This document shows, in pieces, positions 1 through 64,000 of a stretch of DNA of 64,000 nt. Both the position numbers and the translations under genes were made by a program. Under the pieces are notes generated by a model that was not told the origin of the DNA, searched no databases, and saw only the letters and a program-made list of their open reading frames with translations. This DNA comes from Flavobacteriales bacterium (lineage in GTDB: Bacteria > Bacteroidota > Bacteroidia > Flavobacteriales > UBA7430), in assembly GCA_022425195.1 (NCBI GenBank), contig JAKMFX010000016.1, positions 11,831 through 75,830 on the forward strand, read 5' to 3'. Numbering within the stretch: position 1 is the first letter of the stretch; every line of letters begins with the position of its first letter.

Positions 1-297
1 CGTACACACCAAATTAGAGCCCATTTTAAACACATTGGTCATCCGCTTTTTAATGATGAAGTTTATGGAGGTGATCGGGTTTTAAGAGGAACAACCTTTT
101 CTAAGTACAAGCAGTTTGTTCAGAATTGTTTTAAAGTAATCCCTAGGCATGCTCTTCATGCAAAGTCACTAGGATTTCATCATCCAAAAGACGATCAATG
201 GGTGCAGTTTGATTCTGAGTTGCCAACTGATTTTTCCGAGGTCTTAGACCGTTGGAGGAATTATACCGAACAGCGTTTGCAGAAAGAAGGAGAGTAA
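1..297 (+). CDS. rluD: RluA/RluD-family pseudouridine synthase, C-terminal fragment (5' end outside window)
   Basis: Frame 1 is open from nt 1 to TAA at 295-297. The translation RTHQIRAHFKHIGHPLFNDEVYGG... carries the conserved RTHQIR..G.P..GD..YG block. It is absent from the ORF track because no start lies in the window. Confidence 0.85.
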   Translation, partial: RTHQIRAHFKHIGHPLFNDEVYGGDRVLRGTTFSKYKQFVQNCFKVIPRHALHAKSLGFHHPKDDQWVQFDSELPTDFSEVLDRWRNYTEQRLQKEGE

Positions 298-459
298 AAC
301 GAATCTTCTTGATGTGGAGTTCCATTATATCTTTTTTAGACAACAATTAGTTTAGCCCGATGATTAATAACAAGTAGTATTGTTTCATTAGTCAAGCCCA
401 CCGACGCTATTTACAGATTTAAACTACCTAATAGACGCCAAAAATCAGCAAATGGCAAC

Positions 460-491
460 AAAAAAACTCCACAATTCAATGAAATGTGGAG
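460..491 (-). terminator. Rho-independent terminator downstream of ssrA
   Basis: On the minus strand, a 7-bp stem CTCCACA/TGTGGAG (485-491 pairs with 467-473) has an 11-nt loop and is followed by a T7 run (the A run at 460-466 on +). It sits directly 3' of the tmRNA acceptor end. Confidence 0.6.
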
Positions 492-497
492 TTGTAG

Positions 498-869
498 TGG
501 AGATGCAGGGAATCGAACCCTGGTCCAAACAAGGAATGTGAAAGCTTTCTTCATGCTTAGTCCTCAATTAATTTTCGAGTAAGGTCGGGAAGAAGACATT
601 CCCAAAACCAAACCTTATCCTTTTAATTTCGCGTTTAAGTCAAGGCATCCTTATTCGCTAGTTCATCCTTTTCTTGATGCTCGGTGGGACGGAAGCGATA
701 AACTTTCTTCTATCCTCGGAGCAAAAGCTGTTCTAATCCTAGATTAGGCAGCTAAAGCGTAGTTAGACTCGCCGTTTAAAAAAATGTGAATTGGATATTT
801 ACGAGCCGTCTCACCATGCTCGGCATGCTTACAAACCTATTCATCTCGCTGTCAAAGCCAGTCATCCCC
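498..869 (-). ncRNA. ssrA: tmRNA (SsrA)
   Basis: The minus strand starts GGGGATGACTGGCTTTGACAGCG and ends GGGTTCGATTCCCTGCATCTCCA, a tRNA-Ala-like acceptor with a G3:U wobble. An internal tag frame at 744-773 reads GGC GAG TCT AAC TAC GCT TTA GCT GCC TAA, giving GESNYALAA*. Confidence 0.9.
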
Positions 870-890
870 ATTACGTCAATGAACTTTAAC

Positions 891-898
891 AAATATAA
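891..898 (-). promoter_or_regulatory. Bacteroidota -7 box (TATATTTG) upstream of ssrA
   Basis: On the minus strand TATATTTG matches the TAnnTTTG consensus about 20 nt upstream of the mature tmRNA 5' end. This implies 5' processing of a short leader. Confidence 0.4.
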
Positions 899-1034
899 GG
901 CTAACTTTTCAGTACACAATTTTTAGTACTTCAAACTCGTTGTATTTGTAAAAGTATTTTAGTTAGATAAGAGCGCTAATTTTTACATTTTGTAAGTTTG
1001 ATATATAATTAGAAACTTAATAGATAATATCATA

Positions 1035-2237
1035 ATGAAAATAGGTGTACTGAGAGAAAGTAAAACCCCTCCTGATAAACGTGTGGTTTTGACTCCACAT
1101 CAGTGTGTAGAATTGCTAAAACAATACCCTCAGACAGAATTGGTTGTTCAGCCGAGTCAAATGAGAAAGTTTTCTGACCGTGAATATAGTGATCTCGGAA
1201 TTTCCTTACAGGAAGATTTGTCGGATTGTGATGTACTCTTTGGTGTTAAAGAAGTCCTCGTCGATTCGCTGATTGAAGGAAAGAAGTATTTCTTTTTTTC
1301 ACACACCATCAAAAAGCAATCTCACAATAGGGACTTACTTCGAAGAGTTTTAGCGTTAAAGATAACGCTTATTGACTATGAAGTTCTTACAGACTCTCGT
1401 GGAAGGCGACTTGTTGGTTTCGGAAGGTATGCAGGAATCGTAGGTTGTTACAATGCATTCCTAACTCTTGGTAGACGAACAGGGCTGTTTGATTTGAAAA
1501 GAGTTTATAATTGTGATGATCGGACTGAGATGGAGGCAGAGTTGGAAAAAATGCAACTATCAAATATTAAAATTGTTACAACTGGAACCGGTCGAGTAGG
1601 TAAGGGTGTTAAGGAACTTCTGGATATTGTTGGTGTTAAACAGGTTTCAATACATGAGTTTTTGAATCATACGTTTAAGGAAGCAGTTTATGTTCAGCTA
1701 GAAACGATGGATTACTTCGAACGAAGTGATCATGGCCCATCATTTAAACCTGACTTCTATGATAATCCAAGTGAGTATCGGTCGGACTTCATGAAGTTTG
1801 CTCAGGTTGCTGATGTATTCATTGCAGGACATTTTCACGCTTCTGATGCGCCCCCGTTATTTACTCCTGAAGACGCTAAATCTTCCAAGTTTAAGATTAG
1901 GATTGTTTCAGACATTTCATGTGACATAAATGGGCCTGTAGCAAGCACGATCAGGCCATCAAGTATTGAGAATCCTATTTATGGATACCATCCCGAATCA
2001 GCGTCTGAGGATGATTTTGATAAGGAGTCGGTCATAAGTGTTGTCGCTATAGATAATCTTCCGTGTGAGTTACCTAAGGATGCTTCTGAGGGCTTTGGAG
2101 CAGAATTACTAGAAAATGTATTCCCTCATCTTTTGAAAAGCGATGATGATGGAATTTTAGAAAGAGCTACACTCTGTGATTGTGGTTTTTTAACTATGCC
2201 TTTCAATTACCTGAATAAATTTGTGAAAAAGTCATAA
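1035..2237 (+). CDS. Alanine dehydrogenase/PNT-domain family protein (saccharopine/lysine-dehydrogenase-like)
   Basis: 400-aa ORF. The N-terminus MKIGVLRESKTPPDKRVVLTP is typical of the AlaDH/PNT N-terminal domain, and GTGRVGKG is a Rossmann-type glycine loop. A TAAGTTTG -7 box lies at 993-1000. Confidence 0.65.
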   Translation: MKIGVLRESKTPPDKRVVLTPHQCVELLKQYPQTELVVQPSQMRKFSDREYSDLGISLQEDLSDCDVLFGVKEVLVDSLIEGKKYFFFSHTIKKQSHNRDLLRRVLALKITLIDYEVLTDSRGRRLVGFGRYAGIVGCYNAFLTLGRRTGLFDLKRVYNCDDRTEMEAELEKMQLSNIKIVTTGTGRVGKGVKELLDIVGVKQVSIHEFLNHTFKEAVYVQLETMDYFERSDHGPSFKPDFYDNPSEYRSDFMKFAQVADVFIAGHFHASDAPPLFTPEDAKSSKFKIRIVSDISCDINGPVASTIRPSSIENPIYGYHPESASEDDFDKESVISVVAIDNLPCELPKDASEGFGAELLENVFPHLLKSDDDGILERATLCDCGFLTMPFNYLNKFVKKS

Positions 2238-2309
2238 GCTTCTCTTTACCTAAAAAATGAGTGAAATCACCTATAGGTCGGGGCGGTTACTTTATATATG
2301 TTTGTATAA

Positions 2310-2374
2310 CATTTTAATCCTGGGGGGGGTTAGAGTTTATTTTGGAAGACCTGTACGTAAGTACAGGTCTTTTT
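2310..2374 (+). ncRNA. Candidate small RNA, unit 1 (G8 seed plus intrinsic terminator)
   Basis: A TATGTTTG -7 box lies at 2297-2304. A 34-nt block at 2311-2344 (ATTTTAATCCTGGGGGGGGTTAGAGTTTATTTTG) is identical to unit 3. A 9-bp hairpin GACCTGTAC/GTACAGGTC at 2348-2369 is followed by T5. Confidence 0.45.
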
Positions 2375-2593
2375 ATATTGTTGTGTTTTTTTGTTGTTCT
2401 AGGTGTTTTATGGACTATTTAATATTCTGTCCTAAGTCCATATTTTGGATGAGGTTTTGTTTTGATGTGTGAAATTGTTATTTTATTCTAAAAAAATGCT
2501 TTTTATAGTGAATTTCGTATAAATAAACTTTTATTGTAAATAATTCTTTTTATTAATCCACCGTATCATAAAAACATTCGTATATTTGCAATG

Positions 2594-2676
2594 TATTAAA
2601 ACAATACAAAACGTAAGTTTATCCTGTGGGGGGGTAATTTATAATCAAAAGGTCTGTATAATCATACAGACCTTTT
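2594..2676 (+). ncRNA. Candidate small RNA, unit 2 (diverged seed ATCCTGTGGGGGGGTAATTTAT)
   Basis: A TATATTTG -7 box lies at 2581-2588 and a G7 tract at 2628-2634. An 8-bp hairpin at 2651-2672 is followed by TTTT. Confidence 0.4.
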
Positions 2677-2819
2677 GTCATTTTAGAACTTATTTTACAA
2701 GGAATATGTTTCTTAACTAATCGTAAAAACATGACATTCAAACACTTAAATGTCATGTCCTAAAAAATGAGTGATTTCACCTATTTCAGGTGTTAGGTAC
2801 CTTACCTATATTTGTTACT

Positions 2820-2886
2820 CATTTTAATCCTGGGGGGGGTTAGAGTTTATTTTGAAGGGCCTACGTGGAAATGTAGGCCCTTTTTT
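2820..2886 (+). ncRNA. Candidate small RNA, unit 3 (G8 seed plus intrinsic terminator)
   Basis: A TATATTTG -7 box lies at 2807-2814. The 34-nt block at 2821-2854 is identical to unit 1. An 8-bp GC-rich hairpin GGGCCTAC/GTAGGCCC at 2857-2880 is followed by T6. Confidence 0.45.
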
Positions 2887-2919
2887 ATGTCTTTGGTTTT
2901 GAGTTTACGACCTGAGTCA

Positions 2920-3621
2920 TTAGAAGTTTGGTTTCAGCATAAAGTTGTCATAAAAATTGTCAATGATTTTTAAAACTTCTTGAGGTTCATCTACAACAGA
3001 GATCAAGTGAAGATCCTCAGGGCTTATCATTCCTTCATGAACCAGAGTATCCTTCATCCACGACATGATGCCTTCCCAAAAATGACTCCCAACCAATATG
3101 ATTGGAAAAGTATCCATTTTTTTTGTTTGGATAAGGGTTAGAGCTTCAAACAATTCATCGAGAGTACCCATCCCTCCAGGCATCACAACAAAGGCTTGCG
3201 CATATTTGAGAAACATTACTTTTCTAACAAAAAAGTAGTCAAAGCAGATGTTCTTATCATCATCTATAAAGTTGTTAGATACCGCTTCAAAAGGCAGGTC
3301 TATGACCAAGCCTACTGAAGGAGCACCTCCCATTTTAGCACCTTTGTTACCGGCTTCCATAATTCCAGGACCACCCCCTGTAATAACCCCATATCCATTT
3401 TCAGATAGTTGTTTTCCAATATCAGTAGCAAGTTGGTAGTAGCTGTTTTCGGGTAAAGTCCTCGCGGAGCCAAAAATAGTTACACAGGGCCCGATTCGAG
3501 ACATTTTTTCAAATCCATTGACAAACTCTGACATGATTTTAAACAGTTGCCAAGAATCTTTAGTTTTTATTTCATTCCATGTCTTTTGCTTGAATACGCG
3601 GTCTAATCTTTCTTTATTCAT
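2920..3621 (-). CDS. LOG-family (TIGR00730) cytokinin riboside 5'-monophosphate phosphoribohydrolase-like protein
   Basis: 233-aa ORF with the GGGPGIMEA and PGGMGTLDELFE motifs, matching the PGGxGTxxE signature. Confidence 0.85.
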   Translation of the reverse strand: MNKERLDRVFKQKTWNEIKTKDSWQLFKIMSEFVNGFEKMSRIGPCVTIFGSARTLPENSYYQLATDIGKQLSENGYGVITGGGPGIMEAGNKGAKMGGAPSVGLVIDLPFEAVSNNFIDDDKNICFDYFFVRKVMFLKYAQAFVVMPGGMGTLDELFEALTLIQTKKMDTFPIILVGSHFWEGIMSWMKDTLVHEGMISPEDLHLISVVDEPQEVLKIIDNFYDNFMLKPNF

Positions 3622-3700
3622 AAATTACTATTAAGGGTTACTCATCCTAATATAGCGAATTTATTTCAAAGATTTTTTTGTGTATTTTCTATTCCTACCA

Positions 3701-5140
3701 CTAATAATTCATGGGTCTGCGAACTTTAGACATATATTTAGCCATCCGTACGACCTGACAAGAGTAACCAAACTCATTGTCATACCATACGTAAAGAATT
3801 GTATTTCGCCCGTTTTTAGAAACAATGGTTGCTGGGCTGTCAAATACAGCTGGAGAGCTATTTCCGACAATATCTGTTGAAACCAATTCGTTGGAAAGCG
3901 AGTAGTTGATTTGCTCCACCAATGGCCCCTCTAATGCCGCATTTTTAATGGAATGATTAATCTCTTCATTGGAAGTGCTTTTTTTGAGTGATAAATTCAG
4001 AATGGCAAGGGATCCATTGGGGGTAGGCACCCGAACAGCATTGGCCGTTAACTTGTCTTTTAAGTCAGGTATAGCTTTTACAACAGCATTTCCAGCTCCT
4101 GTATTTGTGATGACCATATTTAACGCGGCTGCACGACCTCTCCGTTCTTTTTTATGCATGTTGTCGACCAAATTTTGATCATTCGTATATGCATGAATGG
4201 TTTCAATATGACCATTTAGTATGCCAAATTCATTATTTACGACTTTTAGGATTGGTGTAATCGCATTTGTGGTGCATGAAGCTGCAGAAAATATCAAGTG
4301 TGTGTCTATGTTGAAATTTAGATGATTGGCTCCAAATACAACATTTGGAATTCCATTTCCAGGCGCAGTCAACAATACTTTTGCAACTCCTTTGGCATGA
4401 AGGTGTTTGTTCAGAGAATCTCGATCTCTGTATGCTCCGGAGTTGTCAATCAAAAGAGCATTGTTGATGTCATATGCACTGTAATCTATATCTTCTGGAT
4501 TTGAGCCCTCAAGAACCTTAATCGCATGGCCATTGATAATTAGTGCCTTATTTTCTGTGTCGGCAATTACAGTTCCTTTGAATTTACCGTGAACAGAGTC
4601 TGTCCTTAAAAGTGAGGCACGTTTGATAAGATTTAAATCATTGTTATTGCGTAAAACAATCGCCCTTAATCTTAGTTGATCACCTCGACCTTCTTGAGCC
4701 ATCAATTCTCGTGCAACGAGTCTACCAATTCTACCAAATCCATACAAGATGACATCTTTGGGGCTTATGTTTTTACTTTTAGTTTGGAGACAGTCGAGTT
4801 TAGATCTTAAGAAATCGTCAATTTGATCAAGTGGGGCTCCCTCTTTTATCCATTCGTATGTTAATTTTCCAATGTCAATTTTTGAAGGGGGTAAATTTGA
4901 CTGAGATATTGCTTTGGCAATAGCTAGAGTTTCATTAATCTCAATGGGTTTTTGAACAAATTCTTTCGCATAATCATGAAGATTTAATATTTCACTTGAG
5001 CTTTTATCGACCAATCGATTTCGAAAAATAATAAGTTCTATTGATTTTTCGTAGGATAAGTCACTGGTGATTTTGATGAGTTCGATGGCAGCTCTTTCTT
5101 CAGAAATTCGAGCATTCAATACTTCTTGATAGTCTTCCAT
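3701..5140 (-). CDS. gap: Glyceraldehyde-3-phosphate dehydrogenase, long form with N-terminal extension
   Basis: 479-aa ORF. It has a GFGRIGR NAD-binding loop and the catalytic SCTTN motif (AASCTTNAITP). Confidence 0.85.
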   Translation of the reverse strand: MEDYQEVLNARISEERAAIELIKITSDLSYEKSIELIIFRNRLVDKSSSEILNLHDYAKEFVQKPIEINETLAIAKAISQSNLPPSKIDIGKLTYEWIKEGAPLDQIDDFLRSKLDCLQTKSKNISPKDVILYGFGRIGRLVARELMAQEGRGDQLRLRAIVLRNNNDLNLIKRASLLRTDSVHGKFKGTVIADTENKALIINGHAIKVLEGSNPEDIDYSAYDINNALLIDNSGAYRDRDSLNKHLHAKGVAKVLLTAPGNGIPNVVFGANHLNFNIDTHLIFSAASCTTNAITPILKVVNNEFGILNGHIETIHAYTNDQNLVDNMHKKERRGRAAALNMVITNTGAGNAVVKAIPDLKDKLTANAVRVPTPNGSLAILNLSLKKSTSNEEINHSIKNAALEGPLVEQINYSLSNELVSTDIVGNSSPAVFDSPATIVSKNGRNTILYVWYDNEFGYSCQVVRMAKYMSKVRRPMNY

Positions 5141-5309
5141 ATCATTATTATTTTATTTATTTAATTTGATATTCTATTATTTATTTTATTAAAATTAGCA
5201 CATTTTATATAATAAACAATGAGGTTTTATTTCTTATTAAGTTTTCCTAAAGATTAATTATTGAATTGTGCTGAATTAATCCTATTTTCGTCTGTCTAGA
5301 AGCATTCTC

Positions 5310-6086
5310 ATGAAGTTAAAGTTTAGTAAGTATCAAGGTGCAGGAAATGATTTTATTATGGTTGATAACCGTAATGCTTTGTATGCTTTGAGTCAAAAAC
5401 AAATTCATCAATTGTGTGATCGTAGATTTGGCATAGGAGCTGATGGTTTCATATTATTAGGGCCTTCTGATGATTCTGATTTTGAGATGATTTATTACAA
5501 TGCTGATGGACAGTTAGGAAGTATGTGTGGTAATGGAGGGAGGTGTACGGTTGCTTTTGCAAGAGATCTCAATATCATCAAGGATGTTTGCAATTTTATG
5601 GCTTCAGATGGTATACACAAAGCAACATGTCTGGAGGATAAGCTGGTCTCATTAAAAATGACAGATGTAGAGTCGCTAAATTTTGAAAATGAGGCTTGGG
5701 TTTTAGATACGGGTTCACCTCATTTAGTTTGTTTTAAGGATGATATTACGCAAATTGATGTCACAAAAGAGGGCGCTAGCCTTCGAAATGCTCCAGCCTA
5801 TGTTGTGGAGGGCATTAATGTTAATTTTGTTTCCGTAAAAGATGGGGAACTTTCTCTTAGGACTTATGAAAGAGGCGTTGAAGATGAGACCTTGGCATGT
5901 GGAACTGGAGCAACGGCTTCCGCAATAGCGGCATACGAGGCAGGGCTCACTGTTTCTGATTGTGTTGTGGTTCATGTTTTAGGTGGACAGCTGGAGGTAA
6001 AGTTTAACAAGAGCCATTCAGAATATCAAGATATTTATCTCAAAGGTCCTGCAGAATTTGTTTTTGAAGGGGAAGTAGATGTCTAA
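5310..6086 (+). CDS. dapF: Diaminopimelate epimerase
   Basis: 258 aa. It contains GAGNDF and both catalytic-Cys motifs (MCGNGGRC and ACGTGATA). Confidence 0.9.
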   Translation: MKLKFSKYQGAGNDFIMVDNRNALYALSQKQIHQLCDRRFGIGADGFILLGPSDDSDFEMIYYNADGQLGSMCGNGGRCTVAFARDLNIIKDVCNFMASDGIHKATCLEDKLVSLKMTDVESLNFENEAWVLDTGSPHLVCFKDDITQIDVTKEGASLRNAPAYVVEGINVNFVSVKDGELSLRTYERGVEDETLACGTGATASAIAAYEAGLTVSDCVVVHVLGGQLEVKFNKSHSEYQDIYLKGPAEFVFEGEVDV

Positions 6087-6591
6087 TTTTAGATTGAAAT
6101 ATAGAGCTTTAGAACCCGGTGATCTTGCACAAATCTATCTTTGGGAAAATGACTTAGACATAAACCGTGTCAGTCTGTCTAAAGTTCCTTTTTCTAAATA
6201 TATGCTGGAACAATATATTTCACAATCCCACCTCGATATTCAAGAAGCAGGTCAATTCAGATTCATGTTGATGGACGATGGAGATCATGCGATAGGTTGT
6301 GTCGATCTTTTCGATTACGATGCAGTAGCTCGAAGAGCTGGAATGGGAATTGTTATTGATGAAAAGTCAAGGTCAAAGGGCTATGCTAAAGATGCCATTG
6401 CTCTTATGAAAGATTATGCCTTTAATCGAATAGGAATGCACCAGTTGCATTGTAGTATTTCGGTAGACAATTCATCAAGTTTAAACTTGTTTGAAAATTC
6501 GGGTTTTGTAAGAATTGGAATAAGAAAAGATTGGATTTTTAAAAACGGTTCTTTTTCTGATGTTATAGACATGCAATGCATTAAGCCTTAG
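6079..6591 (+). CDS. GNAT-family N-acetyltransferase
   Basis: 170 aa with a RimJ/RimL-like layout. The block RRAGMGIVIDEKSRSKGYAKDA is an acetyl-CoA-binding motif. The gene overlaps the dapF stop by 8 nt. Confidence 0.75.
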   Translation: MSNFRLKYRALEPGDLAQIYLWENDLDINRVSLSKVPFSKYMLEQYISQSHLDIQEAGQFRFMLMDDGDHAIGCVDLFDYDAVARRAGMGIVIDEKSRSKGYAKDAIALMKDYAFNRIGMHQLHCSISVDNSSSLNLFENSGFVRIGIRKDWIFKNGSFSDVIDMQCIKP

Positions 6592-6610
6592 TCATATTAA
6601 ATTTATTTCG

Positions 6611-7642
6611 ATGAAAAACACATGGATAAGAACCCTAATTATTTTTTCTTTTTTTGTGGTTCTACCAACGATTTATGTAGGAAATCAATTTTTCGCACCA
6701 CTTTCTCCAACAAATCGATTGTTGCTTATACCGACCGGAACGGATTACAACACCTTGAAGGATAGCCTCAAGTCTAATGAGTTGTTGAGAAATGAATTTT
6801 TATTTGACCTTCTTTGTTTGAAGAAAGATTACCACGTGATTCATCCAGGTCGATACTTAATAGATGATCAAATGGACGCCAATTCAATGGTGAATGCATT
6901 GAGGATAGGGGCTCAAACGCCACTCAACGTTATTTTTAACAACACCTCTACACTTCAGGATTTGGCGGGAAAATTAGCTTCACAGGTGGAAGCGGATTCT
7001 CTAGACTTAGTCAATGCTTTTACTAATGAACTCTTCTATTCCACTTACGATTTTGACCAGGAGTCAATGAGGAAGCTTTTTATTCCAAATACTTATGAAG
7101 TCTATTGGACAATTACACCCATTGAGTTTTTAGAACGTATGCAAAAGGAGTACAGTCGGTTTTGGACAGATGCAAGATTGTACAAAGCAAAAAGTTTAGG
7201 CTTAAGCCCTCATGAGGTGTCTGTGTTGGCCTCAATAGTTCAAAAAGAAACCTCTAAATTGGATGAGCAAGCCCTTGTTGCGGGTTTGTACCTTAACAGG
7301 CTGAAAAAGGGAATGAAGCTTCAGTCTGACCCTACGGTTATCTATGCAATTAAGGAGAGAGATGGCTTAGAGGTTTCCATCAAACGTGTTCTGAATAAAG
7401 ATTTAAAAATAGAGTCTCCATATAATACTTACAGAAATAAAGGTTTGCCACCAAACCCCATTTGTATTCCAGAAATGTCAGCTTTATTGTCTGTTTTGAA
7501 TCCGAAGTCACATGATTATGTATACATGTGTGCAAAGCCTGATTTTTCAGGTTATCATAATTTCACTCAATCATGGACAGAGCACAAAAGAAATGCAAAG
7601 CGTTTTCAGAATGCTCTTTCCGCTCAAGGAGTCATGCGATGA
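6611..7642 (+). CDS. mltG: Endolytic murein transglycosylase MltG (YceG-like)
   Basis: 343 aa with an N-terminal TM anchor. The YceG blocks ASIVQKET...LQSDPTVIY...YNTY..GLPP.PI are present. Confidence 0.85.
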   Translation: MKNTWIRTLIIFSFFVVLPTIYVGNQFFAPLSPTNRLLLIPTGTDYNTLKDSLKSNELLRNEFLFDLLCLKKDYHVIHPGRYLIDDQMDANSMVNALRIGAQTPLNVIFNNTSTLQDLAGKLASQVEADSLDLVNAFTNELFYSTYDFDQESMRKLFIPNTYEVYWTITPIEFLERMQKEYSRFWTDARLYKAKSLGLSPHEVSVLASIVQKETSKLDEQALVAGLYLNRLKKGMKLQSDPTVIYAIKERDGLEVSIKRVLNKDLKIESPYNTYRNKGLPPNPICIPEMSALLSVLNPKSHDYVYMCAKPDFSGYHNFTQSWTEHKRNAKRFQNALSAQGVMR

Positions 7643-8427
7643 TGGGGCTAAAAAAAGGAGACCTAGTTGCTTTTTTAAATGAACCTCTAAAAGGGGTTGT
7701 CATCGATTGTATTAACGATTCTCATGTTTTGGTTGAGTGTGACGGAATTGAAATGGATGTTTCGGCACAAGAGTTAATTCGTATTTCTTACATACCCAAA
7801 ATAGATGGTAAACATAAGTTTCCGATTAAAAAAGAAGATCGTAGTATAGACGATGTACCAAATCTAGAAAAAACCCCAGATGCCTATTCAACCCTCTCAG
7901 TTGGAGATCAGGTGAGTTTCATGAGTGACAATACCAAAGGGAGTATTGTAGCTATTATTGATGCGAATCACTATGAAGTGGAGATTGAAGATGGGTTTAA
8001 CATTCCTGCCCACCGATTAGAAATTGAAAAGGTATGGGTCGAAGATATAGAGGTTGATGAGAAGGCATTAAAAAGTCAAATAAAAAAAGATTTGGCTGTG
8101 GAAAAAAAGCAAAAGTCGATTTCTAATCAGGCGCCTGGTAAGTATTTTAGTCATCATGAAATAGATCTTCATATTGAAAATTTGATTGACAACTGGCAGG
8201 GAATGTCAAATTTTGAAATTGTGAGCAAGCAATTGTCTTATTTTAGAAAGCGTCTTTTTCAAGCTTTAGAGAACCATGAAGAGTTTCTGGTGGTGATACA
8301 TGGAGTAGGGAAGGGAACTTTGAAGCAAGAGATTGATAAATACCTTTTGCAGTTTCCCAATATTTTTATTGGTCCTGCAGACCCTAAGATTTATGGAATG
8401 GGAGCCAGCGAAATAAGAATTTCATAA
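7639..8427 (+). CDS. Smr-domain protein (MutS2-related nuclease domain)
   Basis: The C-terminal block EIDLHIENL...VVIHGVGKGTLKQEI is Smr-like. I chose the ATG at 7639, which overlaps the mltG stop as ATGATG, rather than the ORF-track start at 7573 inside mltG. Confidence 0.7.
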   Translation: MMGLKKGDLVAFLNEPLKGVVIDCINDSHVLVECDGIEMDVSAQELIRISYIPKIDGKHKFPIKKEDRSIDDVPNLEKTPDAYSTLSVGDQVSFMSDNTKGSIVAIIDANHYEVEIEDGFNIPAHRLEIEKVWVEDIEVDEKALKSQIKKDLAVEKKQKSISNQAPGKYFSHHEIDLHIENLIDNWQGMSNFEIVSKQLSYFRKRLFQALENHEEFLVVIHGVGKGTLKQEIDKYLLQFPNIFIGPADPKIYGMGASEIRIS

Positions 8428-8577
8428 TTTGAAAGTTAGAGGATGACGATGTTAATGAGCTTAGTGTTCTCCATTGTTGCTTCCTCATCTTTCATCAATT
8501 CACCCCCAAAAAGATGTTTATTTCTATCGGTTGGCCTCAAATTTCTCTGAGAATGACGGTTTATCGATTTTCCTTTG

Positions 8578-8585
8578 TAGTTTTG
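8578..8585 (+). promoter_or_regulatory. -7 box TAGTTTTG for rnpB
   Basis: It matches TAnnTTTG and ends 5 nt before the predicted P1 5' strand of RNase P RNA. Confidence 0.5.
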
Positions 8586-8590
8586 TTTTG

Positions 8591-8944
8591 GAAAAGCTCC
8601 CGACTCTGTCGCTTCTTAGGAAGAGGAAAGTCCGGACACCACAGAGCATCATACTAGTTAACGACTAGGCGTCTTCGGATGACAGCCAGTGCAGCAGAAA
8701 ACAACCGCCTTCGGGTAAGGGTGAAAAGGTGAGGTAAGAGCTCACCAGTACTTTAAGTGATTAGGGTAGCTGTGTAAACCTTATGAGGTGAAAGGTCATG
8801 TATACCAGGGTTCCTTTCGGGGATAAAAGTGCTCGCTTGATCTTGGAGGGTAGACTGCTAAAGATGCTTAGTGATAAGTATCGTAGATAAATGACAGAGG
8901 TCCTCTTTGAGGATGACAGAATCCGGCTTATGACGGAGCTTTTC
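8591..8944 (+). ncRNA. rnpB: RNase P RNA, bacterial type A
   Basis: The universal P4 strands GAGGAAAGTCCGG (8623-8635) and ACAGAATCCGGCTTA are present. The P1 helix pairs GAAAAGCTCC (8591-8600) with GGAGCTTTTC (8935-8944). The sequence also contains GGTAAGGGTGAAA and GTAAGAGC. Confidence 0.9.
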
Positions 8945-9629
8945 TTTTTTTATATTCATATCGTATGCTTGGCTGTTCATCTTCGGCCTCATTTCCATGA
9001 ATTTCCTGGTAAATGACTTCAAGCCCCTCTAAGCTTTGCAACAATTCTTCCTCTAGCTCCCAGGAGTATTTTTTACGTTGTGGCCCTTCTTCGCGATAAT
9101 ACATGGCCCAAAATAAGCCATTGATAGCTCCGAATAAATGTCCTTCCCAAGAGATTCTTTCCTGATTGGGGAAGATTCCCCACACCAGTCCTCCATAGAG
9201 AAATACAACACACATTGATAATGCCATTAAGTTTTTGTGTTTTCGAATAAAACCGCTGAAAAATAAAAATGAGGCCAAGGCGTAAACCAATCCGCTAGCT
9301 CCTATGTGAAAAGAGGGTCTTCCACCCAGCCAGAGTAATATTCCCGTGTATAGTACAGAGTAAAATGTGATTTTGTTGGCTAAGCTCGGGTAGAAATAGA
9401 AAAGGGCTGTTCCCAAAACTAAAAGTGGGATAGAATTGTTGAACAAGTGTTCCCAACTGCCGTGAACAAATACAGAACTTATGATACCAAAGACACCTTC
9501 TACCTCTCTTGGGTAGACCCCTAAGTGATTGAGTTTAATATCGTAGATGACTCCGAATGAATGAATACCTATCAAGACAAGCACAAAGACAAGTGGGTAT
9601 CTGAAGGCTTTTAGAAACGGATTCTTCAT
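8928..9629 (-). CDS. Rhomboid-family intramembrane serine protease
   Basis: 233-aa multi-TM protein. It has a GASG catalytic serine motif (HIGASGLVYAL) and a downstream catalytic His (EGHLFGAING). Confidence 0.8.
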   Translation of the reverse strand: MKNPFLKAFRYPLVFVLVLIGIHSFGVIYDIKLNHLGVYPREVEGVFGIISSVFVHGSWEHLFNNSIPLLVLGTALFYFYPSLANKITFYSVLYTGILLWLGGRPSFHIGASGLVYALASFLFFSGFIRKHKNLMALSMCVVFLYGGLVWGIFPNQERISWEGHLFGAINGLFWAMYYREEGPQRKKYSWELEEELLQSLEGLEVIYQEIHGNEAEDEQPSIRYEYKKRKAPS

Positions 9630-9712
9630 ATTTGTACTTTCAATTGGCGAGTTGTTACATTCAAATGTAACAAAAGATTATTTTATATATTTAAAAACAA
9701 AATAAATCAGCA

Positions 9713-10408
9713 ATGAACCATTATGTTCTTCCTCCTTTTTCTGAAGAATGGCTATTGTGGAATATAGGGACCTTGTCCTTTATTATTTCGCTCATTTTTA
9801 TTGGTCGAAAACTAAATCCTTTGAATCAAAAAAAAATGATCAAGGGATTTATTGTTGTCATGGTCTTGGAATATATTGGAATTCAATCGTATTACGTGTA
9901 CCATGATTTATGGACCGTACAAGATTCATTGCCTTTCCACTTGTGTAGGTTAATGTGGTTCAATGCACTTTTCGTGCTCACCACTCGCAATCAACTTGGG
10001 TTTGAAATGTTATTGTTTATTGGAATGGTCGGAGGATTTCATTCCTTGCTTACCCCTGAGTTTACCCATGGGGAAAGTTTGTATTTAAAGTTTGACTATT
10101 TCTTAGTTCATGGTGGCTTGGTAGCAATCCCCTTGTATTGTGTTTGGGTTTTAGGCATGCGCCCTAGAAGGTTTTCTTGGATTAAATCGTTTTTATATTT
10201 TCAAACTTTGGTATTCATCGTTGCCGTTTTAGATTTTGTTTTGGGAGCTAACTACATGTATCTGGCAGAAAAGCCCAATGTTAATAATCCTCTTCTAATT
10301 GGGCCTTGGCCATATTATATACTTGGCTTGCAGTTGGCAACATTGCTTCATACCCTCATCATTTATCTTCCCTTCTATTTTAAAAAATCATTTTTGCTGG
10401 ATGAGTAA
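9713..10408 (+). CDS. Integral membrane protein, YwaF/TIGR02206-like
   Basis: 231-aa polytopic protein. The LPFHLC motif is typical of that family, recognised from memory only. Confidence 0.45.
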   Translation: MNHYVLPPFSEEWLLWNIGTLSFIISLIFIGRKLNPLNQKKMIKGFIVVMVLEYIGIQSYYVYHDLWTVQDSLPFHLCRLMWFNALFVLTTRNQLGFEMLLFIGMVGGFHSLLTPEFTHGESLYLKFDYFLVHGGLVAIPLYCVWVLGMRPRRFSWIKSFLYFQTLVFIVAVLDFVLGANYMYLAEKPNVNNPLLIGPWPYYILGLQLATLLHTLIIYLPFYFKKSFLLDE

Positions 10409-11270
10409 GATACTTATTGTTGAGAGTGGTTCTTCAAAAGCGGATTGGCTTTTGTTAGAAAATGGAGTTTCAAAAGTGTCTTTTCAAACAAAAGGTTGGA
10501 ATCCACTCTTTATGACTCAAGAGGAGATGCAGGTTAGATTTCAATCATATCATGGGCTTAAAGGTTTTTATAAATCCATAGACCAAGTTTGTTTTTATGC
10601 TCCTGGATGTTCTCATGAAGAATCCAGGATTTCATTGCGAGATGCGTTAGTACAAGTGTTTGTGAATGCGCTTGTTGAGGTAGAAAGTGATTTACTTGCA
10701 GCAGCGAGATCAGTATACAAGGGTAACGCTCTTTTTGTCTCTATTTTAGGCACAGGTTCCAATACTGCTTTTTTTGATGGGGAAGTATTAGAGGCATTTA
10801 CGCCCTCTTTGGGGTATATCTTGGGAGATGAGGGTAGCGGAGCAGCTCTGGGGAAGAGACTTTTGGTCGCTTATTTGTATAGAAATCTTCCCAATGACTT
10901 GTATTCTGAATTTTCAAAAATACATTCTATTTCTAAAGAATTGGTTTTAAGTTCCGTCTACAAACAAGAAAATCCAAATCGGTTCCTGGCTTCATATGTG
11001 CCCTTTTTAGTTGCACATAAATCACACCCAAGGATCATAGAAATTGTAAAATCTGAGTTTCAGAATTACTTGGATGCCCACCTGATTTCAAATCCAATGT
11101 GCAGAGAATTTCCGATCGCATTTGTGGGATCTGTCGCATTTTACTTTCAGGAGGTTTTGAAAGAATTATGCTTGCAAAACAATCTTTCGATGTCCGAAGT
11201 CATTCAATCTCCGATTCATCATTTGGAAGAATATCATAGGCGGAAGATAGATAGAAATAAGACAAGGTGA
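10401..11270 (+). CDS. BadF/BadG/BcrA/BcrD-type ATPase (N-acetylglucosamine kinase-like)
   Basis: The sequence has MSKILIVESGSSKADW, a phosphate-1 loop of the ASKHA fold, and GYILGDEGSGAALG. The start at 10401 overlaps the upstream stop. The ORF-track start at 10299 lies inside the preceding gene. Confidence 0.7.
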   Translation: MSKILIVESGSSKADWLLLENGVSKVSFQTKGWNPLFMTQEEMQVRFQSYHGLKGFYKSIDQVCFYAPGCSHEESRISLRDALVQVFVNALVEVESDLLAAARSVYKGNALFVSILGTGSNTAFFDGEVLEAFTPSLGYILGDEGSGAALGKRLLVAYLYRNLPNDLYSEFSKIHSISKELVLSSVYKQENPNRFLASYVPFLVAHKSHPRIIEIVKSEFQNYLDAHLISNPMCREFPIAFVGSVAFYFQEVLKELCLQNNLSMSEVIQSPIHHLEEYHRRKIDRNKTR

Positions 11271-11271
11271 G

Positions 11272-12471
11272 TTAAAGGATACCTACTGAGGTCATACACT
11301 TCTTCATCTTCTCAAAAGTTCTCTCAATGTCATTGTCGATCCCTATGGAGATACGTACCATGCCTTCTGATAAGCCCATTTGATCTTGTTCTTCTTGAGG
11401 GATCTCAGAGGATGTACTCGACCCAGGTGCAGAGAACAAGGTTTTGTAAAAGCCAAGACTCACAGCCAGATACCCAATATTATCATTTTGCATGGCTTCC
11501 ATGAATGCATAAGCATTTTCTTTTGTTTTCACATCAAGAACAAGCATGCCTCCAAAACCAAATTCTTCATTATAGGTTTGAGACATTAACTGATGGTGAG
11601 GGTGAGATTTTACTCCGGGATAGAAGACTTTAATGCCTTCATTTTCAAATTTCTTAGTAATGTATTCAGCGTTATAGCTGTGTTGTTTCATTCGAATATG
11701 AAGCGTTTTAATATTTTTAAGGATACTTGCAGCTCTGATGGCATCCATAACAGGTCCCAATAACATCCCAGCCCCTGTATTCACATCCATCATTTCAGTA
11801 ATAAACTCTTCTTCGGCACATACAACTCCACCAACAGCATCTGAAGCTCCGTTGATGAATTTTGTGAGGGAATGCAATACGATGTCAGCACCTAACTCAA
11901 TAGGAGAGAAAATCATTGGGGTAAAGGTGTTGTCTACAACAAGCTTAATATTCGCTTTTTTTGTGATTTTTGAAATCGAAGGTAAATCCGCAATGTCTAA
12001 TAAAGGGTTGCTCATGGTTTCGCAATAAACCATTTTTGTGTTTTGGTTGATGAGTGCCTTTATTTGATCAGTTCTACTGATGTCAATGAAGTGAACTTTG
12101 ATTCCTAACTTGGGTAGGAAGTTTTTGAAAAATGCATAGGTTCCTCCATAAATCGTTCTGCTCGCGATGATTTCGTCTCCAGTTTTGCATATTTGAAGCG
12201 TACATGAGGTAATCGCACCCATACCTGAAGCCGTTACATAAGCAGCTTCTGTATTTTCCATTCCTGCGAGGGCTTCACAAAGATAATTCGTGCTCGGGTT
12301 TGTATGACGAGAATACAAATGACAACCTTCCTGTTCTCCTTCAAAAACGGCTTGCATGGTAGAAGCTTTGAGGTAGGTGAAGGTTGAAGAATCGGCTATA
12401 GAGGGGTTGACACCTCCATATTCACCAAAGTTTTGTAAGTCTTGTACTCGATCAGCGGGATTGTGTGCCAT
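11272..12471 (-). CDS. PLP-dependent Cys/Met-metabolism enzyme (methionine gamma-lyase / O-acylhomoserine sulfhydrylase family)
   Basis: 399 aa with the PLP-lysine motif SLTKFINGASD and an overall Cys_Met_Meta_PP layout. Confidence 0.8.
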   Translation of the reverse strand: MAHNPADRVQDLQNFGEYGGVNPSIADSSTFTYLKASTMQAVFEGEQEGCHLYSRHTNPSTNYLCEALAGMENTEAAYVTASGMGAITSCTLQICKTGDEIIASRTIYGGTYAFFKNFLPKLGIKVHFIDISRTDQIKALINQNTKMVYCETMSNPLLDIADLPSISKITKKANIKLVVDNTFTPMIFSPIELGADIVLHSLTKFINGASDAVGGVVCAEEEFITEMMDVNTGAGMLLGPVMDAIRAASILKNIKTLHIRMKQHSYNAEYITKKFENEGIKVFYPGVKSHPHHQLMSQTYNEEFGFGGMLVLDVKTKENAYAFMEAMQNDNIGYLAVSLGFYKTLFSAPGSSTSSEIPQEEQDQMGLSEGMVRISIGIDNDIERTFEKMKKCMTSVGIL

Positions 12472-12644
12472 ATTACATTAGATTTAATTGCAAAATTACT
12501 GCTTTCAATTGTAGTTTTAGTTTTTCTAATTGAAAATATTGAATTTCGTATTTGTCATACTGCAGTATACCAATTTGTAAACTGCAAATAAGACAGTGTC
12601 TCTTTGTTTGAGACTCTTCATCTAATCTAAAATGGGGGCGTGGA

Positions 12645-13226
12645 TTATTTGTAGGATTCCAACTGAATTTTTAGAGTAAATTCATTGTAAATCATTTTGT
12701 CTCCTAAGTCATCAAAAAATGAGCCAGAACCGTATTTTATATCGTGTTTTGTACGATCAATTTTTAAGCTTGCATTGGCGTGAACCATTCTGCCATGACT
12801 GTGGAATCTTGCAGGAAAGGTGATTTCTTCTGTGATATCTCTAATGGTCATGTCTCCAGTAACCATATATGAGGTTCCATCATAAATCACTTTTGTGATT
12901 TTGAAATTTGCCGTTGGATATTTGTCTGTGGCAAAAAAGTCATCATTTTTTAGATGGTCGACCAGTTTAGCAGCATATTCTTCATTTTCTATATCAGTAC
13001 AGGTGATGCTGTTCATGTCAATATCAAACGCTCCACCCACCAACATGTTTTCTTCAAACAAAAAGTACGCATTTTTTAAATCAACAAATCCTGAATGAGT
13101 TCCGGTAACTTTTTCTCCAATCCATTCTACCGTACTATTTTCAATTGATATCGGGTGCTTTTCTTGTGCTTGAAGTCCTGTAAGGCAAAGTATGCTAACA
13201 ACTGTTGATAAAATCGTCTTTTTCAT
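12645..13226 (-). CDS. YceI-family periplasmic protein
   Basis: 193 aa with a signal peptide. The blocks WIGEKVTGTHSG and TIRDITEEITFPA are YceI-like. Confidence 0.75.
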   Translation of the reverse strand: MKKTILSTVVSILCLTGLQAQEKHPISIENSTVEWIGEKVTGTHSGFVDLKNAYFLFEENMLVGGAFDIDMNSITCTDIENEEYAAKLVDHLKNDDFFATDKYPTANFKITKVIYDGTSYMVTGDMTIRDITEEITFPARFHSHGRMVHANASLKIDRTKHDIKYGSGSFFDDLGDKMIYNEFTLKIQLESYK

Positions 13227-13291
13227 GCTGTAGGTATTTTGTTTCTTTGGTGTAAATTAAGTGAATATTCTAGAGAAAAGCACACCATTAG

Positions 13292-13678
13292 ATGAAAAAG
13301 CAAATTGATTGCGTCGCTGAGTTTCATGACCTTTTCCAAATTGGGAATGAAGAGTCACCAAAGGCAAAAGTAGGTGAGGAGGTATATAATCTTCGATACC
13401 GCTTAATGAATGAGGAAAATGAAGAGTATCTGGACGCCTGCAAAGAAGGTGATTTGGTTGAGATCGCTGATGCCCTTGGAGACCAATTGTATATTTTATG
13501 CGGGACCATCCTAAAGCACGGTCTTCAGTTCAAGATTGAAGAGGTATTTGAGGAAATTCAAAGATCTAATATGTCAAAGTTAGATGCTGCAGGCAAGCCT
13601 ATTTTTCGTGAAGATGGTAAGATTTTAAAGGGAGAGAACTATTTTAAACCCGATATTAAATCTATTCTTTCTAAGTAA
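13292..13678 (+). CDS. MazG-like nucleotide pyrophosphohydrolase-fold protein
   Basis: 128-aa all-helical protein with E..EE...L/E.AD.L.D acidic pairs (MNEENEEYLDA, EIADALGDQLY). Confidence 0.55.
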   Translation: MKKQIDCVAEFHDLFQIGNEESPKAKVGEEVYNLRYRLMNEENEEYLDACKEGDLVEIADALGDQLYILCGTILKHGLQFKIEEVFEEIQRSNMSKLDAAGKPIFREDGKILKGENYFKPDIKSILSK

Positions 13679-13729
13679 TTCTGTTTTAAATAAGTTATTT
13701 TTGCATGACATGATTACAAAGCCCTAGGA

Positions 13730-14104
13730 GTGCGAAGGATTTTAAGTTTTGTTTTACTGTTTGCCTATGTAAGTGCTGTTTTAAGCGCCTTGTCCCCCTG
13801 TATTTATTATTACGCCAATCAAGAGTACATTGCTCAAAACTTGTGCGAAAATGACACGCCTGTTAGTCAAGAATGTCAGGGTATGTGTTACCTGAATAAC
13901 CAACTCGCTGAATCTGCCGAAAAATCAAACAAAGAGATGAGTGTGGAGTTGGAGAAATTTCCTGAGCTAATTAATAAATACTCTTTTTCTTTAAAATCTC
14001 AGTTTTGTCAGACCACAGATTGGTTTTCAAATTTGTCAAATCTGTACGTTTCAGAATGGATACATGATGTTTTTCATCCTCCTACTTCTGATTCAATCAC
14101 CTGA
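13730..14104 (+). CDS. Hypothetical membrane-anchored Cys-containing protein
   Basis: 124-aa ORF with a GTG start and an N-terminal hydrophobic helix. It contains the motif LCENDTPVSQECQGMCYL. No family recognised. Confidence 0.4.
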   Translation: MRRILSFVLLFAYVSAVLSALSPCIYYYANQEYIAQNLCENDTPVSQECQGMCYLNNQLAESAEKSNKEMSVELEKFPELINKYSFSLKSQFCQTTDWFSNLSNLYVSEWIHDVFHPPTSDSIT

Positions 14105-14178
14105 AATCTCGATTTCACTTATTTTGACATTAGAAAACAATTAATCTTGGGATTCCTATGCCCGAAAACAACTTACCC

Positions 14179-14658
14179 ATGAATTTTATTAAACAAACAA
14201 CATTAATTTTTGCTTTTGCATCACTGGTACTTTCATCATGTACGAAAGAGGATGACCATACGGCTCCAGAGATTACCTTTAATGAGCCTTCTTTAAATTT
14301 ATATGGAATAGCCGATACGGTTCCGGTAAAAGTCCACATTCACGATGATGAAGAGCTAGAGGCTGTGACGATTCAAATTACTAATGATGAAAATGACGAA
14401 GTCATTTCAATGAAATGGAATCATGTCTACAATGCACATTTAATGATTGACACATTTTTTGTTGCGTATTTGGATACGGCACTATCTGTAGACGATATGT
14501 GTAATTATTACATACTAGTAGAAGCAAAAGATGCGTCAGGAAATTCTGAAGAAGAAAAAGAATCCGTTCATATTATGGAAGGTAGCATGGATGATCATCA
14601 CAGTCATTCAGGAATGGACGATCATATGGATGGCCATATGAATCATTCAGGGTTGTAG
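14179..14658 (+). CDS. Lipoprotein with C-terminal Met/His-rich tail (putative metal-binding)
   Basis: The start MNFIKQTTLIFAFASLVLSSC gives a clean lipobox; the ORF-track start at 14158 is 7 codons upstream. The C-terminus reads MEGSMDDHHSHSGMDDHMDGHMNHSGL. Confidence 0.5.
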   Translation: MNFIKQTTLIFAFASLVLSSCTKEDDHTAPEITFNEPSLNLYGIADTVPVKVHIHDDEELEAVTIQITNDENDEVISMKWNHVYNAHLMIDTFFVAYLDTALSVDDMCNYYILVEAKDASGNSEEEKESVHIMEGSMDDHHSHSGMDDHMDGHMNHSGL

Positions 14659-14669
14659 AATCATTTTAT

Positions 14670-14709
14670 CAAAAAAAAAGCCCTACGAGATTTCGTAGGG
14701 CTTTTTTTA
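14670..14709. terminator. Bidirectional intrinsic terminator
   Basis: A 9-bp stem AGCCCTACG/CGTAGGGCT at 14679-14702 is flanked by A9 and T7 runs. It lies between the convergent lipoprotein gene and ilvE. Confidence 0.7.
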
Positions 14710-15750
14710 TACCGTAACGCGCCAACCAAATGGGTCTTCTGTTCGGCCGTATTGGATGTCTTGCAACTCTGTTTTTAGTTTGTTGGCAAATCCATCATCA
14801 TTAATTTCAAAAGAAAGTTTTTCTTCTTTGTAGGTAATCGAGTTAATACTCGCGACGGTAGCGGCAGTACCGGCTCCAAATGCCTCGGTAATGTTTCCAG
14901 ACTTGTGTGCAAGAACCAGACTTTCTAAGCCGATTTTTTCTTGAACACAAGGAATGCCGTGGTGTTCAGCCAATTTAATAAGGCTATCTCTTGTGATTCC
15001 TGGAAGGATAGAGTCACTTAGTGGTGGTGTTACCAATTCGTCTTTACGTCTAAAAAAGATGTTCATGGTTCCTGACTCTTCAATAAATTGATGGTGATTG
15101 CCATCGGTCCATATCAATTGCTGATAACCATTCTCTTGAGCCTTTTTTGCGGGGTAAAATGAAGCTCCATAGTTTCCGGCTGCTTTTGCCGCTCCAGTTC
15201 CACCTGCAGCAGCTCTGGTATAATTCGACTCAACTTTCACATGTACCTCGCCCTTATAGTATGCTTGTACCGGGCAAGTGATGATGATAAAGGTATACTC
15301 CTCAGATGGGTTCGCTTTGATGAAGTTTGAAGATGCGAACATGAATGGACGAAGGTATAATGCAGATGAAGCTTCTTTGGGAATCCATTTTTCATCGACT
15401 TTTAAAAGTTCATAGAGTCCTTCTAGGAATAGGTCTTCAGGAATTTCCGGCATACACATTCTTTTTGCCGACTTGTTGAATCTTTTTGCATTCTGGTCAG
15501 GCCGAAAAAGAAAGGTTTCATCTTTAGGCCCTTTGTAGGCTTTCATACCCTCAAAAATCGCTTGACCATAGTGAAGAGAGTGTAAGGAGGGAAGAATGCT
15601 TATGGTTCCATAGGGTTTGATTTCACCTTCTTGCCACTCGCCATTTTTATATTTTACGACAAACATATGGTCAGAAAATACAGACCCAAATTCTGTATTT
15701 CTCCAACCATCTTTATCCCATCGACTTTGGTTTACTTTTTCAACTTTCAT
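14707..15750 (-). CDS. ilvE: Branched-chain amino acid aminotransferase
   Basis: 347-aa class IV aminotransferase. Characteristic blocks include EGMKAYKG, LYLRPF and GTGAAKAAGNY. Confidence 0.9.
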   Translation of the reverse strand: MKVEKVNQSRWDKDGWRNTEFGSVFSDHMFVVKYKNGEWQEGEIKPYGTISILPSLHSLHYGQAIFEGMKAYKGPKDETFLFRPDQNAKRFNKSAKRMCMPEIPEDLFLEGLYELLKVDEKWIPKEASSALYLRPFMFASSNFIKANPSEEYTFIIITCPVQAYYKGEVHVKVESNYTRAAAGGTGAAKAAGNYGASFYPAKKAQENGYQQLIWTDGNHHQFIEESGTMNIFFRRKDELVTPPLSDSILPGITRDSLIKLAEHHGIPCVQEKIGLESLVLAHKSGNITEAFGAGTAATVASINSITYKEEKLSFEINDDGFANKLKTELQDIQYGRTEDPFGWRVTV

Positions 15751-15752
15751 AA

Positions 15753-16838
15753 TTACTTAATATATCTGAAATCTTGTTCGTTTTTAATTTTTAACACGCT
15801 GTGGTAAATCAGTTCAATCACATTTTTAACATCATCAATATGAGCCGATTCTACGGTGGTGTGCATGTAGCGTAATGGAAGAGATATAAGTGCCGAGGCC
15901 ACACCACCTGTTGCAAATGCGAAGGCATCTGTATCTGTTCCCGTAGCTCTGGACGCAGCCAGTCTTTGGAACGGAATTTTATTCTCATTGGCACTATCTA
16001 TGATTAGCTTTAAAAGATTGTTTTGGACTGCAGGTCCATAGCTCACCACAGGACCATCACCACATTTTAAATCACCTTGTTTAATTTTATTGATCATAGG
16101 AGTGTTTGTGTCATGACAAACGTCGGTAACAATAGCGACATCAGGGCGAATGGTTTCTACAATCATTTTTGCACCGTGAAGTCCTACCTCTTCCTGAACT
16201 GAATTGGTAATGTACAAACCGAAAGGAAGCTTCTTTTTGTTTTTGTGAAGCAAACGAGCAACTTCAGCAATGACGAAACCACCAATTCTATTGTCCAAGG
16301 CCCTACCTACAAAATATCGATTGTTGAGGGTCATGAACTCATCTTCATAAGTAACCACACAACCTACATGAATGCCCATTTCTTCAACTTCTTCTTTGTT
16401 GGTGGCACCACAGTCTAGGAATATTGTGTCTAACTCAGGTGATTTTTCATCTTTTGCGGTACGCGTATGAATTGCGGGCCATCCAAAAACGGCTTTAACG
16501 GTTCCCTTATCTGTATGGATGTTTACGCGTTTAGAAGGTGCTATTTGATGATCAGAGCCTCCATTCCTTCTCAGGTAAATGAAGCCATCCTTTGTGATGT
16601 AGTGAACAAACCAAGAGATCTCGTCGGCATGTGCCTCGATAACCACTTTATATTTGGCATTGGGGTTAATCACCCCAACCACAGTACCATAAGTGTCTAC
16701 GAAGTGTTCATCGATGTATGGATTCAGGTAATCCAACCAAAGTTTTTGCCCCTCACTTTCAAATCCAGTAGGGGAAGGGTTGTTGAGATATTTCTCAAGG
16801 AAATCAAGGGATTTCTTAGGGAAAAAGTTTTTTTTCAT
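15753..16838 (-). CDS. M42-family glutamyl aminopeptidase (FrvX-like)
   Basis: The blocks VIEAHADEI, RALDNRIG, SVQEEVGLHGA and TGTDTDA are M42-like. I chose the start MKKNFFPK at 16838. The ORF-track start at 16910 would abut the divergent gene and leave no promoter space. Confidence 0.8.
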   Translation of the reverse strand: MKKNFFPKKSLDFLEKYLNNPSPTGFESEGQKLWLDYLNPYIDEHFVDTYGTVVGVINPNAKYKVVIEAHADEISWFVHYITKDGFIYLRRNGGSDHQIAPSKRVNIHTDKGTVKAVFGWPAIHTRTAKDEKSPELDTIFLDCGATNKEEVEEMGIHVGCVVTYEDEFMTLNNRYFVGRALDNRIGGFVIAEVARLLHKNKKKLPFGLYITNSVQEEVGLHGAKMIVETIRPDVAIVTDVCHDTNTPMINKIKQGDLKCGDGPVVSYGPAVQNNLLKLIIDSANENKIPFQRLAASRATGTDTDAFAFATGGVASALISLPLRYMHTTVESAHIDDVKNVIELIYHSVLKIKNEQDFRYIK

Positions 16839-16911
16839 TGCTTGAATTAAATCAAATAAGGTTTGCCAATATACAATTTTTGCTTGGTATATTTGTGAAA
16901 AATAACACACA

Positions 16912-17580
16912 TTGGTTTTGGAAAAAGAGACAGTAAAAACCTCAGATGGGTCATCTACTATATTCGTGCCAGAATTGGATGAGACCTATCATTCAACGCA
17001 TGGCGCCTTGCAAGAATCTTTGCATGTATTTATTTCAGAAGGATTGAAATACAAGTCAGATTCAAATCATCTTTCTGTACTTGAAATAGGTTTTGGAACC
17101 GGGTTAAATGCTTTGCTCACTTTTATGGAAGCAAGGAAGCAAAATATGGTTGTAAAGTACACAACCATAGAAGCCTTTCCTCTGGAATGGAAAATGGTTG
17201 AGACACTGAATTATACGCATTTGATGAATATGCAATCTTGTGAAATTACGTTCAAGAAAATGCATACTTGTGACTGGGATGTTTTCAATGAGCTAAGTCC
17301 CTCTTTTGCATTTAGAAAAAAAGAGATGAATCTCCAAGATGTTTGTTTTGAAAACGAATTCGATTTGATCTATTTTGACGCTTTTTCTCCTAGGACACAA
17401 CCTGAATTGTGGACCGAAGAAATTTTCACCTCTATGTACAGGTCTTTAAAAGCAGGAGGGGTGTTGGTGACTTATTGTGCCAAGGGAACCGTGAAAAGAG
17501 CCTTAAAGTCTGTGGGATTTACTTTGCAAAGTATTCCTGGACCTCCGGGGAAAAGAGAAATGAGCAGAGCCATCAAATAA
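16912..17580 (+). CDS. MnmC-like SAM-dependent tRNA methyltransferase domain protein (DUF752-type)
   Basis: 222 aa. The blocks LEIGFGTGLN and FDLIYFDAFSP..QPELW are typical of the MnmC C-terminal methyltransferase domain. The ORF has a TTG start. Confidence 0.7.
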   Translation: MVLEKETVKTSDGSSTIFVPELDETYHSTHGALQESLHVFISEGLKYKSDSNHLSVLEIGFGTGLNALLTFMEARKQNMVVKYTTIEAFPLEWKMVETLNYTHLMNMQSCEITFKKMHTCDWDVFNELSPSFAFRKKEMNLQDVCFENEFDLIYFDAFSPRTQPELWTEEIFTSMYRSLKAGGVLVTYCAKGTVKRALKSVGFTLQSIPGPPGKREMSRAIK

Positions 17581-17583
17581 ATC

Positions 17584-18069
17584 TTATTCTGCTTTCATTT
17601 TGTCTACGATTCTAGATACCGCAGGACAAACCTCGACGTTTTTGAGGGTAAGCGGAAGAATCTGATGCATTTTTTTTCGGTTTGTATGTGGGTATTCAGC
17701 ACATGCTCGTGGTCGTACTTCATAAACTTTACAGGAGTTGTCTTCTGACAAAAAGGGACAGGGGCTTCCCTTCAGTACTAAGTCATATTCATCATCTCGC
17801 AACAGGTACTTTTCTTGAAAAGCGGCAGATTTCACCTGTAGATGTTTCGCTATGCGATCTACATCTTTTGATGTGAAAATGGGACTGGTCGTCTTACAAC
17901 AATTGGCACAATCCAAACAATCCACTTTTTCAAAAACTTCCTCATGCTTTTCATGAAAATAATCGTCTAAAGGAGCGCCTTTCATTTTTTTGAGCTGAGT
18001 AAAAAGTTTTTTGTTTTCTTTTTGCTCTTCCCTAGCTTTCCGCTTGAGTTTATCTATTTCTTCTTTCAA
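17584..18069 (-). CDS. YkgJ-family cysteine-cluster protein
   Basis: 161 aa with a CLDCANCCKT cluster plus downstream CPFL....C motifs. Confidence 0.7.
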   Translation of the reverse strand: MKEEIDKLKRKAREEQKENKKLFTQLKKMKGAPLDDYFHEKHEEVFEKVDCLDCANCCKTTSPIFTSKDVDRIAKHLQVKSAAFQEKYLLRDDEYDLVLKGSPCPFLSEDNSCKVYEVRPRACAEYPHTNRKKMHQILPLTLKNVEVCPAVSRIVDKMKAE

Positions 18070-18114
18070 TGGGAGTTTTTTGTAAAAATACGAATTTGAA
18101 TACTTTTAGCCCCC

Positions 18115-18882
18115 ATGATGAAATCTTTGTGCGATCATTTTATATTTTTACAGCTTCTAACCGATCTTATGCTAAAGAGAGAACAGGACCCTATGGGGCA
18201 AGCCATTTACAACTATTTTCATCACCAAGATGAAACTTCAGTAAAGGTAGATACAAATATTACCTCTGGAGAAGAGTTGTCTGTTTCCTATTTATTTCGC
18301 AACCACAATCAAATGCCTTTGTTGGAAAAAAAAGCTTTAGATCTGGTTAAAGGAAAAGTCCTAGATGTCGGAGCCGGGGCTGGATCACATAGTTTATATC
18401 TTCAAGACATGGGTTTTGAGGTAACCGCATTGGATATATCAGAGCTCTCTTGTGAGGTGATGAAAGCTAGAGGCCTCAATAAGGTGGTTTGTAATGATAT
18501 ATGGAGTTGTAAGCCCGAACAATTTGACACCATCCTCTTCATGATGAATGGAATTGGATTGGTGAAAAATTTAGAGGGCTTAATTTTTTTCTTGCAATAC
18601 ATCAAGAAGTTCCTCAATACTGGAGGTCAAATTATACTCGATTCTTCGGATTTAAAATACATGTACGAAGATGAGGAAGGAGGATTTTGGATAGACTTAA
18701 ACAATAATTATTACGGAGAATTAGAATACACCCTTGGATATAAAGATTGTAAAGCAGACCCATTCCCTTGGTTGTTTGTAGATTTTAAACGTTTGGAAAA
18801 GGCGGCGCAATCTTGTGGTTGGAAAGTAGAATTGATTTATGAGGATGATCATTTCCATTATTTAGCTCGACTAAGGTTTTAA
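18115..18882 (+). CDS. Class I SAM-dependent methyltransferase
   Basis: Motif I VLDVGAGAGSHS is present. The true start may be the internal ATG at 18169 (MLKREQDPMGQ). Confidence 0.7.
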   Translation: MMKSLCDHFIFLQLLTDLMLKREQDPMGQAIYNYFHHQDETSVKVDTNITSGEELSVSYLFRNHNQMPLLEKKALDLVKGKVLDVGAGAGSHSLYLQDMGFEVTALDISELSCEVMKARGLNKVVCNDIWSCKPEQFDTILFMMNGIGLVKNLEGLIFFLQYIKKFLNTGGQIILDSSDLKYMYEDEEGGFWIDLNNNYYGELEYTLGYKDCKADPFPWLFVDFKRLEKAAQSCGWKVELIYEDDHFHYLARLRF

Positions 18883-18955
18883 TAATGCTTGACTGCTTAT
18901 AGTTAAGACGATATTAACTATATTGCTTTAGCAATTAGATAAAAAAATAAAAATT

Positions 18956-21049
18956 ATGCTAAAACTCAGAAATGGAGTGCTTTTATTCTCCATGCTATCT
19001 TTAATGTCTTGCATGGAAGAGGATCTGTCCAAGATTAGTGATACTGTAAATGTAAGTCCTGACATCGCTCTTCCTTTGGTGAAGTCGACGACCACCTTAG
19101 GGGATTTATTACCGGATGATGAAAGTATTTATATCGAAGATGACAATTCTATTGGTATTTCCTTTAAGAGCGATAATATTGCCAAAATTGAAAGTGATAG
19201 TTTGTTGCAAATTGAAGAGACGGCCCCAACTGAAGAAAGTTTCACTGTGGGCTCCATAAATCTTGCTGATTTTAACCAAACACAAACCATCAAGCTCATT
19301 GAGTTAGGACAAAATCTTGAGGATAATGCTATTTCTACACAAATTGAAGATGCATTTACTCTTGCCGAAACGGCTCCTGAAGGTAAAGTCCCTTTCCCTG
19401 ATATTCCTAGACAATCTGGTGGGACATATGATCAAAGCTCTTCCGATGAGTTTTTGTATGTGACCATGTCGGAAGGAGAACTCACTTTAGAGGTTCAAAA
19501 CAATACGGGATTACACATCGATTATTTGGAGCTAAAGTTAAAGAATAACGATTCAAATAACCCATCTTTAATTGGTACTTTTCTATTTCAAGACATTACC
19601 AAAGATGATCCTAAAACTAAGTCCTTATCTCTTGTTGGTAGGCAGATGTATAAAGACATTTCTTTTGAAGTTTCTGCTGTTCAGATTACAGGGAATAATC
19701 TCAATCCAGATCCCAATACATATATACCATTGTCTTCTGAAGATGCGATTGTGCTTAATATTGAAGGTGAAAACATTACTGTTACAGATGGAAAAGTAAA
19801 GTTTCCTGAACAAACAGGCCCTTCAGAGACCTTTGTGTTCGACTTGGATTTTGATGATGATGTATCTATTGATTTTATCAATCTATCCGGCGGAGCTATG
19901 GAATACAGTTATGAGTCTAGTGTAAATACAACTTTAGAATTGGATTTGGAGATTCCTCAGTTGAAAGATCCTAATGGTAATTCTTTTAAGGAGGTGTTGA
20001 TGATTGGTAATACTTCAGGTAATGTGGTCGACAATTCAATAGATTTGACGGGGTATCAATTCAACTTTGAAGGGGATGAAAACCAATTGGAGATTAAATA
20101 TGCTTCTAAAATCACCCCAACGCTTGACTATGAAGATTTTAATGCTGAAGATTATGTAAACCTAAGCATTGGTATGGCTGACCTTGAGTTTAGTTATATC
20201 GAAGGTTATTTTGGTCAGATTATCGAGAATATAGAGCCGGGAGAATTGGACGTGGATGTGAGCGTCCTTGAAGATATTACATCCGGTATAAAATTGGAAA
20301 CACCACAGTTGATTTTCACCATAGACAATTCGGTAGGAATTCCTTTTGAGATTGACTTAGATTTAACGGGGACTAATGGACCTAATAGTGAATCTCTCAC
20401 AGGAACTCTTTTTGATGTGCCCTCGGGTTTTGGGACACCTATATCAAAGAGAGTTGTTTTTAATGAGGCAAATAACCTTTCTGAATTGATAGCCTTGGCA
20501 CCCGAGATAATTTCTTATAGCGGTTCCGTTACTTCAAATCCAGAGGGTAATGTAGGTCCTAACTCCATCAGCCCCGGCACTGGTATAAGCTTTGGTTTTG
20601 AAATGGATTTACCTCTTTACCTAAGAGTTAGTGAGGCCGTTACTACGGATACTATGGATGTTGATTTGTCCGATTTAGATGATATCACATCAGATAATTT
20701 TGAAGATATTTCATTCAAGTTAAATGTGGAAAATGAATTTCCATTCGATGTAGAATTGATGATCTTATTCTCGGATTCTACGATTGGAACCGCTTTAGAT
20801 ACTTTGCAGGTAGGTATACTTAAAGCCGCAAAAGTGGATAATAACGGAAAAACTATGGCGCCTGAAGTTTATCCTTTAGAAATTGATTTGGATTCCGATC
20901 AGATTGATGCCCTATTCAATGCGAATCAATTACTTCTGGACTTGAAGTTGGCTTCATATGACTATAAAAATAAGGCTGTAAGACTGTATACCGATTATAC
21001 TATTAAGATTGAGGCAGGAGTGAGGGTTAAATCAAAAATTGAAGAGTAA
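18956..21049 (+). CDS. Large acidic lipoprotein, function unknown
   Basis: 697 aa with lipobox LSLMSC. The protein is very D/E/S/T-rich and no domain was recognised. It is translationally coupled (TAATG) to the next gene. Confidence 0.6.
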   Translation: MLKLRNGVLLFSMLSLMSCMEEDLSKISDTVNVSPDIALPLVKSTTTLGDLLPDDESIYIEDDNSIGISFKSDNIAKIESDSLLQIEETAPTEESFTVGSINLADFNQTQTIKLIELGQNLEDNAISTQIEDAFTLAETAPEGKVPFPDIPRQSGGTYDQSSSDEFLYVTMSEGELTLEVQNNTGLHIDYLELKLKNNDSNNPSLIGTFLFQDITKDDPKTKSLSLVGRQMYKDISFEVSAVQITGNNLNPDPNTYIPLSSEDAIVLNIEGENITVTDGKVKFPEQTGPSETFVFDLDFDDDVSIDFINLSGGAMEYSYESSVNTTLELDLEIPQLKDPNGNSFKEVLMIGNTSGNVVDNSIDLTGYQFNFEGDENQLEIKYASKITPTLDYEDFNAEDYVNLSIGMADLEFSYIEGYFGQIIENIEPGELDVDVSVLEDITSGIKLETPQLIFTIDNSVGIPFEIDLDLTGTNGPNSESLTGTLFDVPSGFGTPISKRVVFNEANNLSELIALAPEIISYSGSVTSNPEGNVGPNSISPGTGISFGFEMDLPLYLRVSEAVTTDTMDVDLSDLDDITSDNFEDISFKLNVENEFPFDVELMILFSDSTIGTALDTLQVGILKAAKVDNNGKTMAPEVYPLEIDLDSDQIDALFNANQLLLDLKLASYDYKNKAVRLYTDYTIKIEAGVRVKSKIEE

Positions 21050-22344
21050 TGAGGAAGTATATATTTCTATTAGCAACGTTTATTTGTGCAAGTACAATTG
21101 CTCAGAATATACATACGGGTTATCATTCGCAAGCATATATTTTACAGTCGAGTACGAATCCCGCCGCAATGCCAAGTTCAAATTTTGTACTAGGGATGCC
21201 TGTTTTAACGAACCTATCAACTCATATACAGTTTCCTGTGAGTTTGAGTGAAGCCCTTGATAAAAGGCAGGATGATTCTTTGACCATCAACATCCCCTCA
21301 CTGATATCAAATTTTGGAGGGAAAGATGCTTTTTATGTTGATGCTCGTTTCAACTTATTACATGTAGGCTTCAAAGTGGGTTATGATAAGAATGTATTCT
21401 TGTATTTTGGAGATGAGCTTGTGAGTGATTTTAACATCAACTTTTCTGGCGATATATTTAATTATTTGACTCGTGGTAACGGTCACACTTTGGGTCAAAA
21501 AATTAATTTCAACAAAGAGCACTTCGATGGTACCTTGTACAACAGTTTTTATTTAGGTTCTGCAGTTGACTTCAATGATCAATTAAAAATAGGTATTCGT
21601 TTCAAAGTTCTGACAGGGATTGCAAACTTACATACAGAAAAAATTAACCTTGCATTTCAAACAAGTCCTGATTATTACCAAACGACCTTGTATTCAGATG
21701 TGTTGGTCAAAACCTCAGGTGGAGGAGGAGACTTTAACCCGATAAAGAACAGTGGTTTCGCTGTCGATTTGGGAGCCATTTATCAGGCGACTGATGATCT
21801 TGAGTTGAGTTTTGCTATAAACGACATAGGGAGCATCAAATGGGCTGAAGAAAACAATGAATTTTATACTACCGATGGCGAAAATGAATATGAATTTAAA
21901 GGCTTGATTCAGTCTAGTGCTGATGACGATTCAGATACTGAGAATCAAATAGATGAAATTGTTGATTCTTTGACAGCAACTATGGAGATTAATGAAATTA
22001 GTGAATCTTATTCGACCAAGTTAAAGTCAAATCTATATATAGGTGCAAAATACAAATTGACAGAGATGCATAGTTTTTCCTTTTTGTTTCACTCAAAAAA
22101 GCATCCAAATGTTAGTGTCAATACTTTTATGGCCGGTTATCAGTTGCAATTGGGAGATTCTTTTCAGTTGTTAACGTCCTACAAAAACTTCAGTGGAATA
22201 AGTAATGTCGGTGCAGGTTTTGTCCTAAGTCCTGGGCCTTTTCAATTCCATATGATTCTTGAAAACACCCTTCTAGAGGTGTTCGATCTCAAAAACTTTG
22301 GGATGCATATGGGCTTGGTGCTACACTTTGGAAGAGATGATTAA
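21049..22344 (+). CDS. Putative outer-membrane beta-barrel protein (PorP/SprF- or DUF5723-like)
   Basis: 431 aa with a signal peptide ending AQN. Alternating amphipathic strands and the N-terminal block HSQAYILQSSTNPAAM resemble the Q..Y....NPA opening of PorP/SprF-type barrels. This similarity is weak and judged by eye. Confidence 0.45.
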   Translation: MRKYIFLLATFICASTIAQNIHTGYHSQAYILQSSTNPAAMPSSNFVLGMPVLTNLSTHIQFPVSLSEALDKRQDDSLTINIPSLISNFGGKDAFYVDARFNLLHVGFKVGYDKNVFLYFGDELVSDFNINFSGDIFNYLTRGNGHTLGQKINFNKEHFDGTLYNSFYLGSAVDFNDQLKIGIRFKVLTGIANLHTEKINLAFQTSPDYYQTTLYSDVLVKTSGGGGDFNPIKNSGFAVDLGAIYQATDDLELSFAINDIGSIKWAEENNEFYTTDGENEYEFKGLIQSSADDDSDTENQIDEIVDSLTATMEINEISESYSTKLKSNLYIGAKYKLTEMHSFSFLFHSKKHPNVSVNTFMAGYQLQLGDSFQLLTSYKNFSGISNVGAGFVLSPGPFQFHMILENTLLEVFDLKNFGMHMGLVLHFGRDD

Positions 22345-22364
22345 AATATTGATTTAGTCGATTT

Positions 22365-22394
22365 AAAAAGCCTCCCATTAAGGAGGCTTTTTTA
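22365..22394. terminator. Bidirectional intrinsic terminator
   Basis: The sequence AAAAAGCCTCC-CATTAA-GGAGGCTTTTTT lies between the convergent barrel gene and topB. Confidence 0.7.
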
Positions 22395-22397
22395 TTA

Positions 22398-24722
22398 CTA
22401 TTCTTCTAGGTTAATTTGAAAGTCAGCGTTGAATTTGAGTTTTCCAGATTTGTTAATTCCATCTAAAACAAAGCCTTTGATTACAGGGGTTTCACCTTTT
22501 TTAATCAGCTGAATGGTTTGTGTCTTTGAGAGCTTTTTGCCAAAAACTTCAAAAGGAATGGTGGTTTTACATCCCGAGTTAAATCGATTACAGCCGTAGG
22601 CATTTCGACCCAAAATAATTTCGCCTTCTTGACAACGAGGACATTTTAAAATCTCTTTTTCTTTGATTTCTAATTCAACCGTGAGCGACTCAGAAAAGCT
22701 TAGTTTTCCTTCTACTTTTGATTGGTCTTTTTCAAAACCTTTAATCCACCCTGTTTTACCGGATTTGACGAGTTGAAACACTTGTTTTTCGGTAAGTTTC
22801 TTGTTGAACTGAGAAAAAGAAACGGTGAAGTCACAGCCCTTTTTGTATTGACTACAACCGTAGGCTTTTTTACCTTTTAGTAGGCTGCCTGATTTACATT
22901 TTGGACATGTGGGCGACTCTGTTTTTTTTCTGAGTTTTTGATCTGCTTCTCGGAATCGGTTTACAGATGAGCGATTTTTCACATCGTGAACAACGGTGCT
23001 AACGAGTGCCTCCATTTCTTTAAGGAATATTTTTGCATCATAGTTACCCAGTTCGATATCTCTCAGCTTTTTTTCCCACTGCCCGGTAAGTTTTGGAGAT
23101 TTAAGGAGTTCGTTTTGTATGGTATCTATCAACTGAACTCCCATAGGGGTTGCAACCAATTTCTTTTTTTGCTTTACAATGTATTTTCTCCGGAAAAGTG
23201 TTTCGATCACAGCAGCACGAGTAGATGGTCGTCCAATTCCATTTTCCTTCATCAAGTCGCGCATCTCTTCGTCATCAACTTGTTTACCTGCGGTCTCCAT
23301 AGCTCTAAGCAGGGAGGCTTCCGTAAGCCATGAAGGCGCTTTGGTGCTTTTTTCATTTAAAGTCGCTTTGTGCGGACCTCTTTCATTTACAATAAAGTTT
23401 GGCATAATCGCATCACTAGAATCGGCATCTATATTTTTACCGTAAACAATTCTCCAGCCCATATCTAGGATTTGTTTCCCGCTGGTTCGAAACAAAATGG
23501 TATTTACTTTTCCCTTGACTGTGGTATTAGAGAGGGTGCAGTCGGGATAAAAAGCTGCGATAAATCTTTTGGTGATGAGGTCGTAGACTTTTTTTTCGTT
23601 GTAAGTTAAGCCTGAACTCGGATTTTGTCCTGTGGGAATAATGGCATGATGATCGGTGACTTTTTTGTCGTTAAATACTTTTTTTGATTTCCGAATGGGC
23701 TTTCCTAATAAAGGCTCAGTAATTGTTTGGTAAACTTTTAAACCTTTTAGAATCCCTTCTATTTTTGGATAGACATCCATCGGAAGAAAGGTGGTGTCTA
23801 CACGAGGATAAGAGCAGAGTTTTTTCTCATAAAGACTTTGTATCGTTTTTAACGTTTCTTCTGCGGATAGGCTGAATCTGTTGTTGCAAGAGACTTGAAG
23901 GGAGGTAAGGTCAAACAATCGCAGTGGACTTTCTTTACCTTCTTTAGTTTCGTTAGAAATAATTTCAAATTCAGCCTTTTCAATGTCCTTAAGTTGCTGT
24001 CTTGCTTTTTCTTCATCCAGAAACTTGCCAGATTCAGCACTAAAAAGAGTCTCTTTGTATTCTGTTTCCAGCACCCAATAAGGGCTGGGTTTGAAGTTTT
24101 CAATTTCTTTTTGTCGATTGACAATCATCGCCAAAGTGGGTGTTTGTACTCTACCGATGGATAATACTTGTTTGCCACTTCCGTATCTGAGTGTGTAGAG
24201 CCGAGTCGCATTAAACCCAAGTACCCAATCACCAATGGCCCTTGCCTTTCCCGCATGGAACAATCGATCAAAGTCAGTTCCTTTTCTGAGCTTAGCAAAA
24301 CCTGCCTTGATGGCCTCATTGGTTAGGGAGGAAATCCACAAACGCTCCATAGGTTTTGTATTTCCTGCATGTTCTAAAACCCAGCGTTGTATTAACTCTC
24401 CTTCTTGCCCCGCATCTCCACAGTTAATGATAGATGCGGCATTTTTAACCAGGTGTTTAATGATTTGGAATTGTTCTTGGACGCCTTTATTGTCGATGAG
24501 TTTAATTTCGTAGGCTGGGGGGAGTATGGGGAGATAACTGAGATTCCAAGGCTTCCATGATGGGTTGTACTCATGAGGTTCTTTTAAGGTGCAGAAATGC
24601 CCAAAAGTCCAACTTACCTGATAGCCATTGCCCTCATAGTAACCCATCTTTTTTTCATTAGCTCCAATAACCTGAGCTATTTCTCTTGCCACACTGGGCT
24701 TTTCCGCAATACAAAGCTTCAT
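22398..24722 (-). CDS. topB: DNA topoisomerase III with C-terminal zinc-ribbon repeats
   Basis: 774 aa. It has a Toprim N-terminus MKLCIAEKPSVA and an active-site region SYPRVDT. The C-terminus carries CPKC...C and CPRC...C zinc-ribbon modules. Confidence 0.9.
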   Translation of the reverse strand: MKLCIAEKPSVAREIAQVIGANEKKMGYYEGNGYQVSWTFGHFCTLKEPHEYNPSWKPWNLSYLPILPPAYEIKLIDNKGVQEQFQIIKHLVKNAASIINCGDAGQEGELIQRWVLEHAGNTKPMERLWISSLTNEAIKAGFAKLRKGTDFDRLFHAGKARAIGDWVLGFNATRLYTLRYGSGKQVLSIGRVQTPTLAMIVNRQKEIENFKPSPYWVLETEYKETLFSAESGKFLDEEKARQQLKDIEKAEFEIISNETKEGKESPLRLFDLTSLQVSCNNRFSLSAEETLKTIQSLYEKKLCSYPRVDTTFLPMDVYPKIEGILKGLKVYQTITEPLLGKPIRKSKKVFNDKKVTDHHAIIPTGQNPSSGLTYNEKKVYDLITKRFIAAFYPDCTLSNTTVKGKVNTILFRTSGKQILDMGWRIVYGKNIDADSSDAIMPNFIVNERGPHKATLNEKSTKAPSWLTEASLLRAMETAGKQVDDEEMRDLMKENGIGRPSTRAAVIETLFRRKYIVKQKKKLVATPMGVQLIDTIQNELLKSPKLTGQWEKKLRDIELGNYDAKIFLKEMEALVSTVVHDVKNRSSVNRFREADQKLRKKTESPTCPKCKSGSLLKGKKAYGCSQYKKGCDFTVSFSQFNKKLTEKQVFQLVKSGKTGWIKGFEKDQSKVEGKLSFSESLTVELEIKEKEILKCPRCQEGEIILGRNAYGCNRFNSGCKTTIPFEVFGKKLSKTQTIQLIKKGETPVIKGFVLDGINKSGKLKFNADFQINLEE

Positions 24723-25021
24723 GAATTTTCCTCAAACAGTTTCGAAAAGTATAAAAATATAAGACCAAATAACAGTCTTGTGGATAAGTTGTGTGATTTT
24801 AGATTTTAGCCAAATGGTCTATGATTTTATCATTCTTCCTAAGCCTTGTGTATCTTAACTTTTATTTCCTGTTCTAGGATCAGATTGCCAAATATAATCT
24901 CATTTGATTGTTGATAAGATTCTCTTATTTAGGTTCGACTTGGTTCGATTTCTGAAACATTTCTATGTATTTTTAAAGAGGTTAAAAAGTTCATTGTTGG
25001 ATCCATCATCTTTCAATTACC

Positions 25022-27940
25022 ATGTACATTAGACTCATTAGTTTATTCATTGTCTTCACCAGTGTGTTTGGCTTTTGGGGTGACGGTCTCTCTAAGGTTC
25101 CCGAACCTCCGGTGGCACCCCCATACATGAGGGCTGAAAGTCCTTGGGCAGATTCACTAATTCAAATCATGAGTCTTGATGAGAAGATTGGACAGTTGTT
25201 TATGGTGGCAGCCAATGGTAAGCATTCCGAAGAATCCGATTATTTGAAGATTGACACCTTACTTGATGCCTATGGATTGGGTGGGCTTATCTATTTTCAA
25301 TCAGAACCTCAGCAACATAATACCTTAGTCAATCGGTTTCAGTCTAAATCAAAGATTCCATTGATGAATGGGATTGATGGTGAATGGGGCTTGGCGATGC
25401 GTATTGATAGTCTAGAAGCATACCCTTGGAACATGACCTTAGGTGCTGTCCAGAACGATAGCTTACTTTATGAAATGGGAGGGGCCATTGCTCAAGAGTG
25501 TAAAGCCATGGGTGTACATTTTAATTTCACACCCGTTGTGGATGTCAATTCCAATCCTTTAAACCCCATCATCAATGCAAGATCCTATGGGGAAAACCCT
25601 GTAAATGTGAGTCAGAAAGCACTTGCTTTGATGCGCGGTATGCAAGATTCGGGTGTTTTGGCTTGTGCAAAACATTTCCCCGGTCACGGTGACACCGATT
25701 CGGATTCTCACAAAACACTTCCCATCATCCATCACTCGAAATCAAGGATTGATTCTGTTGATTTATTTCCTTTCAAAAAATTAGTAGATGCTGGTGTTGC
25801 TTCGGTTATGGTCGCTCATTTAAACATCCCTGCATTAGACTCAACATCAAATCGAGCCAGTACCTTATCACCTTATATCGTGGACACCTTACTGCAACAG
25901 GATCTCAATTTTAGCGGTTTGGTATTTACCGATGCTCTAAATATGAAAGGGGTGAGTGATTATTATGATAGTGGATCTTTAGAAGTATCTGCTCTTCAGG
26001 CAGGCAATGATGTGCTTCTTTTTCCTGAAGACGTTCCCGCGGCTTTTGAGGCAATTCATCGAGCGATTGAAGATGGTTTATTGACCCAAAACAGGATCAA
26101 CGAATCTTGTCATAAGATTTTGAAAGCTAAGGAATGGCTTGGTTTGACCTCTAAAAGTATTCTTGATACTTCAAATGTTCTTAACAGAGCTCAGGGTGCA
26201 AAAACAGAATTTCTAAGACAGCGTTTGGAGTCATCAGCATTGACGCTTTTGAAAAATAAAGATGCTTTGTTACCGATTGTGGACTTGAAAAATCAAAAAA
26301 TAGCCGTCTTAACAATAGGCGAAGCCAACTCTGAGCCTTTTGTTCGTCAGTTGAAGCGGTATTTAAATATTCACAAATATGAGGTGAGTTTAGATGAAGC
26401 TTCAGACTTTGATCAGTTGATCATTTCAGTTCACAAGTCGAATACTTCCCCTTGGAAATCCTATAAGATTTCTGAGGAAGAAAAAGAGATGATAAGCCTT
26501 TTATCCAAAGAAACTAAGGTCTCTCTAGTCATCTTCGCCAATCCTTACAGTTTGCTCAATGCCGATCATATGGAAAATGTAAATTCAATTGTGATGGCCT
26601 ATCAAAACTCAGTTTCTATGCAGTCTCTGGCGGCACAAAGTTTATTTGGGGGGATTCCTATAACAGGAAAATTACCCGTAAGTCTTACCGAAGAATATAA
26701 AGTCGATTTCGGTTTAAGCTTGAACGCTATAGATCGATTGAAATATACTCTGCCAGAAGAAGTTGGTATGAATAGAGACACACTAAGCTTGATAGATACT
26801 TTGGTAAACGAAGCCATAAAAATGAAAGCGACTCCAGGGTGTCAAGTTTTAGTCGCTAAAGAGGGAAAAGTGTTCTATAACAAAAGTTTTGGTTACCACA
26901 CCTATGATAGCCTTAATATGGTTGATGAATTTGATGTTTATGACATCGCTTCCATCACTAAAATCGCGTCTACATTGCCTATAATTATGCAAAAAGTAGA
27001 TGCTGGCAGCTTTAATGTCGACAAGAAGATTGCCAAGTATTTGAGCTTAGAGGATACCTGCTCTAAAGCGAAGTTAACGCCACGAAAAATGCTCAGTCAT
27101 CAAGCCCGATTGTGGCCTTGGATTCCATTTTATCGAGAAACCTTAAATGAAAATGGGCGCTTAAATCCTCTGATATATTCAGACAAACAGGAGAAAGAAT
27201 TTAAGATCCAAGTAGCTAAAGATATATTCATGAATGAAACTTATCTAGATACAATTACAGATCGAGTCATTCATTCTAAAATGCGGGATGAAAAAGGATA
27301 TAAATACAGCGATTTGGCATATTACATACTAAAGGATGTGATTGAGATTCAAGAAAGGAGTTCCTTGAAAGATTTAGTTCAAAATCGAATTTATGAGGAT
27401 TTAGGTGCTAATTTTACCACTTATCATCCGCTTGAGAAATTTGATATAGAATCGATTGTTCCCACTGAAAATGACACCTATTTCAGAAATCAATTGCTGA
27501 GAGGATATGTTCATGATCCTGGGGCTGCCATGCAAAATGGCGTTGGTGGGCATGCGGGGCTTTTCTCTAATGCCAACGATATGGCAAAACTTATGCAGAT
27601 GTATCTGAATGGAGGTGTTTATGGAGGGAAGAGGTACATTAAAGAGAAGACCTTGAAGGAATTTACCTCTTGTCAGTATTGTCGAAAAGACAATCGTAGA
27701 GGGATTGGATTTGATAAACCTGTAATTGATGATTCTGATGGACCTACTTGTAGGCAAGCTTCCCCTTCAAGTTTTGGGCATTCTGGTTTTACAGGAACCC
27801 TAGTATGGGCAGATCCAGAACATGATTTGATTTATGTATTTTTATCAAATAGAATTCATCCATCCGCTGAAAACTTTATCTTAGTGAGAGAAAATTTCAG
27901 AACTCGAATTCAAGAAGTAATCTACAAGGCAATTGAATAA
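25022..27940 (+). CDS. Fusion protein: GH3 beta-N-acetylhexosaminidase (NagZ-like) plus serine beta-lactamase/transpeptidase-fold domain
   Basis: 972 aa. The N-terminal half has KHFPGHGDT.DSH (GH3). The C-terminal half has the SxxK motif ASITK and class C/DD-peptidase-like blocks. Confidence 0.85.
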   Translation: MYIRLISLFIVFTSVFGFWGDGLSKVPEPPVAPPYMRAESPWADSLIQIMSLDEKIGQLFMVAANGKHSEESDYLKIDTLLDAYGLGGLIYFQSEPQQHNTLVNRFQSKSKIPLMNGIDGEWGLAMRIDSLEAYPWNMTLGAVQNDSLLYEMGGAIAQECKAMGVHFNFTPVVDVNSNPLNPIINARSYGENPVNVSQKALALMRGMQDSGVLACAKHFPGHGDTDSDSHKTLPIIHHSKSRIDSVDLFPFKKLVDAGVASVMVAHLNIPALDSTSNRASTLSPYIVDTLLQQDLNFSGLVFTDALNMKGVSDYYDSGSLEVSALQAGNDVLLFPEDVPAAFEAIHRAIEDGLLTQNRINESCHKILKAKEWLGLTSKSILDTSNVLNRAQGAKTEFLRQRLESSALTLLKNKDALLPIVDLKNQKIAVLTIGEANSEPFVRQLKRYLNIHKYEVSLDEASDFDQLIISVHKSNTSPWKSYKISEEEKEMISLLSKETKVSLVIFANPYSLLNADHMENVNSIVMAYQNSVSMQSLAAQSLFGGIPITGKLPVSLTEEYKVDFGLSLNAIDRLKYTLPEEVGMNRDTLSLIDTLVNEAIKMKATPGCQVLVAKEGKVFYNKSFGYHTYDSLNMVDEFDVYDIASITKIASTLPIIMQKVDAGSFNVDKKIAKYLSLEDTCSKAKLTPRKMLSHQARLWPWIPFYRETLNENGRLNPLIYSDKQEKEFKIQVAKDIFMNETYLDTITDRVIHSKMRDEKGYKYSDLAYYILKDVIEIQERSSLKDLVQNRIYEDLGANFTTYHPLEKFDIESIVPTENDTYFRNQLLRGYVHDPGAAMQNGVGGHAGLFSNANDMAKLMQMYLNGGVYGGKRYIKEKTLKEFTSCQYCRKDNRRGIGFDKPVIDDSDGPTCRQASPSSFGHSGFTGTLVWADPEHDLIYVFLSNRIHPSAENFILVRENFRTRIQEVIYKAIE

Positions 27941-27943
27941 GTT

Positions 27944-29092
27944 ATGAGAATAGGAATTGTATGTTATCCTACTTTTGGAGGAAGCGGAATTGTTGCGACT
28001 GAACTGGGTAAAGCGCTTGCGGATAAAGGACATGAGGTTCATATCATTGCATACCGACAACCCGTTAGGTTGAACGAACAAGTTAATAATGTTGTTTTTC
28101 ATGAGGTTAGAGTTGTCGACTATCCCTTATTTGATTATCCACCTTATGAACTTAGTTTAGCCTGTAAGCTTTTGGATGTTGTAAAATTTGAGAAGTTAGA
28201 CTTGCTTCATGTACATTATGCCATTCCACACGCTTATGTTGCTTATACAGCCAAACAAATGCTGGCTGATGAGGGGATACATATTCCCATTGTCACCACC
28301 TTGCATGGAACAGACATCACTTTAGTGGGAAAAAACCCATCAATCACTCCTGCAGTTACTTTTTCCATCAATCACTCTGATGTCGTTACCGCTGTTTCAG
28401 AAAGTTTGAAGGTAGAGACTTTGTCTCATTTCCCTATTCGTAAGGAGATTAAGGTGATTCCCAATTTTATAGATTTCAGTCTACACAAATATATTTTTGA
28501 CAAGGACTTACACGCACACTTTACCTCAGGAAAAGAGAAAATCATTATTCATATTTCCAATTTTAGACCTGTGAAGAGGGTCACGGATGTCATTCGAATT
28601 TTCGCTAAAGTTAGGTCAAAGTTACCCGTAAAATTATTGATGGTTGGCGATGGCCCAGAAAGAGAAGTTGCTGAGTATCAGTGCAGAGATATGGGGTATT
28701 CTGATGACGTAAAGTTTTTAGGTAAAATAAAGGATGTTTCTCGTTTGTTGGCCATCTCAGATTTGTTCTTATTGCCTTCTGAAAAAGAAAGTTTTGGTTT
28801 GGTAGCTCTTGAAGCTATGGCTGCATCTATGCCGGTAATATCCACGAATATCGGTGGATTGTCTCGTGTAAATATAGACGGGAAAACAGGTTTTACTTCA
28901 GCGGTGGGAGATATAGAAAAAATGGCAAACGATGCAATATCACTTTTAAATGACGGTGAAATGTATCATAGTTTTTCTACTAATGCCAACCAAGTTGCTA
29001 AACAATACGATTTACCCAAGATTCTTCCTCTTTATGAGGACGTCTATCAAGAGGCATTGGGTAATCTTCATAAAGAAAGCACAAACCTTTAG
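27944..29092 (+). CDS. bshA: N-acetyl-alpha-D-glucosaminyl L-malate synthase (bacillithiol biosynthesis GT4)
   Basis: 382 aa. The N-terminus MRIGIVCYPTFGGSGIVATELGKALADKGHEVH and the block PSEKESFGLVALEAMA are characteristic of BshA. Confidence 0.8.
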   Translation: MRIGIVCYPTFGGSGIVATELGKALADKGHEVHIIAYRQPVRLNEQVNNVVFHEVRVVDYPLFDYPPYELSLACKLLDVVKFEKLDLLHVHYAIPHAYVAYTAKQMLADEGIHIPIVTTLHGTDITLVGKNPSITPAVTFSINHSDVVTAVSESLKVETLSHFPIRKEIKVIPNFIDFSLHKYIFDKDLHAHFTSGKEKIIIHISNFRPVKRVTDVIRIFAKVRSKLPVKLLMVGDGPEREVAEYQCRDMGYSDDVKFLGKIKDVSRLLAISDLFLLPSEKESFGLVALEAMAASMPVISTNIGGLSRVNIDGKTGFTSAVGDIEKMANDAISLLNDGEMYHSFSTNANQVAKQYDLPKILPLYEDVYQEALGNLHKESTNL

Positions 29093-29107
29093 TCTTAAAA
29101 AAAATCT

Positions 29108-29341
29108 ATGATGTGGGTCGAAAAGCAAGGGAAGTTAGTCAAAGAATATAAGTTCAACAATTTTAAAGAAGCGATTGCCTTTATCAATCGAATTGCTGTA
29201 ATCTGCGAGAGAGAAAAGCATCACCCCGAAATTTACAACGAATACAACCGCCTGATTTTGTCATTTTGCACGCATGATGAGGGCGGTAAGATAACGGATA
29301 AAGACTTTCTCTTGACGCGTTTGATCGATGAGATGCCATGA
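29108..29341 (+). CDS. 4a-hydroxytetrahydrobiopterin dehydratase
   Basis: 77 aa with the EKHHPEI...THD motif of PCD/DCoH. Confidence 0.85.
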   Translation: MMWVEKQGKLVKEYKFNNFKEAIAFINRIAVICEREKHHPEIYNEYNRLILSFCTHDEGGKITDKDFLLTRLIDEMP

Positions 29342-30165
29342 TTGAAAAACATCTTGAAATTGTCGGATGTAATCATAGAAAGATATCAATTGATTACAGA
29401 TATCTAGAGACTTCAGTTAAAATGATTCCCGTTATATACGTTCATGGCTACAAAGGCTTCAAAGACTGGGGCGCCTCAAACTTAGTTGCGAATTCATTTG
29501 CTGATAAAGGTTTTTTCTATTTAAAGTTCAACTTTTCTCACAATGGCGTTACAAGTGAACATCCAATAGATTTTGTTGACTTGGAAGCTTTTGGGAATAA
29601 TAATTATGAGATTGAACTCAACGAACTGGGCTTAGTTATTGATTGGTTAGAATCCTCAATATTAAATGTGGATTTCACCAAGTTGTCTGTCATTGGGCAC
29701 AGTAGAGGCGGAGGGATTGTTTTATTGAGAACCGCCCAGGATCGCAGAATAAACAAGGCAATTACATGGGCCTCGGTTTGCGATTTCAACAGAAGATTCA
29801 CTCCCGATTTTTCTGATTGGGAAGATACAGGGGTTCAGTATGTTTACAACGCAAGAACCCTACAGATGATGCCCTTGTATTATCAATTCTATGAGAATTT
29901 CCTTAAAAATTTTGCTAAACTAGATATTCTCAGTCAATGTCGTCGAATTGACAAACCCTTATTGATTGTTCATGGTACTGAAGATCATGCGGTAAGTATT
30001 GATGAAGCTATGGAGATTCACGATCTTGTCAATGGGTCCAGTTTAGTTAAGATTCTTAATGCAGGCCATACCTTTGGTGCTGTTCACCCCTATGATCAAA
30101 ACACACTTCCTACGGACCTGATTCATGTGATTAAGTCTTCTGTAAGTTTCTTAACTGATATTTAA
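29338..30165 (+). CDS. Alpha/beta hydrolase
   Basis: 275 aa with the nucleophile elbow GHSRGG and a late HG.ED / GH block. Confidence 0.7.
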   Translation: MIEKHLEIVGCNHRKISIDYRYLETSVKMIPVIYVHGYKGFKDWGASNLVANSFADKGFFYLKFNFSHNGVTSEHPIDFVDLEAFGNNNYEIELNELGLVIDWLESSILNVDFTKLSVIGHSRGGGIVLLRTAQDRRINKAITWASVCDFNRRFTPDFSDWEDTGVQYVYNARTLQMMPLYYQFYENFLKNFAKLDILSQCRRIDKPLLIVHGTEDHAVSIDEAMEIHDLVNGSSLVKILNAGHTFGAVHPYDQNTLPTDLIHVIKSSVSFLTDI

Positions 30166-30314
30166 TTTATTTTTTCAGTTAATAATTAGTTTCTCCTTTC
30201 TTTAAACGTTTGAAGTTATAGACAGCACCCATTAATATTCCATGCCGTTTATTTGTCAACCTATAAATTTTATTATAAATTTACAATAATATAAATATAT
30301 AATTAAGTATAGTA

Positions 30315-30752
30315 GTGGGAGGGATTAATAAAATACAAACTGAATATTCTGATGTAGGGATTCTCAGTCAGATTGCTGAGGTTTATGTCTATATATTAAA
30401 GGATCAAGAAACTTCTATGGAATTTGAAAGAGTTTCAGAGATGGTAGATACGATTGACCGTTTCTCTCAGCAAGTTTGGGCCTCATATGCGATGATAGAT
30501 TTGAGATGTAAGTTGAAAAAGGGGACTACAAAAACAACAAGACTTTCCCATAGTGATTACAAGATATTGGCAAGTATAAGTCATATTAAATTGATTCTTT
30601 CACGCTCTACAATTAATGATTATGAGAAAAATAAAAAGTCAATTTTTGAGAGTATTTTAAAGGAAGCAGAGAATTTTTCAACCATTAAAATTCTATCAAA
30701 AAAATCCAAGTCAGCTCTTCATTCCTGTTTGTTGTATTCATCTATTAACTAA
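30315..30752 (+). CDS. Hypothetical helical protein upstream of the REC-kinase gene
   Basis: 145-aa ORF with a GTG start (an alternative ATG lies 34 codons in). No family recognised. It ends 13 nt before the next gene. Confidence 0.35.
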   Translation: MGGINKIQTEYSDVGILSQIAEVYVYILKDQETSMEFERVSEMVDTIDRFSQQVWASYAMIDLRCKLKKGTTKTTRLSHSDYKILASISHIKLILSRSTINDYEKNKKSIFESILKEAENFSTIKILSKKSKSALHSCLLYSSIN

Positions 30753-30765
30753 AAACATCATTAAT

Positions 30766-31932
30766 ATGAAGGTACATGTTCCTGAAATGTTTGCTCTAAA
30801 ATCTAAGGTTGCCACCCATTCTAAAGCATGGAAAGTACTGGTCGTGGATGATAGACTTTCTGTTCAAAAGGCGACTTGTTTACTGCTAGGAAAAATGTCT
30901 TATGCTGGAAGTGGTTTCGAGACCATAGAATCTTATTCGTTTAAAGACTCAAAAAAGATTTTAAAGGAGGGTAATGACATCGCTTTGGTTATTTTAGACG
31001 TCCATCTTGAGGGAAATGACATAGGTTTACAGATGATGAACTACATCCGCAGGGATTTGCAGAATGATACGGTTAGAGTAATCCTGAGGACGGGTTATCC
31101 GACTTTATTTCCTGAGGAAGCCATTACCAAAGAGTATCATATTGATGGTTGCTTGTTTGAGGAAGAAAACACGTTTAGTAAGCTAGAGTTTGAGATTATT
31201 GGTGCCATACAGACCTACAGAAAAATTCTTAGCATTAATAATTATTTAGAGGGTTTTGCAAGTGGTGTTGCGATAGAAATAAAAAACTCTTTAAATATGT
31301 TTGGACTTAATTTCTCGACATTAAAAAATGAACTTTTTGAGGTCAGAAATATACATCGTGATGAGAATGCTGAATATTTTACAGAACTGATTAATAAGGG
31401 AGTTCACATTTGCAAACGATCAGATATGATTGTAGATCTAATGCTCAGAAACATAAGAAAAGCTCGTATTGATGATAAGTGCTTCAAGCATATAAGAATG
31501 TCGAGTATTGTTCAGCAATCCATTGAGGATTTCGCTTATTCTAGCGCCTATGAGAATGATAAGTTTGAGTTGGATTTCTATCAAGATTTTACATTCAGAG
31601 GCGATGAAAATTCATTTGTTTACGTATTGTTTAATCTTTTCAAAAATTCACTTTTCTATTTAGTTGATAAGCCTGAAGGGAAAATACAAATTCGACTGGA
31701 ACTGGGGACAGATCAAAATGCCTTGTATTTTAAAGATAATGGAATCGGTATTCCCAAAGATCAGGTCAATAACATTTTTGAGGGTTTTAGGAGTCAAAGC
31801 GAAATTGAAAATACAGGTTTAGGTTTGGCTTTTTGTAAACAAGTGATGAGAGATTTTGGTGGAGATATCATTTGCCAGTCTGATTATGGCTATTGGACCC
31901 AATTTATTCTGACCTTTCCTAGGTGCTCATAA
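30766..31932 (+). CDS. Hybrid receiver-histidine-kinase-like protein with degenerate H-box
   Basis: 388 aa. The receiver has VLVVDD and the presumed phospho-Asp in VILDVH. The HATPase_c N, G1, F and G2 boxes are intact (NLFKNSLFY, DNGIGIP, IFEGF, GLGLAFC). The H-box reads GVAIEIKNSL in place of the usual GxAHEIxNPL. Confidence 0.75.
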   Translation: MKVHVPEMFALKSKVATHSKAWKVLVVDDRLSVQKATCLLLGKMSYAGSGFETIESYSFKDSKKILKEGNDIALVILDVHLEGNDIGLQMMNYIRRDLQNDTVRVILRTGYPTLFPEEAITKEYHIDGCLFEEENTFSKLEFEIIGAIQTYRKILSINNYLEGFASGVAIEIKNSLNMFGLNFSTLKNELFEVRNIHRDENAEYFTELINKGVHICKRSDMIVDLMLRNIRKARIDDKCFKHIRMSSIVQQSIEDFAYSSAYENDKFELDFYQDFTFRGDENSFVYVLFNLFKNSLFYLVDKPEGKIQIRLELGTDQNALYFKDNGIGIPKDQVNNIFEGFRSQSEIENTGLGLAFCKQVMRDFGGDIICQSDYGYWTQFILTFPRCS

Positions 31933-32011
31933 AATTATGACTTTAAATAAATGATTGATGTAATCCCTTAAAACAATTTGATTTACAGTCTTCGTTATTG
32001 TGAATGTTTTG

Positions 32012-32019
32012 TAATTTTG
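32012..32019 (+). promoter_or_regulatory. -7 box TAATTTTG upstream of peroxiredoxin gene
   Basis: It matches TAnnTTTG 38 nt upstream of the ATG at 32057. Confidence 0.4.
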
Positions 32020-32056
32020 TGCTACAAAAAATATTAAAAAACTTAAAACAAGAAAA

Positions 32057-32689
32057 ATGGCAGTATTAGTAGGCAGAAAAGCACCAAAATTTTCAGCAAA
32101 AGCAGTTGTTAATGGAACATCTGTTGAAGCAGACTTTTCTTTAGATCAATATTTGGGTAAGAAAAACGTAATCCTTTTCTTTTACCCAAAAGATTTCACT
32201 TTTGTTTGTCCAACAGAATTACATGCATTTCAAGAGAAATTAGGTGAATTTCAAAATAGAAATACAGAAGTTGTTGCCGTATCTACTGATACTGAAATGT
32301 CTCACTGGGGATGGTTGCAAATGGAGAAATCTAAAGGGGGTATCAAAGGGATTACTTACCCGATTGTGGCTGATACAAACAAAACAATATCAAAGAACTT
32401 TGATGTTTTAACGGGTGATTACTTCATTAGTGAAGATGATCAACTACAAGCAGATGCTGAGTTGGTCGCTTACCGTGGATTATTTTTGATTGACAAAGAT
32501 GGTGTTGTTCAACACCAAGTTGTAAATAATCTTCCACTAGGGAGAAATGTAGATGAAGCCATTCGAATGGTGGATGCTCTGACTTTTGTGGAAGAAAATG
32601 GTGAAGTATGTCCTGCCAACTGGGCTAAAGGTAAAGAAGCTATGAAGCCTTCTCACGAAGGAACTGCTGATTATTTAGCAAAGAACTAA
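32057..32689 (+). CDS. Typical 2-Cys peroxiredoxin
   Basis: 210 aa with the peroxidatic motif DFTFVCPTE and a resolving Cys in EVCPANW. Confidence 0.9.
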   Translation: MAVLVGRKAPKFSAKAVVNGTSVEADFSLDQYLGKKNVILFFYPKDFTFVCPTELHAFQEKLGEFQNRNTEVVAVSTDTEMSHWGWLQMEKSKGGIKGITYPIVADTNKTISKNFDVLTGDYFISEDDQLQADAELVAYRGLFLIDKDGVVQHQVVNNLPLGRNVDEAIRMVDALTFVEENGEVCPANWAKGKEAMKPSHEGTADYLAKN

Positions 32690-32705
32690 GTGATAATAAT
32701 AACTT

Positions 32706-32741
32706 TAAAAATGCGCTCCATCATCGGAGCGCATTTTTTTT
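32706..32741 (+). terminator. Intrinsic terminator after peroxiredoxin gene
   Basis: A 9-bp stem ATGCGCTCC/GGAGCGCAT is followed by T8. Confidence 0.7.
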
Positions 32742-33006
32742 GGATACTTTATTAGCTATAAATCGTGATTATGTGTAGTTAATACGTTGTTTTTACGTAT
32801 CTTTGCAAAACAATGAAGCAAGTAAACATATACACGCCATCAGAACGCCCTGTTCTTACCATTGGTATTGGACGTTTCTCTCCTCTAGATAGATTCAGGA
32901 GGGAACCCAATAGGCAATAATTTTATGCGGGAATCCCTGCTTATGCCACCTCTCACAATTACTTATTATCCAGCACCTATTTTAACACACGTTAAATCTT
33001 TTTGTT

Positions 33007-33540
33007 ATGCAATTTAACATTCAAGTGACCAATAAAAGTCATGAAAAACACGCACATTTCATTTGTGAAATCATGGAAAAAGCGGCTAAAGTTAGAGGCA
33101 CAGGTATAGCTAAAAGAAAGCCGGAATACATTAAGGAGAAAATGTCTCAAGGTAATGCTGTAATTGCTTTGGATGGAGATATGGCTGTGGGCTTTTGCTA
33201 TATTGAAAGTTGGGAAGGGCATAAATATGTAGCTAATTCGGGTCTTATCATTCATCCAGATTACCGAAAAAAAGGTCTTGCAAAAGCCATTAAGAAAGAG
33301 ATTTTCGAACTTTCCAAAACCAAATTCCCAGAATCTAAATTGTTTGGAATCACTACCAGTATGGCTGTGATGAAGATTAACTCTGATTTAGGATACAAAC
33401 CGGTTGCTTTTTCAGAACTGACAACGGATGAGAATTTCTGGAAGGGATGTCAAAATTGCACCAATTACGATGTGTTACAGCGAACGAATAAAACCATGTG
33501 TTTGTGTACGGGTATGGTCTGTGATTTTAAAGAGATGTAA
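33007..33540 (+). CDS. GNAT acetyltransferase, first gene of arg operon (putative N-acylglutamate synthase)
   Basis: 177 aa with the GNAT motif A block RKKGLAKAIKKE. The gene sits where Bacteroidota arg operons place their argA substitute. Confidence 0.65.
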   Translation: MQFNIQVTNKSHEKHAHFICEIMEKAAKVRGTGIAKRKPEYIKEKMSQGNAVIALDGDMAVGFCYIESWEGHKYVANSGLIIHPDYRKKGLAKAIKKEIFELSKTKFPESKLFGITTSMAVMKINSDLGYKPVAFSELTTDENFWKGCQNCTNYDVLQRTNKTMCLCTGMVCDFKEM

Positions 33541-33607
33541 GTCACATTTTAAAGAGAATAATTGATTCAGGTTTGAAATAACTTAAAACTTATAAAGCAT
33601 TCTTAAG

Positions 33608-34798
33608 ATGAAAAAGGATAAAATAGTATTGGCATTTAGCGGAGGTCTAGACACTTCTTACTGTGTAAAATACCTCAAGCACGAAAAAGGATTTGAGGTT
33701 TACTCGGCGATTGTTAATACCGGTGGTTTTACAAAGGATGAATTGGTCGATATAGCAGAAAAAGCCAAACATCTTGGAGTCGTTAATCATGAAACACTTG
33801 AGGAAACTCAAGCTTACTATGACCATATCATCAAGTATTTGATATTTGGTAATGTTCTAAAAAATAACACCTATCCTTTGTCTGTAAGTGCGGAGCGTAT
33901 TTATCAGGCGATTTCTCTGGCGAAATATGCCAAATCTATAGGTGCTAATTACATAGCTCATGGAAGTACAGGAGCCGGGAATGATCAGATTCGTTTTGAT
34001 TTAATATTTCAATTGATTGCGCCAGAAATTACGATTATCACTCCGATTAGAGATCAGCAATTATCACGAAAGGCTGAAATTGAGTACCTCGCAAAGCACG
34101 GTGTTGAAGTGGATTGGAAGAAAGCACAGTACTCAGTTAACAAGGGCTTATGGGGTACAAGTGTTGGAGGTGCAGAAACTTTGACCTCTCATAAATCTCT
34201 TCCTGAATCTGCTTATCCTAGTCAGCTTGAAGCTGATGATGCTCAAGAACTGGTTATTGAGTTTACTCAAGGTGAAATATCAGGAGTAAATGGCATTCAA
34301 ATGAAACCTATTGATGCCATAGAATTCATTGAAAATACGGCCAATAAGTATGCGATAGGTCGTGACATTCACGTAGGTGACACAATCATTGGAATCAAAG
34401 GTAGAGTGGGTTTTGAAGCAGCAGCTTCAAGTATCATCATCAAGGCTCATCATACCTTAGAGAAACATACACTCTCTAAATGGCAACTTCACTGGAAAGA
34501 ACAATTGGCCAACTGGTACGGTATGTTCATTCATGAGGCACAATATTTTGAGCCCGTCATGCGAAATATAGAAACTTTTTTATCAGATACCCAAGTCAAT
34601 GTATCGGGAAAGGTCTTTGTTGAGCTAAACCCTTATCGATTTACCATTAAAGGAATTGATTCTGTTCATGATTTAATGACTTCAGACTTTGGAGAATACG
34701 GTGAGATAAACAAAAATTGGTCGGGAGATGATGTGAAGGGATTCACAAAAATATTGGCCAATTCTATGCAAATTTTTAACCATGTAAATAAAAAGTAA
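33608..34798 (+). CDS. argG: Argininosuccinate synthase
   Basis: 396 aa with AFSGGLDTS (ATP PPase motif) and GSTGAGNDQIRF. Confidence 0.92.
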   Translation: MKKDKIVLAFSGGLDTSYCVKYLKHEKGFEVYSAIVNTGGFTKDELVDIAEKAKHLGVVNHETLEETQAYYDHIIKYLIFGNVLKNNTYPLSVSAERIYQAISLAKYAKSIGANYIAHGSTGAGNDQIRFDLIFQLIAPEITIITPIRDQQLSRKAEIEYLAKHGVEVDWKKAQYSVNKGLWGTSVGGAETLTSHKSLPESAYPSQLEADDAQELVIEFTQGEISGVNGIQMKPIDAIEFIENTANKYAIGRDIHVGDTIIGIKGRVGFEAAASSIIIKAHHTLEKHTLSKWQLHWKEQLANWYGMFIHEAQYFEPVMRNIETFLSDTQVNVSGKVFVELNPYRFTIKGIDSVHDLMTSDFGEYGEINKNWSGDDVKGFTKILANSMQIFNHVNKK

Positions 34799-35772
34799 TG
34801 ATACAAGTAGGAGTTGTAGGAAGTAGTGGCTATGTGGCAGGAGAATTAATTCGTTGTCTTGTACATCATCCAGGTGTGAACATCGACTTTTTGTACAGTC
34901 ATTCCAATTCGGGAATGAATGTTTCTGAAATGCATCAAGATTTATTGGGACACGCTGATTTGAAATTTAGTAGTAATGTTAACCCTGATATTGATGTTCT
35001 GTTTTTATGCTTGGGACATGGTAATTCTGCTAAATTTTTAAAAAATCATACCTTTTCAGATGAGACAAAATTCATAGACCTTAGTAATGATTTCCGCCTT
35101 AAGGAAAATTCGAACCTACAGGGCAAATCCTTTACCTATGGTTTGGTAGAGTTGAATAAGGATGAGATCATAAATGCAAATCATGTAGCCAACCCGGGTT
35201 GTTTCGCTACTGCCATTCAGTTGGGATTGTTGCCATTAGCTAAGCACGGTCAATTAAAACAATCCGTACACATTAATGCCATTACAGGCTCTACTGGCGC
35301 GGGAAAGTCTTTAAGTGATACATCACACTTCAGTTGGAGAAATAATAACATATCCATTTACAAAGCTTTTAGACATCAGCATTTGGACGAAATCAATGAA
35401 AGCTTACACAGCTTACAGCCAGATGCATCTGACTTAAACTTCTTACCCGTTAGAGGGAATTTTACTCGAGGTATATTTGCCAGTATTTATACGGAAACTC
35501 AATTATCTCAAGAGGAATTAATAACTTTGTATCAAAAGTTTTACGAAGGGAATCCATTTGTATTCGTCAGTGAAAAATCGGTTCATCTTAAACAAGTTGT
35601 AAATACCAATAACTGCTTTATACAGGTCGAAAAAATTGACGATAAAGTTTTGGTCACTTCAGTAATCGATAACCTATTGAAAGGAGCGGCGGGTCAAGCC
35701 ATTCAAAATATGAACCTCATGTTTGGTCTGGAAGAAAGCATTGGAATTCGTTTCAAAGCCAACTATTTATAA
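34798..35772 (+). CDS. argC: N-acetyl-gamma-glutamyl-phosphate reductase
   Basis: 324 aa with the catalytic motif VANPGCFAT. Its ATG overlaps the argG stop. Confidence 0.9.
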   Translation: MIQVGVVGSSGYVAGELIRCLVHHPGVNIDFLYSHSNSGMNVSEMHQDLLGHADLKFSSNVNPDIDVLFLCLGHGNSAKFLKNHTFSDETKFIDLSNDFRLKENSNLQGKSFTYGLVELNKDEIINANHVANPGCFATAIQLGLLPLAKHGQLKQSVHINAITGSTGAGKSLSDTSHFSWRNNNISIYKAFRHQHLDEINESLHSLQPDASDLNFLPVRGNFTRGIFASIYTETQLSQEELITLYQKFYEGNPFVFVSEKSVHLKQVVNTNNCFIQVEKIDDKVLVTSVIDNLLKGAAGQAIQNMNLMFGLEESIGIRFKANYL

Positions 35773-35794
35773 ATTACATCAACCCTTACCCTAG

Positions 35795-36958
35795 ATGACA
35801 ACATTAAGCGGAGTTAAAAAGCAAGAAAGTGGATTGTTCGACGTGTATCCAAGATTTGATGTTACACCTACCAGAGCAGAGGGTGTATACGTTTTTGATC
35901 AAGATGATAAAAGGTACCTAGATTTATATGGAGGTCATGGAGTGATGTCTATTGGACATTCACATCCTGAATATGTTACTCAAGTAACCCGCCAGTTGAA
36001 TAAAATTGGTTTTTATTCGAATTCCGTATTGATGCCTATTCAAGAAGAGTTTTCTGATAAATTGACATCACTTAGTGGCTACACGGATTACCAATTGTTT
36101 TTTTGCAATAGCGGTGCTGAAGCGAATGAAAATGGATTAAAGCTAGCCTCTTTCCATACTGGGAAAACAAAGGTGATCGCTTTCAAAGGAAGTTTTCATG
36201 GACGAACGGCAGCTGCTCTAAATGTTACTGACAATTCTAGGTTATCAGCGCCACTTAATAAAAACAACTTTGAGGTAGTATTCCTAGAACTAAATGATAA
36301 AGAGGCTCTGACGGAAGCTTTGAAGGATAAAGACGTCAGTGCTGTCATTGTAGAAGGGATACAAGGAGTAGGTGGACTTGATGCTCCCTCTGACGATTTT
36401 TTGAATTTTGTGTCAGAGACCTGTAAAAAACATGAAGCTTTACTCGTGTTGGATGAAGTGCAAAGTGGTTACGGCCGTACTGGACGGTTTTTTGCACATC
36501 AGCATGCTAACATCTCTGCTGACATCATATGTATGGCAAAAGGGATGGGGAATGGCTTTCCTATCGGAGGGCTGTTGATCGCTCCTCATATCAATGCAAC
36601 TTCTGGTATGCTAGGCACAACATTTGGTGGAAATCATCTGGCTTGTGCTGCAGGAATTGCTGTGTTAGATACACTCAAAAATGAGTCTCTAATTGAGAAC
36701 GCTGCACATGTAAGCGAATTTTTAATCCCTGAGCTTAAAACCATACCCAGCATAAAAAAGATTAAAGGTAGAGGTTTAATGCTCGGAGTAGAGTTTGACT
36801 ATCCAGTAAAAGAATTACGATCAAAATTGTTATACGATTTTCAAATTTTCACCGGGGGCTCAGCAAATCCAAACTTGCTTCGTATCTTACCACCTCTAAA
36901 TATTACGATTGAAGAAATTACGCCGTTTGTTCAGGCTTTAAAAAAAGTATTAAAGTGA
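35795..36958 (+). CDS. argD: Acetyl/succinyl-ornithine aminotransferase (class III)
   Basis: 387 aa with LDEVQSGYGRTG, the PLP lysine context ICMAKGMGNGFP, and FHGRT. Confidence 0.88.
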   Translation: MTTLSGVKKQESGLFDVYPRFDVTPTRAEGVYVFDQDDKRYLDLYGGHGVMSIGHSHPEYVTQVTRQLNKIGFYSNSVLMPIQEEFSDKLTSLSGYTDYQLFFCNSGAEANENGLKLASFHTGKTKVIAFKGSFHGRTAAALNVTDNSRLSAPLNKNNFEVVFLELNDKEALTEALKDKDVSAVIVEGIQGVGGLDAPSDDFLNFVSETCKKHEALLVLDEVQSGYGRTGRFFAHQHANISADIICMAKGMGNGFPIGGLLIAPHINATSGMLGTTFGGNHLACAAGIAVLDTLKNESLIENAAHVSEFLIPELKTIPSIKKIKGRGLMLGVEFDYPVKELRSKLLYDFQIFTGGSANPNLLRILPPLNITIEEITPFVQALKKVLK

Positions 36959-37905
36959 AAAAGTTTACTTCTATAACAGATGTTAATGACCTTAAAAGTC
37001 TTTTAAGTATTGCTCAGGAGTTAAAGAGCAATCCATTTAAAAATAAGTTGTTAGGTGAAAATAAAACACTCGGCTTGTTGTTTTTTAATCCGAGTTTAAG
37101 AACTCGTTTGAGTACTCAGAAGGCCGCCATGAATTTGGGCATGAACGTCATTGTTATGAATTTAAATAACGATGGTTGGGCCATTGAATTTGGAGATGGA
37201 ACGGTAATGAATCAGGGTACTCAAGAACACATTAAAGAAGCCGCTGGAGTCGTTTCTCAATATTGTGACATCATAGGAATTCGGACATTTGCCTCCTTAA
37301 CCAATAAGGCTGATGATTATCAAGATTCCGTGCTCACTAACTTTATAAAGCACAGTACAGTTCCAGTAATCTCGCTCGAAAGTGCTACGTTACACCCTTT
37401 ACAGTCCTTAGCCGATCTCATAACGATTGCAGAACATAAAATCATTGATAAGCCTAAGGTTGTACTTACCTGGGCGCCACATCCTCGAGCGCTTCCGCAG
37501 TCGGTATCTAATTCATTTATTGAATGGGTTAAACAAACAGATGTAGATTTAACCATAACTCATCCCGAGGGGTATGAGCTAAATGAAGAGTTTACCCAAG
37601 GCGTTGAAATTTCTTATGATCAGGAAAAAGCATTTGAAAATGCCGATTTTATTTATGCAAAAAATTGGTCCTGCTATCGCGATTACGGAAAGACGCTCAA
37701 TAACTTAGATCACTGGGTGGTTAGTGAAGAGAAGATGAAACTAACCAACAACGCAAAGTTCATGCATTGTTTACCTATAAGACGAAATGTGGTTGCAACC
37801 GATCAGGTGTTGGATGCTCCTTCTTCATTGGTTCTAGAGCAAGCAAACAACAGAACCTTTGCAGCACAGGCCGTTTTATTAAAAATGTTACGTGATGAAG
37901 ACTAA
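36955..37905 (+). CDS. argF: N-acyl-L-ornithine carbamoyltransferase (argF'-type, AOTCase/SOTCase clade)
   Basis: 316 aa with SLRTRLSTQKAA, HPLQSLADL and HCLP. It is closely colinear with my recollection of Bacteroides fragilis ArgF'. Confidence 0.85.
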   Translation: MKKFTSITDVNDLKSLLSIAQELKSNPFKNKLLGENKTLGLLFFNPSLRTRLSTQKAAMNLGMNVIVMNLNNDGWAIEFGDGTVMNQGTQEHIKEAAGVVSQYCDIIGIRTFASLTNKADDYQDSVLTNFIKHSTVPVISLESATLHPLQSLADLITIAEHKIIDKPKVVLTWAPHPRALPQSVSNSFIEWVKQTDVDLTITHPEGYELNEEFTQGVEISYDQEKAFENADFIYAKNWSCYRDYGKTLNNLDHWVVSEEKMKLTNNAKFMHCLPIRRNVVATDQVLDAPSSLVLEQANNRTFAAQAVLLKMLRDED

Positions 37906-38674
37906 ATTAACCGTCATCAAAATAGGCGGTGAAATCATAAATAACCCAGAACAATTACAGGCATTTCTAGGCGATTTTAGTCGTCTTAATGAGCCTAAAG
38001 TTTTAGTTCATGGAGGGGGCAAAATAGCCACTGCCTTGAGTGCAAAACTCGGTATTGAAACCCGTATGCAAGAGGGGAGACGAATTACCACCAAAGAGAA
38101 CTTGGAGGTAGTGACCATGGTTTATGCCGGACTCATCAACAAAAACATTACGGCATCACTTCAGTCTCAACAATGCAATGCCATAGGTTTGTCTGGAGCA
38201 GATGCGAGTGTGATTGTTGCCTCGAAGCGACCTTCAAATCCCTTGGACTATGGATATGTAGGAGACATACAATCCATCAACTCGAAGGTCATTGATACCT
38301 TCGTTCAAAGTCAAATGGTTCCTGTTTTTTCTGCGATTTGCCATGACGGTAAAGGACAGTTGTTGAACACAAATGCAGATACCATTGCCACAGAGATTGC
38401 CATAGCAATGAGTGAAAAGTACGATACAGAATTGATTTACTGTTTTGATAAGAAAGGGGTCTTGATGGACGTGAATGATGATGATTCTGTTGTCGAAAAA
38501 ATCAATACAGATGTCTATCGTAATTTACGAGAAAAAAAGGTAATTCACGATGGCATGCTTCCCAAAATGGAAAATGCATTTCATGCTTTGAATCATAAGG
38601 TATCAAAGGTAATGATTGGAAACACCGATTTTATCAAGGACAGAACAGAAGCGCACACGCTTTTAACACTTTAA
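37892..38674 (+). CDS. argB: Acetylglutamate kinase
   Basis: 260 aa with VIKIGGEII, VHGGG and LNTNADT. Confidence 0.9.
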   Translation: MMKTKLTVIKIGGEIINNPEQLQAFLGDFSRLNEPKVLVHGGGKIATALSAKLGIETRMQEGRRITTKENLEVVTMVYAGLINKNITASLQSQQCNAIGLSGADASVIVASKRPSNPLDYGYVGDIQSINSKVIDTFVQSQMVPVFSAICHDGKGQLLNTNADTIATEIAIAMSEKYDTELIYCFDKKGVLMDVNDDDSVVEKINTDVYRNLREKKVIHDGMLPKMENAFHALNHKVSKVMIGNTDFIKDRTEAHTLLTL

Positions 38675-38676
38675 TT

Positions 38677-39732
38677 ATGAAAGAACAATACCAAATAGCT
38701 GTTGAATTGCTTCAGAAATTGATTCAAACACAGTCATTCTCTAGTGAGGAACACAACACCGCTGCCATTATTGAAGACTGGTTGGAGGATCATGGAGTGT
38801 CTTTTAACAGAACCCAGAACAACATATGGGCAGTCAACAAATACTTTGATGAAAATAAGCCTACCATCTTATTGAATTCTCACCACGATACGGTAAGACC
38901 CAACAAAGGGTATACCAATGACCCTTACGATGCATTTATAGAAGGTGATAAGTTGTTCGGATTGGGCAGTAATGATGCGGGTGGATGCTTGGTGAGTTTA
39001 CTATCCACTTTTGTTCATTTTTATGAACAAAAAAACATGAAATACAATTTGGCAGTTGCGGCGACTGCTGAGGAAGAAAGCTCAGGACCCAACGGGCTCA
39101 ATAGCATTCTGGAAATCCTTCCAGAAATCGACTTTGCCATCGTTGGAGAGCCGACAGAAATGCATTTGGCGATTGCTGAAAAGGGTTTATTGGTCATCGA
39201 TGCTTACGCCAAAGGAATTCCTGGGCATGCAGCTCACGAAAATACAGTAAATGCAATTACGAATGCCATTAAAGACATCGAGTGGATTAACAATTACAAA
39301 TTTTCTAAAGTATCTGATCAGCTTGGAAAGGTGAAAATGAGCGTGACTCAGATTAAGGCGGGAGAATTACATAACTTAGTCCCTGCAGAATGTCATTTCG
39401 TGATTGACATTCGAGTCAACGAAGCTTACAGCAACAGAGAAGTGTTTGAGATCATTTCCGAGAACACCCAGAGTGAATTGAAGCCTCGATCCTTTAAGTT
39501 GAATTCTTCATCGATTGATAAAGGGCATCCATTGGTGCTTGCTGGGATTGATATGGGTAGAAAGACCTACGGTTCACCTACACTATCAGATCAGTCGGTT
39601 TTGAGTTGTAACTCTGTTAAATTGGGCCCTGGAGTTTCATTGCGTTCTCACAGTGCCAATGAATATATCTTAGTCAGTGAAATTGAGGAGGGCATTCGTT
39701 TGTACAAAGAATTATTGAGTAAAATTTTGTAA
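38677..39732 (+). CDS. argE: M20-family acetylornithine deacetylase
   Basis: 351 aa with LNSHHDTV, GSNDAGG and EEESSG metal-ligand blocks. Confidence 0.8.
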   Translation: MKEQYQIAVELLQKLIQTQSFSSEEHNTAAIIEDWLEDHGVSFNRTQNNIWAVNKYFDENKPTILLNSHHDTVRPNKGYTNDPYDAFIEGDKLFGLGSNDAGGCLVSLLSTFVHFYEQKNMKYNLAVAATAEEESSGPNGLNSILEILPEIDFAIVGEPTEMHLAIAEKGLLVIDAYAKGIPGHAAHENTVNAITNAIKDIEWINNYKFSKVSDQLGKVKMSVTQIKAGELHNLVPAECHFVIDIRVNEAYSNREVFEIISENTQSELKPRSFKLNSSSIDKGHPLVLAGIDMGRKTYGSPTLSDQSVLSCNSVKLGPGVSLRSHSANEYILVSEIEEGIRLYKELLSKIL

Positions 39733-39743
39733 AAATAAGAGCT

Positions 39744-41024
39744 ATGAAACTTTGGGATAAAGGGTACACTACAAATAATATCGTTGACAAGTATACGACT
39801 GGTAATGATCGCGTACTGGATTTGAAATTGGCCAAACACGATGTTACCGGAAGTGTGGCTCATGCCAAAATGCTTCATAGTATCAATATTCTCTCTAAGG
39901 AGGAACTTGACGCTGTTTTAAAAGGCTTGTCTGAAATTCAAAAAACCATTGATGACGGAACCTTTATCATTGAGGATTCTTTTGAGGATGTTCACAGTAA
40001 AATAGAGTTCGAACTAGTCCAGAAAATAGGGGATGCGGGTAAAAAAATTCACACCGCAAGATCTCGTAATGATCAAGTCTTGTTGGATTTACATTTGTAT
40101 ACGAAAGCAGAAATCCTTGAAATGAAAGAGGGAGTGAAAAAACTCTTTGACACATTGATGGAACTAAGTGATAAATACAAAGAGGTATTGATTCCGGGTT
40201 ACACCCATCTTCAAGTGGCAATGCCTTCTTCATTTGGGCTTTGGTTTGCTTCTTATGCAGAATGTTTAATCGACGATCTCGTCCTTTTAAATGCTGCTTA
40301 CAAAATCAGCAATCAAAACCCTTTGGGATCTGCTGCAGGTTACGGTTCTTCATTTCCTATTGATCGAACAATGACCACAGAGCTCATGGAATTTGAAACG
40401 CTAAAATACAATGTTGTAGCAGCTCAGATGAGTAGAGGTCGTCTAGAGAAAACAACCTCTTTTGCCATGGCATCTGTTTCCAGTACACTATCTAAGTTAG
40501 CATCAGATGTTTGCTTGTATATGAGTCAGAATTTTAACTTCTTGAGCTTTCCCAAAGAGCTTACTACAGGCTCGAGCATCATGCCACACAAGCAAAACCC
40601 GGATGTGTTTGAATTGCTGAGAGCGAAGAGTAATAAGCTTCAAAACTTGCCCACAGAGATGATTATAATCACCAATAATCTGACCAGTGGCTACCATAGA
40701 GATTTTCAATTGTTAAAAGAAAATTACATGGAAGCCATAGACACCTTAAAAGACAATCTGGAGGTTACAAGCTTCATGCTGCATCATGTCATTGTAAACG
40801 AAAACTGTATTGATGATGCCATCTATGACTACATGTACAGTGTTGAGGAGGTCAATAAGCTGGTGATGAGTGGTATGACATTTCGAGATGCCTACAAGAA
40901 ATTGGGTGCTGAAATTTTCGACGGTGCGTTTCATCCCGATAAAAAAGTCATCCATTCGCATGAAGGTAGTATCGGTAATCTTTGTTTAAAGGAGATTCAA
41001 GAGAAATTTGAAGCTAATTATTAG
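39744..41024 (+). CDS. argH: Argininosuccinate lyase
   Basis: 426 aa with TARSRNDQV, GYTHLQ.A and the fumarate-lyase signature GSSIMPHKQNPD. Confidence 0.92.
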   Translation: MKLWDKGYTTNNIVDKYTTGNDRVLDLKLAKHDVTGSVAHAKMLHSINILSKEELDAVLKGLSEIQKTIDDGTFIIEDSFEDVHSKIEFELVQKIGDAGKKIHTARSRNDQVLLDLHLYTKAEILEMKEGVKKLFDTLMELSDKYKEVLIPGYTHLQVAMPSSFGLWFASYAECLIDDLVLLNAAYKISNQNPLGSAAGYGSSFPIDRTMTTELMEFETLKYNVVAAQMSRGRLEKTTSFAMASVSSTLSKLASDVCLYMSQNFNFLSFPKELTTGSSIMPHKQNPDVFELLRAKSNKLQNLPTEMIIITNNLTSGYHRDFQLLKENYMEAIDTLKDNLEVTSFMLHHVIVNENCIDDAIYDYMYSVEEVNKLVMSGMTFRDAYKKLGAEIFDGAFHPDKKVIHSHEGSIGNLCLKEIQEKFEANY

Positions 41025-41164
41025 CGGCTTACTTTAATTGAGCCTTATTCTGTAATAGAATGCACATAGCCTAAGAGGCATCTACCTGCTTTGGTATTGT
41101 TTTTGTTTTATCAATTCACAGATAAGACACACTCGTCTGCCAAGTATTGTTTTAAATTTAAGGT

Positions 41165-43684
41165 ATGAGACATTCACTTTTTCTTCTTACATTTTTTTTG
41201 TTTCAGAGCTACTCTGCGTTTGCGCAGAAGCATAAGGTAGATTCTAAACCTTATAATCATCGATTTTGTGCTGCGGATCACTTTCATGATCATAGAATGC
41301 AAACGGATAAGACCTACGCTTTGCATTACGAAAAGAGTCGAAGAGGCATGAAAAACGTTCAAAATACATCTTATCGTTTAGCTTCCGGTGTTTATCAAGT
41401 TCCCGTTGTAGTTCATATTATGCATAAGGGTGAGTCTGTGGGTATGGGGACGAATATTTCCGATGAAGAGGTAAAGGATGGTATACGTAATTTAAATAAT
41501 TTTTGGAGAAAAGTGTCTAAGTCTAATGGTGATGGAAATGGCGTTGACATGGAGATTGAATTTGCGCTGGCGGTTCAGGATGAAAATGGAAATTGTACCA
41601 ACGGTATTGTTCGCAAAGATATGAGTGCTGTAATTCCCTATGTTAACTTTGGGGTTAATGCAGATAATTCCGACGGAATACCAGACCATGATGATGATTT
41701 AGAGATTAATTCACTCAAAGAATACAGTCATTGGGATCCCACAAAATACTACAACATTTGGTTGGTGGATGAAATTGATAACAGTGATTGTTCGAGTGAC
41801 TATTTTACGGCAGGGTATGCATATTATGCTTCTTCACACGGAAAAGATTCGGATGGTTCTGTTGTTTTGTTCTGCTCTTTTACTGACGAATCTGATGTCA
41901 CCTTGGCTCATGAAATAGGGCATGCATTTAATTTGCCACATACCTTTGATGGTGATGAAAATGATGGAACCTACCAATGTGGCGATGATGGAATCGATGA
42001 TACTCCAAAACACATAAGAACCATGTTTATAGATGACTTGTATGAGGATTGTGATAATACGGATGAGAATTCTTGTGATCCAAACTTTAACATTCAAATG
42101 TCGCCAACGCATAAAGGGAACGGAACCCACCAGGACCATGTGCTTAATTACATGGATTATTCGGGCTGTGCGAGCGAATTCACCTATGGACAAAGAGTAG
42201 TAGCAAAGTCTGCCTTGATAAACGAAAGAGCTTCATTCCTCGGTGAAAATGGAAATAAAGCACTACTTCCTCCCGCAACACCTCAGGTAGGCTTCTCAGC
42301 TTCTTCCTCTGTAGTCTGCATGGGGAGTTCAGTAAGATTTACAGATCAGTCAACTTGTATTCCCAACAGCTATACCAATGAGGCTTTAGACGAGATTTCA
42401 TTCACGTGGATTTTTGATAATGGCATAAATACACCTATTCAATCTACAGATCAGAATCCCGAAATCATTTTTAATCATTCGGGTGCTTACCATGTAACTT
42501 TGGAAGTCACAAATTCTTTTGGCACGAGTCGTTTAAACCAACCCAACTTCATACTAGTTTCTGAATTACTCGAAGGCGCTTGTAGCTCATCGAGTTTAAA
42601 TCATAGTGGAGATTACGACCTGGGTGTAACCCTTGTAACTTTATATACACTAGACCATGCCACAAACACCTTTATACCGGAAAGTTCAATGCAAGATTTT
42701 TCCTGCTCTCAAAACACTATTTTAACTAAGGGAGCGCTTTACAATCTTAGTGCGACTTATGTGGCTGATGAATATGATGATCAGTTTCTAGAAATTTGGA
42801 TTGATTGGGACAATAGCGGCACATTTGATCTTGAAAATAACGAAGAAGTTAATGAACTCATCTTAAGTGATCAGATATCTAAAGGTAAAGAAGGATCGGC
42901 TTCAATAGATTTTATCATTCCCGTTGAATCTGTTGTCAATCGTCTTTTGCGAATGAGGGTGATTTCAAATTCAAGTGCTTCGCCAGAAGTATGTGGAAAA
43001 CAAGTAGCACAAAGAGCCGATGACTATGGTGTATTTGTAAGAGAAGTGATAAAGGGATGTATGAATGAGGTGGCATGTAATTATAATGAAGAGGCTATTG
43101 AGGAGAATGGTTCTTGTATTGTCCCCACATCTTGTGACTTATGTGATGCAGGTCAAATAAAAATAGACGCTTCTTTAGATGGGGTTTGTGAGAGTTGCCA
43201 AGATGGAGCGATCATAAGCAATGATGCTGATGTTGATGGCGTGTGTGATGCTGATGAGGTGGCTGGCTGTAAAGATGAAAAAGCCTGTAATTATGATCTT
43301 AGATCAACTACAGACAGAGTCGACAGTCTTTGTATCTATCCCACAGAAGTCTATTTAGATTGTTCTGGAGCATGTCTCAATGATGCTGATGCCGATGGTG
43401 TTTGTGATGAAGAGATGGGTGTTTACGAATTCGACGACTTAGGGCTATTGGTATACCCAAACCCTACTGACGAAATTCTTTATTTAATGAGTGAATTCGC
43501 TCACGAAATGATACATGTAGAATTGATGACGATTACAGGTAGATCAATTTCTGCCAGGGAATTGAAAAATATTGAGGGCAACACAGTTGTCGACTTGAGC
43601 GTAGGGCATTTATCGACTGGTTTGTATCTGTTGAAGGTATCTAACGATAAGCAATCGAATATTGTTCCTTGGATAAAAAAATAG
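41165..43684 (+). CDS. Secreted M43 (pappalysin/cytophagalysin-type) zinc metalloprotease with PKD, GEVED-like, Cys-repeat/TSP3-like and T9SS C-terminal domains
   Basis: 839 aa with signal peptide ...SAFAQ. The zinc site is HEIGHAFNLPHTF. A PKD-like block (VRFTDQS...YHVTLEVTN) and a WIDWDNSGTF...RMRV block are present. Residues GCMNEVACNY...DADADGVCDEE map to nt 43054-43415. The tail YPNPTDEILYL...GLYLLKV is a T9SS sorting domain. Confidence 0.8.
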   Translation: MRHSLFLLTFFLFQSYSAFAQKHKVDSKPYNHRFCAADHFHDHRMQTDKTYALHYEKSRRGMKNVQNTSYRLASGVYQVPVVVHIMHKGESVGMGTNISDEEVKDGIRNLNNFWRKVSKSNGDGNGVDMEIEFALAVQDENGNCTNGIVRKDMSAVIPYVNFGVNADNSDGIPDHDDDLEINSLKEYSHWDPTKYYNIWLVDEIDNSDCSSDYFTAGYAYYASSHGKDSDGSVVLFCSFTDESDVTLAHEIGHAFNLPHTFDGDENDGTYQCGDDGIDDTPKHIRTMFIDDLYEDCDNTDENSCDPNFNIQMSPTHKGNGTHQDHVLNYMDYSGCASEFTYGQRVVAKSALINERASFLGENGNKALLPPATPQVGFSASSSVVCMGSSVRFTDQSTCIPNSYTNEALDEISFTWIFDNGINTPIQSTDQNPEIIFNHSGAYHVTLEVTNSFGTSRLNQPNFILVSELLEGACSSSSLNHSGDYDLGVTLVTLYTLDHATNTFIPESSMQDFSCSQNTILTKGALYNLSATYVADEYDDQFLEIWIDWDNSGTFDLENNEEVNELILSDQISKGKEGSASIDFIIPVESVVNRLLRMRVISNSSASPEVCGKQVAQRADDYGVFVREVIKGCMNEVACNYNEEAIEENGSCIVPTSCDLCDAGQIKIDASLDGVCESCQDGAIISNDADVDGVCDADEVAGCKDEKACNYDLRSTTDRVDSLCIYPTEVYLDCSGACLNDADADGVCDEEMGVYEFDDLGLLVYPNPTDEILYLMSEFAHEMIHVELMTITGRSISARELKNIEGNTVVDLSVGHLSTGLYLLKVSNDKQSNIVPWIKK

Positions 43685-43865
43685 CGTTAACAGTCATTTT
43701 AGCTCCCATACTTTGTCAAAATAGCTGGTTTTGAGTAAATCCGTTAAGAAAATAATTAGAGACCTACCAAGCCCTTTAAATTTGTCTTGAAAAAAAGCTA
43801 ATTTTGTATTATCATTGTTAAAGCAGGTTTTCTGCATAATAACAATAAGGTGATAACACATATTA

Positions 43866-44645
43866 ATGCTTCATTATAGTACACATATTCTTAACGATAA
43901 AGTAGAGTGGGTCACTTTTATCCACGGTGCTGGGGGCAGCAGTTCTATTTGGTATCAACAACTCAGGGATTTTAAAAAGCATTATAATGTCTTACTTATC
44001 GACTTAAGAGGACATGGTAAGTCCAAAAGCCCCATCTATGAGAAACTTAAAGCCTATACTTTTGATGTAATAAGTGATGAAGTCATAGATGTTCTGGATC
44101 ATTTGAAAATTCAAAAAAGTCATTTTATCGGAATTTCACTTGGAACCATAATCATCAGAGAAATTGCTGAGCGTTATCCCGAAAGAAGCTCGAGTATGAT
44201 TATGGCTGGAGCCGTCATGAAACTCAACTTTAGAGGGCAGATTTTAATGCGATTGGGTGTTCTTTTGAAGTCTGTGATTCCCTATCTGTTGCTTTACAAG
44301 TTTTTTGCCGTGATCATTATGCCGAGAAAAAAGCACAGAGCCTCTCGGAACCTATTCATTAATGAAGCCAAAAAACTTTATCAGAAAGAGTTTAAGCGCT
44401 GGTTTACGCTTGTGTCTGAAGTCAATCCTTTGTTGGCTCTGTTTAGAATCAAAGATTCGGGCATCCCAACACTGTATGTGATGGGCGAGGAGGACCATAT
44501 GTTTTTACCCTCTATCACCAAACTGGTTGAAAATCACGCCTCCTCTGCACTTCATATTATTCCAAATTGTGGACACGTTGTGAACGTCGAGCAACCTAAG
44601 ATTTTTAATACCCAAGTTCTAAACTTCATCAAGACGATTCCCTAG
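43866..44645 (+). CDS. Alpha/beta hydrolase
   Basis: 259 aa with HGAGGSS, the nucleophile elbow GISLG and a late GH. Confidence 0.75.
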   Translation: MLHYSTHILNDKVEWVTFIHGAGGSSSIWYQQLRDFKKHYNVLLIDLRGHGKSKSPIYEKLKAYTFDVISDEVIDVLDHLKIQKSHFIGISLGTIIIREIAERYPERSSSMIMAGAVMKLNFRGQILMRLGVLLKSVIPYLLLYKFFAVIIMPRKKHRASRNLFINEAKKLYQKEFKRWFTLVSEVNPLLALFRIKDSGIPTLYVMGEEDHMFLPSITKLVENHASSALHIIPNCGHVVNVEQPKIFNTQVLNFIKTIP

Positions 44646-44647
44646 TT

Positions 44648-46234
44648 TTATTCCCTTACTGTGGTGATTTTAAAATCATCGTATTTGATGATTTGAACGG
44701 ACTGATTGCGTGCGCCATCTCTTCTTCTTCGCGGGGCATTAAAATCGAAATTCATATTTAAGAGATTCATGGGCTCAAGGTACACGCCTAGAGAAACTGT
44801 TCCGTATTCATTTAACATCGATAGGAAGTAGTAAGTGATGTCAAATCCTGCAAAGGCGAAACGTTCATTTGGAGCTTTCCGAGTGGATTCTTGGTAGTTC
44901 TTAACAAAGTAATGCGTCAAGGTGTCTTGGTAAGATAGAAATCCACTGTTGGGAATGTGTACATCTAAATTCATCAAATACGTGTAATCCAATTCTTTAA
45001 ATTTGTACCATTCTGCCATTCCGAAAACAATAAGAGAGCTGTCTCTAGTGGCATTGAGCTTGGTGAGAAGGTCTGTCACAAAAGCTTTTTCTGTGGAAGG
45101 GATTAAAAACACATTTTTAGCTGCCATAGAATCGATTTCATGATGTATGGAGTCGATTACGGCACCCTCTACGACTATTTCTTTGTAATTTGAGGCAGAA
45201 TCAAGATCAAAGCCAGAAAGCATCCTAGATGCGTTTATTTCATCTTCTTTGGTATTTCTTCTCACCACTGTGATGCATTGTTCTGCATAAAGCCCCGAAA
45301 TGTAATCCGAAAGATAGGTTACCTGTCTTTCGGAAGTCGGTATGACTTGATAAGCATTTGGGCTGTTTACCGTAAGATTATTTTTAGTAGATAGTGGGGC
45401 AATGATGGGGGTTTTTCTTCGGCCAAGTAGTTCAGCTGCAATTTTGAAGTTTTTTGAATAGAAAGGCCCCACTACGAGATCCATATCATTAAAAGCGCTT
45501 TTAGTAACCAAGTCAAAGGTTATATTCGGATCATTTTGGGTATCAAAAACGTGAACATTTATGTTCATACCAGCTTTGTTGAGACTGTCAATGGCAATTT
45601 TGGCTCCCGAATAAAAATCCAATGCATAATGTGTTTTCTTATAAATTTCAGTTTCATTGTCCAGGTCCTGGTAGACTTCAATCGTATCGTTTTTGTCAAG
45701 ATACAAAGGCAGTAAAAAGGCAATGTTGTAGGACTCTTTTCTACTGAATTTAGAGGTTCGGCTTTTGAATTTTTCAATAAATCTCAATCCATCCTGACGA
45801 ATTTCAATTTCATCTTCATAAGCATTTATGACCATAAAATCATCTTTGACTTCTTCTACAACCAACGGAATTTTGATGAAATTACCCGGTCTAAAGCCTT
45901 TTGTTAAAGTAGGGTTAAGTGCTAGTAATTCTTTTTCACCTATGCCGTATTTCGATTTCAAAGAATAGAAAGATTCAAGGGGTCTTACTTTGTGAAGTGT
46001 GTAGGCAATAGTATCAGAATTTTTATAGGTAGAGGGGATAAAGATGTTCATCCCTTGATGTAAACCTCTCTTTGCTTCAGGGTTCGCTCTAACAATATCT
46101 TGGATGCTGATGTTGTACTTCTTTGACAGGCTGTAAAGGGTTTCTCCATTTTTAACACCATGGTCGATTTGCGCCATTGCAAGTGAGCTCAGGCATAAGA
46201 AAAGGGCAATAAGAGCAAGTTTTAGCTTAGGCAT
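44648..46234 (-). CDS. LysM x2 plus periplasmic-binding-protein (type 1)-like domain protein
   Basis: 528 aa with a signal peptide and two LysM repeats (GETLYSLSKKYNISIQDIVRANP and ESFYSLKSKYGIGEKELLALNP). The remainder is PBP1-like. Confidence 0.7.
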   Translation of the reverse strand: MPKLKLALIALFLCLSSLAMAQIDHGVKNGETLYSLSKKYNISIQDIVRANPEAKRGLHQGMNIFIPSTYKNSDTIAYTLHKVRPLESFYSLKSKYGIGEKELLALNPTLTKGFRPGNFIKIPLVVEEVKDDFMVINAYEDEIEIRQDGLRFIEKFKSRTSKFSRKESYNIAFLLPLYLDKNDTIEVYQDLDNETEIYKKTHYALDFYSGAKIAIDSLNKAGMNINVHVFDTQNDPNITFDLVTKSAFNDMDLVVGPFYSKNFKIAAELLGRRKTPIIAPLSTKNNLTVNSPNAYQVIPTSERQVTYLSDYISGLYAEQCITVVRRNTKEDEINASRMLSGFDLDSASNYKEIVVEGAVIDSIHHEIDSMAAKNVFLIPSTEKAFVTDLLTKLNATRDSSLIVFGMAEWYKFKELDYTYLMNLDVHIPNSGFLSYQDTLTHYFVKNYQESTRKAPNERFAFAGFDITYYFLSMLNEYGTVSLGVYLEPMNLLNMNFDFNAPRRRRDGARNQSVQIIKYDDFKITTVRE

Positions 46235-46312
46235 ATGAATAAATGGTATTGGGCAAAAATAGGAAATTAATCATCAGAAAAAAGCAGCCTGATTTAGGTT
46301 TCTAATTTATGA

Positions 46313-46350
46313 CCACAAAAAAAATGCCGTCAGTTAAGACGGCATTTTTG
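46313..46350 (-). terminator. Intrinsic terminator after 46368..47096 gene
   Basis: On the minus strand the stem ATGCCGTC/GACGGCAT is followed by T8. Confidence 0.65.
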
Positions 46351-46367
46351 TAGAGAGTAATTTTGTT

Positions 46368-47096
46368 TTATTTGACAACGGTCATTTGTTTGGTCAGTTT
46401 TTGATCACCAGACACTAAGTTGTAGTAATAAATACCTGCCTCAAGATTCGAAGCAATCATCTCAACTTTATGAGACCCTGCATTAAAGTTTTTGTTAGCC
46501 AATAACATTACCTCTTGTCCGAGATTGTTATATAGACCAAGGTATACATCATTTTTTTGTGGTAAGTAGAAGTTTATTTCTGTCTGCACGGCCACTGGGT
46601 TCGGAACGTTTTGGAACAATTCTAACTCTTGTGCTAACACTTCTTGGGCATTAATTTCTGACACAATAGAAATTTCGTCTTTGTTGTAAGTGTCATCTCC
46701 TCTTTCAAAAGTAGAGACTTCAAGTGAAACCAATTCATTTTTTGATTTCTTCCACAGCTTAAGGTTGAACTTTTCTGCTTTTGCCAGTCCTTCCTTTTCT
46801 TTAGTGTATTCGTCATCACCCCATAGCGCAAGTCCGGTATGTTCCCCGACGTAAACAACGCTTGAAACCATATTTCCCTGTGAGTCGTATGCGGCAATTT
46901 CATCGCCAATCTCTGGCTTAGCATCTCCCCATGAAGAATCCAAGATTAACAGTGTGTGGTTTTCACCTGTATTGACAGCTTTTGCAAATCGTTTTGTATC
47001 AAATGTCTTTCGTAAGTCTTGCGCCATTGCATTTGAGGTAAATAAACCCAATGCGAATAAGAGGCTAGCTCCTTTGATCCAGTTAATTTTTTTCAT
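46368..47096 (-). CDS. Small T9SS cargo protein: one NTG...WGDD module plus T9SS C-terminal sorting domain
   Basis: 242 aa with signal peptide ...NAMAQ. The block NTGENHTLLIL...GDEIAAY...GLALWGDDEYT is homologous to N-terminal modules of the 55819 and 58980 proteins. The tail NVPNPVAVQTEINFYL...GIYYYNLV...VVK is a T9SS sorting domain. Confidence 0.7.
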   Translation of the reverse strand: MKKINWIKGASLLFALGLFTSNAMAQDLRKTFDTKRFAKAVNTGENHTLLILDSSWGDAKPEIGDEIAAYDSQGNMVSSVVYVGEHTGLALWGDDEYTKEKEGLAKAEKFNLKLWKKSKNELVSLEVSTFERGDDTYNKDEISIVSEINAQEVLAQELELFQNVPNPVAVQTEINFYLPQKNDVYLGLYNNLGQEVMLLANKNFNAGSHKVEMIASNLEAGIYYYNLVSGDQKLTKQMTVVK

Positions 47097-47234
47097 GATT
47101 TTTTTTGCAAAAGATGTGAATACTTGTTTTACGAATATACTATTTTTTTACTACTTCTTCGTTGTTTTGTGGTTTTGTTTCAATCTAAAATCAAGCCCTA
47201 GAGATTTGATGTTCAAAATACTTGATCTTACAGA

Positions 47235-48266
47235 CTAGGATGAAGCTCCAATTTTAAATCTTGCTTTTGGTGTAGTGCTTGAATCGCTGAAGGATTTGTT
47301 TTGATACTTGTAATAGCCTACAATGGCAATCATGGCAGCATTATCCGTGCAATATTCAAACTTTGGGATGAAAACCTTCCACTGATGAGTTTTCTCTCTC
47401 TCTTTTAGCGCTTTTCTTAATCCGGAATTGGCGGACACCCCACCAGCAATTGCAATCTGATGGATACCTGTTTTTTTAACGGCATTTTCAATTTTCTCTA
47501 GCAGAATACTGATGATGGTGTATTGTATGGAAGCACAGAGGTCGATGAGATTTTTTTTAATGAAATCGGAATCTTTCTTTTCTTCCCTTTGAATGAGTTG
47601 AATGATGTTTGATTTTAGCCCACTAAAGCTAAAATTAAGTTCATCAACTTTTGGTTTCGTGAATTTAAATTTATGAGGATTTCCTTGTTTTGCATATTTG
47701 TCAATCAGCGGACCACCGGGGTAGGGTAGGCCTAGTATTTTAGCACTTTTATCAAATGCTTCTCCTGCGGCATCATCTATGGTTTCTCCTATGACTTGCA
47801 TGTCAAATAATGCATTTACTTTCACGATTTGTGTGTGCCCTCCGGAAACGGTTAAACACAAAAAAGGAAACTTGGGCATTGTTTGTCCCTCGTCGATAAA
47901 ATGCGCCATAATATGGCCTTGCATGTGATTGACTTCAATTAAAGGGATGTCTAGAGCCAATGCAAATGATTTTGCAAATGAGGTGCCTACAAGAAGCGAT
48001 CCCATTAGACCAGGTCCTCTCGTAAAGGCGATTGCATCGAGTTGGTCTTTGTTAATATTTGCTATCTTTAAAGCCTCATTAACAACGGGTACAATGTTTT
48101 GCTGATGCGCTCGAGAAGCAAGCTCGGGAACTACACCGCCAAATGATTGGTGAACTTCTTGATTGGCAACAATATTTGATTGTATTTTAGCGTTTTTAAT
48201 GACGGCCGCAGAGGTGTCGTCACAGGAAGATTCAATACCCAGTATGGTGATGCTTTTTTGACTCAT
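47235..48266 (-). CDS. tsaD: tRNA N6-adenosine threonylcarbamoyltransferase
   Basis: 343 aa with GIESSCDDT, HMQGH and the GGVSAN blocks of Kae1/TsaD. Confidence 0.92.
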   Translation of the reverse strand: MSQKSITILGIESSCDDTSAAVIKNAKIQSNIVANQEVHQSFGGVVPELASRAHQQNIVPVVNEALKIANINKDQLDAIAFTRGPGLMGSLLVGTSFAKSFALALDIPLIEVNHMQGHIMAHFIDEGQTMPKFPFLCLTVSGGHTQIVKVNALFDMQVIGETIDDAAGEAFDKSAKILGLPYPGGPLIDKYAKQGNPHKFKFTKPKVDELNFSFSGLKSNIIQLIQREEKKDSDFIKKNLIDLCASIQYTIISILLEKIENAVKKTGIHQIAIAGGVSANSGLRKALKEREKTHQWKVFIPKFEYCTDNAAMIAIVGYYKYQNKSFSDSSTTPKARFKIGASS

Positions 48267-48353
48267 ACAGCAAAAATAAAAAATTGTCCTATCAATACAG
48301 GTAAAAACATAATTAAGCGGCTATTAATTTTTGCGGCTCTCATTTTTTTTGGG

Positions 48354-51300
48354 ATGGTTGTTTTACTTCAAACCTCATATCTACAAAGAAAAATGGCAGA
48401 TGAGTTCTCTGCGTGGTTGTTGCGTTCTCATCAAGTTGATGTGGGTTTAAAGAAGTTAAAAGTCGGCTTTTTAGGTGATGTGTACTTTAAAGAAGTACTT
48501 CTGTCTGGGTCGAAACAAGACACCCTTGTATATATAGAGGATTTGAAATTGAGCACTTCTTTGTTTAGGTGGAATCATTTGCGTTCGGTTTACGTCAATG
48601 GACTCAAAGTGAATTATCTCTTCGATGATGATCCAAAAACAGCTGAGTTATATCGCCGAATGACCACCTATTTTAATACTTCTGATTCCTCAACATCAAT
48701 TTATGTTAAGCATTTTTGGCTGAATGGAGCTGATCTCAATATAGGGGCATTTGAGGCGCCTAGGTCATTTGAAAATATCGATTTATACGCCAAAGAAAGT
48801 AGCTGGGATTCAGATATTAACCTAGTACTTAGTCATTTAAATTGGCAAGTTCAGGGGGGTGCAGATCATCACCTAAAAGCGACTAAAATTCAGATTTCTG
48901 ACACCGCCCATCACGTAGCTGATTTCTCTTGGGAAAGTGGTAACTCTTTGGCAAAATTTGATTTTAATCACAGCAGGCAGAATGACAAAACTACTCTAAA
49001 GCTTCATCAGTTTAATGCAGACTACTCTGCTGTAAAAGGAATGGTGGATGCTTGGCCGGAAGCTTTGCAATTTGATATGAGTAGTGTCATTCACCTTGAG
49101 GAAGATAGTTTGTGGACGGAGGGTATTTCCATAGGCTCTGAAAATGGGAGTAAAGTGCTTGGTTCTTTTGCTGTGAAAAATGCATCTGATTTTGCCGCCT
49201 GGGAATACTTTTTTGAGGCCGATACTTTTGATGTCGTCGCAGACGAGTGGACGTGGATTACTGATTTGTTTCCCAATAAATACTCTACCAGTCCTCTCGG
49301 TGGAATTCATTCTCAATTCACCCTTCAGGGTTCCATGGCTGACCTGGATCTTGACCTAATTCTCGACTCCGATCAAGGGAGTTTAGATGCCGATCTTCAA
49401 ATTGATGTTTCCGACTCCTTGAAGGCACCATCTTACAAGGGACACTTGAATTTGAGACATTTTAATCTTGCGAAATTGTTACCCAATTATGAAATTCATC
49501 ATGTTGATGCTGACATCAGTGTTAAAGGCGAGGGGCTTGATTTTTCAAATTTTGATACTGACATCCATGGCGATGTAAATTCGATAAAGATCAGAGATTA
49601 TAACTATCAAAATGTTCAATTGGACGGTCGACTTCAACCTTATTATTTTAAAGGGAAAGCGAGTGTTTTGGATTCCAATCTGGTGCTTGATTTTTCTGGG
49701 GAAATTGATTTTTCACAAGATATGCCAGCGATGGATTTTGTGGCTGATGTTACCGAAGCCGATTTGGTACATCTAAATTGGCTAGACAATGAATCCGAGG
49801 CAAATTTCACCAGCTTGATTGAAATGAATATCAAAGGTGACAGTTGGTCCAATATTGAAGGAACCATTGGAGCAAATTTTTCGACCCTAAAAACACAAGA
49901 TGCCTATTATTATTTCGATGATATTTACTTTAGCTCTGAAAAAAATGATGATGAAAACATTCTCTTGTTTACGTCTGATTTTATTGATGCTAAGCTGGAG
50001 GGTGTTGTTGAGATTCCTTCACTTTATTCCTCGATTGTAGCACATTTGAATCCTCATTATCCCCTCTTAAATAAAGGCTACGAGAGCAAACAAGATTTTG
50101 ATTTTCAGATTCAGGCATTTCAGCCATCTGAGATCACCAAATTACTGATGCCTAGCTTAACCATTGCCGACAGTACTTCGTTATTTGGAAGTTTTAACCC
50201 TCATCAGGAAGGTTTGGTCTTAAATTTTGAGAGCAGCGCTCTTCAATGGGATGACTGGTTGGGTGAAGATTTGAAAATTCAGACTTTTGTTTCTTCCGAT
50301 AGCTCTCAGGTTACATGTCATCTTGCCTCACTGAAAAATGAAGATCAGTGGGATTTAAAGCAAGTCAACTTTAGCCAAAAAGGTGCACTTTCAGATTGGG
50401 ATTATCATCTGGGATGGGCGAGCGAAGATTCTTTAAATTTTGATGGCTTTTTAAAGGGGAGCGCAATGATCGATTCTGAATCCATTGAGCTTGCCCTTAG
50501 TGAATCTCAAATGTATATTGCTGATACACTATGGACGCTTCAAAATCGATCTTTTATCAAGGCGGATGACAGTGATGTATTTGCCCAGATTCATCTAGAG
50601 ACCCATTCGCAAAAAATCGCTTTTGAGCATTCGGGCAATCCAGATAAGTTTGTCAGGTATATTGAATTTGCTGATTTTGAATTGGCGAATTTCACGCCCA
50701 CATTGAAGCGCTTTAAAACCTCTTTTGAGGGGCAACTGAATGGAGATTTCAAGCATGTTAAGATCGACTTACTGGATCAATTTTATTCGAAAATCCAATC
50801 GGATGATGTCATCTATAACCATTTCCCAATGGGGAATCTAAGCCTAAATTTAGATTACGATACCGAGAATGATTTACAAACACTTTTAGGGTTTTTTGCT
50901 GAGGACGAGGGGGGTGATTTAGCAATTACGGCTGCATACATGCCGCTTGTGGATACCAATAACTTTAATATCCATTTGGAGGTAAATGATTTCAATCTCA
51001 GACCCATTGAAGCGTACATTTCTGTGCTTGACACTCTGGATGGAGCGGCTACAGGTTCCATCAGTAGTTATGGCGAATTAAACCGCCCTGTGTTTAGTGG
51101 TAATTTTGAGGTAGATGGGCTGCGTTTTTCTGTTCCTCACCTCAACACACAATTTGAGTCTACAGCGATTTCTTTGGTGGAGTTGACGGATAGAAATCTC
51201 ATCTTTCATGATTTGAGTTTTCATGGTGTAGAAAGTGGGCAACGCATTGGTTTTGGTAAGTTTGAGGGACAATTCAACCATCGTTATTTCAAGGATTTCA

Positions 51301-52586
51301 GTTTAGATCTTAGGTTAGAGGCGGATAGTTTGCTGTGTTTAAATACAGATGCTTACTTTGATAAGCCTTATTATGGTCGTGCATTGGCTTCAGGTGATGC
51401 CTACTTCAAAGGACCTAAGAATGCCGTTGAAATGCAAGTAAACGCTTCGGCCAAAAAAGGGAGTTCCCTTTTCATTCCATTGGATGATGATGAGAGTATT
51501 GATGAGCTGAGTTTTGTTCATTTTGTGAAGAGGGATGAAGGTCTTGTGGATACAGAATCAACTGTTACAGAACTTGTAGAGTCAAAGCCAAGTTTTACAC
51601 TGGACATGAATGTGGAGCTTAATGAAAACACACAAGTAAACATCATATTCGATGAAACCCTAGGCGACCAATTGAAGGCTACGGGTAATGGATTCATCAA
51701 TATTGGTATTAACAATGCAGATGAGGTTTATATGTTTGGAGATTATGTGGTTGATCAAGGAGATTACTTGTTTACACTTCAAAATTTTGTAAACAAGAAG
51801 TTTGAGATTGAACAGGGGGCTAAGTTGTCCTGGGACGGAAGTCCTTATGAAGCTCAAATGAATTTGAATGCACTCTACAAGCTCAATACAAATCTCAGTC
51901 TGCTAACTTCAGACACTTTATATAACAAAAGTCGAGATGTCGAATGTCGGATGTTGATGCGTGGAGATATACTGCAGCCTGATATTGACTTCGATATTCA
52001 AATCCCAAAGGGAGACGACCGCATCAAACGTATTCTAGATGAGCACACTAATACCGAAGAGAAAAACACACAACAATTTTTGTCGCTTTTGGTTCTGAAT
52101 TCCTTTATGAGTTCCTCTGAGTACAATGATACCGATGTAGATTATTTGAGTTCCACTGTATCCTCGGGTGCAGAGGTGTTAAATAATCAACTGTACAATT
52201 GGACATCTCAATTTTCAGATCGATTTGACCTAGGACTCAAATATCATCCCAACCAGGGTGAATATTTGAGCCAGCGCCAGTGGGAGTTGTTGCTGAATAA
52301 TATGAAACTGAACGACCGCATTACCTTTAACGGAAACATTGCTTCACAAGCCGAAAACACCTCTCAATTCATTGGAGATTTTGAGGTGGAGTACCAATTG
52401 AGTGATGATGGTAAACTTCGTCTTTTGGCCTTTAGTAACAATCTAGAAGAAAATACCCAACTTCAAGTGGAAGCCAATAAGTATTACACGACAGGTTTGG
52501 GCCTTTTTTACAGAGATGAGTTTGATGATTTTAGAGATCTATGGAAGAAATTCAAAGGAATGTTTCGAAGAAAAGCTCGAAAATAA
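48354..52586 (+). CDS. TamB-like translocation and assembly module protein (DUF490 C-terminus)
   Basis: A very long beta-rich protein whose C-terminal block is TamB/DUF490-like. Divergent placement from tsaD fits synteny common in Bacteroidota. 48354 is the first ATG outside tsaD, but the true start is uncertain (see findings). Confidence 0.7.
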   Translation: MVVLLQTSYLQRKMADEFSAWLLRSHQVDVGLKKLKVGFLGDVYFKEVLLSGSKQDTLVYIEDLKLSTSLFRWNHLRSVYVNGLKVNYLFDDDPKTAELYRRMTTYFNTSDSSTSIYVKHFWLNGADLNIGAFEAPRSFENIDLYAKESSWDSDINLVLSHLNWQVQGGADHHLKATKIQISDTAHHVADFSWESGNSLAKFDFNHSRQNDKTTLKLHQFNADYSAVKGMVDAWPEALQFDMSSVIHLEEDSLWTEGISIGSENGSKVLGSFAVKNASDFAAWEYFFEADTFDVVADEWTWITDLFPNKYSTSPLGGIHSQFTLQGSMADLDLDLILDSDQGSLDADLQIDVSDSLKAPSYKGHLNLRHFNLAKLLPNYEIHHVDADISVKGEGLDFSNFDTDIHGDVNSIKIRDYNYQNVQLDGRLQPYYFKGKASVLDSNLVLDFSGEIDFSQDMPAMDFVADVTEADLVHLNWLDNESEANFTSLIEMNIKGDSWSNIEGTIGANFSTLKTQDAYYYFDDIYFSSEKNDDENILLFTSDFIDAKLEGVVEIPSLYSSIVAHLNPHYPLLNKGYESKQDFDFQIQAFQPSEITKLLMPSLTIADSTSLFGSFNPHQEGLVLNFESSALQWDDWLGEDLKIQTFVSSDSSQVTCHLASLKNEDQWDLKQVNFSQKGALSDWDYHLGWASEDSLNFDGFLKGSAMIDSESIELALSESQMYIADTLWTLQNRSFIKADDSDVFAQIHLETHSQKIAFEHSGNPDKFVRYIEFADFELANFTPTLKRFKTSFEGQLNGDFKHVKIDLLDQFYSKIQSDDVIYNHFPMGNLSLNLDYDTENDLQTLLGFFAEDEGGDLAITAAYMPLVDTNNFNIHLEVNDFNLRPIEAYISVLDTLDGAATGSISSYGELNRPVFSGNFEVDGLRFSVPHLNTQFESTAISLVELTDRNLIFHDLSFHGVESGQRIGFGKFEGQFNHRYFKDFSLDLRLEADSLLCLNTDAYFDKPYYGRALASGDAYFKGPKNAVEMQVNASAKKGSSLFIPLDDDESIDELSFVHFVKRDEGLVDTESTVTELVESKPSFTLDMNVELNENTQVNIIFDETLGDQLKATGNGFINIGINNADEVYMFGDYVVDQGDYLFTLQNFVNKKFEIEQGAKLSWDGSPYEAQMNLNALYKLNTNLSLLTSDTLYNKSRDVECRMLMRGDILQPDIDFDIQIPKGDDRIKRILDEHTNTEEKNTQQFLSLLVLNSFMSSSEYNDTDVDYLSSTVSSGAEVLNNQLYNWTSQFSDRFDLGLKYHPNQGEYLSQRQWELLLNNMKLNDRITFNGNIASQAENTSQFIGDFEVEYQLSDDGKLRLLAFSNNLEENTQLQVEANKYYTTGLGLFYRDEFDDFRDLWKKFKGMFRRKARK

Positions 52587-52670
52587 GAATAAGCTATGAT
52601 TTCCTGTTCATACAAGCTCCGATGTAATCTGTAACAAATAGGTTATATTTACCCAGCAAGAGTGATAAAT

Positions 52671-53636
52671 ATGTTAGAACGAATACTTCCTAAAATAATT
52701 GATTTTATCCGATCGGGTAGCAATCGAAGCGTGATTGTCATCTGTTTTTTGATGTCTACCTTATTTTGGTTTCTCATTAAATTTTCAAAAGAGTATACCT
52801 ATTACATAGATTATCCTGTTGAATATGTTAATCAGCCTATTGATAAATTTCTGAAGGATGAGCCACTGTCTGAGCTGAAGATCAAAGTAAAGGGGCATGG
52901 TTTCACATTTTTAAAAGAAACATTTTCCAGTAGAAATGCGGGTGTTGACATGTCTAAACTTCAGCGACAAGGATCTACTTTTTTTACGCTGAGTCAGTCG
53001 CTTCGACCTGACATAGCAAGGGCATTAAATGGCTTCTCTATTCTGGATATAGAGCCTGATACCTTGTTTTTGAATTTTAGTAACAAGACTCGAGCTACCT
53101 TAAAGGTTCATGTTCCCCAAGATATAAAGTTCAGAGAAAATTATGTTCAATATGGAGATTTAAAAGTGGTTCCTAACGAAATAGAAGTTTTTGGTCCCGC
53201 ATATATCCTAGACACACTTACGCATTTGCGTACTGATGTTCTTCAAATGGATGATGTAAGCGATCACATAGATGTATTCTTGCAGGCACAACTCCCTGGC
53301 GAAATGCTCTCTGCCAGATCCACAACCGTAAAAGTTTCTCAAGAAGTGGCTCGATTTACGGAAATCAATCAGAAAATTTCTATACAATTAATCAATGTCC
53401 CCAAAGGTAAAGAGTTGATTGTAAAACCTTCGGAAGTTGATTTGTCTTATTGGATCGCTATGAAGGATGTGGATAAAGTGAAAGCATCGGATTTTGTCAT
53501 TTATTGTGACTACGATGAAATAGCCATGACGGAGCGAAAGATTTTGAACATCTTTTTGGATGAAAATAAAAAGCCTTCGATTGTGCAAAGGGTAAAGTTT
53601 CATCCTGCGACGGTTGAGTTTGTAAAAAAGAACTGA
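52671..53636 (+). CDS. YbbR-like domain membrane protein
   Basis: About 321 aa with an N-terminal TM helix, then repeated beta-rich modules. Its position directly upstream of coaE is typical. The start is either ATG 52671 or GTG 52662. Confidence 0.5.
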   Translation: MLERILPKIIDFIRSGSNRSVIVICFLMSTLFWFLIKFSKEYTYYIDYPVEYVNQPIDKFLKDEPLSELKIKVKGHGFTFLKETFSSRNAGVDMSKLQRQGSTFFTLSQSLRPDIARALNGFSILDIEPDTLFLNFSNKTRATLKVHVPQDIKFRENYVQYGDLKVVPNEIEVFGPAYILDTLTHLRTDVLQMDDVSDHIDVFLQAQLPGEMLSARSTTVKVSQEVARFTEINQKISIQLINVPKGKELIVKPSEVDLSYWIAMKDVDKVKASDFVIYCDYDEIAMTERKILNIFLDENKKPSIVQRVKFHPATVEFVKKN

Positions 53637-54220
53637 TGCTTAAGGTTGGATTGACAGGAGGGATAGGAAGTGGGAAAACTACGGTTGGTGAAGTTTTTCA
53701 ACAACTGGGCGTTTCTATTTATGCTTCTGACGATCGGGCAAAAGCATTGATGACTGAGAATTTGTCTTTACGCTCTGGGTTGGTTTCACTTTTTGGAGAG
53801 CAAGCCTTTATGAATGAAACTCTTAATAGATCCTACATTGCCTCAAAGGTGTTTTCCAATTCTCAGATTTTAGCAAAATTAAATACCCTGGTTCACCCAT
53901 TTGTTGAGAAGGATTTTCAAGCTTGGTGCATGTGTCAAACAGGGGCTTACGTTCTAAAGGAAGCTGCCATACTTTTTGAGAGTGGAGCCTACAAGGGTTT
54001 GGATGAAGTTGTTTTGGTAGAAGCACCCATAGAACTTAGGGTCAACAGAGTAATATCTAGAGACGGAAGCCATCGTGAAGACGTCGTCGCCAGAATGGAG
54101 ATGCAGTGGTCCGATGAAAAAAAGAAAGGGCTTTCAGATCATTTGATTTTTAATGATGAAAAATCTTCCTTGTTAGAGCAAGTCCTGAAGCTTCACCATC
54201 ATTTTAATCAATCATCTTGA
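53636..54220 (+). CDS. coaE: Dephospho-CoA kinase
   Basis: 194 aa with the P-loop GLTGGIGSGKTTV. Confidence 0.9.
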   Translation: MLKVGLTGGIGSGKTTVGEVFQQLGVSIYASDDRAKALMTENLSLRSGLVSLFGEQAFMNETLNRSYIASKVFSNSQILAKLNTLVHPFVEKDFQAWCMCQTGAYVLKEAAILFESGAYKGLDEVVLVEAPIELRVNRVISRDGSHREDVVARMEMQWSDEKKKGLSDHLIFNDEKSSLLEQVLKLHHHFNQSS

Positions 54221-54262
54221 GACCTACTGTCGAAATATAAAACGAAGTATTCCAGGAGTTAA

Positions 54263-54886
54263 TTAGTATATCAATTCAGAATCTCCTTTTCCTTCTCTTA
54301 TGATGAGGTATTCATTCTCATCTGTGCAGTCCACGACGGTAGAGGCAACATTTAAACCGTAGCCACCATCGATGACCATGTCTACGGTGTGTTTGTATTT
54401 TTCATAAATCAATTCCGGGTCTGTGGAATATTCTATGATGTCATCCTCATCGTGAATGGAGGTTGAAATGATGGGGCTTCCCAATTGTTTCACAATTTCT
54501 CGAGTGATGTTATTGTCTGGAATCCGAATCCCGACCGTTTTCTTCTTGTTGCTAAAAATCTTGGGGATTTTCCCCGTAGCACTTAAGATAACGGTAAAAG
54601 GTCCTGGGAAAATGCGTTTTAAAAGCTTGTAGGTCTGCGTGCTTATCTGCTTGGCATATTCTGAAAGATGACTCAAGTCGTAACAGACGAAAGAAAAGTG
54701 AGCATCTTTCAGTTTGACTCCTTTAATACGAGCCACACGCTCCAAAGCTTTTTTGTGATTTAGGTCGCAACCCAATCCGTAAACCGTATCGGTGGGGTAT
54801 ATGATAACCCCTCCGTTTCGAAGGCATTTTACCACCTCGTCAATTTGCTTTTGATTGGGCTGCTCGTTATAGATGCGTTTGAGCAT
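54263..54886 (-). CDS. tsaC: L-threonylcarbamoyladenylate synthase (YrdC/Sua5 family)
   Basis: 207 aa with IIYPTDTVYGLGCD and PGPFT. Confidence 0.85.
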   Translation of the reverse strand: MLKRIYNEQPNQKQIDEVVKCLRNGGVIIYPTDTVYGLGCDLNHKKALERVARIKGVKLKDAHFSFVCYDLSHLSEYAKQISTQTYKLLKRIFPGPFTVILSATGKIPKIFSNKKKTVGIRIPDNNITREIVKQLGSPIISTSIHDEDDIIEYSTDPELIYEKYKHTVDMVIDGGYGLNVASTVVDCTDENEYLIIREGKGDSELIY

Positions 54887-55542
54887 TAAGGATTTAGTTT
54901 CGCGTGGTCAGCCAAAAATATCTCTAGTCCTTTTGTGGTTAGCGGGTGGTCAAACAACTTGTCTAAAAGCGCGTAGGGAACCGTTGCGTAATCCGCTCCG
55001 TATTCAGCACATTTAATCACGTGTTCTTCATGTCTTATGGAAGCCGCCAAAATATTCGTTTCAAAATTATAATGATCAAATATGGTGCGGATGCTCTTAA
55101 TCAACTCCATGCCGTCCACATTAATGTCATCCAAGCGGCCGATAAAAGGGGATACGTAGGTGGCACCTGCTTTGGCTGCTAGAAGTGCTTGATTGGAAGA
55201 GAAGATGAGCGTACAGTTGGTTTTAATTCCTTTTTGGGTCAACTCATAAATCGCTTTGATGCCTTCTTTAATCATAGGGATCTTAATAACGATGTTAGGG
55301 TGCAGTTTCGCCAATTCGTAGGCTTCGGCTAACATTCCTTCGCAGTCTGTAGAAATCACCTCTGCTGAAACGGGACCGTCAACGAGATCACATATCTCTT
55401 TATAGCGTTGATGGCAGTTTTCCGTTCCGCTAATTCCTTCCTTAGCCATTAGACTTGGATTGGTGGTTACGCCGGATATAATATTGTACGCAACCAATTC
55501 TTGAATCTGTGAGGTATTTGCGGTATCAATAAAGAATTTCAT
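54886..55542 (-). CDS. fsa: Fructose-6-phosphate aldolase / short transaldolase (type 3B)
   Basis: The start MKFFIDTAN at 55542 matches family N-termini. The blocks GVTTNPSL, the Schiff-base Lys context VIKIP, and SPFIGR are present. The ORF-track start at 55599 adds 19 non-homologous residues. Confidence 0.88.
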
Positions 55543-55760
55543 TGGAGTCGTATTTGAGTTAAAATGTTTAATATTTACAAATAAAGCAAAATTTGACATA
55601 TATACTCATAGGTTACTGAAAATTTAGCCCTTTCAGCCGGTATAGATTTGTTTATTAGGAGGGTAAATGAATTCATTTACCCGTAAGCTTCTCAAAGATT
55701 CCTGGAGTCTAACCATTAGGATTTATTAAAAAACATTTTTTGATTATAACATTATTTTTG

Positions 55761-55768
55761 TAAGTTTG
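55761..55768 (+). promoter_or_regulatory. -7 box TAAGTTTG for the 55819 gene
   Basis: It matches TAnnTTTG and predicts a roughly 45-nt 5' UTR containing the C7 tract at 55809-55815. Confidence 0.45.
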
Positions 55769-55818
55769 GAGGATAAAGTTTAAGTAACTAAACAATTTTT
55801 TAACTAAACCCCCCCAGT

Positions 55819-58773
55819 ATGAAGAAGTTAGCTTTATTTCTTTTTGGTGTCTTTGCGACCACTTTTACGGTGAACGCTCAGATTACTTCTGCCTCATTCA
55901 CGACTCCCGTGAATACAGGTGCAAACATGACCGTTGGTATGAATGCCACTAAATTCGATCAATTCGAAGGCGGAACTATCGGTGCTTTTTATGATTTGAA
56001 TGGTGATGGTACTCTACAATGTGTAGGTTCTGAAGCTATTTTAACAGGATTTTTTGGTCTTGCCATTTGGGGTGATGACTCATCTACTCCTGAAACAGAT
56101 GGTCTTGCCTCTGGTGCAGTTCCACAATTTGCTATCTTACACGAAGGTGACGTAATCTTGATTGACGAGATTCCTCAGTTTACTGGTTACGTGACTAATG
56201 GTATGGCTAACATTACCGATGCTAACTTAACATCTGCTGTTGCAGGATGTACTGACGCTAGTGCATGTAATGCAATGGCTATGTACTCTGACGTGACTTA
56301 TTCTGATGATGGTTCTTGTACTTACGCTTCTACAGGTTATGACTGTGATGGTGTTTGTTTGGTAGATACCGACAACGATGGTGTTTGTGATGAGTTTGAG
56401 GTTGCAGGTTGTCAAGATGCTTCTGCTTGTAACTACGACGCTTTGGCTACAGATTCTGATGGTTCATGTGATTTCCCTCAAATGTACTACGATTGTGCGG
56501 GTCAATGTATCAGTGATGTAGATGCTGATGGTGTATGTGATGAACTTGAAGTAGAAGGATGTCAAGACGAAGCTTACGATAACTATGATGCTTCTGCAAC
56601 TGATGCAGGTACATGTACAGGTCTTTTAGGTTGTACAGATTCTTTGTATTTTGAATACTACGCTGTTTCGCCCCCAACATGGAGTGATATTGTGGCTGAT
56701 AACTCAGCAGGGTACGAAGTTGATGACATGTCATGTGTTACTGAAATTGTTGTTGGATGTACCAATCCTGCAGCCTCTAATTTCAATCCTGATGCCAATG
56801 TGAACATCACAGATGAGAGTCATCCAGATGCTTGTGTTATTGAAGGTATAAACTTTACTCCACTATCCGATTCTGATAATTCTTCGATAGTTCTTACAGG
56901 AAACAACATGTCTTTGTTGTTCCAGCCAGAAGATGATACTAAGTTCGATGCTGCTAGCTCTACCATAGAAGCTGGTGATATTCTTGCTGCAGTATACGAA
57001 ACAGACCGTTTAGAAAACGAGTTTTTGGGATACTCTGCCATTTCTGGTCTTGCCAATGCAGGTTCAGTTGTCTGGACAGGTGGTCAAGTTGGTTTGGCTG
57101 TATTTGGAGCTGACAACCAGTTAAACAATAACGGTTTTGATACTTATGAAGATCTAAAATGGCAAATTTTAAGAGACGGTGTTGCATATCACGCTTCTGT
57201 TACTTATTTGAACCCATCTTATGACGGTACCTACGAGGATGGTTTGTATGTGGCCGTTAAGTCGATAACTGTTGGTGCTCCTACAAACAATGGCTGTACT
57301 GATGGAACTTACATGGAGTATGACCCATTGGCAACTGAAGATGATGGGTCTTGTTCTACCTTCATATCTGTAGGATGTAATGACAGTCAATTTGTTAACT
57401 ATGCAGGAGCAGATGTTGATGCTGACGCAATTCACGACAATGCCGAAAACTTCGGTGATGCTTTCGGACAAAACTACACTGTTGATTTGAATAATGGCCA
57501 AACTTCAGCTTCTGGTGCGCCTGCTACGATTCATGATGTAGATCTATGTCAGACGCAAGTTCCTGGTTGTACATACCCTTACGCGGGTAACTACGATGAT
57601 GCAGCTACTGAAGATGACGGTTCATGTGACTGGTCTACGTACGCTCTTAAATCGGTTGATCCTGTTACAGGAGAAGTGATCAGTGTAGATTACAGCTTCG
57701 GTGCCGACGACGATGACTCAACCGGCGACTGGAATGGTTCTGATTTCGAATACGCAAATAAATTATACCAAGACGGTAATATGGGTACAGGTCACGTTGT
57801 GACAGACTTAATTGCTTCTTACGACGCGTTTACTTCTCAGTACAAGGCTGACTCTACAAATTTCGCTATTAACGATTCAACATGGAGTGCAGATTACGAT
57901 ACCCTTAATGCCGTTTGGCAACGTACTTACGACGATACTCTTGCTGATGTAGCTTTATGGTTTGCGGCTGATGAGTTGGCTGATTCTATCCAGTTAGCTG
58001 ATACAACTGAGTACTTGTGGAATTTGTACAACGATACTCTTGCTGATGTAGCTGTATGGTTTGCAGCTGATGAGTTGGCTGACTCAATCCAGTTAGCTGA
58101 TACAACAGTGTACTTGTGGGATTTATACAACGATACTCTTGCTGATGTAGCTGTATGGTTTGCTGCTGATGAGGCAGCTGATGCACAAGAATTGGCTGAT
58201 ACCATCGAAGCTATGCAAGCTCGTTATGATGCCAACCATGCTGCTCACCTTGCTTTAGAGGCTAGAATTACTGATTCATTAAATTACCACAGAGCACCAA
58301 TCGAAATTGATTTACACACAGGTTGGAATACAGTTGGTTATTACTTACAACACAGTTCTTCTGTTATTGGTCAGTTTGAGGCTCAATTTGGTTCTGAACT
58401 GGATGTTGCGAATAACATCAATATTGTTAAGAATAACGAAGGTCTATTCTACTGGCCAGACTTCGCATTCGATGGTCTAGTTACGTTAGAGCCTGGTCAA
58501 GGTTATCAAGTACGTGTGAAAGACACGTCAAATGGTAAAGGAGACTTCGTATTCCTTCACGAAATTGATCGTGATGACTACAGAGTTCTTACTCCTACAG
58601 TGCCAGTATGGGCTCTTGAAATGGAAGTTGAGAACCATCCTAACGATATTCGCACTCTTGTACGTGTTGTAAACATGTTAGGTCAAGAGGTGAATCCTGC
58701 TGAACAATTCAACGGTGAAGTATTATTGTACTTGTACAATGACGGAACTGTAGAGAAGAAAATGGTGAAATAA
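55819..58773 (+). CDS. T9SS-secreted modular Cys-repeat protein (984 aa)
   Basis: Signal peptide ...TVNAQ. The protein has two NTG...WGDD-type modules, about 8 GC.D..A.NY...DDGSC repeats interleaved with DxDxDGVCDE (TSP3-like) motifs, and 2.7 copies of a 33-aa repeat. It also has a GWNT.GY...FYWP...GQGY module and a C-terminal beta tail VNMLGQEV...LLYLYNDGTVEKKMVK. Confidence 0.75.
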   Translation: MKKLALFLFGVFATTFTVNAQITSASFTTPVNTGANMTVGMNATKFDQFEGGTIGAFYDLNGDGTLQCVGSEAILTGFFGLAIWGDDSSTPETDGLASGAVPQFAILHEGDVILIDEIPQFTGYVTNGMANITDANLTSAVAGCTDASACNAMAMYSDVTYSDDGSCTYASTGYDCDGVCLVDTDNDGVCDEFEVAGCQDASACNYDALATDSDGSCDFPQMYYDCAGQCISDVDADGVCDELEVEGCQDEAYDNYDASATDAGTCTGLLGCTDSLYFEYYAVSPPTWSDIVADNSAGYEVDDMSCVTEIVVGCTNPAASNFNPDANVNITDESHPDACVIEGINFTPLSDSDNSSIVLTGNNMSLLFQPEDDTKFDAASSTIEAGDILAAVYETDRLENEFLGYSAISGLANAGSVVWTGGQVGLAVFGADNQLNNNGFDTYEDLKWQILRDGVAYHASVTYLNPSYDGTYEDGLYVAVKSITVGAPTNNGCTDGTYMEYDPLATEDDGSCSTFISVGCNDSQFVNYAGADVDADAIHDNAENFGDAFGQNYTVDLNNGQTSASGAPATIHDVDLCQTQVPGCTYPYAGNYDDAATEDDGSCDWSTYALKSVDPVTGEVISVDYSFGADDDDSTGDWNGSDFEYANKLYQDGNMGTGHVVTDLIASYDAFTSQYKADSTNFAINDSTWSADYDTLNAVWQRTYDDTLADVALWFAADELADSIQLADTTEYLWNLYNDTLADVAVWFAADELADSIQLADTTVYLWDLYNDTLADVAVWFAADEAADAQELADTIEAMQARYDANHAAHLALEARITDSLNYHRAPIEIDLHTGWNTVGYYLQHSSSVIGQFEAQFGSELDVANNINIVKNNEGLFYWPDFAFDGLVTLEPGQGYQVRVKDTSNGKGDFVFLHEIDRDDYRVLTPTVPVWALEMEVENHPNDIRTLVRVVNMLGQEVNPAEQFNGEVLLYLYNDGTVEKKMVK
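57928..58200 (+). repeat. Near-perfect 99-nt (33-aa) in-frame tandem repeat, about 2.7 copies
   Basis: The units are 57928-58026, 58027-58125 and 58126 to about 58200. They encode Y[DN]DTLADVA[LV]WFAADELADSIQLADTT[EV]YLW[ND]L. Units 1 and 2 differ at only a few nucleotides. Confidence 0.9.
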
Positions 58774-58794
58774 TCATTTAGTTCTCATAACATT

Positions 58795-58826
58795 AAAAAG
58801 AGCTGCATTTTGCAGCTCTTTTTTTG
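58795..58826 (+). terminator. Intrinsic terminator after 55819 gene
   Basis: The stem GAGCTGCA/TGCAGCTC is followed by T7. Confidence 0.7.
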
Positions 58827-58953
58827 TTTTAAATAGTTTTTTATCATTGTCTTCATTTTTGAACTATTTTTCATATATTGATTAATGCCTTATTACAACT
58901 TTATTAATGAGCTGTTTTCAGTCCATTAAGGATAATTGGTAGCGGAAAAAATA

Positions 58954-58961
58954 TAAATTTG
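58954..58961 (+). promoter_or_regulatory. -7 box TAAATTTG for the giant ORF
   Basis: It matches TAnnTTTG 18 nt upstream of ATG 58980. This predicts a very short leader beginning around AAACCCCC. Confidence 0.45.
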
Positions 58962-58979
58962 TAGAAACCCCCAATTTCA

Positions 58980-61900
58980 ATGAAGTATTTTACCCCTTCT
59001 ATTAAAGCTTGGTTTCAACTAAGCTTATTGTTTTTCTCATTAGTATCTAATGCTCAGGATTGTGATTTAGATTTTTCCTATACCAATACAGGGTCTAATA
59101 TGATCATCATGGTTAATGGTGATGCCTTACAGAATGAGGTTTTAGGTCAGGGTGATTTTCTGGGAGCTTTCATATATCTTGACGATGTATGGCAATGTGT
59201 GGGATCTATAGAATGGAATGGTGCACAACAAACGCTTGCAGTTTGGGGAAATGACACTGGATCTGGCGTTCAGGATGGGATGATGGCTACTGAGCCAGTA
59301 GTCCTTAAAGCAAAATCTAACGGTGTTATTTATGACGTTTCATATGACCCTGAAATTACTTTTGAAGTTAATGGTATTGAAGTCTTAAACTCGGCATTGT
59401 CTTTTGTACCCTTGTGTGATGATCAAGGGAATGTGTATGGTTGTACCAGCAACAGTTATGAAGAATACAATCCTGAGGCTACGCTCGATGATGGCTCGTG
59501 TAGCACTCTTGGTGTTGTCAATGGGTGTACCATAGCTAATTATGTAGAGTACAATCCACAAGCTACCGTGTATGATGGCTCTTGTCAAACGCTTGCCGTA
59601 TGGGGATGTATGAATGCAGATTACATTGAATTTGATGCGAATGCAAATGTCTCTGATGGGTCTTGCACCACTTTGATCGTAAGTGGATGTACCAATACGA
59701 ATTATATAGAGTTCAGCGCTGCAGCTAATAGTGATGATGGCTCTTGTTCTAATTACAAAATTGAAGGCTGTACCGACTCAAATTTTCTTGAGTTCAGCGT
59801 AACCGCAAATACAGATGATGGTTCATGTGTCACAGCTGCTATTTTAGGTTGTATGAATCCCTTGTATTTAGAATATGATTCGAATGTCAATAAGGATAAT
59901 GGTTCCTGTGCTACATTTATCATTTATGGTTGTATGGATAATGAGGCCTATAATTTCGACCCACAAGCAACCGTGTCTGATGATTCCTGCATAGCGGCTA
60001 TCTATGGCTGTACCAACTCAAACTTCGCTGAATACAACTCAGAAGCGAATACAAATGACGGCTCTTGTGTTACGGCTCTTCTAGTTGGATGTACTGATAT
60101 TTTCTCTTTGAATTACAATCCTATGGCAGAAGTTGATGATGGGTCTTGTGTCAGTGTTGTTTTTGGATGTACCGAAACAACAGCTTTTAACTTTGATGCT
60201 TCAGCCAATTTAAATGATGGTTCTTGTATTGCAAAAGCATATGGATGTATGGATTCAAATGCTTATAATTATGACAGCCAGGCAAATATTGACGACAACT
60301 CTTGTGTTGCTAAGATCAATGGTTGCATGAATCCTCTTTACATGGAGTACAATGCTGTGGCCAATACAGATCCAGGAATGTGCCACATACTTCTCGTATA
60401 CGGATGTATGAATTCAAAAGCTTCCAATTATTTAGAAGATGCATCTATCGATGATGGATCTTGTTATTTTAACGGCTGTATGGATGTGTCTGCAATAAAC
60501 TATGAATCCTATGCAACCAGGAATGATGGGTCTTGTTTGTATATAAACCCATGTGATCTTCCTTCTCAGTATACCGGCAACACCGGTAGTAATATGATTG
60601 TAGGTTTTATTCAGTCCGCCATTGCATCCTTACCCATTACTAATGATCAGGCTTATATCGTTGCCCTGTCTTCCGATCATCGAGTTGTGGGTTCCGTTCA
60701 AATGGATGATTTTGATGGGACGATAGCTGTTTGGGGTGATGATACTGCAACTCCTGAGATTGATGGAGCAAGATCTTTTACTTCTGTTCGGTTACAGCTG
60801 GTCAATTCAAATGTTTTGTACGATATTATGGTTGATGATATTACCTATACGAATAATGATATTGTCTTATTTCAATCTGCAGATTATCAAATCGTAAATT
60901 GTGGAAATGATATGGGATGTACGGATTCTACTGCTGTAAATTATGATCCATTAGCAGAAGTTGATGATAATTCTTGCGTATATCCCGTCTATGGATGTAC
61001 AGATCCTTATGCATTTAACTTCAATCCTTTGGCTGTGATTAATGAGGTCTCAAAAGAGGATGACACCGACCCATGTGCTCCTGTTATTAAGGGCTGTACA
61101 GATTCATCAGCTTTTAATTTTGACAACTCAGCAAATACAGATGACGGTTCATGTATCCCTGTTTTGCTGGGATGTACAGATCAAACTGCTGCAAATTATC
61201 ATCCGCATGCCAATATAGATGATGGTTCATGTGAAGCACAAATCGTTTATTGTAACAACCCAATTGCCCTTAATTACAATCCAAGTCCAGATGAAGAAAC
61301 AAATAAAGGAAACGGAAATGGCAACGGAAATAATAATGGAAATGGAAATGGCTTTAGCGGTTCTAATGCAGGAGGAAATAACGGCTGTATTTATGGAATT
61401 TCTGGTTGTACGAATGAAAATGCCATCAATTACAATCCTGAAGCGGTTGTAGACAAAGGGAATTGTGTGGTCTTAATATCTGGTTGCAACAAGCCCAATG
61501 CCATCAATTATAACCCTGAGGCTAACAAAAATGACGGATCCTGTATCAAGCGCGTCCGGGGTTGTATGGATGAAAATGCCGTAAACTATAATCCGAATGC
61601 GAATGAAGATAAAGGAAATTGTAGGTTAAGAGTGCTTGGTTGTATAAATCCTAAGGCTTTAAATTATAATCCTGATGCCAATAAAAATGACGGTTCCTGT
61701 GAAAGAATCAGATCAGGTTGCATGGATTCCGATGCTATAAATTACAAATCAAATGCCAATGTGGATGATGGGACTTGTATTGAAGTGATTCATGGTTGTA
61801 TGAATCCCAATGCCCTAAACTACCATCCTGAAGCGAATAAAAATGATGGGTCTTGCCAGCGTGCCATTAAAGGGTGTACCAATCCGCTGGCAATAAATTA

Positions 61901-64000
61901 CAAGTCTTCCGCAACCGTTGACAATGGAAGGTGTGTAGTAAAGATTCTCGGCTGTGTAAACCCAAAGGCTTTAAATTACCATCCACAGGCGAATAAAAAT
62001 GACGGTTCTTGTATTGCTGAAATCGGTGGTTGTACAAATGCTTCGAGTCCTAATTATAATTCTTTAGCCAATGCTGATGATGGCTCATGTATTTCTCAGG
62101 TTTTCGGATGTTTGAACCCTAATGCAACCAACTTTGAAGCAAGTGCGAATAGTGATGATGGTTCATGTATCTTCCATACTTCTGGCTGTATGGACAACAC
62201 AGCTCTGAATTTCAATGCATCTGCCACGATAGATGATGAAAGCTGTATTGAGCCCGTATATGGCTGTATCTTTGATTACCCTTTTGTGACAAATTTCAAT
62301 GCCAGTGCCAATGTAAACATGATAAGCAGTTTAGATGCGAATGATCCCTGTCAGTACAGTTTTGGAGCCAGAAAGCGTTCATTAACAAAAGTATGTGTTG
62401 ATACGTCTGCACTGAATTATTTTGCTGCCGCTGATGAGAATTCTGACCTTTACGAAAGCTCTGTAGCATCAAATGTACTTATTGACAATTCGACCTGTGA
62501 TTATGGCCATGGCTGTACAGATCCTTCGGCATTTAATTTTGATGCCAATGCAATTACAGATGACGGTTCCTGTCAGGCTGTCATTGTCGGCTGTATGGAT
62601 ACGAATTATATTGAATACAATCCCCAGGCAAATACCTCTAATTTTGGTTTATGTTTAACGATTAAAGTCTCGGGTTGTACCGATATCAACTCATTTAATT
62701 ACGACGAAACTGCTAATTTTAATGATGAATCGTGTGTTTCTTTTGTTTTCGGTTGTATGGATTCGTCATATCTAGAATACGATTCATCAGCAAATACCAG
62801 CGATGTTTCCCTATGTGTAAGCCAGATAGTAACAGGTTGTACAGACATTAATGCTGTAAGTTATTCAATTACTGCCAATGTGGATGATGGTAGCTGTGTG
62901 TCTGCTGTTTATGGTTGTATAGATACTAACTATTTGGAGTACGATTCACTCGCAAACGTTCACCAATTGGATTTATGTACGAGTCTTAAAATTGAAGGCT
63001 GTACGGATATCGCTTATCTCGAATACTTAACCATTGCATCATGGGATGATGGAAGCTGTATCACTCCAATAGTATACGGTTGTTCACAAGCCAATTATTT
63101 AGAATACGATTCATCAGTAAATACCGATGATGGTTCCTGTTTAAATTTAAGTTCAGAAGGTTGTACAGAGATTAATGCATGGAATTATGACGATTCAGCA
63201 AGTTTAGATGACGGCTCTTGTGTTGATGTGGTTTATGGTTGTATCTCTGCTTTTGCCTCTAATTATGATGAGTCTGCCAACACAGACAATGGTTCATGTA
63301 TTCCCGTGCTAGAAGGTTGTACGGATACGCTTGCGACGAATTACAATATTTTAGCCAATAGCAATGTAGGTTGTATATATCCTATTGAGGGTTGTACAGA
63401 TTTTACCGCTGTAAACTACAATCATTTGGCGAATGTAAATGATGGTACTTGTGAATATTACACTTCTGGATGTACAGATGAAGCGTACCTTGAGTATGAT
63501 CCAAATGCCTTGTATGCAGATGGCTCATGTGAAACATTGATCGTATTGGGTTGTACAAATTCATCATTCATTGAGTTTGATCCTTACGCCAATGAAGATG
63601 ATGGTACTTGTATTACAGTTAGGGTAGAGGGGTGTATGATTCAAAGTGCAGACAATTACTATAATAGAGCAAATGATGACGATGGTTCTTGTTTGTTTGT
63701 GTCTGAAAATGATACTACAGCAGACGTTAACAGTTTTATTAGTGATTTGAATAATCAAGTTCAAGATTGTGCGTCAACACTTGACCCTGTCTATATTGAT
63801 CTTCTCGCCGGATGGAACACCATTGGTTATACGCTGAGAGAACCTCAAGATGTGGTCGAAACACTAGCGTCTATTGTTGATAAAATTAAAATTATCAAAA
63901 ACAATGCTGGAGAGTTTTACTGGCCAGAAATGGGAACCTTTAACCAGATAGGTTCGTTTAAATCTGGACAAGGGTATCTCATTAAAATGAATGAAGCTGA
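58980..64000 (+). CDS. Giant secreted Cys-repeat protein, 5' partial in window (over 1673 codons, continues past nt 64000)
   Basis: From ATG 58980, frame 3 has no stop to the window end; I translated it codon by codon from 61251 on and in sections before that. Signal peptide MKYFTPSIKAWFQLSLLFFSLVSNAQ. The protein has two NTG...WGDD modules, about 47 GC[TM]D..A.NY...AN.DDGSC repeats, and the start of a GWNTIGY...FYWP...GQGY module at the window edge. It is not in the ORF track because it has no stop in the window. Confidence 0.85.
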   Translation, partial: MKYFTPSIKAWFQLSLLFFSLVSNAQDCDLDFSYTNTGSNMIIMVNGDALQNEVLGQGDFLGAFIYLDDVWQCVGSIEWNGAQQTLAVWGNDTGSGVQDGMMATEPVVLKAKSNGVIYDVSYDPEITFEVNGIEVLNSALSFVPLCDDQGNVYGCTSNSYEEYNPEATLDDGSCSTLGVVNGCTIANYVEYNPQATVYDGSCQTLAVWGCMNADYIEFDANANVSDGSCTTLIVSGCTNTNYIEFSAAANSDDGSCSNYKIEGCTDSNFLEFSVTANTDDGSCVTAAILGCMNPLYLEYDSNVNKDNGSCATFIIYGCMDNEAYNFDPQATVSDDSCIAAIYGCTNSNFAEYNSEANTNDGSCVTALLVGCTDIFSLNYNPMAEVDDGSCVSVVFGCTETTAFNFDASANLNDGSCIAKAYGCMDSNAYNYDSQANIDDNSCVAKINGCMNPLYMEYNAVANTDPGMCHILLVYGCMNSKASNYLEDASIDDGSCYFNGCMDVSAINYESYATRNDGSCLYINPCDLPSQYTGNTGSNMIVGFIQSAIASLPITNDQAYIVALSSDHRVVGSVQMDDFDGTIAVWGDDTATPEIDGARSFTSVRLQLVNSNVLYDIMVDDITYTNNDIVLFQSADYQIVNCGNDMGCTDSTAVNYDPLAEVDDNSCVYPVYGCTDPYAFNFNPLAVINEVSKEDDTDPCAPVIKGCTDSSAFNFDNSANTDDGSCIPVLLGCTDQTAANYHPHANIDDGSCEAQIVYCNNPIALNYNPSPDEETNKGNGNGNGNNNGNGNGFSGSNAGGNNGCIYGISGCTNENAINYNPEAVVDKGNCVVLISGCNKPNAINYNPEANKNDGSCIKRVRGCMDENAVNYNPNANEDKGNCRLRVLGCINPKALNYNPDANKNDGSCERIRSGCMDSDAINYKSNANVDDGTCIEVIHGCMNPNALNYHPEANKNDGSCQRAIKGCTNPLAINYKSSATVDNGRCVVKILGCVNPKALNYHPQANKNDGSCIAEIGGCTNASSPNYNSLANADDGSCISQVFGCLNPNATNFEASANSDDGSCIFHTSGCMDNTALNFNASATIDDESCIEPVYGCIFDYPFVTNFNASANVNMISSLDANDPCQYSFGARKRSLTKVCVDTSALNYFAAADENSDLYESSVASNVLIDNSTCDYGHGCTDPSAFNFDANAITDDGSCQAVIVGCMDTNYIEYNPQANTSNFGLCLTIKVSGCTDINSFNYDETANFNDESCVSFVFGCMDSSYLEYDSSANTSDVSLCVSQIVTGCTDINAVSYSITANVDDGSCVSAVYGCIDTNYLEYDSLANVHQLDLCTSLKIEGCTDIAYLEYLTIASWDDGSCITPIVYGCSQANYLEYDSSVNTDDGSCLNLSSEGCTEINAWNYDDSASLDDGSCVDVVYGCISAFASNYDESANTDNGSCIPVLEGCTDTLATNYNILANSNVGCIYPIEGCTDFTAVNYNHLANVNDGTCEYYTSGCTDEAYLEYDPNALYADGSCETLIVLGCTNSSFIEFDPYANEDDGTCITVRVEGCMIQSADNYYNRANDDDGSCLFVSENDTTADVNSFISDLNNQVQDCASTLDPVYIDLLAGWNTIGYTLREPQDVVETLASIVDKIKIIKNNAGEFYWPEMGTFNQIGSFKSGQGYLIKMNEA
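59439..60545 (+). repeat. Cys-repeat array 1 of giant ORF (14 units of 72-93 nt, mostly 78-84)
   Basis: Units start with GG(T/A/C)TGT(A/T).. codons (G-C-T/M), for example at 59439, 59523, 59604 and 59685. Confidence 0.85.
60915..63700 (+). repeat. Cys-repeat array 2 of giant ORF (about 33 units)
   Basis: Twelve consecutive units keep an exact 78-nt phase from 61404 to 62339, with starts at 61404, 61482, 61560, 61638, 61716, 61794, 61872, 61950, 62028, 62106, 62184 and 62262. Confidence 0.85.

What the first reader, a model, noticed from the sequence alone, without database searches (positions are those of the whole stretch)
59049..59400. Unnamed NTG...WGDD domain present five times in three proteins
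A module of about 100 aa recurs with the signature [NT]-T-G-x-N-[MH]-[TSI], then 10-20 aa, G-D-x-[IL]-x-A, a further spacer, then [LI]-A-[VIL]-[WF]-G-[DNA]-D-x2-[TS]-x3-[DN]-G. It occurs in the small 242-aa T9SS protein (nt 46690-46990, minus strand). It occurs twice in the 984-aa protein (about 55900-56200 and 56885-57235) and twice in the giant ORF (59049-59400 and 60565-60910). In the two large proteins each copy precedes a Cys-repeat array, giving a duplicated supermodule of domain plus array. I cannot assign it to a known family; a beta-sandwich ligand-binding head is a reasonable guess.
Basis: seen in the sequence. Interest (0 to 1): 0.6.

Follow-up and report, generated by a model that had tools for sequence, protein, structure and literature searches.

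The report
Unnamed beta-sandwich domain of secreted proteins
The five segments are real copies of a roughly 120-residue all-beta domain that is common in secreted surface proteins of marine Flavobacteriales and related phyla, has no model in Pfam-A or NCBIfam, and has an unknown biochemical role.

Summary
Exactly five copies of one ~120-aa domain lie in three proteins of the window, at the stated coordinates, and the similarity is far beyond chance.

- **Statistics.** Pairwise phmmer E-values run down to 1e-15. Profile-profile probabilities are 92-98% among four copies. The divergent fifth copy scores 59.6 bits against a family HMM built without it, versus 9.4 bits for the best of 1000 shuffles.
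- **Fold.** AlphaFold2 gives a confident eight-strand beta-sandwich (pLDDT 91).
- **No known family.** Nothing in Pfam-A, NCBIfam, PHROGs or PDB sequences covers it. Foldseek against PDB and BFVD finds only generic Ig/transthyretin-like sandwiches (TM ≤0.5).
- **Not rare.** An exhaustive profile search found 5885 cluster representatives (408 at E≤1e-30). They carry 1-15 copies per protein and come from Bacteroidota, Ignavibacteriota and Calditrichota MAGs. Most have a type IX secretion tail; others carry SprB, PKD, fn3 or HYDIN-type Ig domains.
- **Function is inferred only.** A conserved polar set (T, N, D-D, T, D, E, N) is retained equally in N-terminal, internal and tail-adjacent copies. 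One widely conserved protein displays the domain alone. I favour a calcium-stabilised adhesion or binding module; a plain spacer is the main rival.

It is a sound candidate for a new domain family, not a new kind of system.

The parts
59058..59423 (+). Copy G1 of the domain. It covers giant ORF aa 27-148 and starts right after the predicted signal peptide (…SLVSNA|QDC…).
   Evidence: Alignment A1; HMM i-E 4.5e-48; AlphaFold2 model pLDDT 91, eight strands.
60546..60911 (+). Copy G2 of the domain (giant ORF aa 523-644), internal, between the two Cys-repeat arrays.
   Evidence: HMM i-E 1.6e-43; phmmer G1-G2 E 1.4e-15; hhalign 98.5%.
55879..56256 (+). Copy M1 of the domain (p984 aa 21-146), right after the signal peptide.
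   Evidence: HMM i-E 1.7e-44; hhalign 98.1% with the G1 group.
56845..57303 (+). Copy M2 of the domain (p984 aa 343-495). It is the most divergent copy, with a ~20-aa insertion and a degraded WGDD block (FGADN).
   Evidence: HMM i-E 3.2e-40; leave-one-out 28.4 and 59.6 bits against a maximum of 9.4 for shuffles.
46644..47018 (-). Copy S1 of the domain (p242 aa 27-151), the only domain between the signal peptide and the secretion tail.
   Evidence: HMM i-E 3.7e-47; full-length AlphaFold2 model pLDDT 84 with two beta domains.
46368..47096 (-). p242 coding sequence (242 aa): signal peptide, one domain copy, then a T9SS type-A C-terminal domain.
   Evidence: ORF list; translation; hundreds of 242-246-aa orthologs in marine metagenomes.
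46380..46604 (-). T9SS type-A C-terminal sorting domain of p242 (aa 165-239).
   Evidence: PF18962 E 4e-8 and TIGR04183 E 5e-9; own CTD HMM 108.5 bits.
55819..58773 (+). p984 coding sequence (984 aa). Order of parts: signal peptide, M1, Cys-rich region, M2, three Cys units, three 33-aa repeats, GW-GY domain, conserved tail.
58980..64000 (+). Giant ORF, at least 1673 aa, cut by the end of the window. Orthologs end about 20 aa further on. Order of parts: signal peptide, G1, 14 Cys units, G2, about 33 Cys units, GW-GY domain.
   Evidence: Translation; Cys map; ortholog C-termini in L005, L007 and L009.
59442..60536 (+). Cys-repeat array 1 of the giant ORF (aa 155-519): 14 units of GC[TM][DN]..A.NY…A..DDGSC, i.e. 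Cx18C plus a 6-7-aa linker.
   Evidence: Cys positions and regex.
60918..63692 (+). Cys-repeat array 2 of the giant ORF (aa 647-1571): about 33 units, with a GNGNGN low-complexity insert at aa 775-791.
56248..56835 (+). Cys-rich region after M1 in p984 (aa 144-339). It mixes canonical units with DxDxDG-type (TSP3-like) stretches.
   Evidence: weak TSP3_bac hit E 0.039.
57295..57627 (+). Short Cys-repeat region after M2 in p984 (aa 493-603).

Best explanation
**Shown.**
- The five segments are copies of one autonomous extracellular domain of ~115-125 residues that folds as an eight-strand beta-sandwich.
- It belongs to a large family that has no model in Pfam-A or NCBIfam, found in secreted proteins of the FCB group (Bacteroidota, Ignavibacteriota, Calditrichota).
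- Family members usually end in a type IX secretion type-A tail. They combine the domain with SprB repeats, PKD, fn3, HYDIN/ASH-type Ig domains or the Cys mini-repeat seen here.
- In this window the domain opens the mature chain of two large secreted proteins and recurs once inside each. Each copy is followed by a run of Cys mini-repeats (two cysteines per unit).
- In p242 it is the only passenger on a T9SS anchor.

**Inferred.**
- The Cx18C spacing suggests one disulfide per mini-repeat unit, giving a stapled stalk; this was not tested.
- The conserved polar set lies in the N-terminal segment and in the loops after strands 4 and 6. It comprises T11, N14, D65, D66, T69, D73, E79 and N105 in domain numbering. 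From the strand order alone (not checked on coordinates, and the orientation of strand 1 is uncertain), these elements would fall at one pole of the sandwich.
- I read this as a calcium-coordinating site that holds the fold rigid in sea water and may contact a ligand, most likely a glycan or another surface.
- The domain would then act as a multivalent adhesion or binding unit: held out on Cys-repeat stalks in the large proteins, and tethered directly to the outer membrane in p242.
For: - **Homology and specificity:**
- **Fold:** (pLDDT 91, pTM 0.85).
- **Family size and copy number:** (5885 representatives at E≤1e-3, 2667 at ≤1e-10, 408 at ≤1e-30). In one search, all 145 newly returned representatives among the top 150 carry 1-15 copies under a domain-only HMM.
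- **Secreted context:** (Por_Secre_tail in 28 of 41 proteins, SprB in 9, HYDIN/ASH Ig in 5, PKD in 4, only one enzyme).
- **Taxa:**
- **Conserved polar residues (327 instances below 60% identity):** T11 0.93, N14 0.83, D65 0.76, D66 0.85, T69 0.77, D73 0.70, G74 0.98, E79 0.76, N105 0.79. This is more polar conservation than a passive spacer needs.
- **A role of its own:** p242 carries nothing but this domain. It is conserved at 45-97% identity in hundreds of marine clusters.
- **G1/G2 subfamily cysteines:** these copies have one Cys near the start and one near the end of the domain (C28/C146, C525/C641). A disulfide between them, with the two termini meeting, is possible but was not tested.
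Against: - No ligand, metal or binding partner was tested, and I had no model coordinates, so the clustering of the conserved residues is deduced from strand order only.
- The key residues are kept equally in N-terminal, internal and tail-adjacent copies (0.90, 0.90, 0.93). That fits a fold-intrinsic structural site as well as a binding site.
- Long tandem arrays interleaved with Ig domains (P0121-P0125) look like extender regions.
- The domain is almost never attached to enzymes, unlike typical carbohydrate-binding modules.
- No lectin or CBM appears among the fold matches.
- p984 and the giant ORF have no recognisable T9SS tail, so how they are attached to the surface is unknown.
Confidence: 0.5

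Rival explanations
1. The domain is a passive spacer or extender. It would be an Ig-like building block that only adds length and rigidity to surface fibres, as BIg or PKD domains do. Its conserved acidic residues would bind calcium purely to stiffen the fold or the joints between domains. It would have no ligand of its own.
For: - Up to 15 copies per protein, interleaved with HYDIN/ASH Ig domains.
- Key residues are equally conserved whatever the position in the protein.
- Fold matches are only generic Ig or transthyretin-like sandwiches.
- Partner domains are other structural repeats.
Against: - p242 consists only of this domain plus a secretion anchor and is strongly conserved across marine Flavobacteriales. 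A spacer with nothing to space makes little sense.
- The first copy sits at the very N-terminus of the mature protein in a large share of family members.
- Eight well-conserved polar positions are unusual for a pure spacer.
Confidence: 0.3
2. The domain is a very remote member of an already described family that the tools available here could not reach. Candidates are a PA14-like or other calcium-dependent lectin or CBM, or a transthyretin-like (CarboxypepD_reg / Cna-B) domain.
For: - Foldseek's best PDB matches are small transthyretin-like sandwiches: 3e8v (E 5.8e-3, TM 0.38/0.51) and TTR-52 (probability 0.92).
- The diverse profile gives a weak match (E 0.12) to a PA14-like stretch of an RTX protein, aligning the WGDD…DG block with 'DDGytilIDG'.
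Against: - No family recurs when 82 diverse members are scanned against Pfam-A or NCBIfam at E≤1. The most frequent family hits 2 of 82.
- No PDB sequence hit is below E 3.8e-3, and those that appear are short and implausible.
- All TM-scores are ≤0.5.
Confidence: 0.12
3. The domain serves secretion or anchoring rather than function outside the cell. It would be an adaptor that helps the T9SS tail to be recognised, cleaved or attached.
For: In many family members the last copy ends 81-95 residues before the C-terminus, directly against the type-A tail. p242 is exactly this pair.
Against: - Most copies (300 of 433 classified) are internal and far from any tail.
- The giant ORF and p984 carry two copies each but no recognisable tail.
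- Profile-profile comparison shows no relation between the domain and the tail.
- From published work (my own knowledge), T9SS tails alone suffice for secretion of reporter proteins.
Confidence: 0.06
4. The resemblance is a chance or compositional effect of Asp/Asn/Gly/Thr-rich secreted proteins, and there is no domain.
For: The proteins are compositionally biased. The M2-G2 and M2-S1 comparisons are weak on their own.
Against: - Shuffles of M2 reach at most 9.4 bits against 59.6 observed.
- The HMM finds only the five copies among 535 window ORFs.
- AlphaFold2 gives a confident fold.
- Thousands of relatives share the same boundaries.
Confidence: 0.01

Closest known systems
Generic extracellular Ig-like or transthyretin-like beta-sandwich modules of bacterial surface proteins (PKD, fn3, BIg, Cna-B / CarboxypepD_reg)
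   Same: - Size of ~100-125 aa and an all-beta sandwich fold.
- Modular use in very large secreted proteins, including tandem arrays.
- Co-occurrence with PKD, fn3, SprB and HYDIN-type Ig domains.
   Different: - No sequence model of any of these families matches.
- Structural similarity is low (TM ≤0.5).
- It has its own signature: NTGxN[MH]T … GDxIGxF … C.G … [AT][AV]WGDDxxTxxxDG…GE … Y..NG.
Choice-of-anchor D / HYDIN-ASH Ig-like domains (NF012200, PF22544, PF15780)
   Same: They are found in the same giant proteins of Calditrichota and other MAGs. NCBI names those proteins after this domain.
   Different: The two domains occupy alternating, non-overlapping stretches. In P0121, for example, our domain covers 84-208 and 422-546, while the Ig domains cover 214-308 and 316-411. 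The window proteins have no choice-of-anchor D match at all.
PA14 and other calcium-dependent lectin domains of adhesins
   Same: As an analogy only: a beta domain with adjacent conserved aspartates (D65-D66) plus a conserved Asn, carried on long repetitive stalks of surface adhesins. There is one weak local profile match to an RTX adhesin (E 0.12).
   Different: No Pfam PA14 match in 82 members, a smaller domain, and no fold match. Neither calcium binding nor sugar binding has been shown.
T9SS type-A C-terminal domain (Por_Secre_tail, PF18962 / TIGR04183)
   Same: It is also a small beta-sandwich. It directly follows the domain in p242 and in many family members.
   Different: It is a separate domain, with no profile-profile relation (0.6% probability). 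The tail sits C-terminal to our domain, not within it.
Truncated EGF-like module of mammalian perforin-2 / MPEG1 (relevant to the neighbouring Cys repeat, not to the domain itself)
   Same: One unit of the Cys repeat aligns with residues 1-29 of 6sb1, GGCTNVDSPNFNFQANMDDDSC. The Cys spacing and the N[FY]N..AN.DD.SC pattern are the same (E 1.3e-3). [quoted passage not shown]
   Different: It occurs once in MPEG1 and about 47 times in tandem here. The match is short and only marginally significant, and no Pfam model links the two.

Membership tests
Any Pfam-A family | A sequence match to a curated profile at or near its gathering score, covering the domain. | tested here: not met
   - The three window proteins show no hit over the domain at E≤1.
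- Fifteen divergent full-length relatives show none either.
- When 82 diverse domain instances are scanned singly at E≤1, the most frequent family hits 2 of 82.
Any NCBIfam family, including the choice-of-anchor series | A sequence match to an NCBIfam profile covering the domain. | tested here: not met
   Searches show no recurrent family. The choice_anch_D hits in P0121 and P0122 lie between the copies of our domain, not on them.
T9SS type-A cargo (applies to the host proteins) | An N-terminal signal peptide plus a C-terminal Por_Secre_tail domain. | tested here: met
   Met for p242 only: PF18962 E 4e-8 and TIGR04183 E 5e-9 at aa 165-239.
T9SS type-A or type-B cargo (p984 and the giant ORF) | A C-terminal Por_Secre_tail or CHU_C / type-B domain. 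| tested here: not met
   - No hit in Pfam or NCBIfam at E≤1 to 10.
- No hit with a 69-sequence CTD HMM.
- Giant-ORF orthologs stop about 20 aa after the GW-GY domain.
- p984-type proteins share a short conserved tail of unknown nature.
Solved structure families (PDB) | Sequence-profile E<1e-3 over most of the domain, or Foldseek E<1e-3 with TM>0.5. | tested here: not met
   - Profile searches: best E 3.8e-3 over 48 residues of titin Ig domains.
- Foldseek against PDB: best E 5.8e-3, TM 0.38/0.51.
- Foldseek against BFVD: best E 2.4e-3, TM 0.42.
Transthyretin-like / prealbumin-like sandwich | A seven- or eight-strand sandwich with the same strand order, shown by a significant structural alignment. 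| tested here: inconclusive
PA14 / calcium-dependent lectin | A match to PF07691, the PA14 fold, and a calcium site built on a cis Asp-Asp pair that binds sugar. | tested here: not met
   No PF07691 hit and no PA14 structure among the fold matches. There is only a 50-residue local match at E 0.12. Calcium and sugar binding cannot be tested with these tools.
Carbohydrate-binding module or lectin in general | Demonstrated glycan binding; usually attached to carbohydrate-active enzymes. | not testable with these tools
   Binding cannot be tested here. The usual enzyme partnership is absent: among 41 relatives the only enzyme found is one Peptidase_S8.
Phage protein families (PHROGs) / viral origin | A match to a PHROG profile, or presence on viral contigs. 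| tested here: not met
   No PHROG hit. The scan of IMG/VR viral contigs, which used a single conserved peptide pattern, found no relative.

The most novel reading that the evidence does not exclude
The domain founds a new family of calcium-dependent glycan-binding (lectin or CBM-like) modules. Uncultured planktonic Flavobacteriales and other T9SS-bearing phyla would use it to attach to algal polysaccharides, particles or other cells. It would be displayed singly on the outer membrane (p242) and multivalently on disulfide-stapled stalks tens of nanometres long (the giant ORF). The tandem cluster of paralog genes seen in related genomes would be a diversifying set of attachment specificities.
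Probability: 0.2. Interest if true: 0.65.

Novelty: new variant of a known kind. Interest (0 to 1): 0.4.

Why it matters
- **Annotation gap.** Proteins carrying this domain are currently labelled only 'hypothetical', 'T9SS type A sorting domain-containing' or after a neighbouring domain. The family nevertheless has hundreds to thousands of 50%-identity clusters and up to 15 copies per protein. A curated model would annotate a sizeable block of dark sequence in marine and sediment metagenomes.
- **A tractable test case.** The most abundant marine heterotrophs include uncultured Flavobacteriales whose surface proteins are largely uncharacterised. p242 is a minimal, conserved protein made of one domain plus an anchor, which makes it an easy target for structure and binding studies.
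- **Limits.** If the domain turns out to be only an Ig-like spacer, the gain is annotation, not new biology.

Tried and rejected
1. **Known-family assignment.** I scanned Pfam-A, NCBIfam and PHROGs with the window proteins, with 15 divergent relatives and with 82 single domain instances. Nothing covered the domain.
2. **PDB by sequence.** I searched with two profiles and a consensus sequence. Only noise came back: titin Ig, a PL7 lyase, P450cin and an RTX stretch at E 0.12.
4. **Same as choice-of-anchor D?** Rejected. The coordinates interleave without overlap.
5. **A diverged T9SS tail, or related to the GW-GY domain?** Rejected by hhalign, at 0.6% and 0.2% probability.
6. **Intramolecular isopeptide or ester cross-link, as in Gram-positive adhesins?** Rejected from the conservation table. 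There is no conserved Lys or Gln partner.
7. **Beta-gamma-crystallin or dockerin-type calcium motifs.** I considered these from memory because of the D-D-x-x-T pattern. Neither family showed recurrent or significant support in the scans (a lone Dockerin_1 hit at E 0.066, 1 of 82 members), so I did not pursue them.
8. **Contact prediction.** Mean-field DCA on 507 instances was meant to check whether the conserved residues cluster. Gap artefacts dominated the output, so I did not use it.
9. **Second word-indexed homolog search.** Run with the diverse profile, it returned only 12 hits and added nothing.
10. **Gene context of p242.** The downstream LysM/Peripla_BP_6 gene is conserved in ~60%-identical orthologs but not in the ~50% group, so it is not a reliable functional clue.
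11. **Literature.** Two full-text searches found no description of this domain or of the Cys repeat in T9SS proteins.
Full report
**What is in the window.**
- The region holds three genes with predicted signal peptides.
  - p242 lies at 46368-47096 on the minus strand.
  - p984 lies at 55819-58773 on the plus strand.
  - A giant ORF starts at ATG 58980 on the plus strand and runs off the window end after 1673 codons.
- The genes between them are housekeeping genes: TsaD, TamB, CoaE, a Sua5/YrdC-family protein and transaldolase. This is therefore ordinary chromosome, not an island.
- G+C content is 33-42% throughout.

**Checking the observation.**
  - They share 23-34% identity with G1.
  - Nine columns are invariant, in the blocks N-T-G-x-N, the A-x-W-G-x-D strand end, and a later D/E-G turn.

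| Copy | Window nt | Strand |
|---|---|---|
| G1 | 59058-59423 | + |
| G2 | 60546-60911 | + |
| M1 | 55879-56256 | + |
| M2 | 56845-57303 | + |
| S1 | 47018-46644 | − |

- Pairwise phmmer E-values (database size 1) run from 1.4e-15 for G1-G2 to 8e-3 for M2-G2.
- An HMM of the five copies, searched against all 535 stop-to-stop ORFs of the six frames, finds these five at i-E 1e-40 to 1e-48. Nothing else scores below E 0.7.
I built ortholog-group profiles from related genomes and ran hhalign.
  - G1-G2 gave 98.5%, G1-M1 98.1%, G2-M1 97.7%, M1-S1 96.5% and G1/G2-S1 92-93%.
  - M2 is the weak member: 83.5% with G1, 82% with M1, 21% with S1 and 0.3% with G2.
- Leave-one-out tests settle M2.
  - An HMM of the other four copies scores it at 28.4 bits.
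  - A family HMM built from 552 instances, none M2-like, scores it at 59.6 bits (E 1.5e-20).
  - The best of 1000 shuffles of M2 reaches 9.4 bits.
The written signature is only approximate for M2 (LTG; FGADN, one residue short), G2 (no G-D-x-[IL]-x-A block) and S1 (E-G).

**The layout around the copies.**
- The giant ORF has the order: signal peptide, G1 (aa 27-148), 14 Cys units (aa 155-519), G2 (aa 523-644), about 33 Cys units (aa 647-1571), then a C-terminal 'GW-GY' domain from aa 1609.
- Each Cys unit is GC[TM][DN]..A.NY…A..DDGSC: two cysteines 18 residues apart plus a 6-7-residue linker.
- p984 has the order: signal peptide, M1, a mixed Cys-rich region (aa 144-339), M2, three Cys units (aa 493-603), three 33-residue repeats (aa 703-800), a GW-GY domain (aa 833-900) and a conserved tail.
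- 'Domain then Cys array, twice' is therefore correct for both proteins.

**Fold.**
- I built an alignment of 92 sequences: the window copies plus metagenomic relatives.
- With that alignment, AlphaFold2 predicts G1 at mean pLDDT 91 and pTM 0.85.
  - The model has eight strands (14-19, 34-41, 44-52, 58-64, 82-87, 90-95, 107-110, 115-121) and one short helix.
- Full-length p242 is predicted at pLDDT 84 as two beta domains, this one plus the secretion tail.

**Is it a known family? No, as far as these tools reach.**
- Pfam-A and NCBIfam have no model over the domain in the window proteins.
  - The only solid hit is the T9SS type-A tail of p242 (PF18962 E 4e-8, TIGR04183 E 5e-9, aa 165-239).
- Fifteen divergent full-length relatives give no hit over the domain.
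- I scanned 82 domain instances, mutually below 40% identical, one by one at E≤1. No family recurs in Pfam (the maximum is 2 of 82) or in NCBIfam.
- PHROGs gives nothing.
- PDB sequences searched with two profiles and a consensus give only short, implausible matches.
- Foldseek against the PDB gives no match at E<1e-3.
  - The best is 3e8v, an 82-residue Bacteroides fragilis fragment (E 5.8e-3, TM 0.38/0.51).
  - TTR-52 and transthyretin follow at TM 0.28-0.40.
- Foldseek against BFVD is equally weak.
- The full p242 model recalls only generic tandem-Ig proteins at TM 0.2-0.3.

**The family is large.**
- A word-indexed search found 276 relatives.
  - Most are 242-246-residue p242 orthologs from marine metagenomes.
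- The exhaustive profile search of 1.84 billion cluster representatives returned 5885 at E≤1e-3, 2667 at ≤1e-10 and 408 at ≤1e-30.
  - That profile included secretion-tail columns, so the lower-scoring part of the list may contain tail-only matches.
  - Under a domain-only HMM, all 145 newly returned representatives among the top 150 carry the domain, with 1-15 copies each, in proteins of up to 7635 residues.
- Two placements recur: directly after the signal peptide, and 81-95 residues before the C-terminus against a type-A tail.
- In 41 relatives without Cys repeats, the partner domains were as follows:

| Partner domain | Proteins (of 41) |
|---|---|
| Por_Secre_tail | 28 |
| SprB repeats | 9 |
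| HYDIN/ASH Ig | 5 |
| PKD | 4 |
| Laminin_G_3 | 3 |
| fn3 | 3 |
| BACON | 2 |
| Fib_succ_major | 2 |
| Peptidase_S8 (the only enzyme) | 1 |

- Where a source gives an organism, it is a Flavobacteriales, Bacteroidales, Bacteroidota, Ignavibacteriota or Calditrichota MAG.
- No source name refers to this domain.
- In two giant proteins that NCBI calls 'choice-of-anchor D domain-containing', the choice-of-anchor D / HYDIN Ig domains and our domain alternate without overlapping.
- No relative was found on viral contigs.

**Within the window's own lineage.**
- The genome scan found 29 loci, nearly all in uncultured marine Flavobacteriales such as MED-G21, UBA6772, X_MB68 and the AH-700-E14 isolate assembly.
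- The p984-to-giant gene order is conserved.
- In X_MB68 and Co_bin_775, further genes with two or three copies each follow directly. The window therefore probably ends at the start of a tandem cluster of paralogs.
- Giant-ORF orthologs in L005, L007 and L009 end about 20 residues after the point where the window stops, with no secretion tail.
- A 69-sequence tail HMM and Pfam both fail on p984 and its paralogs.
  - These paralogs instead share a short tail, HPND.R.LV.VVN.LGQEV…LYLY.DGTVEK.
- Only p242 is a demonstrated T9SS type-A cargo.

**What the conservation says.**
- I measured conservation over 327 instances below 60% identity, in G1 domain numbering:

| Position | Most frequent residue | Frequency |
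|---|---|---|
| 11 | T | 0.93 |
| 14 | N | 0.83 |
| 49 | G | 0.97 |
| 63 | W | 0.84 |
| 64 | G | 0.92 |
| 65 | D | 0.76 |
| 66 | D | 0.85 |
| 69 | T | 0.77 |
| 73 | D | 0.70 |
| 74 | G | 0.98 |
| 79 | E | 0.76 |
| 102 | Y or F | 0.97 |
| 105 | N | 0.79 |

- The polar residues lie in the N-terminal segment and in the loops after strands 4 and 6.
- My reading of the strand order (short hairpin links force alternate directions) puts these elements, and both chain termini, at one pole of the sandwich.
  - This was not checked on coordinates.
  - It relies on the orientation of strand 1, which follows a long link and is uncertain.
  - G1 and G2 types have one Cys near each end of the domain (C28/C146, C525/C641). 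A disulfide joining the termini would be compatible with this reading, but was not tested.
- A cluster of Asp, Asn, Thr and Glu oxygens suggests a calcium site. This is inference.
- The key residues are kept equally in N-terminal (0.90, n=69), internal (0.90, n=300) and tail-adjacent (0.93, n=64) copies.
  - The site is therefore intrinsic to the domain and not special to a 'head' position.

**Most likely role.**
- I favour a calcium-stabilised binding or adhesion module, for two reasons.
  - p242 displays nothing but this domain, yet it is conserved across hundreds of marine clusters.
  - Eight conserved polar positions are more than a passive spacer needs.
- In the giant ORF the domain would sit at the tip, and again a third of the way along, of a stalk of about 47 Cys mini-modules.
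- The main rival is a plain extender domain whose calcium site only stiffens the chain.
  - The long interleaved arrays and the lack of enzyme partners favour that view.
- I put these at about 0.5 and 0.3.
  - A missed remote family gets about 0.12.
  - A secretion-adaptor role gets about 0.06.
  - Chance similarity gets about 0.01.

**Novelty and score.**
- This is a real, widespread and apparently uncurated domain family of a familiar general kind: a beta-sandwich module of secreted bacterial surface proteins.
- It is not a new kind of system, and a specialist would not be greatly surprised.
- It is a good candidate for a new family model, and p242 is an attractive minimal target for experiments.
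- Interest: 0.4.

Noticed in passing
window 59442-60536 and 60918-63692 (giant ORF aa 155-519 and 647-1571); also p984 aa 493-603: The Cys mini-repeat (about 47 units of GC[TM][DN]..A.NY…A..DDGSC) has no Pfam, NCBIfam or PHROG model. One unit matches the first 29 residues of the crystallised perforin-2/MPEG1 fragment 6sb1 (GGCTNVDSPNFNFQANMDDDSC, E 1.3e-3), with the same Cys spacing. By position that stretch appears to fall in what the structure paper calls a truncated EGF-like domain (PMC6989145). This may be a shared module between bacterial surface proteins and an animal immune effector.
   Followed up: partly
window 58315-58518 (p984 aa 833-900) and 63804-64000 (giant ORF aa 1609 onward): A second unnamed conserved domain, IDL..GWN.[IV]GY … [IV]KNN.G.[FV]YWP…N.[IL]G.[LF].PGQGY. 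It is shared by p984, the giant ORF and their paralogs. It also recurs, often twice, next to the NTG…WGDD domain in unrelated FCB proteins (consensus of A6). There is no Pfam hit and no relation to the main domain.
   Followed up: partly
window 58636-58770 (p984 aa 940-984); paralogs in L011, L012, L015, L020, L022, L030: A conserved C-terminal tail, HPND.R.LV.VVN.LGQEV…G.VL.YLY.DGTVEK. It looks like the last strands of a T9SS tail but is shorter, and neither Pfam, NCBIfam nor my own CTD HMM recognises it. It may be a lineage-specific sorting signal.
   Followed up: partly
window 64000 (end); L005, L007, L009: Orthologs of the giant ORF stop about 20 residues after the point where the window ends, directly after the GW-GY domain, with no secretion tail. 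The window ORF is therefore nearly complete (about 1690 aa), and how it is exported or anchored is unexplained.
   Followed up: yes
L002 and L011 (X_MB68 contig CALSTU010000002.1), L005 (Co_bin_775): In related MAGs the p984 and giant-ORF orthologs are followed by further genes with one to three copies of the domain each (three more genes in X_MB68). This forms a tandem paralog cluster of at least five genes that would lie just beyond the window. In L002 both the giant ortholog and the p984 ortholog are broken: the giant into two overlapping ORFs, p984 truncated to 535 aa. A frameshift or assembly error is the probable cause.
   Followed up: partly
window 57925-58218 (p984 aa 703-800): Three tandem 33-residue repeats, YNDTLADVA[LV]WFAADELADSIQLADTT.YLW.L, acidic and probably helical, lie between the Cys region and the GW-GY domain.
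   Followed up: no
window 44648-46234 (minus strand), just downstream of p242: A 528-aa LysM + Peripla_BP_6 protein follows p242 on the same strand. The same pair is seen next to a ~60%-identical p242 ortholog (L031, L032) but not next to the ~50% group (L035).
   Followed up: partly
window 41165-43684 (plus strand): An 839-aa T9SS cargo carrying a Peptidase_M43/reprolysin-like metalloprotease, PKD, GEVED and Por_Secre_tail domains. It shows that this genome uses type-A T9SS tails for other secreted proteins.
   Followed up: yes
window 56365-56410 (p984 aa ~183-197) and 61302-61352 (giant ORF aa 775-791): Two local oddities. The first is a DTDNDGVCDE stretch resembling a bacterial thrombospondin type-3 calcium-binding repeat (TSP3_bac, E 0.039). 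The second is a GNGNGNGNNNGNGNG low-complexity insert interrupting array 2.
   Followed up: no
L021 (CAZWOY010000020.1) and proteins P0121-P0125: Giant proteins of 2781-6410 residues, two of them named as Calditrichota or unclassified 'bacterium' MAGs and the other three unnamed. They carry 10-15 copies of the domain; in P0121 and P0122, which were scanned, the copies alternate with choice-of-anchor D / HYDIN Ig domains, FG-GAP repeats and OS_HP2-like segments. They contain no Cys repeat.
   Followed up: partly
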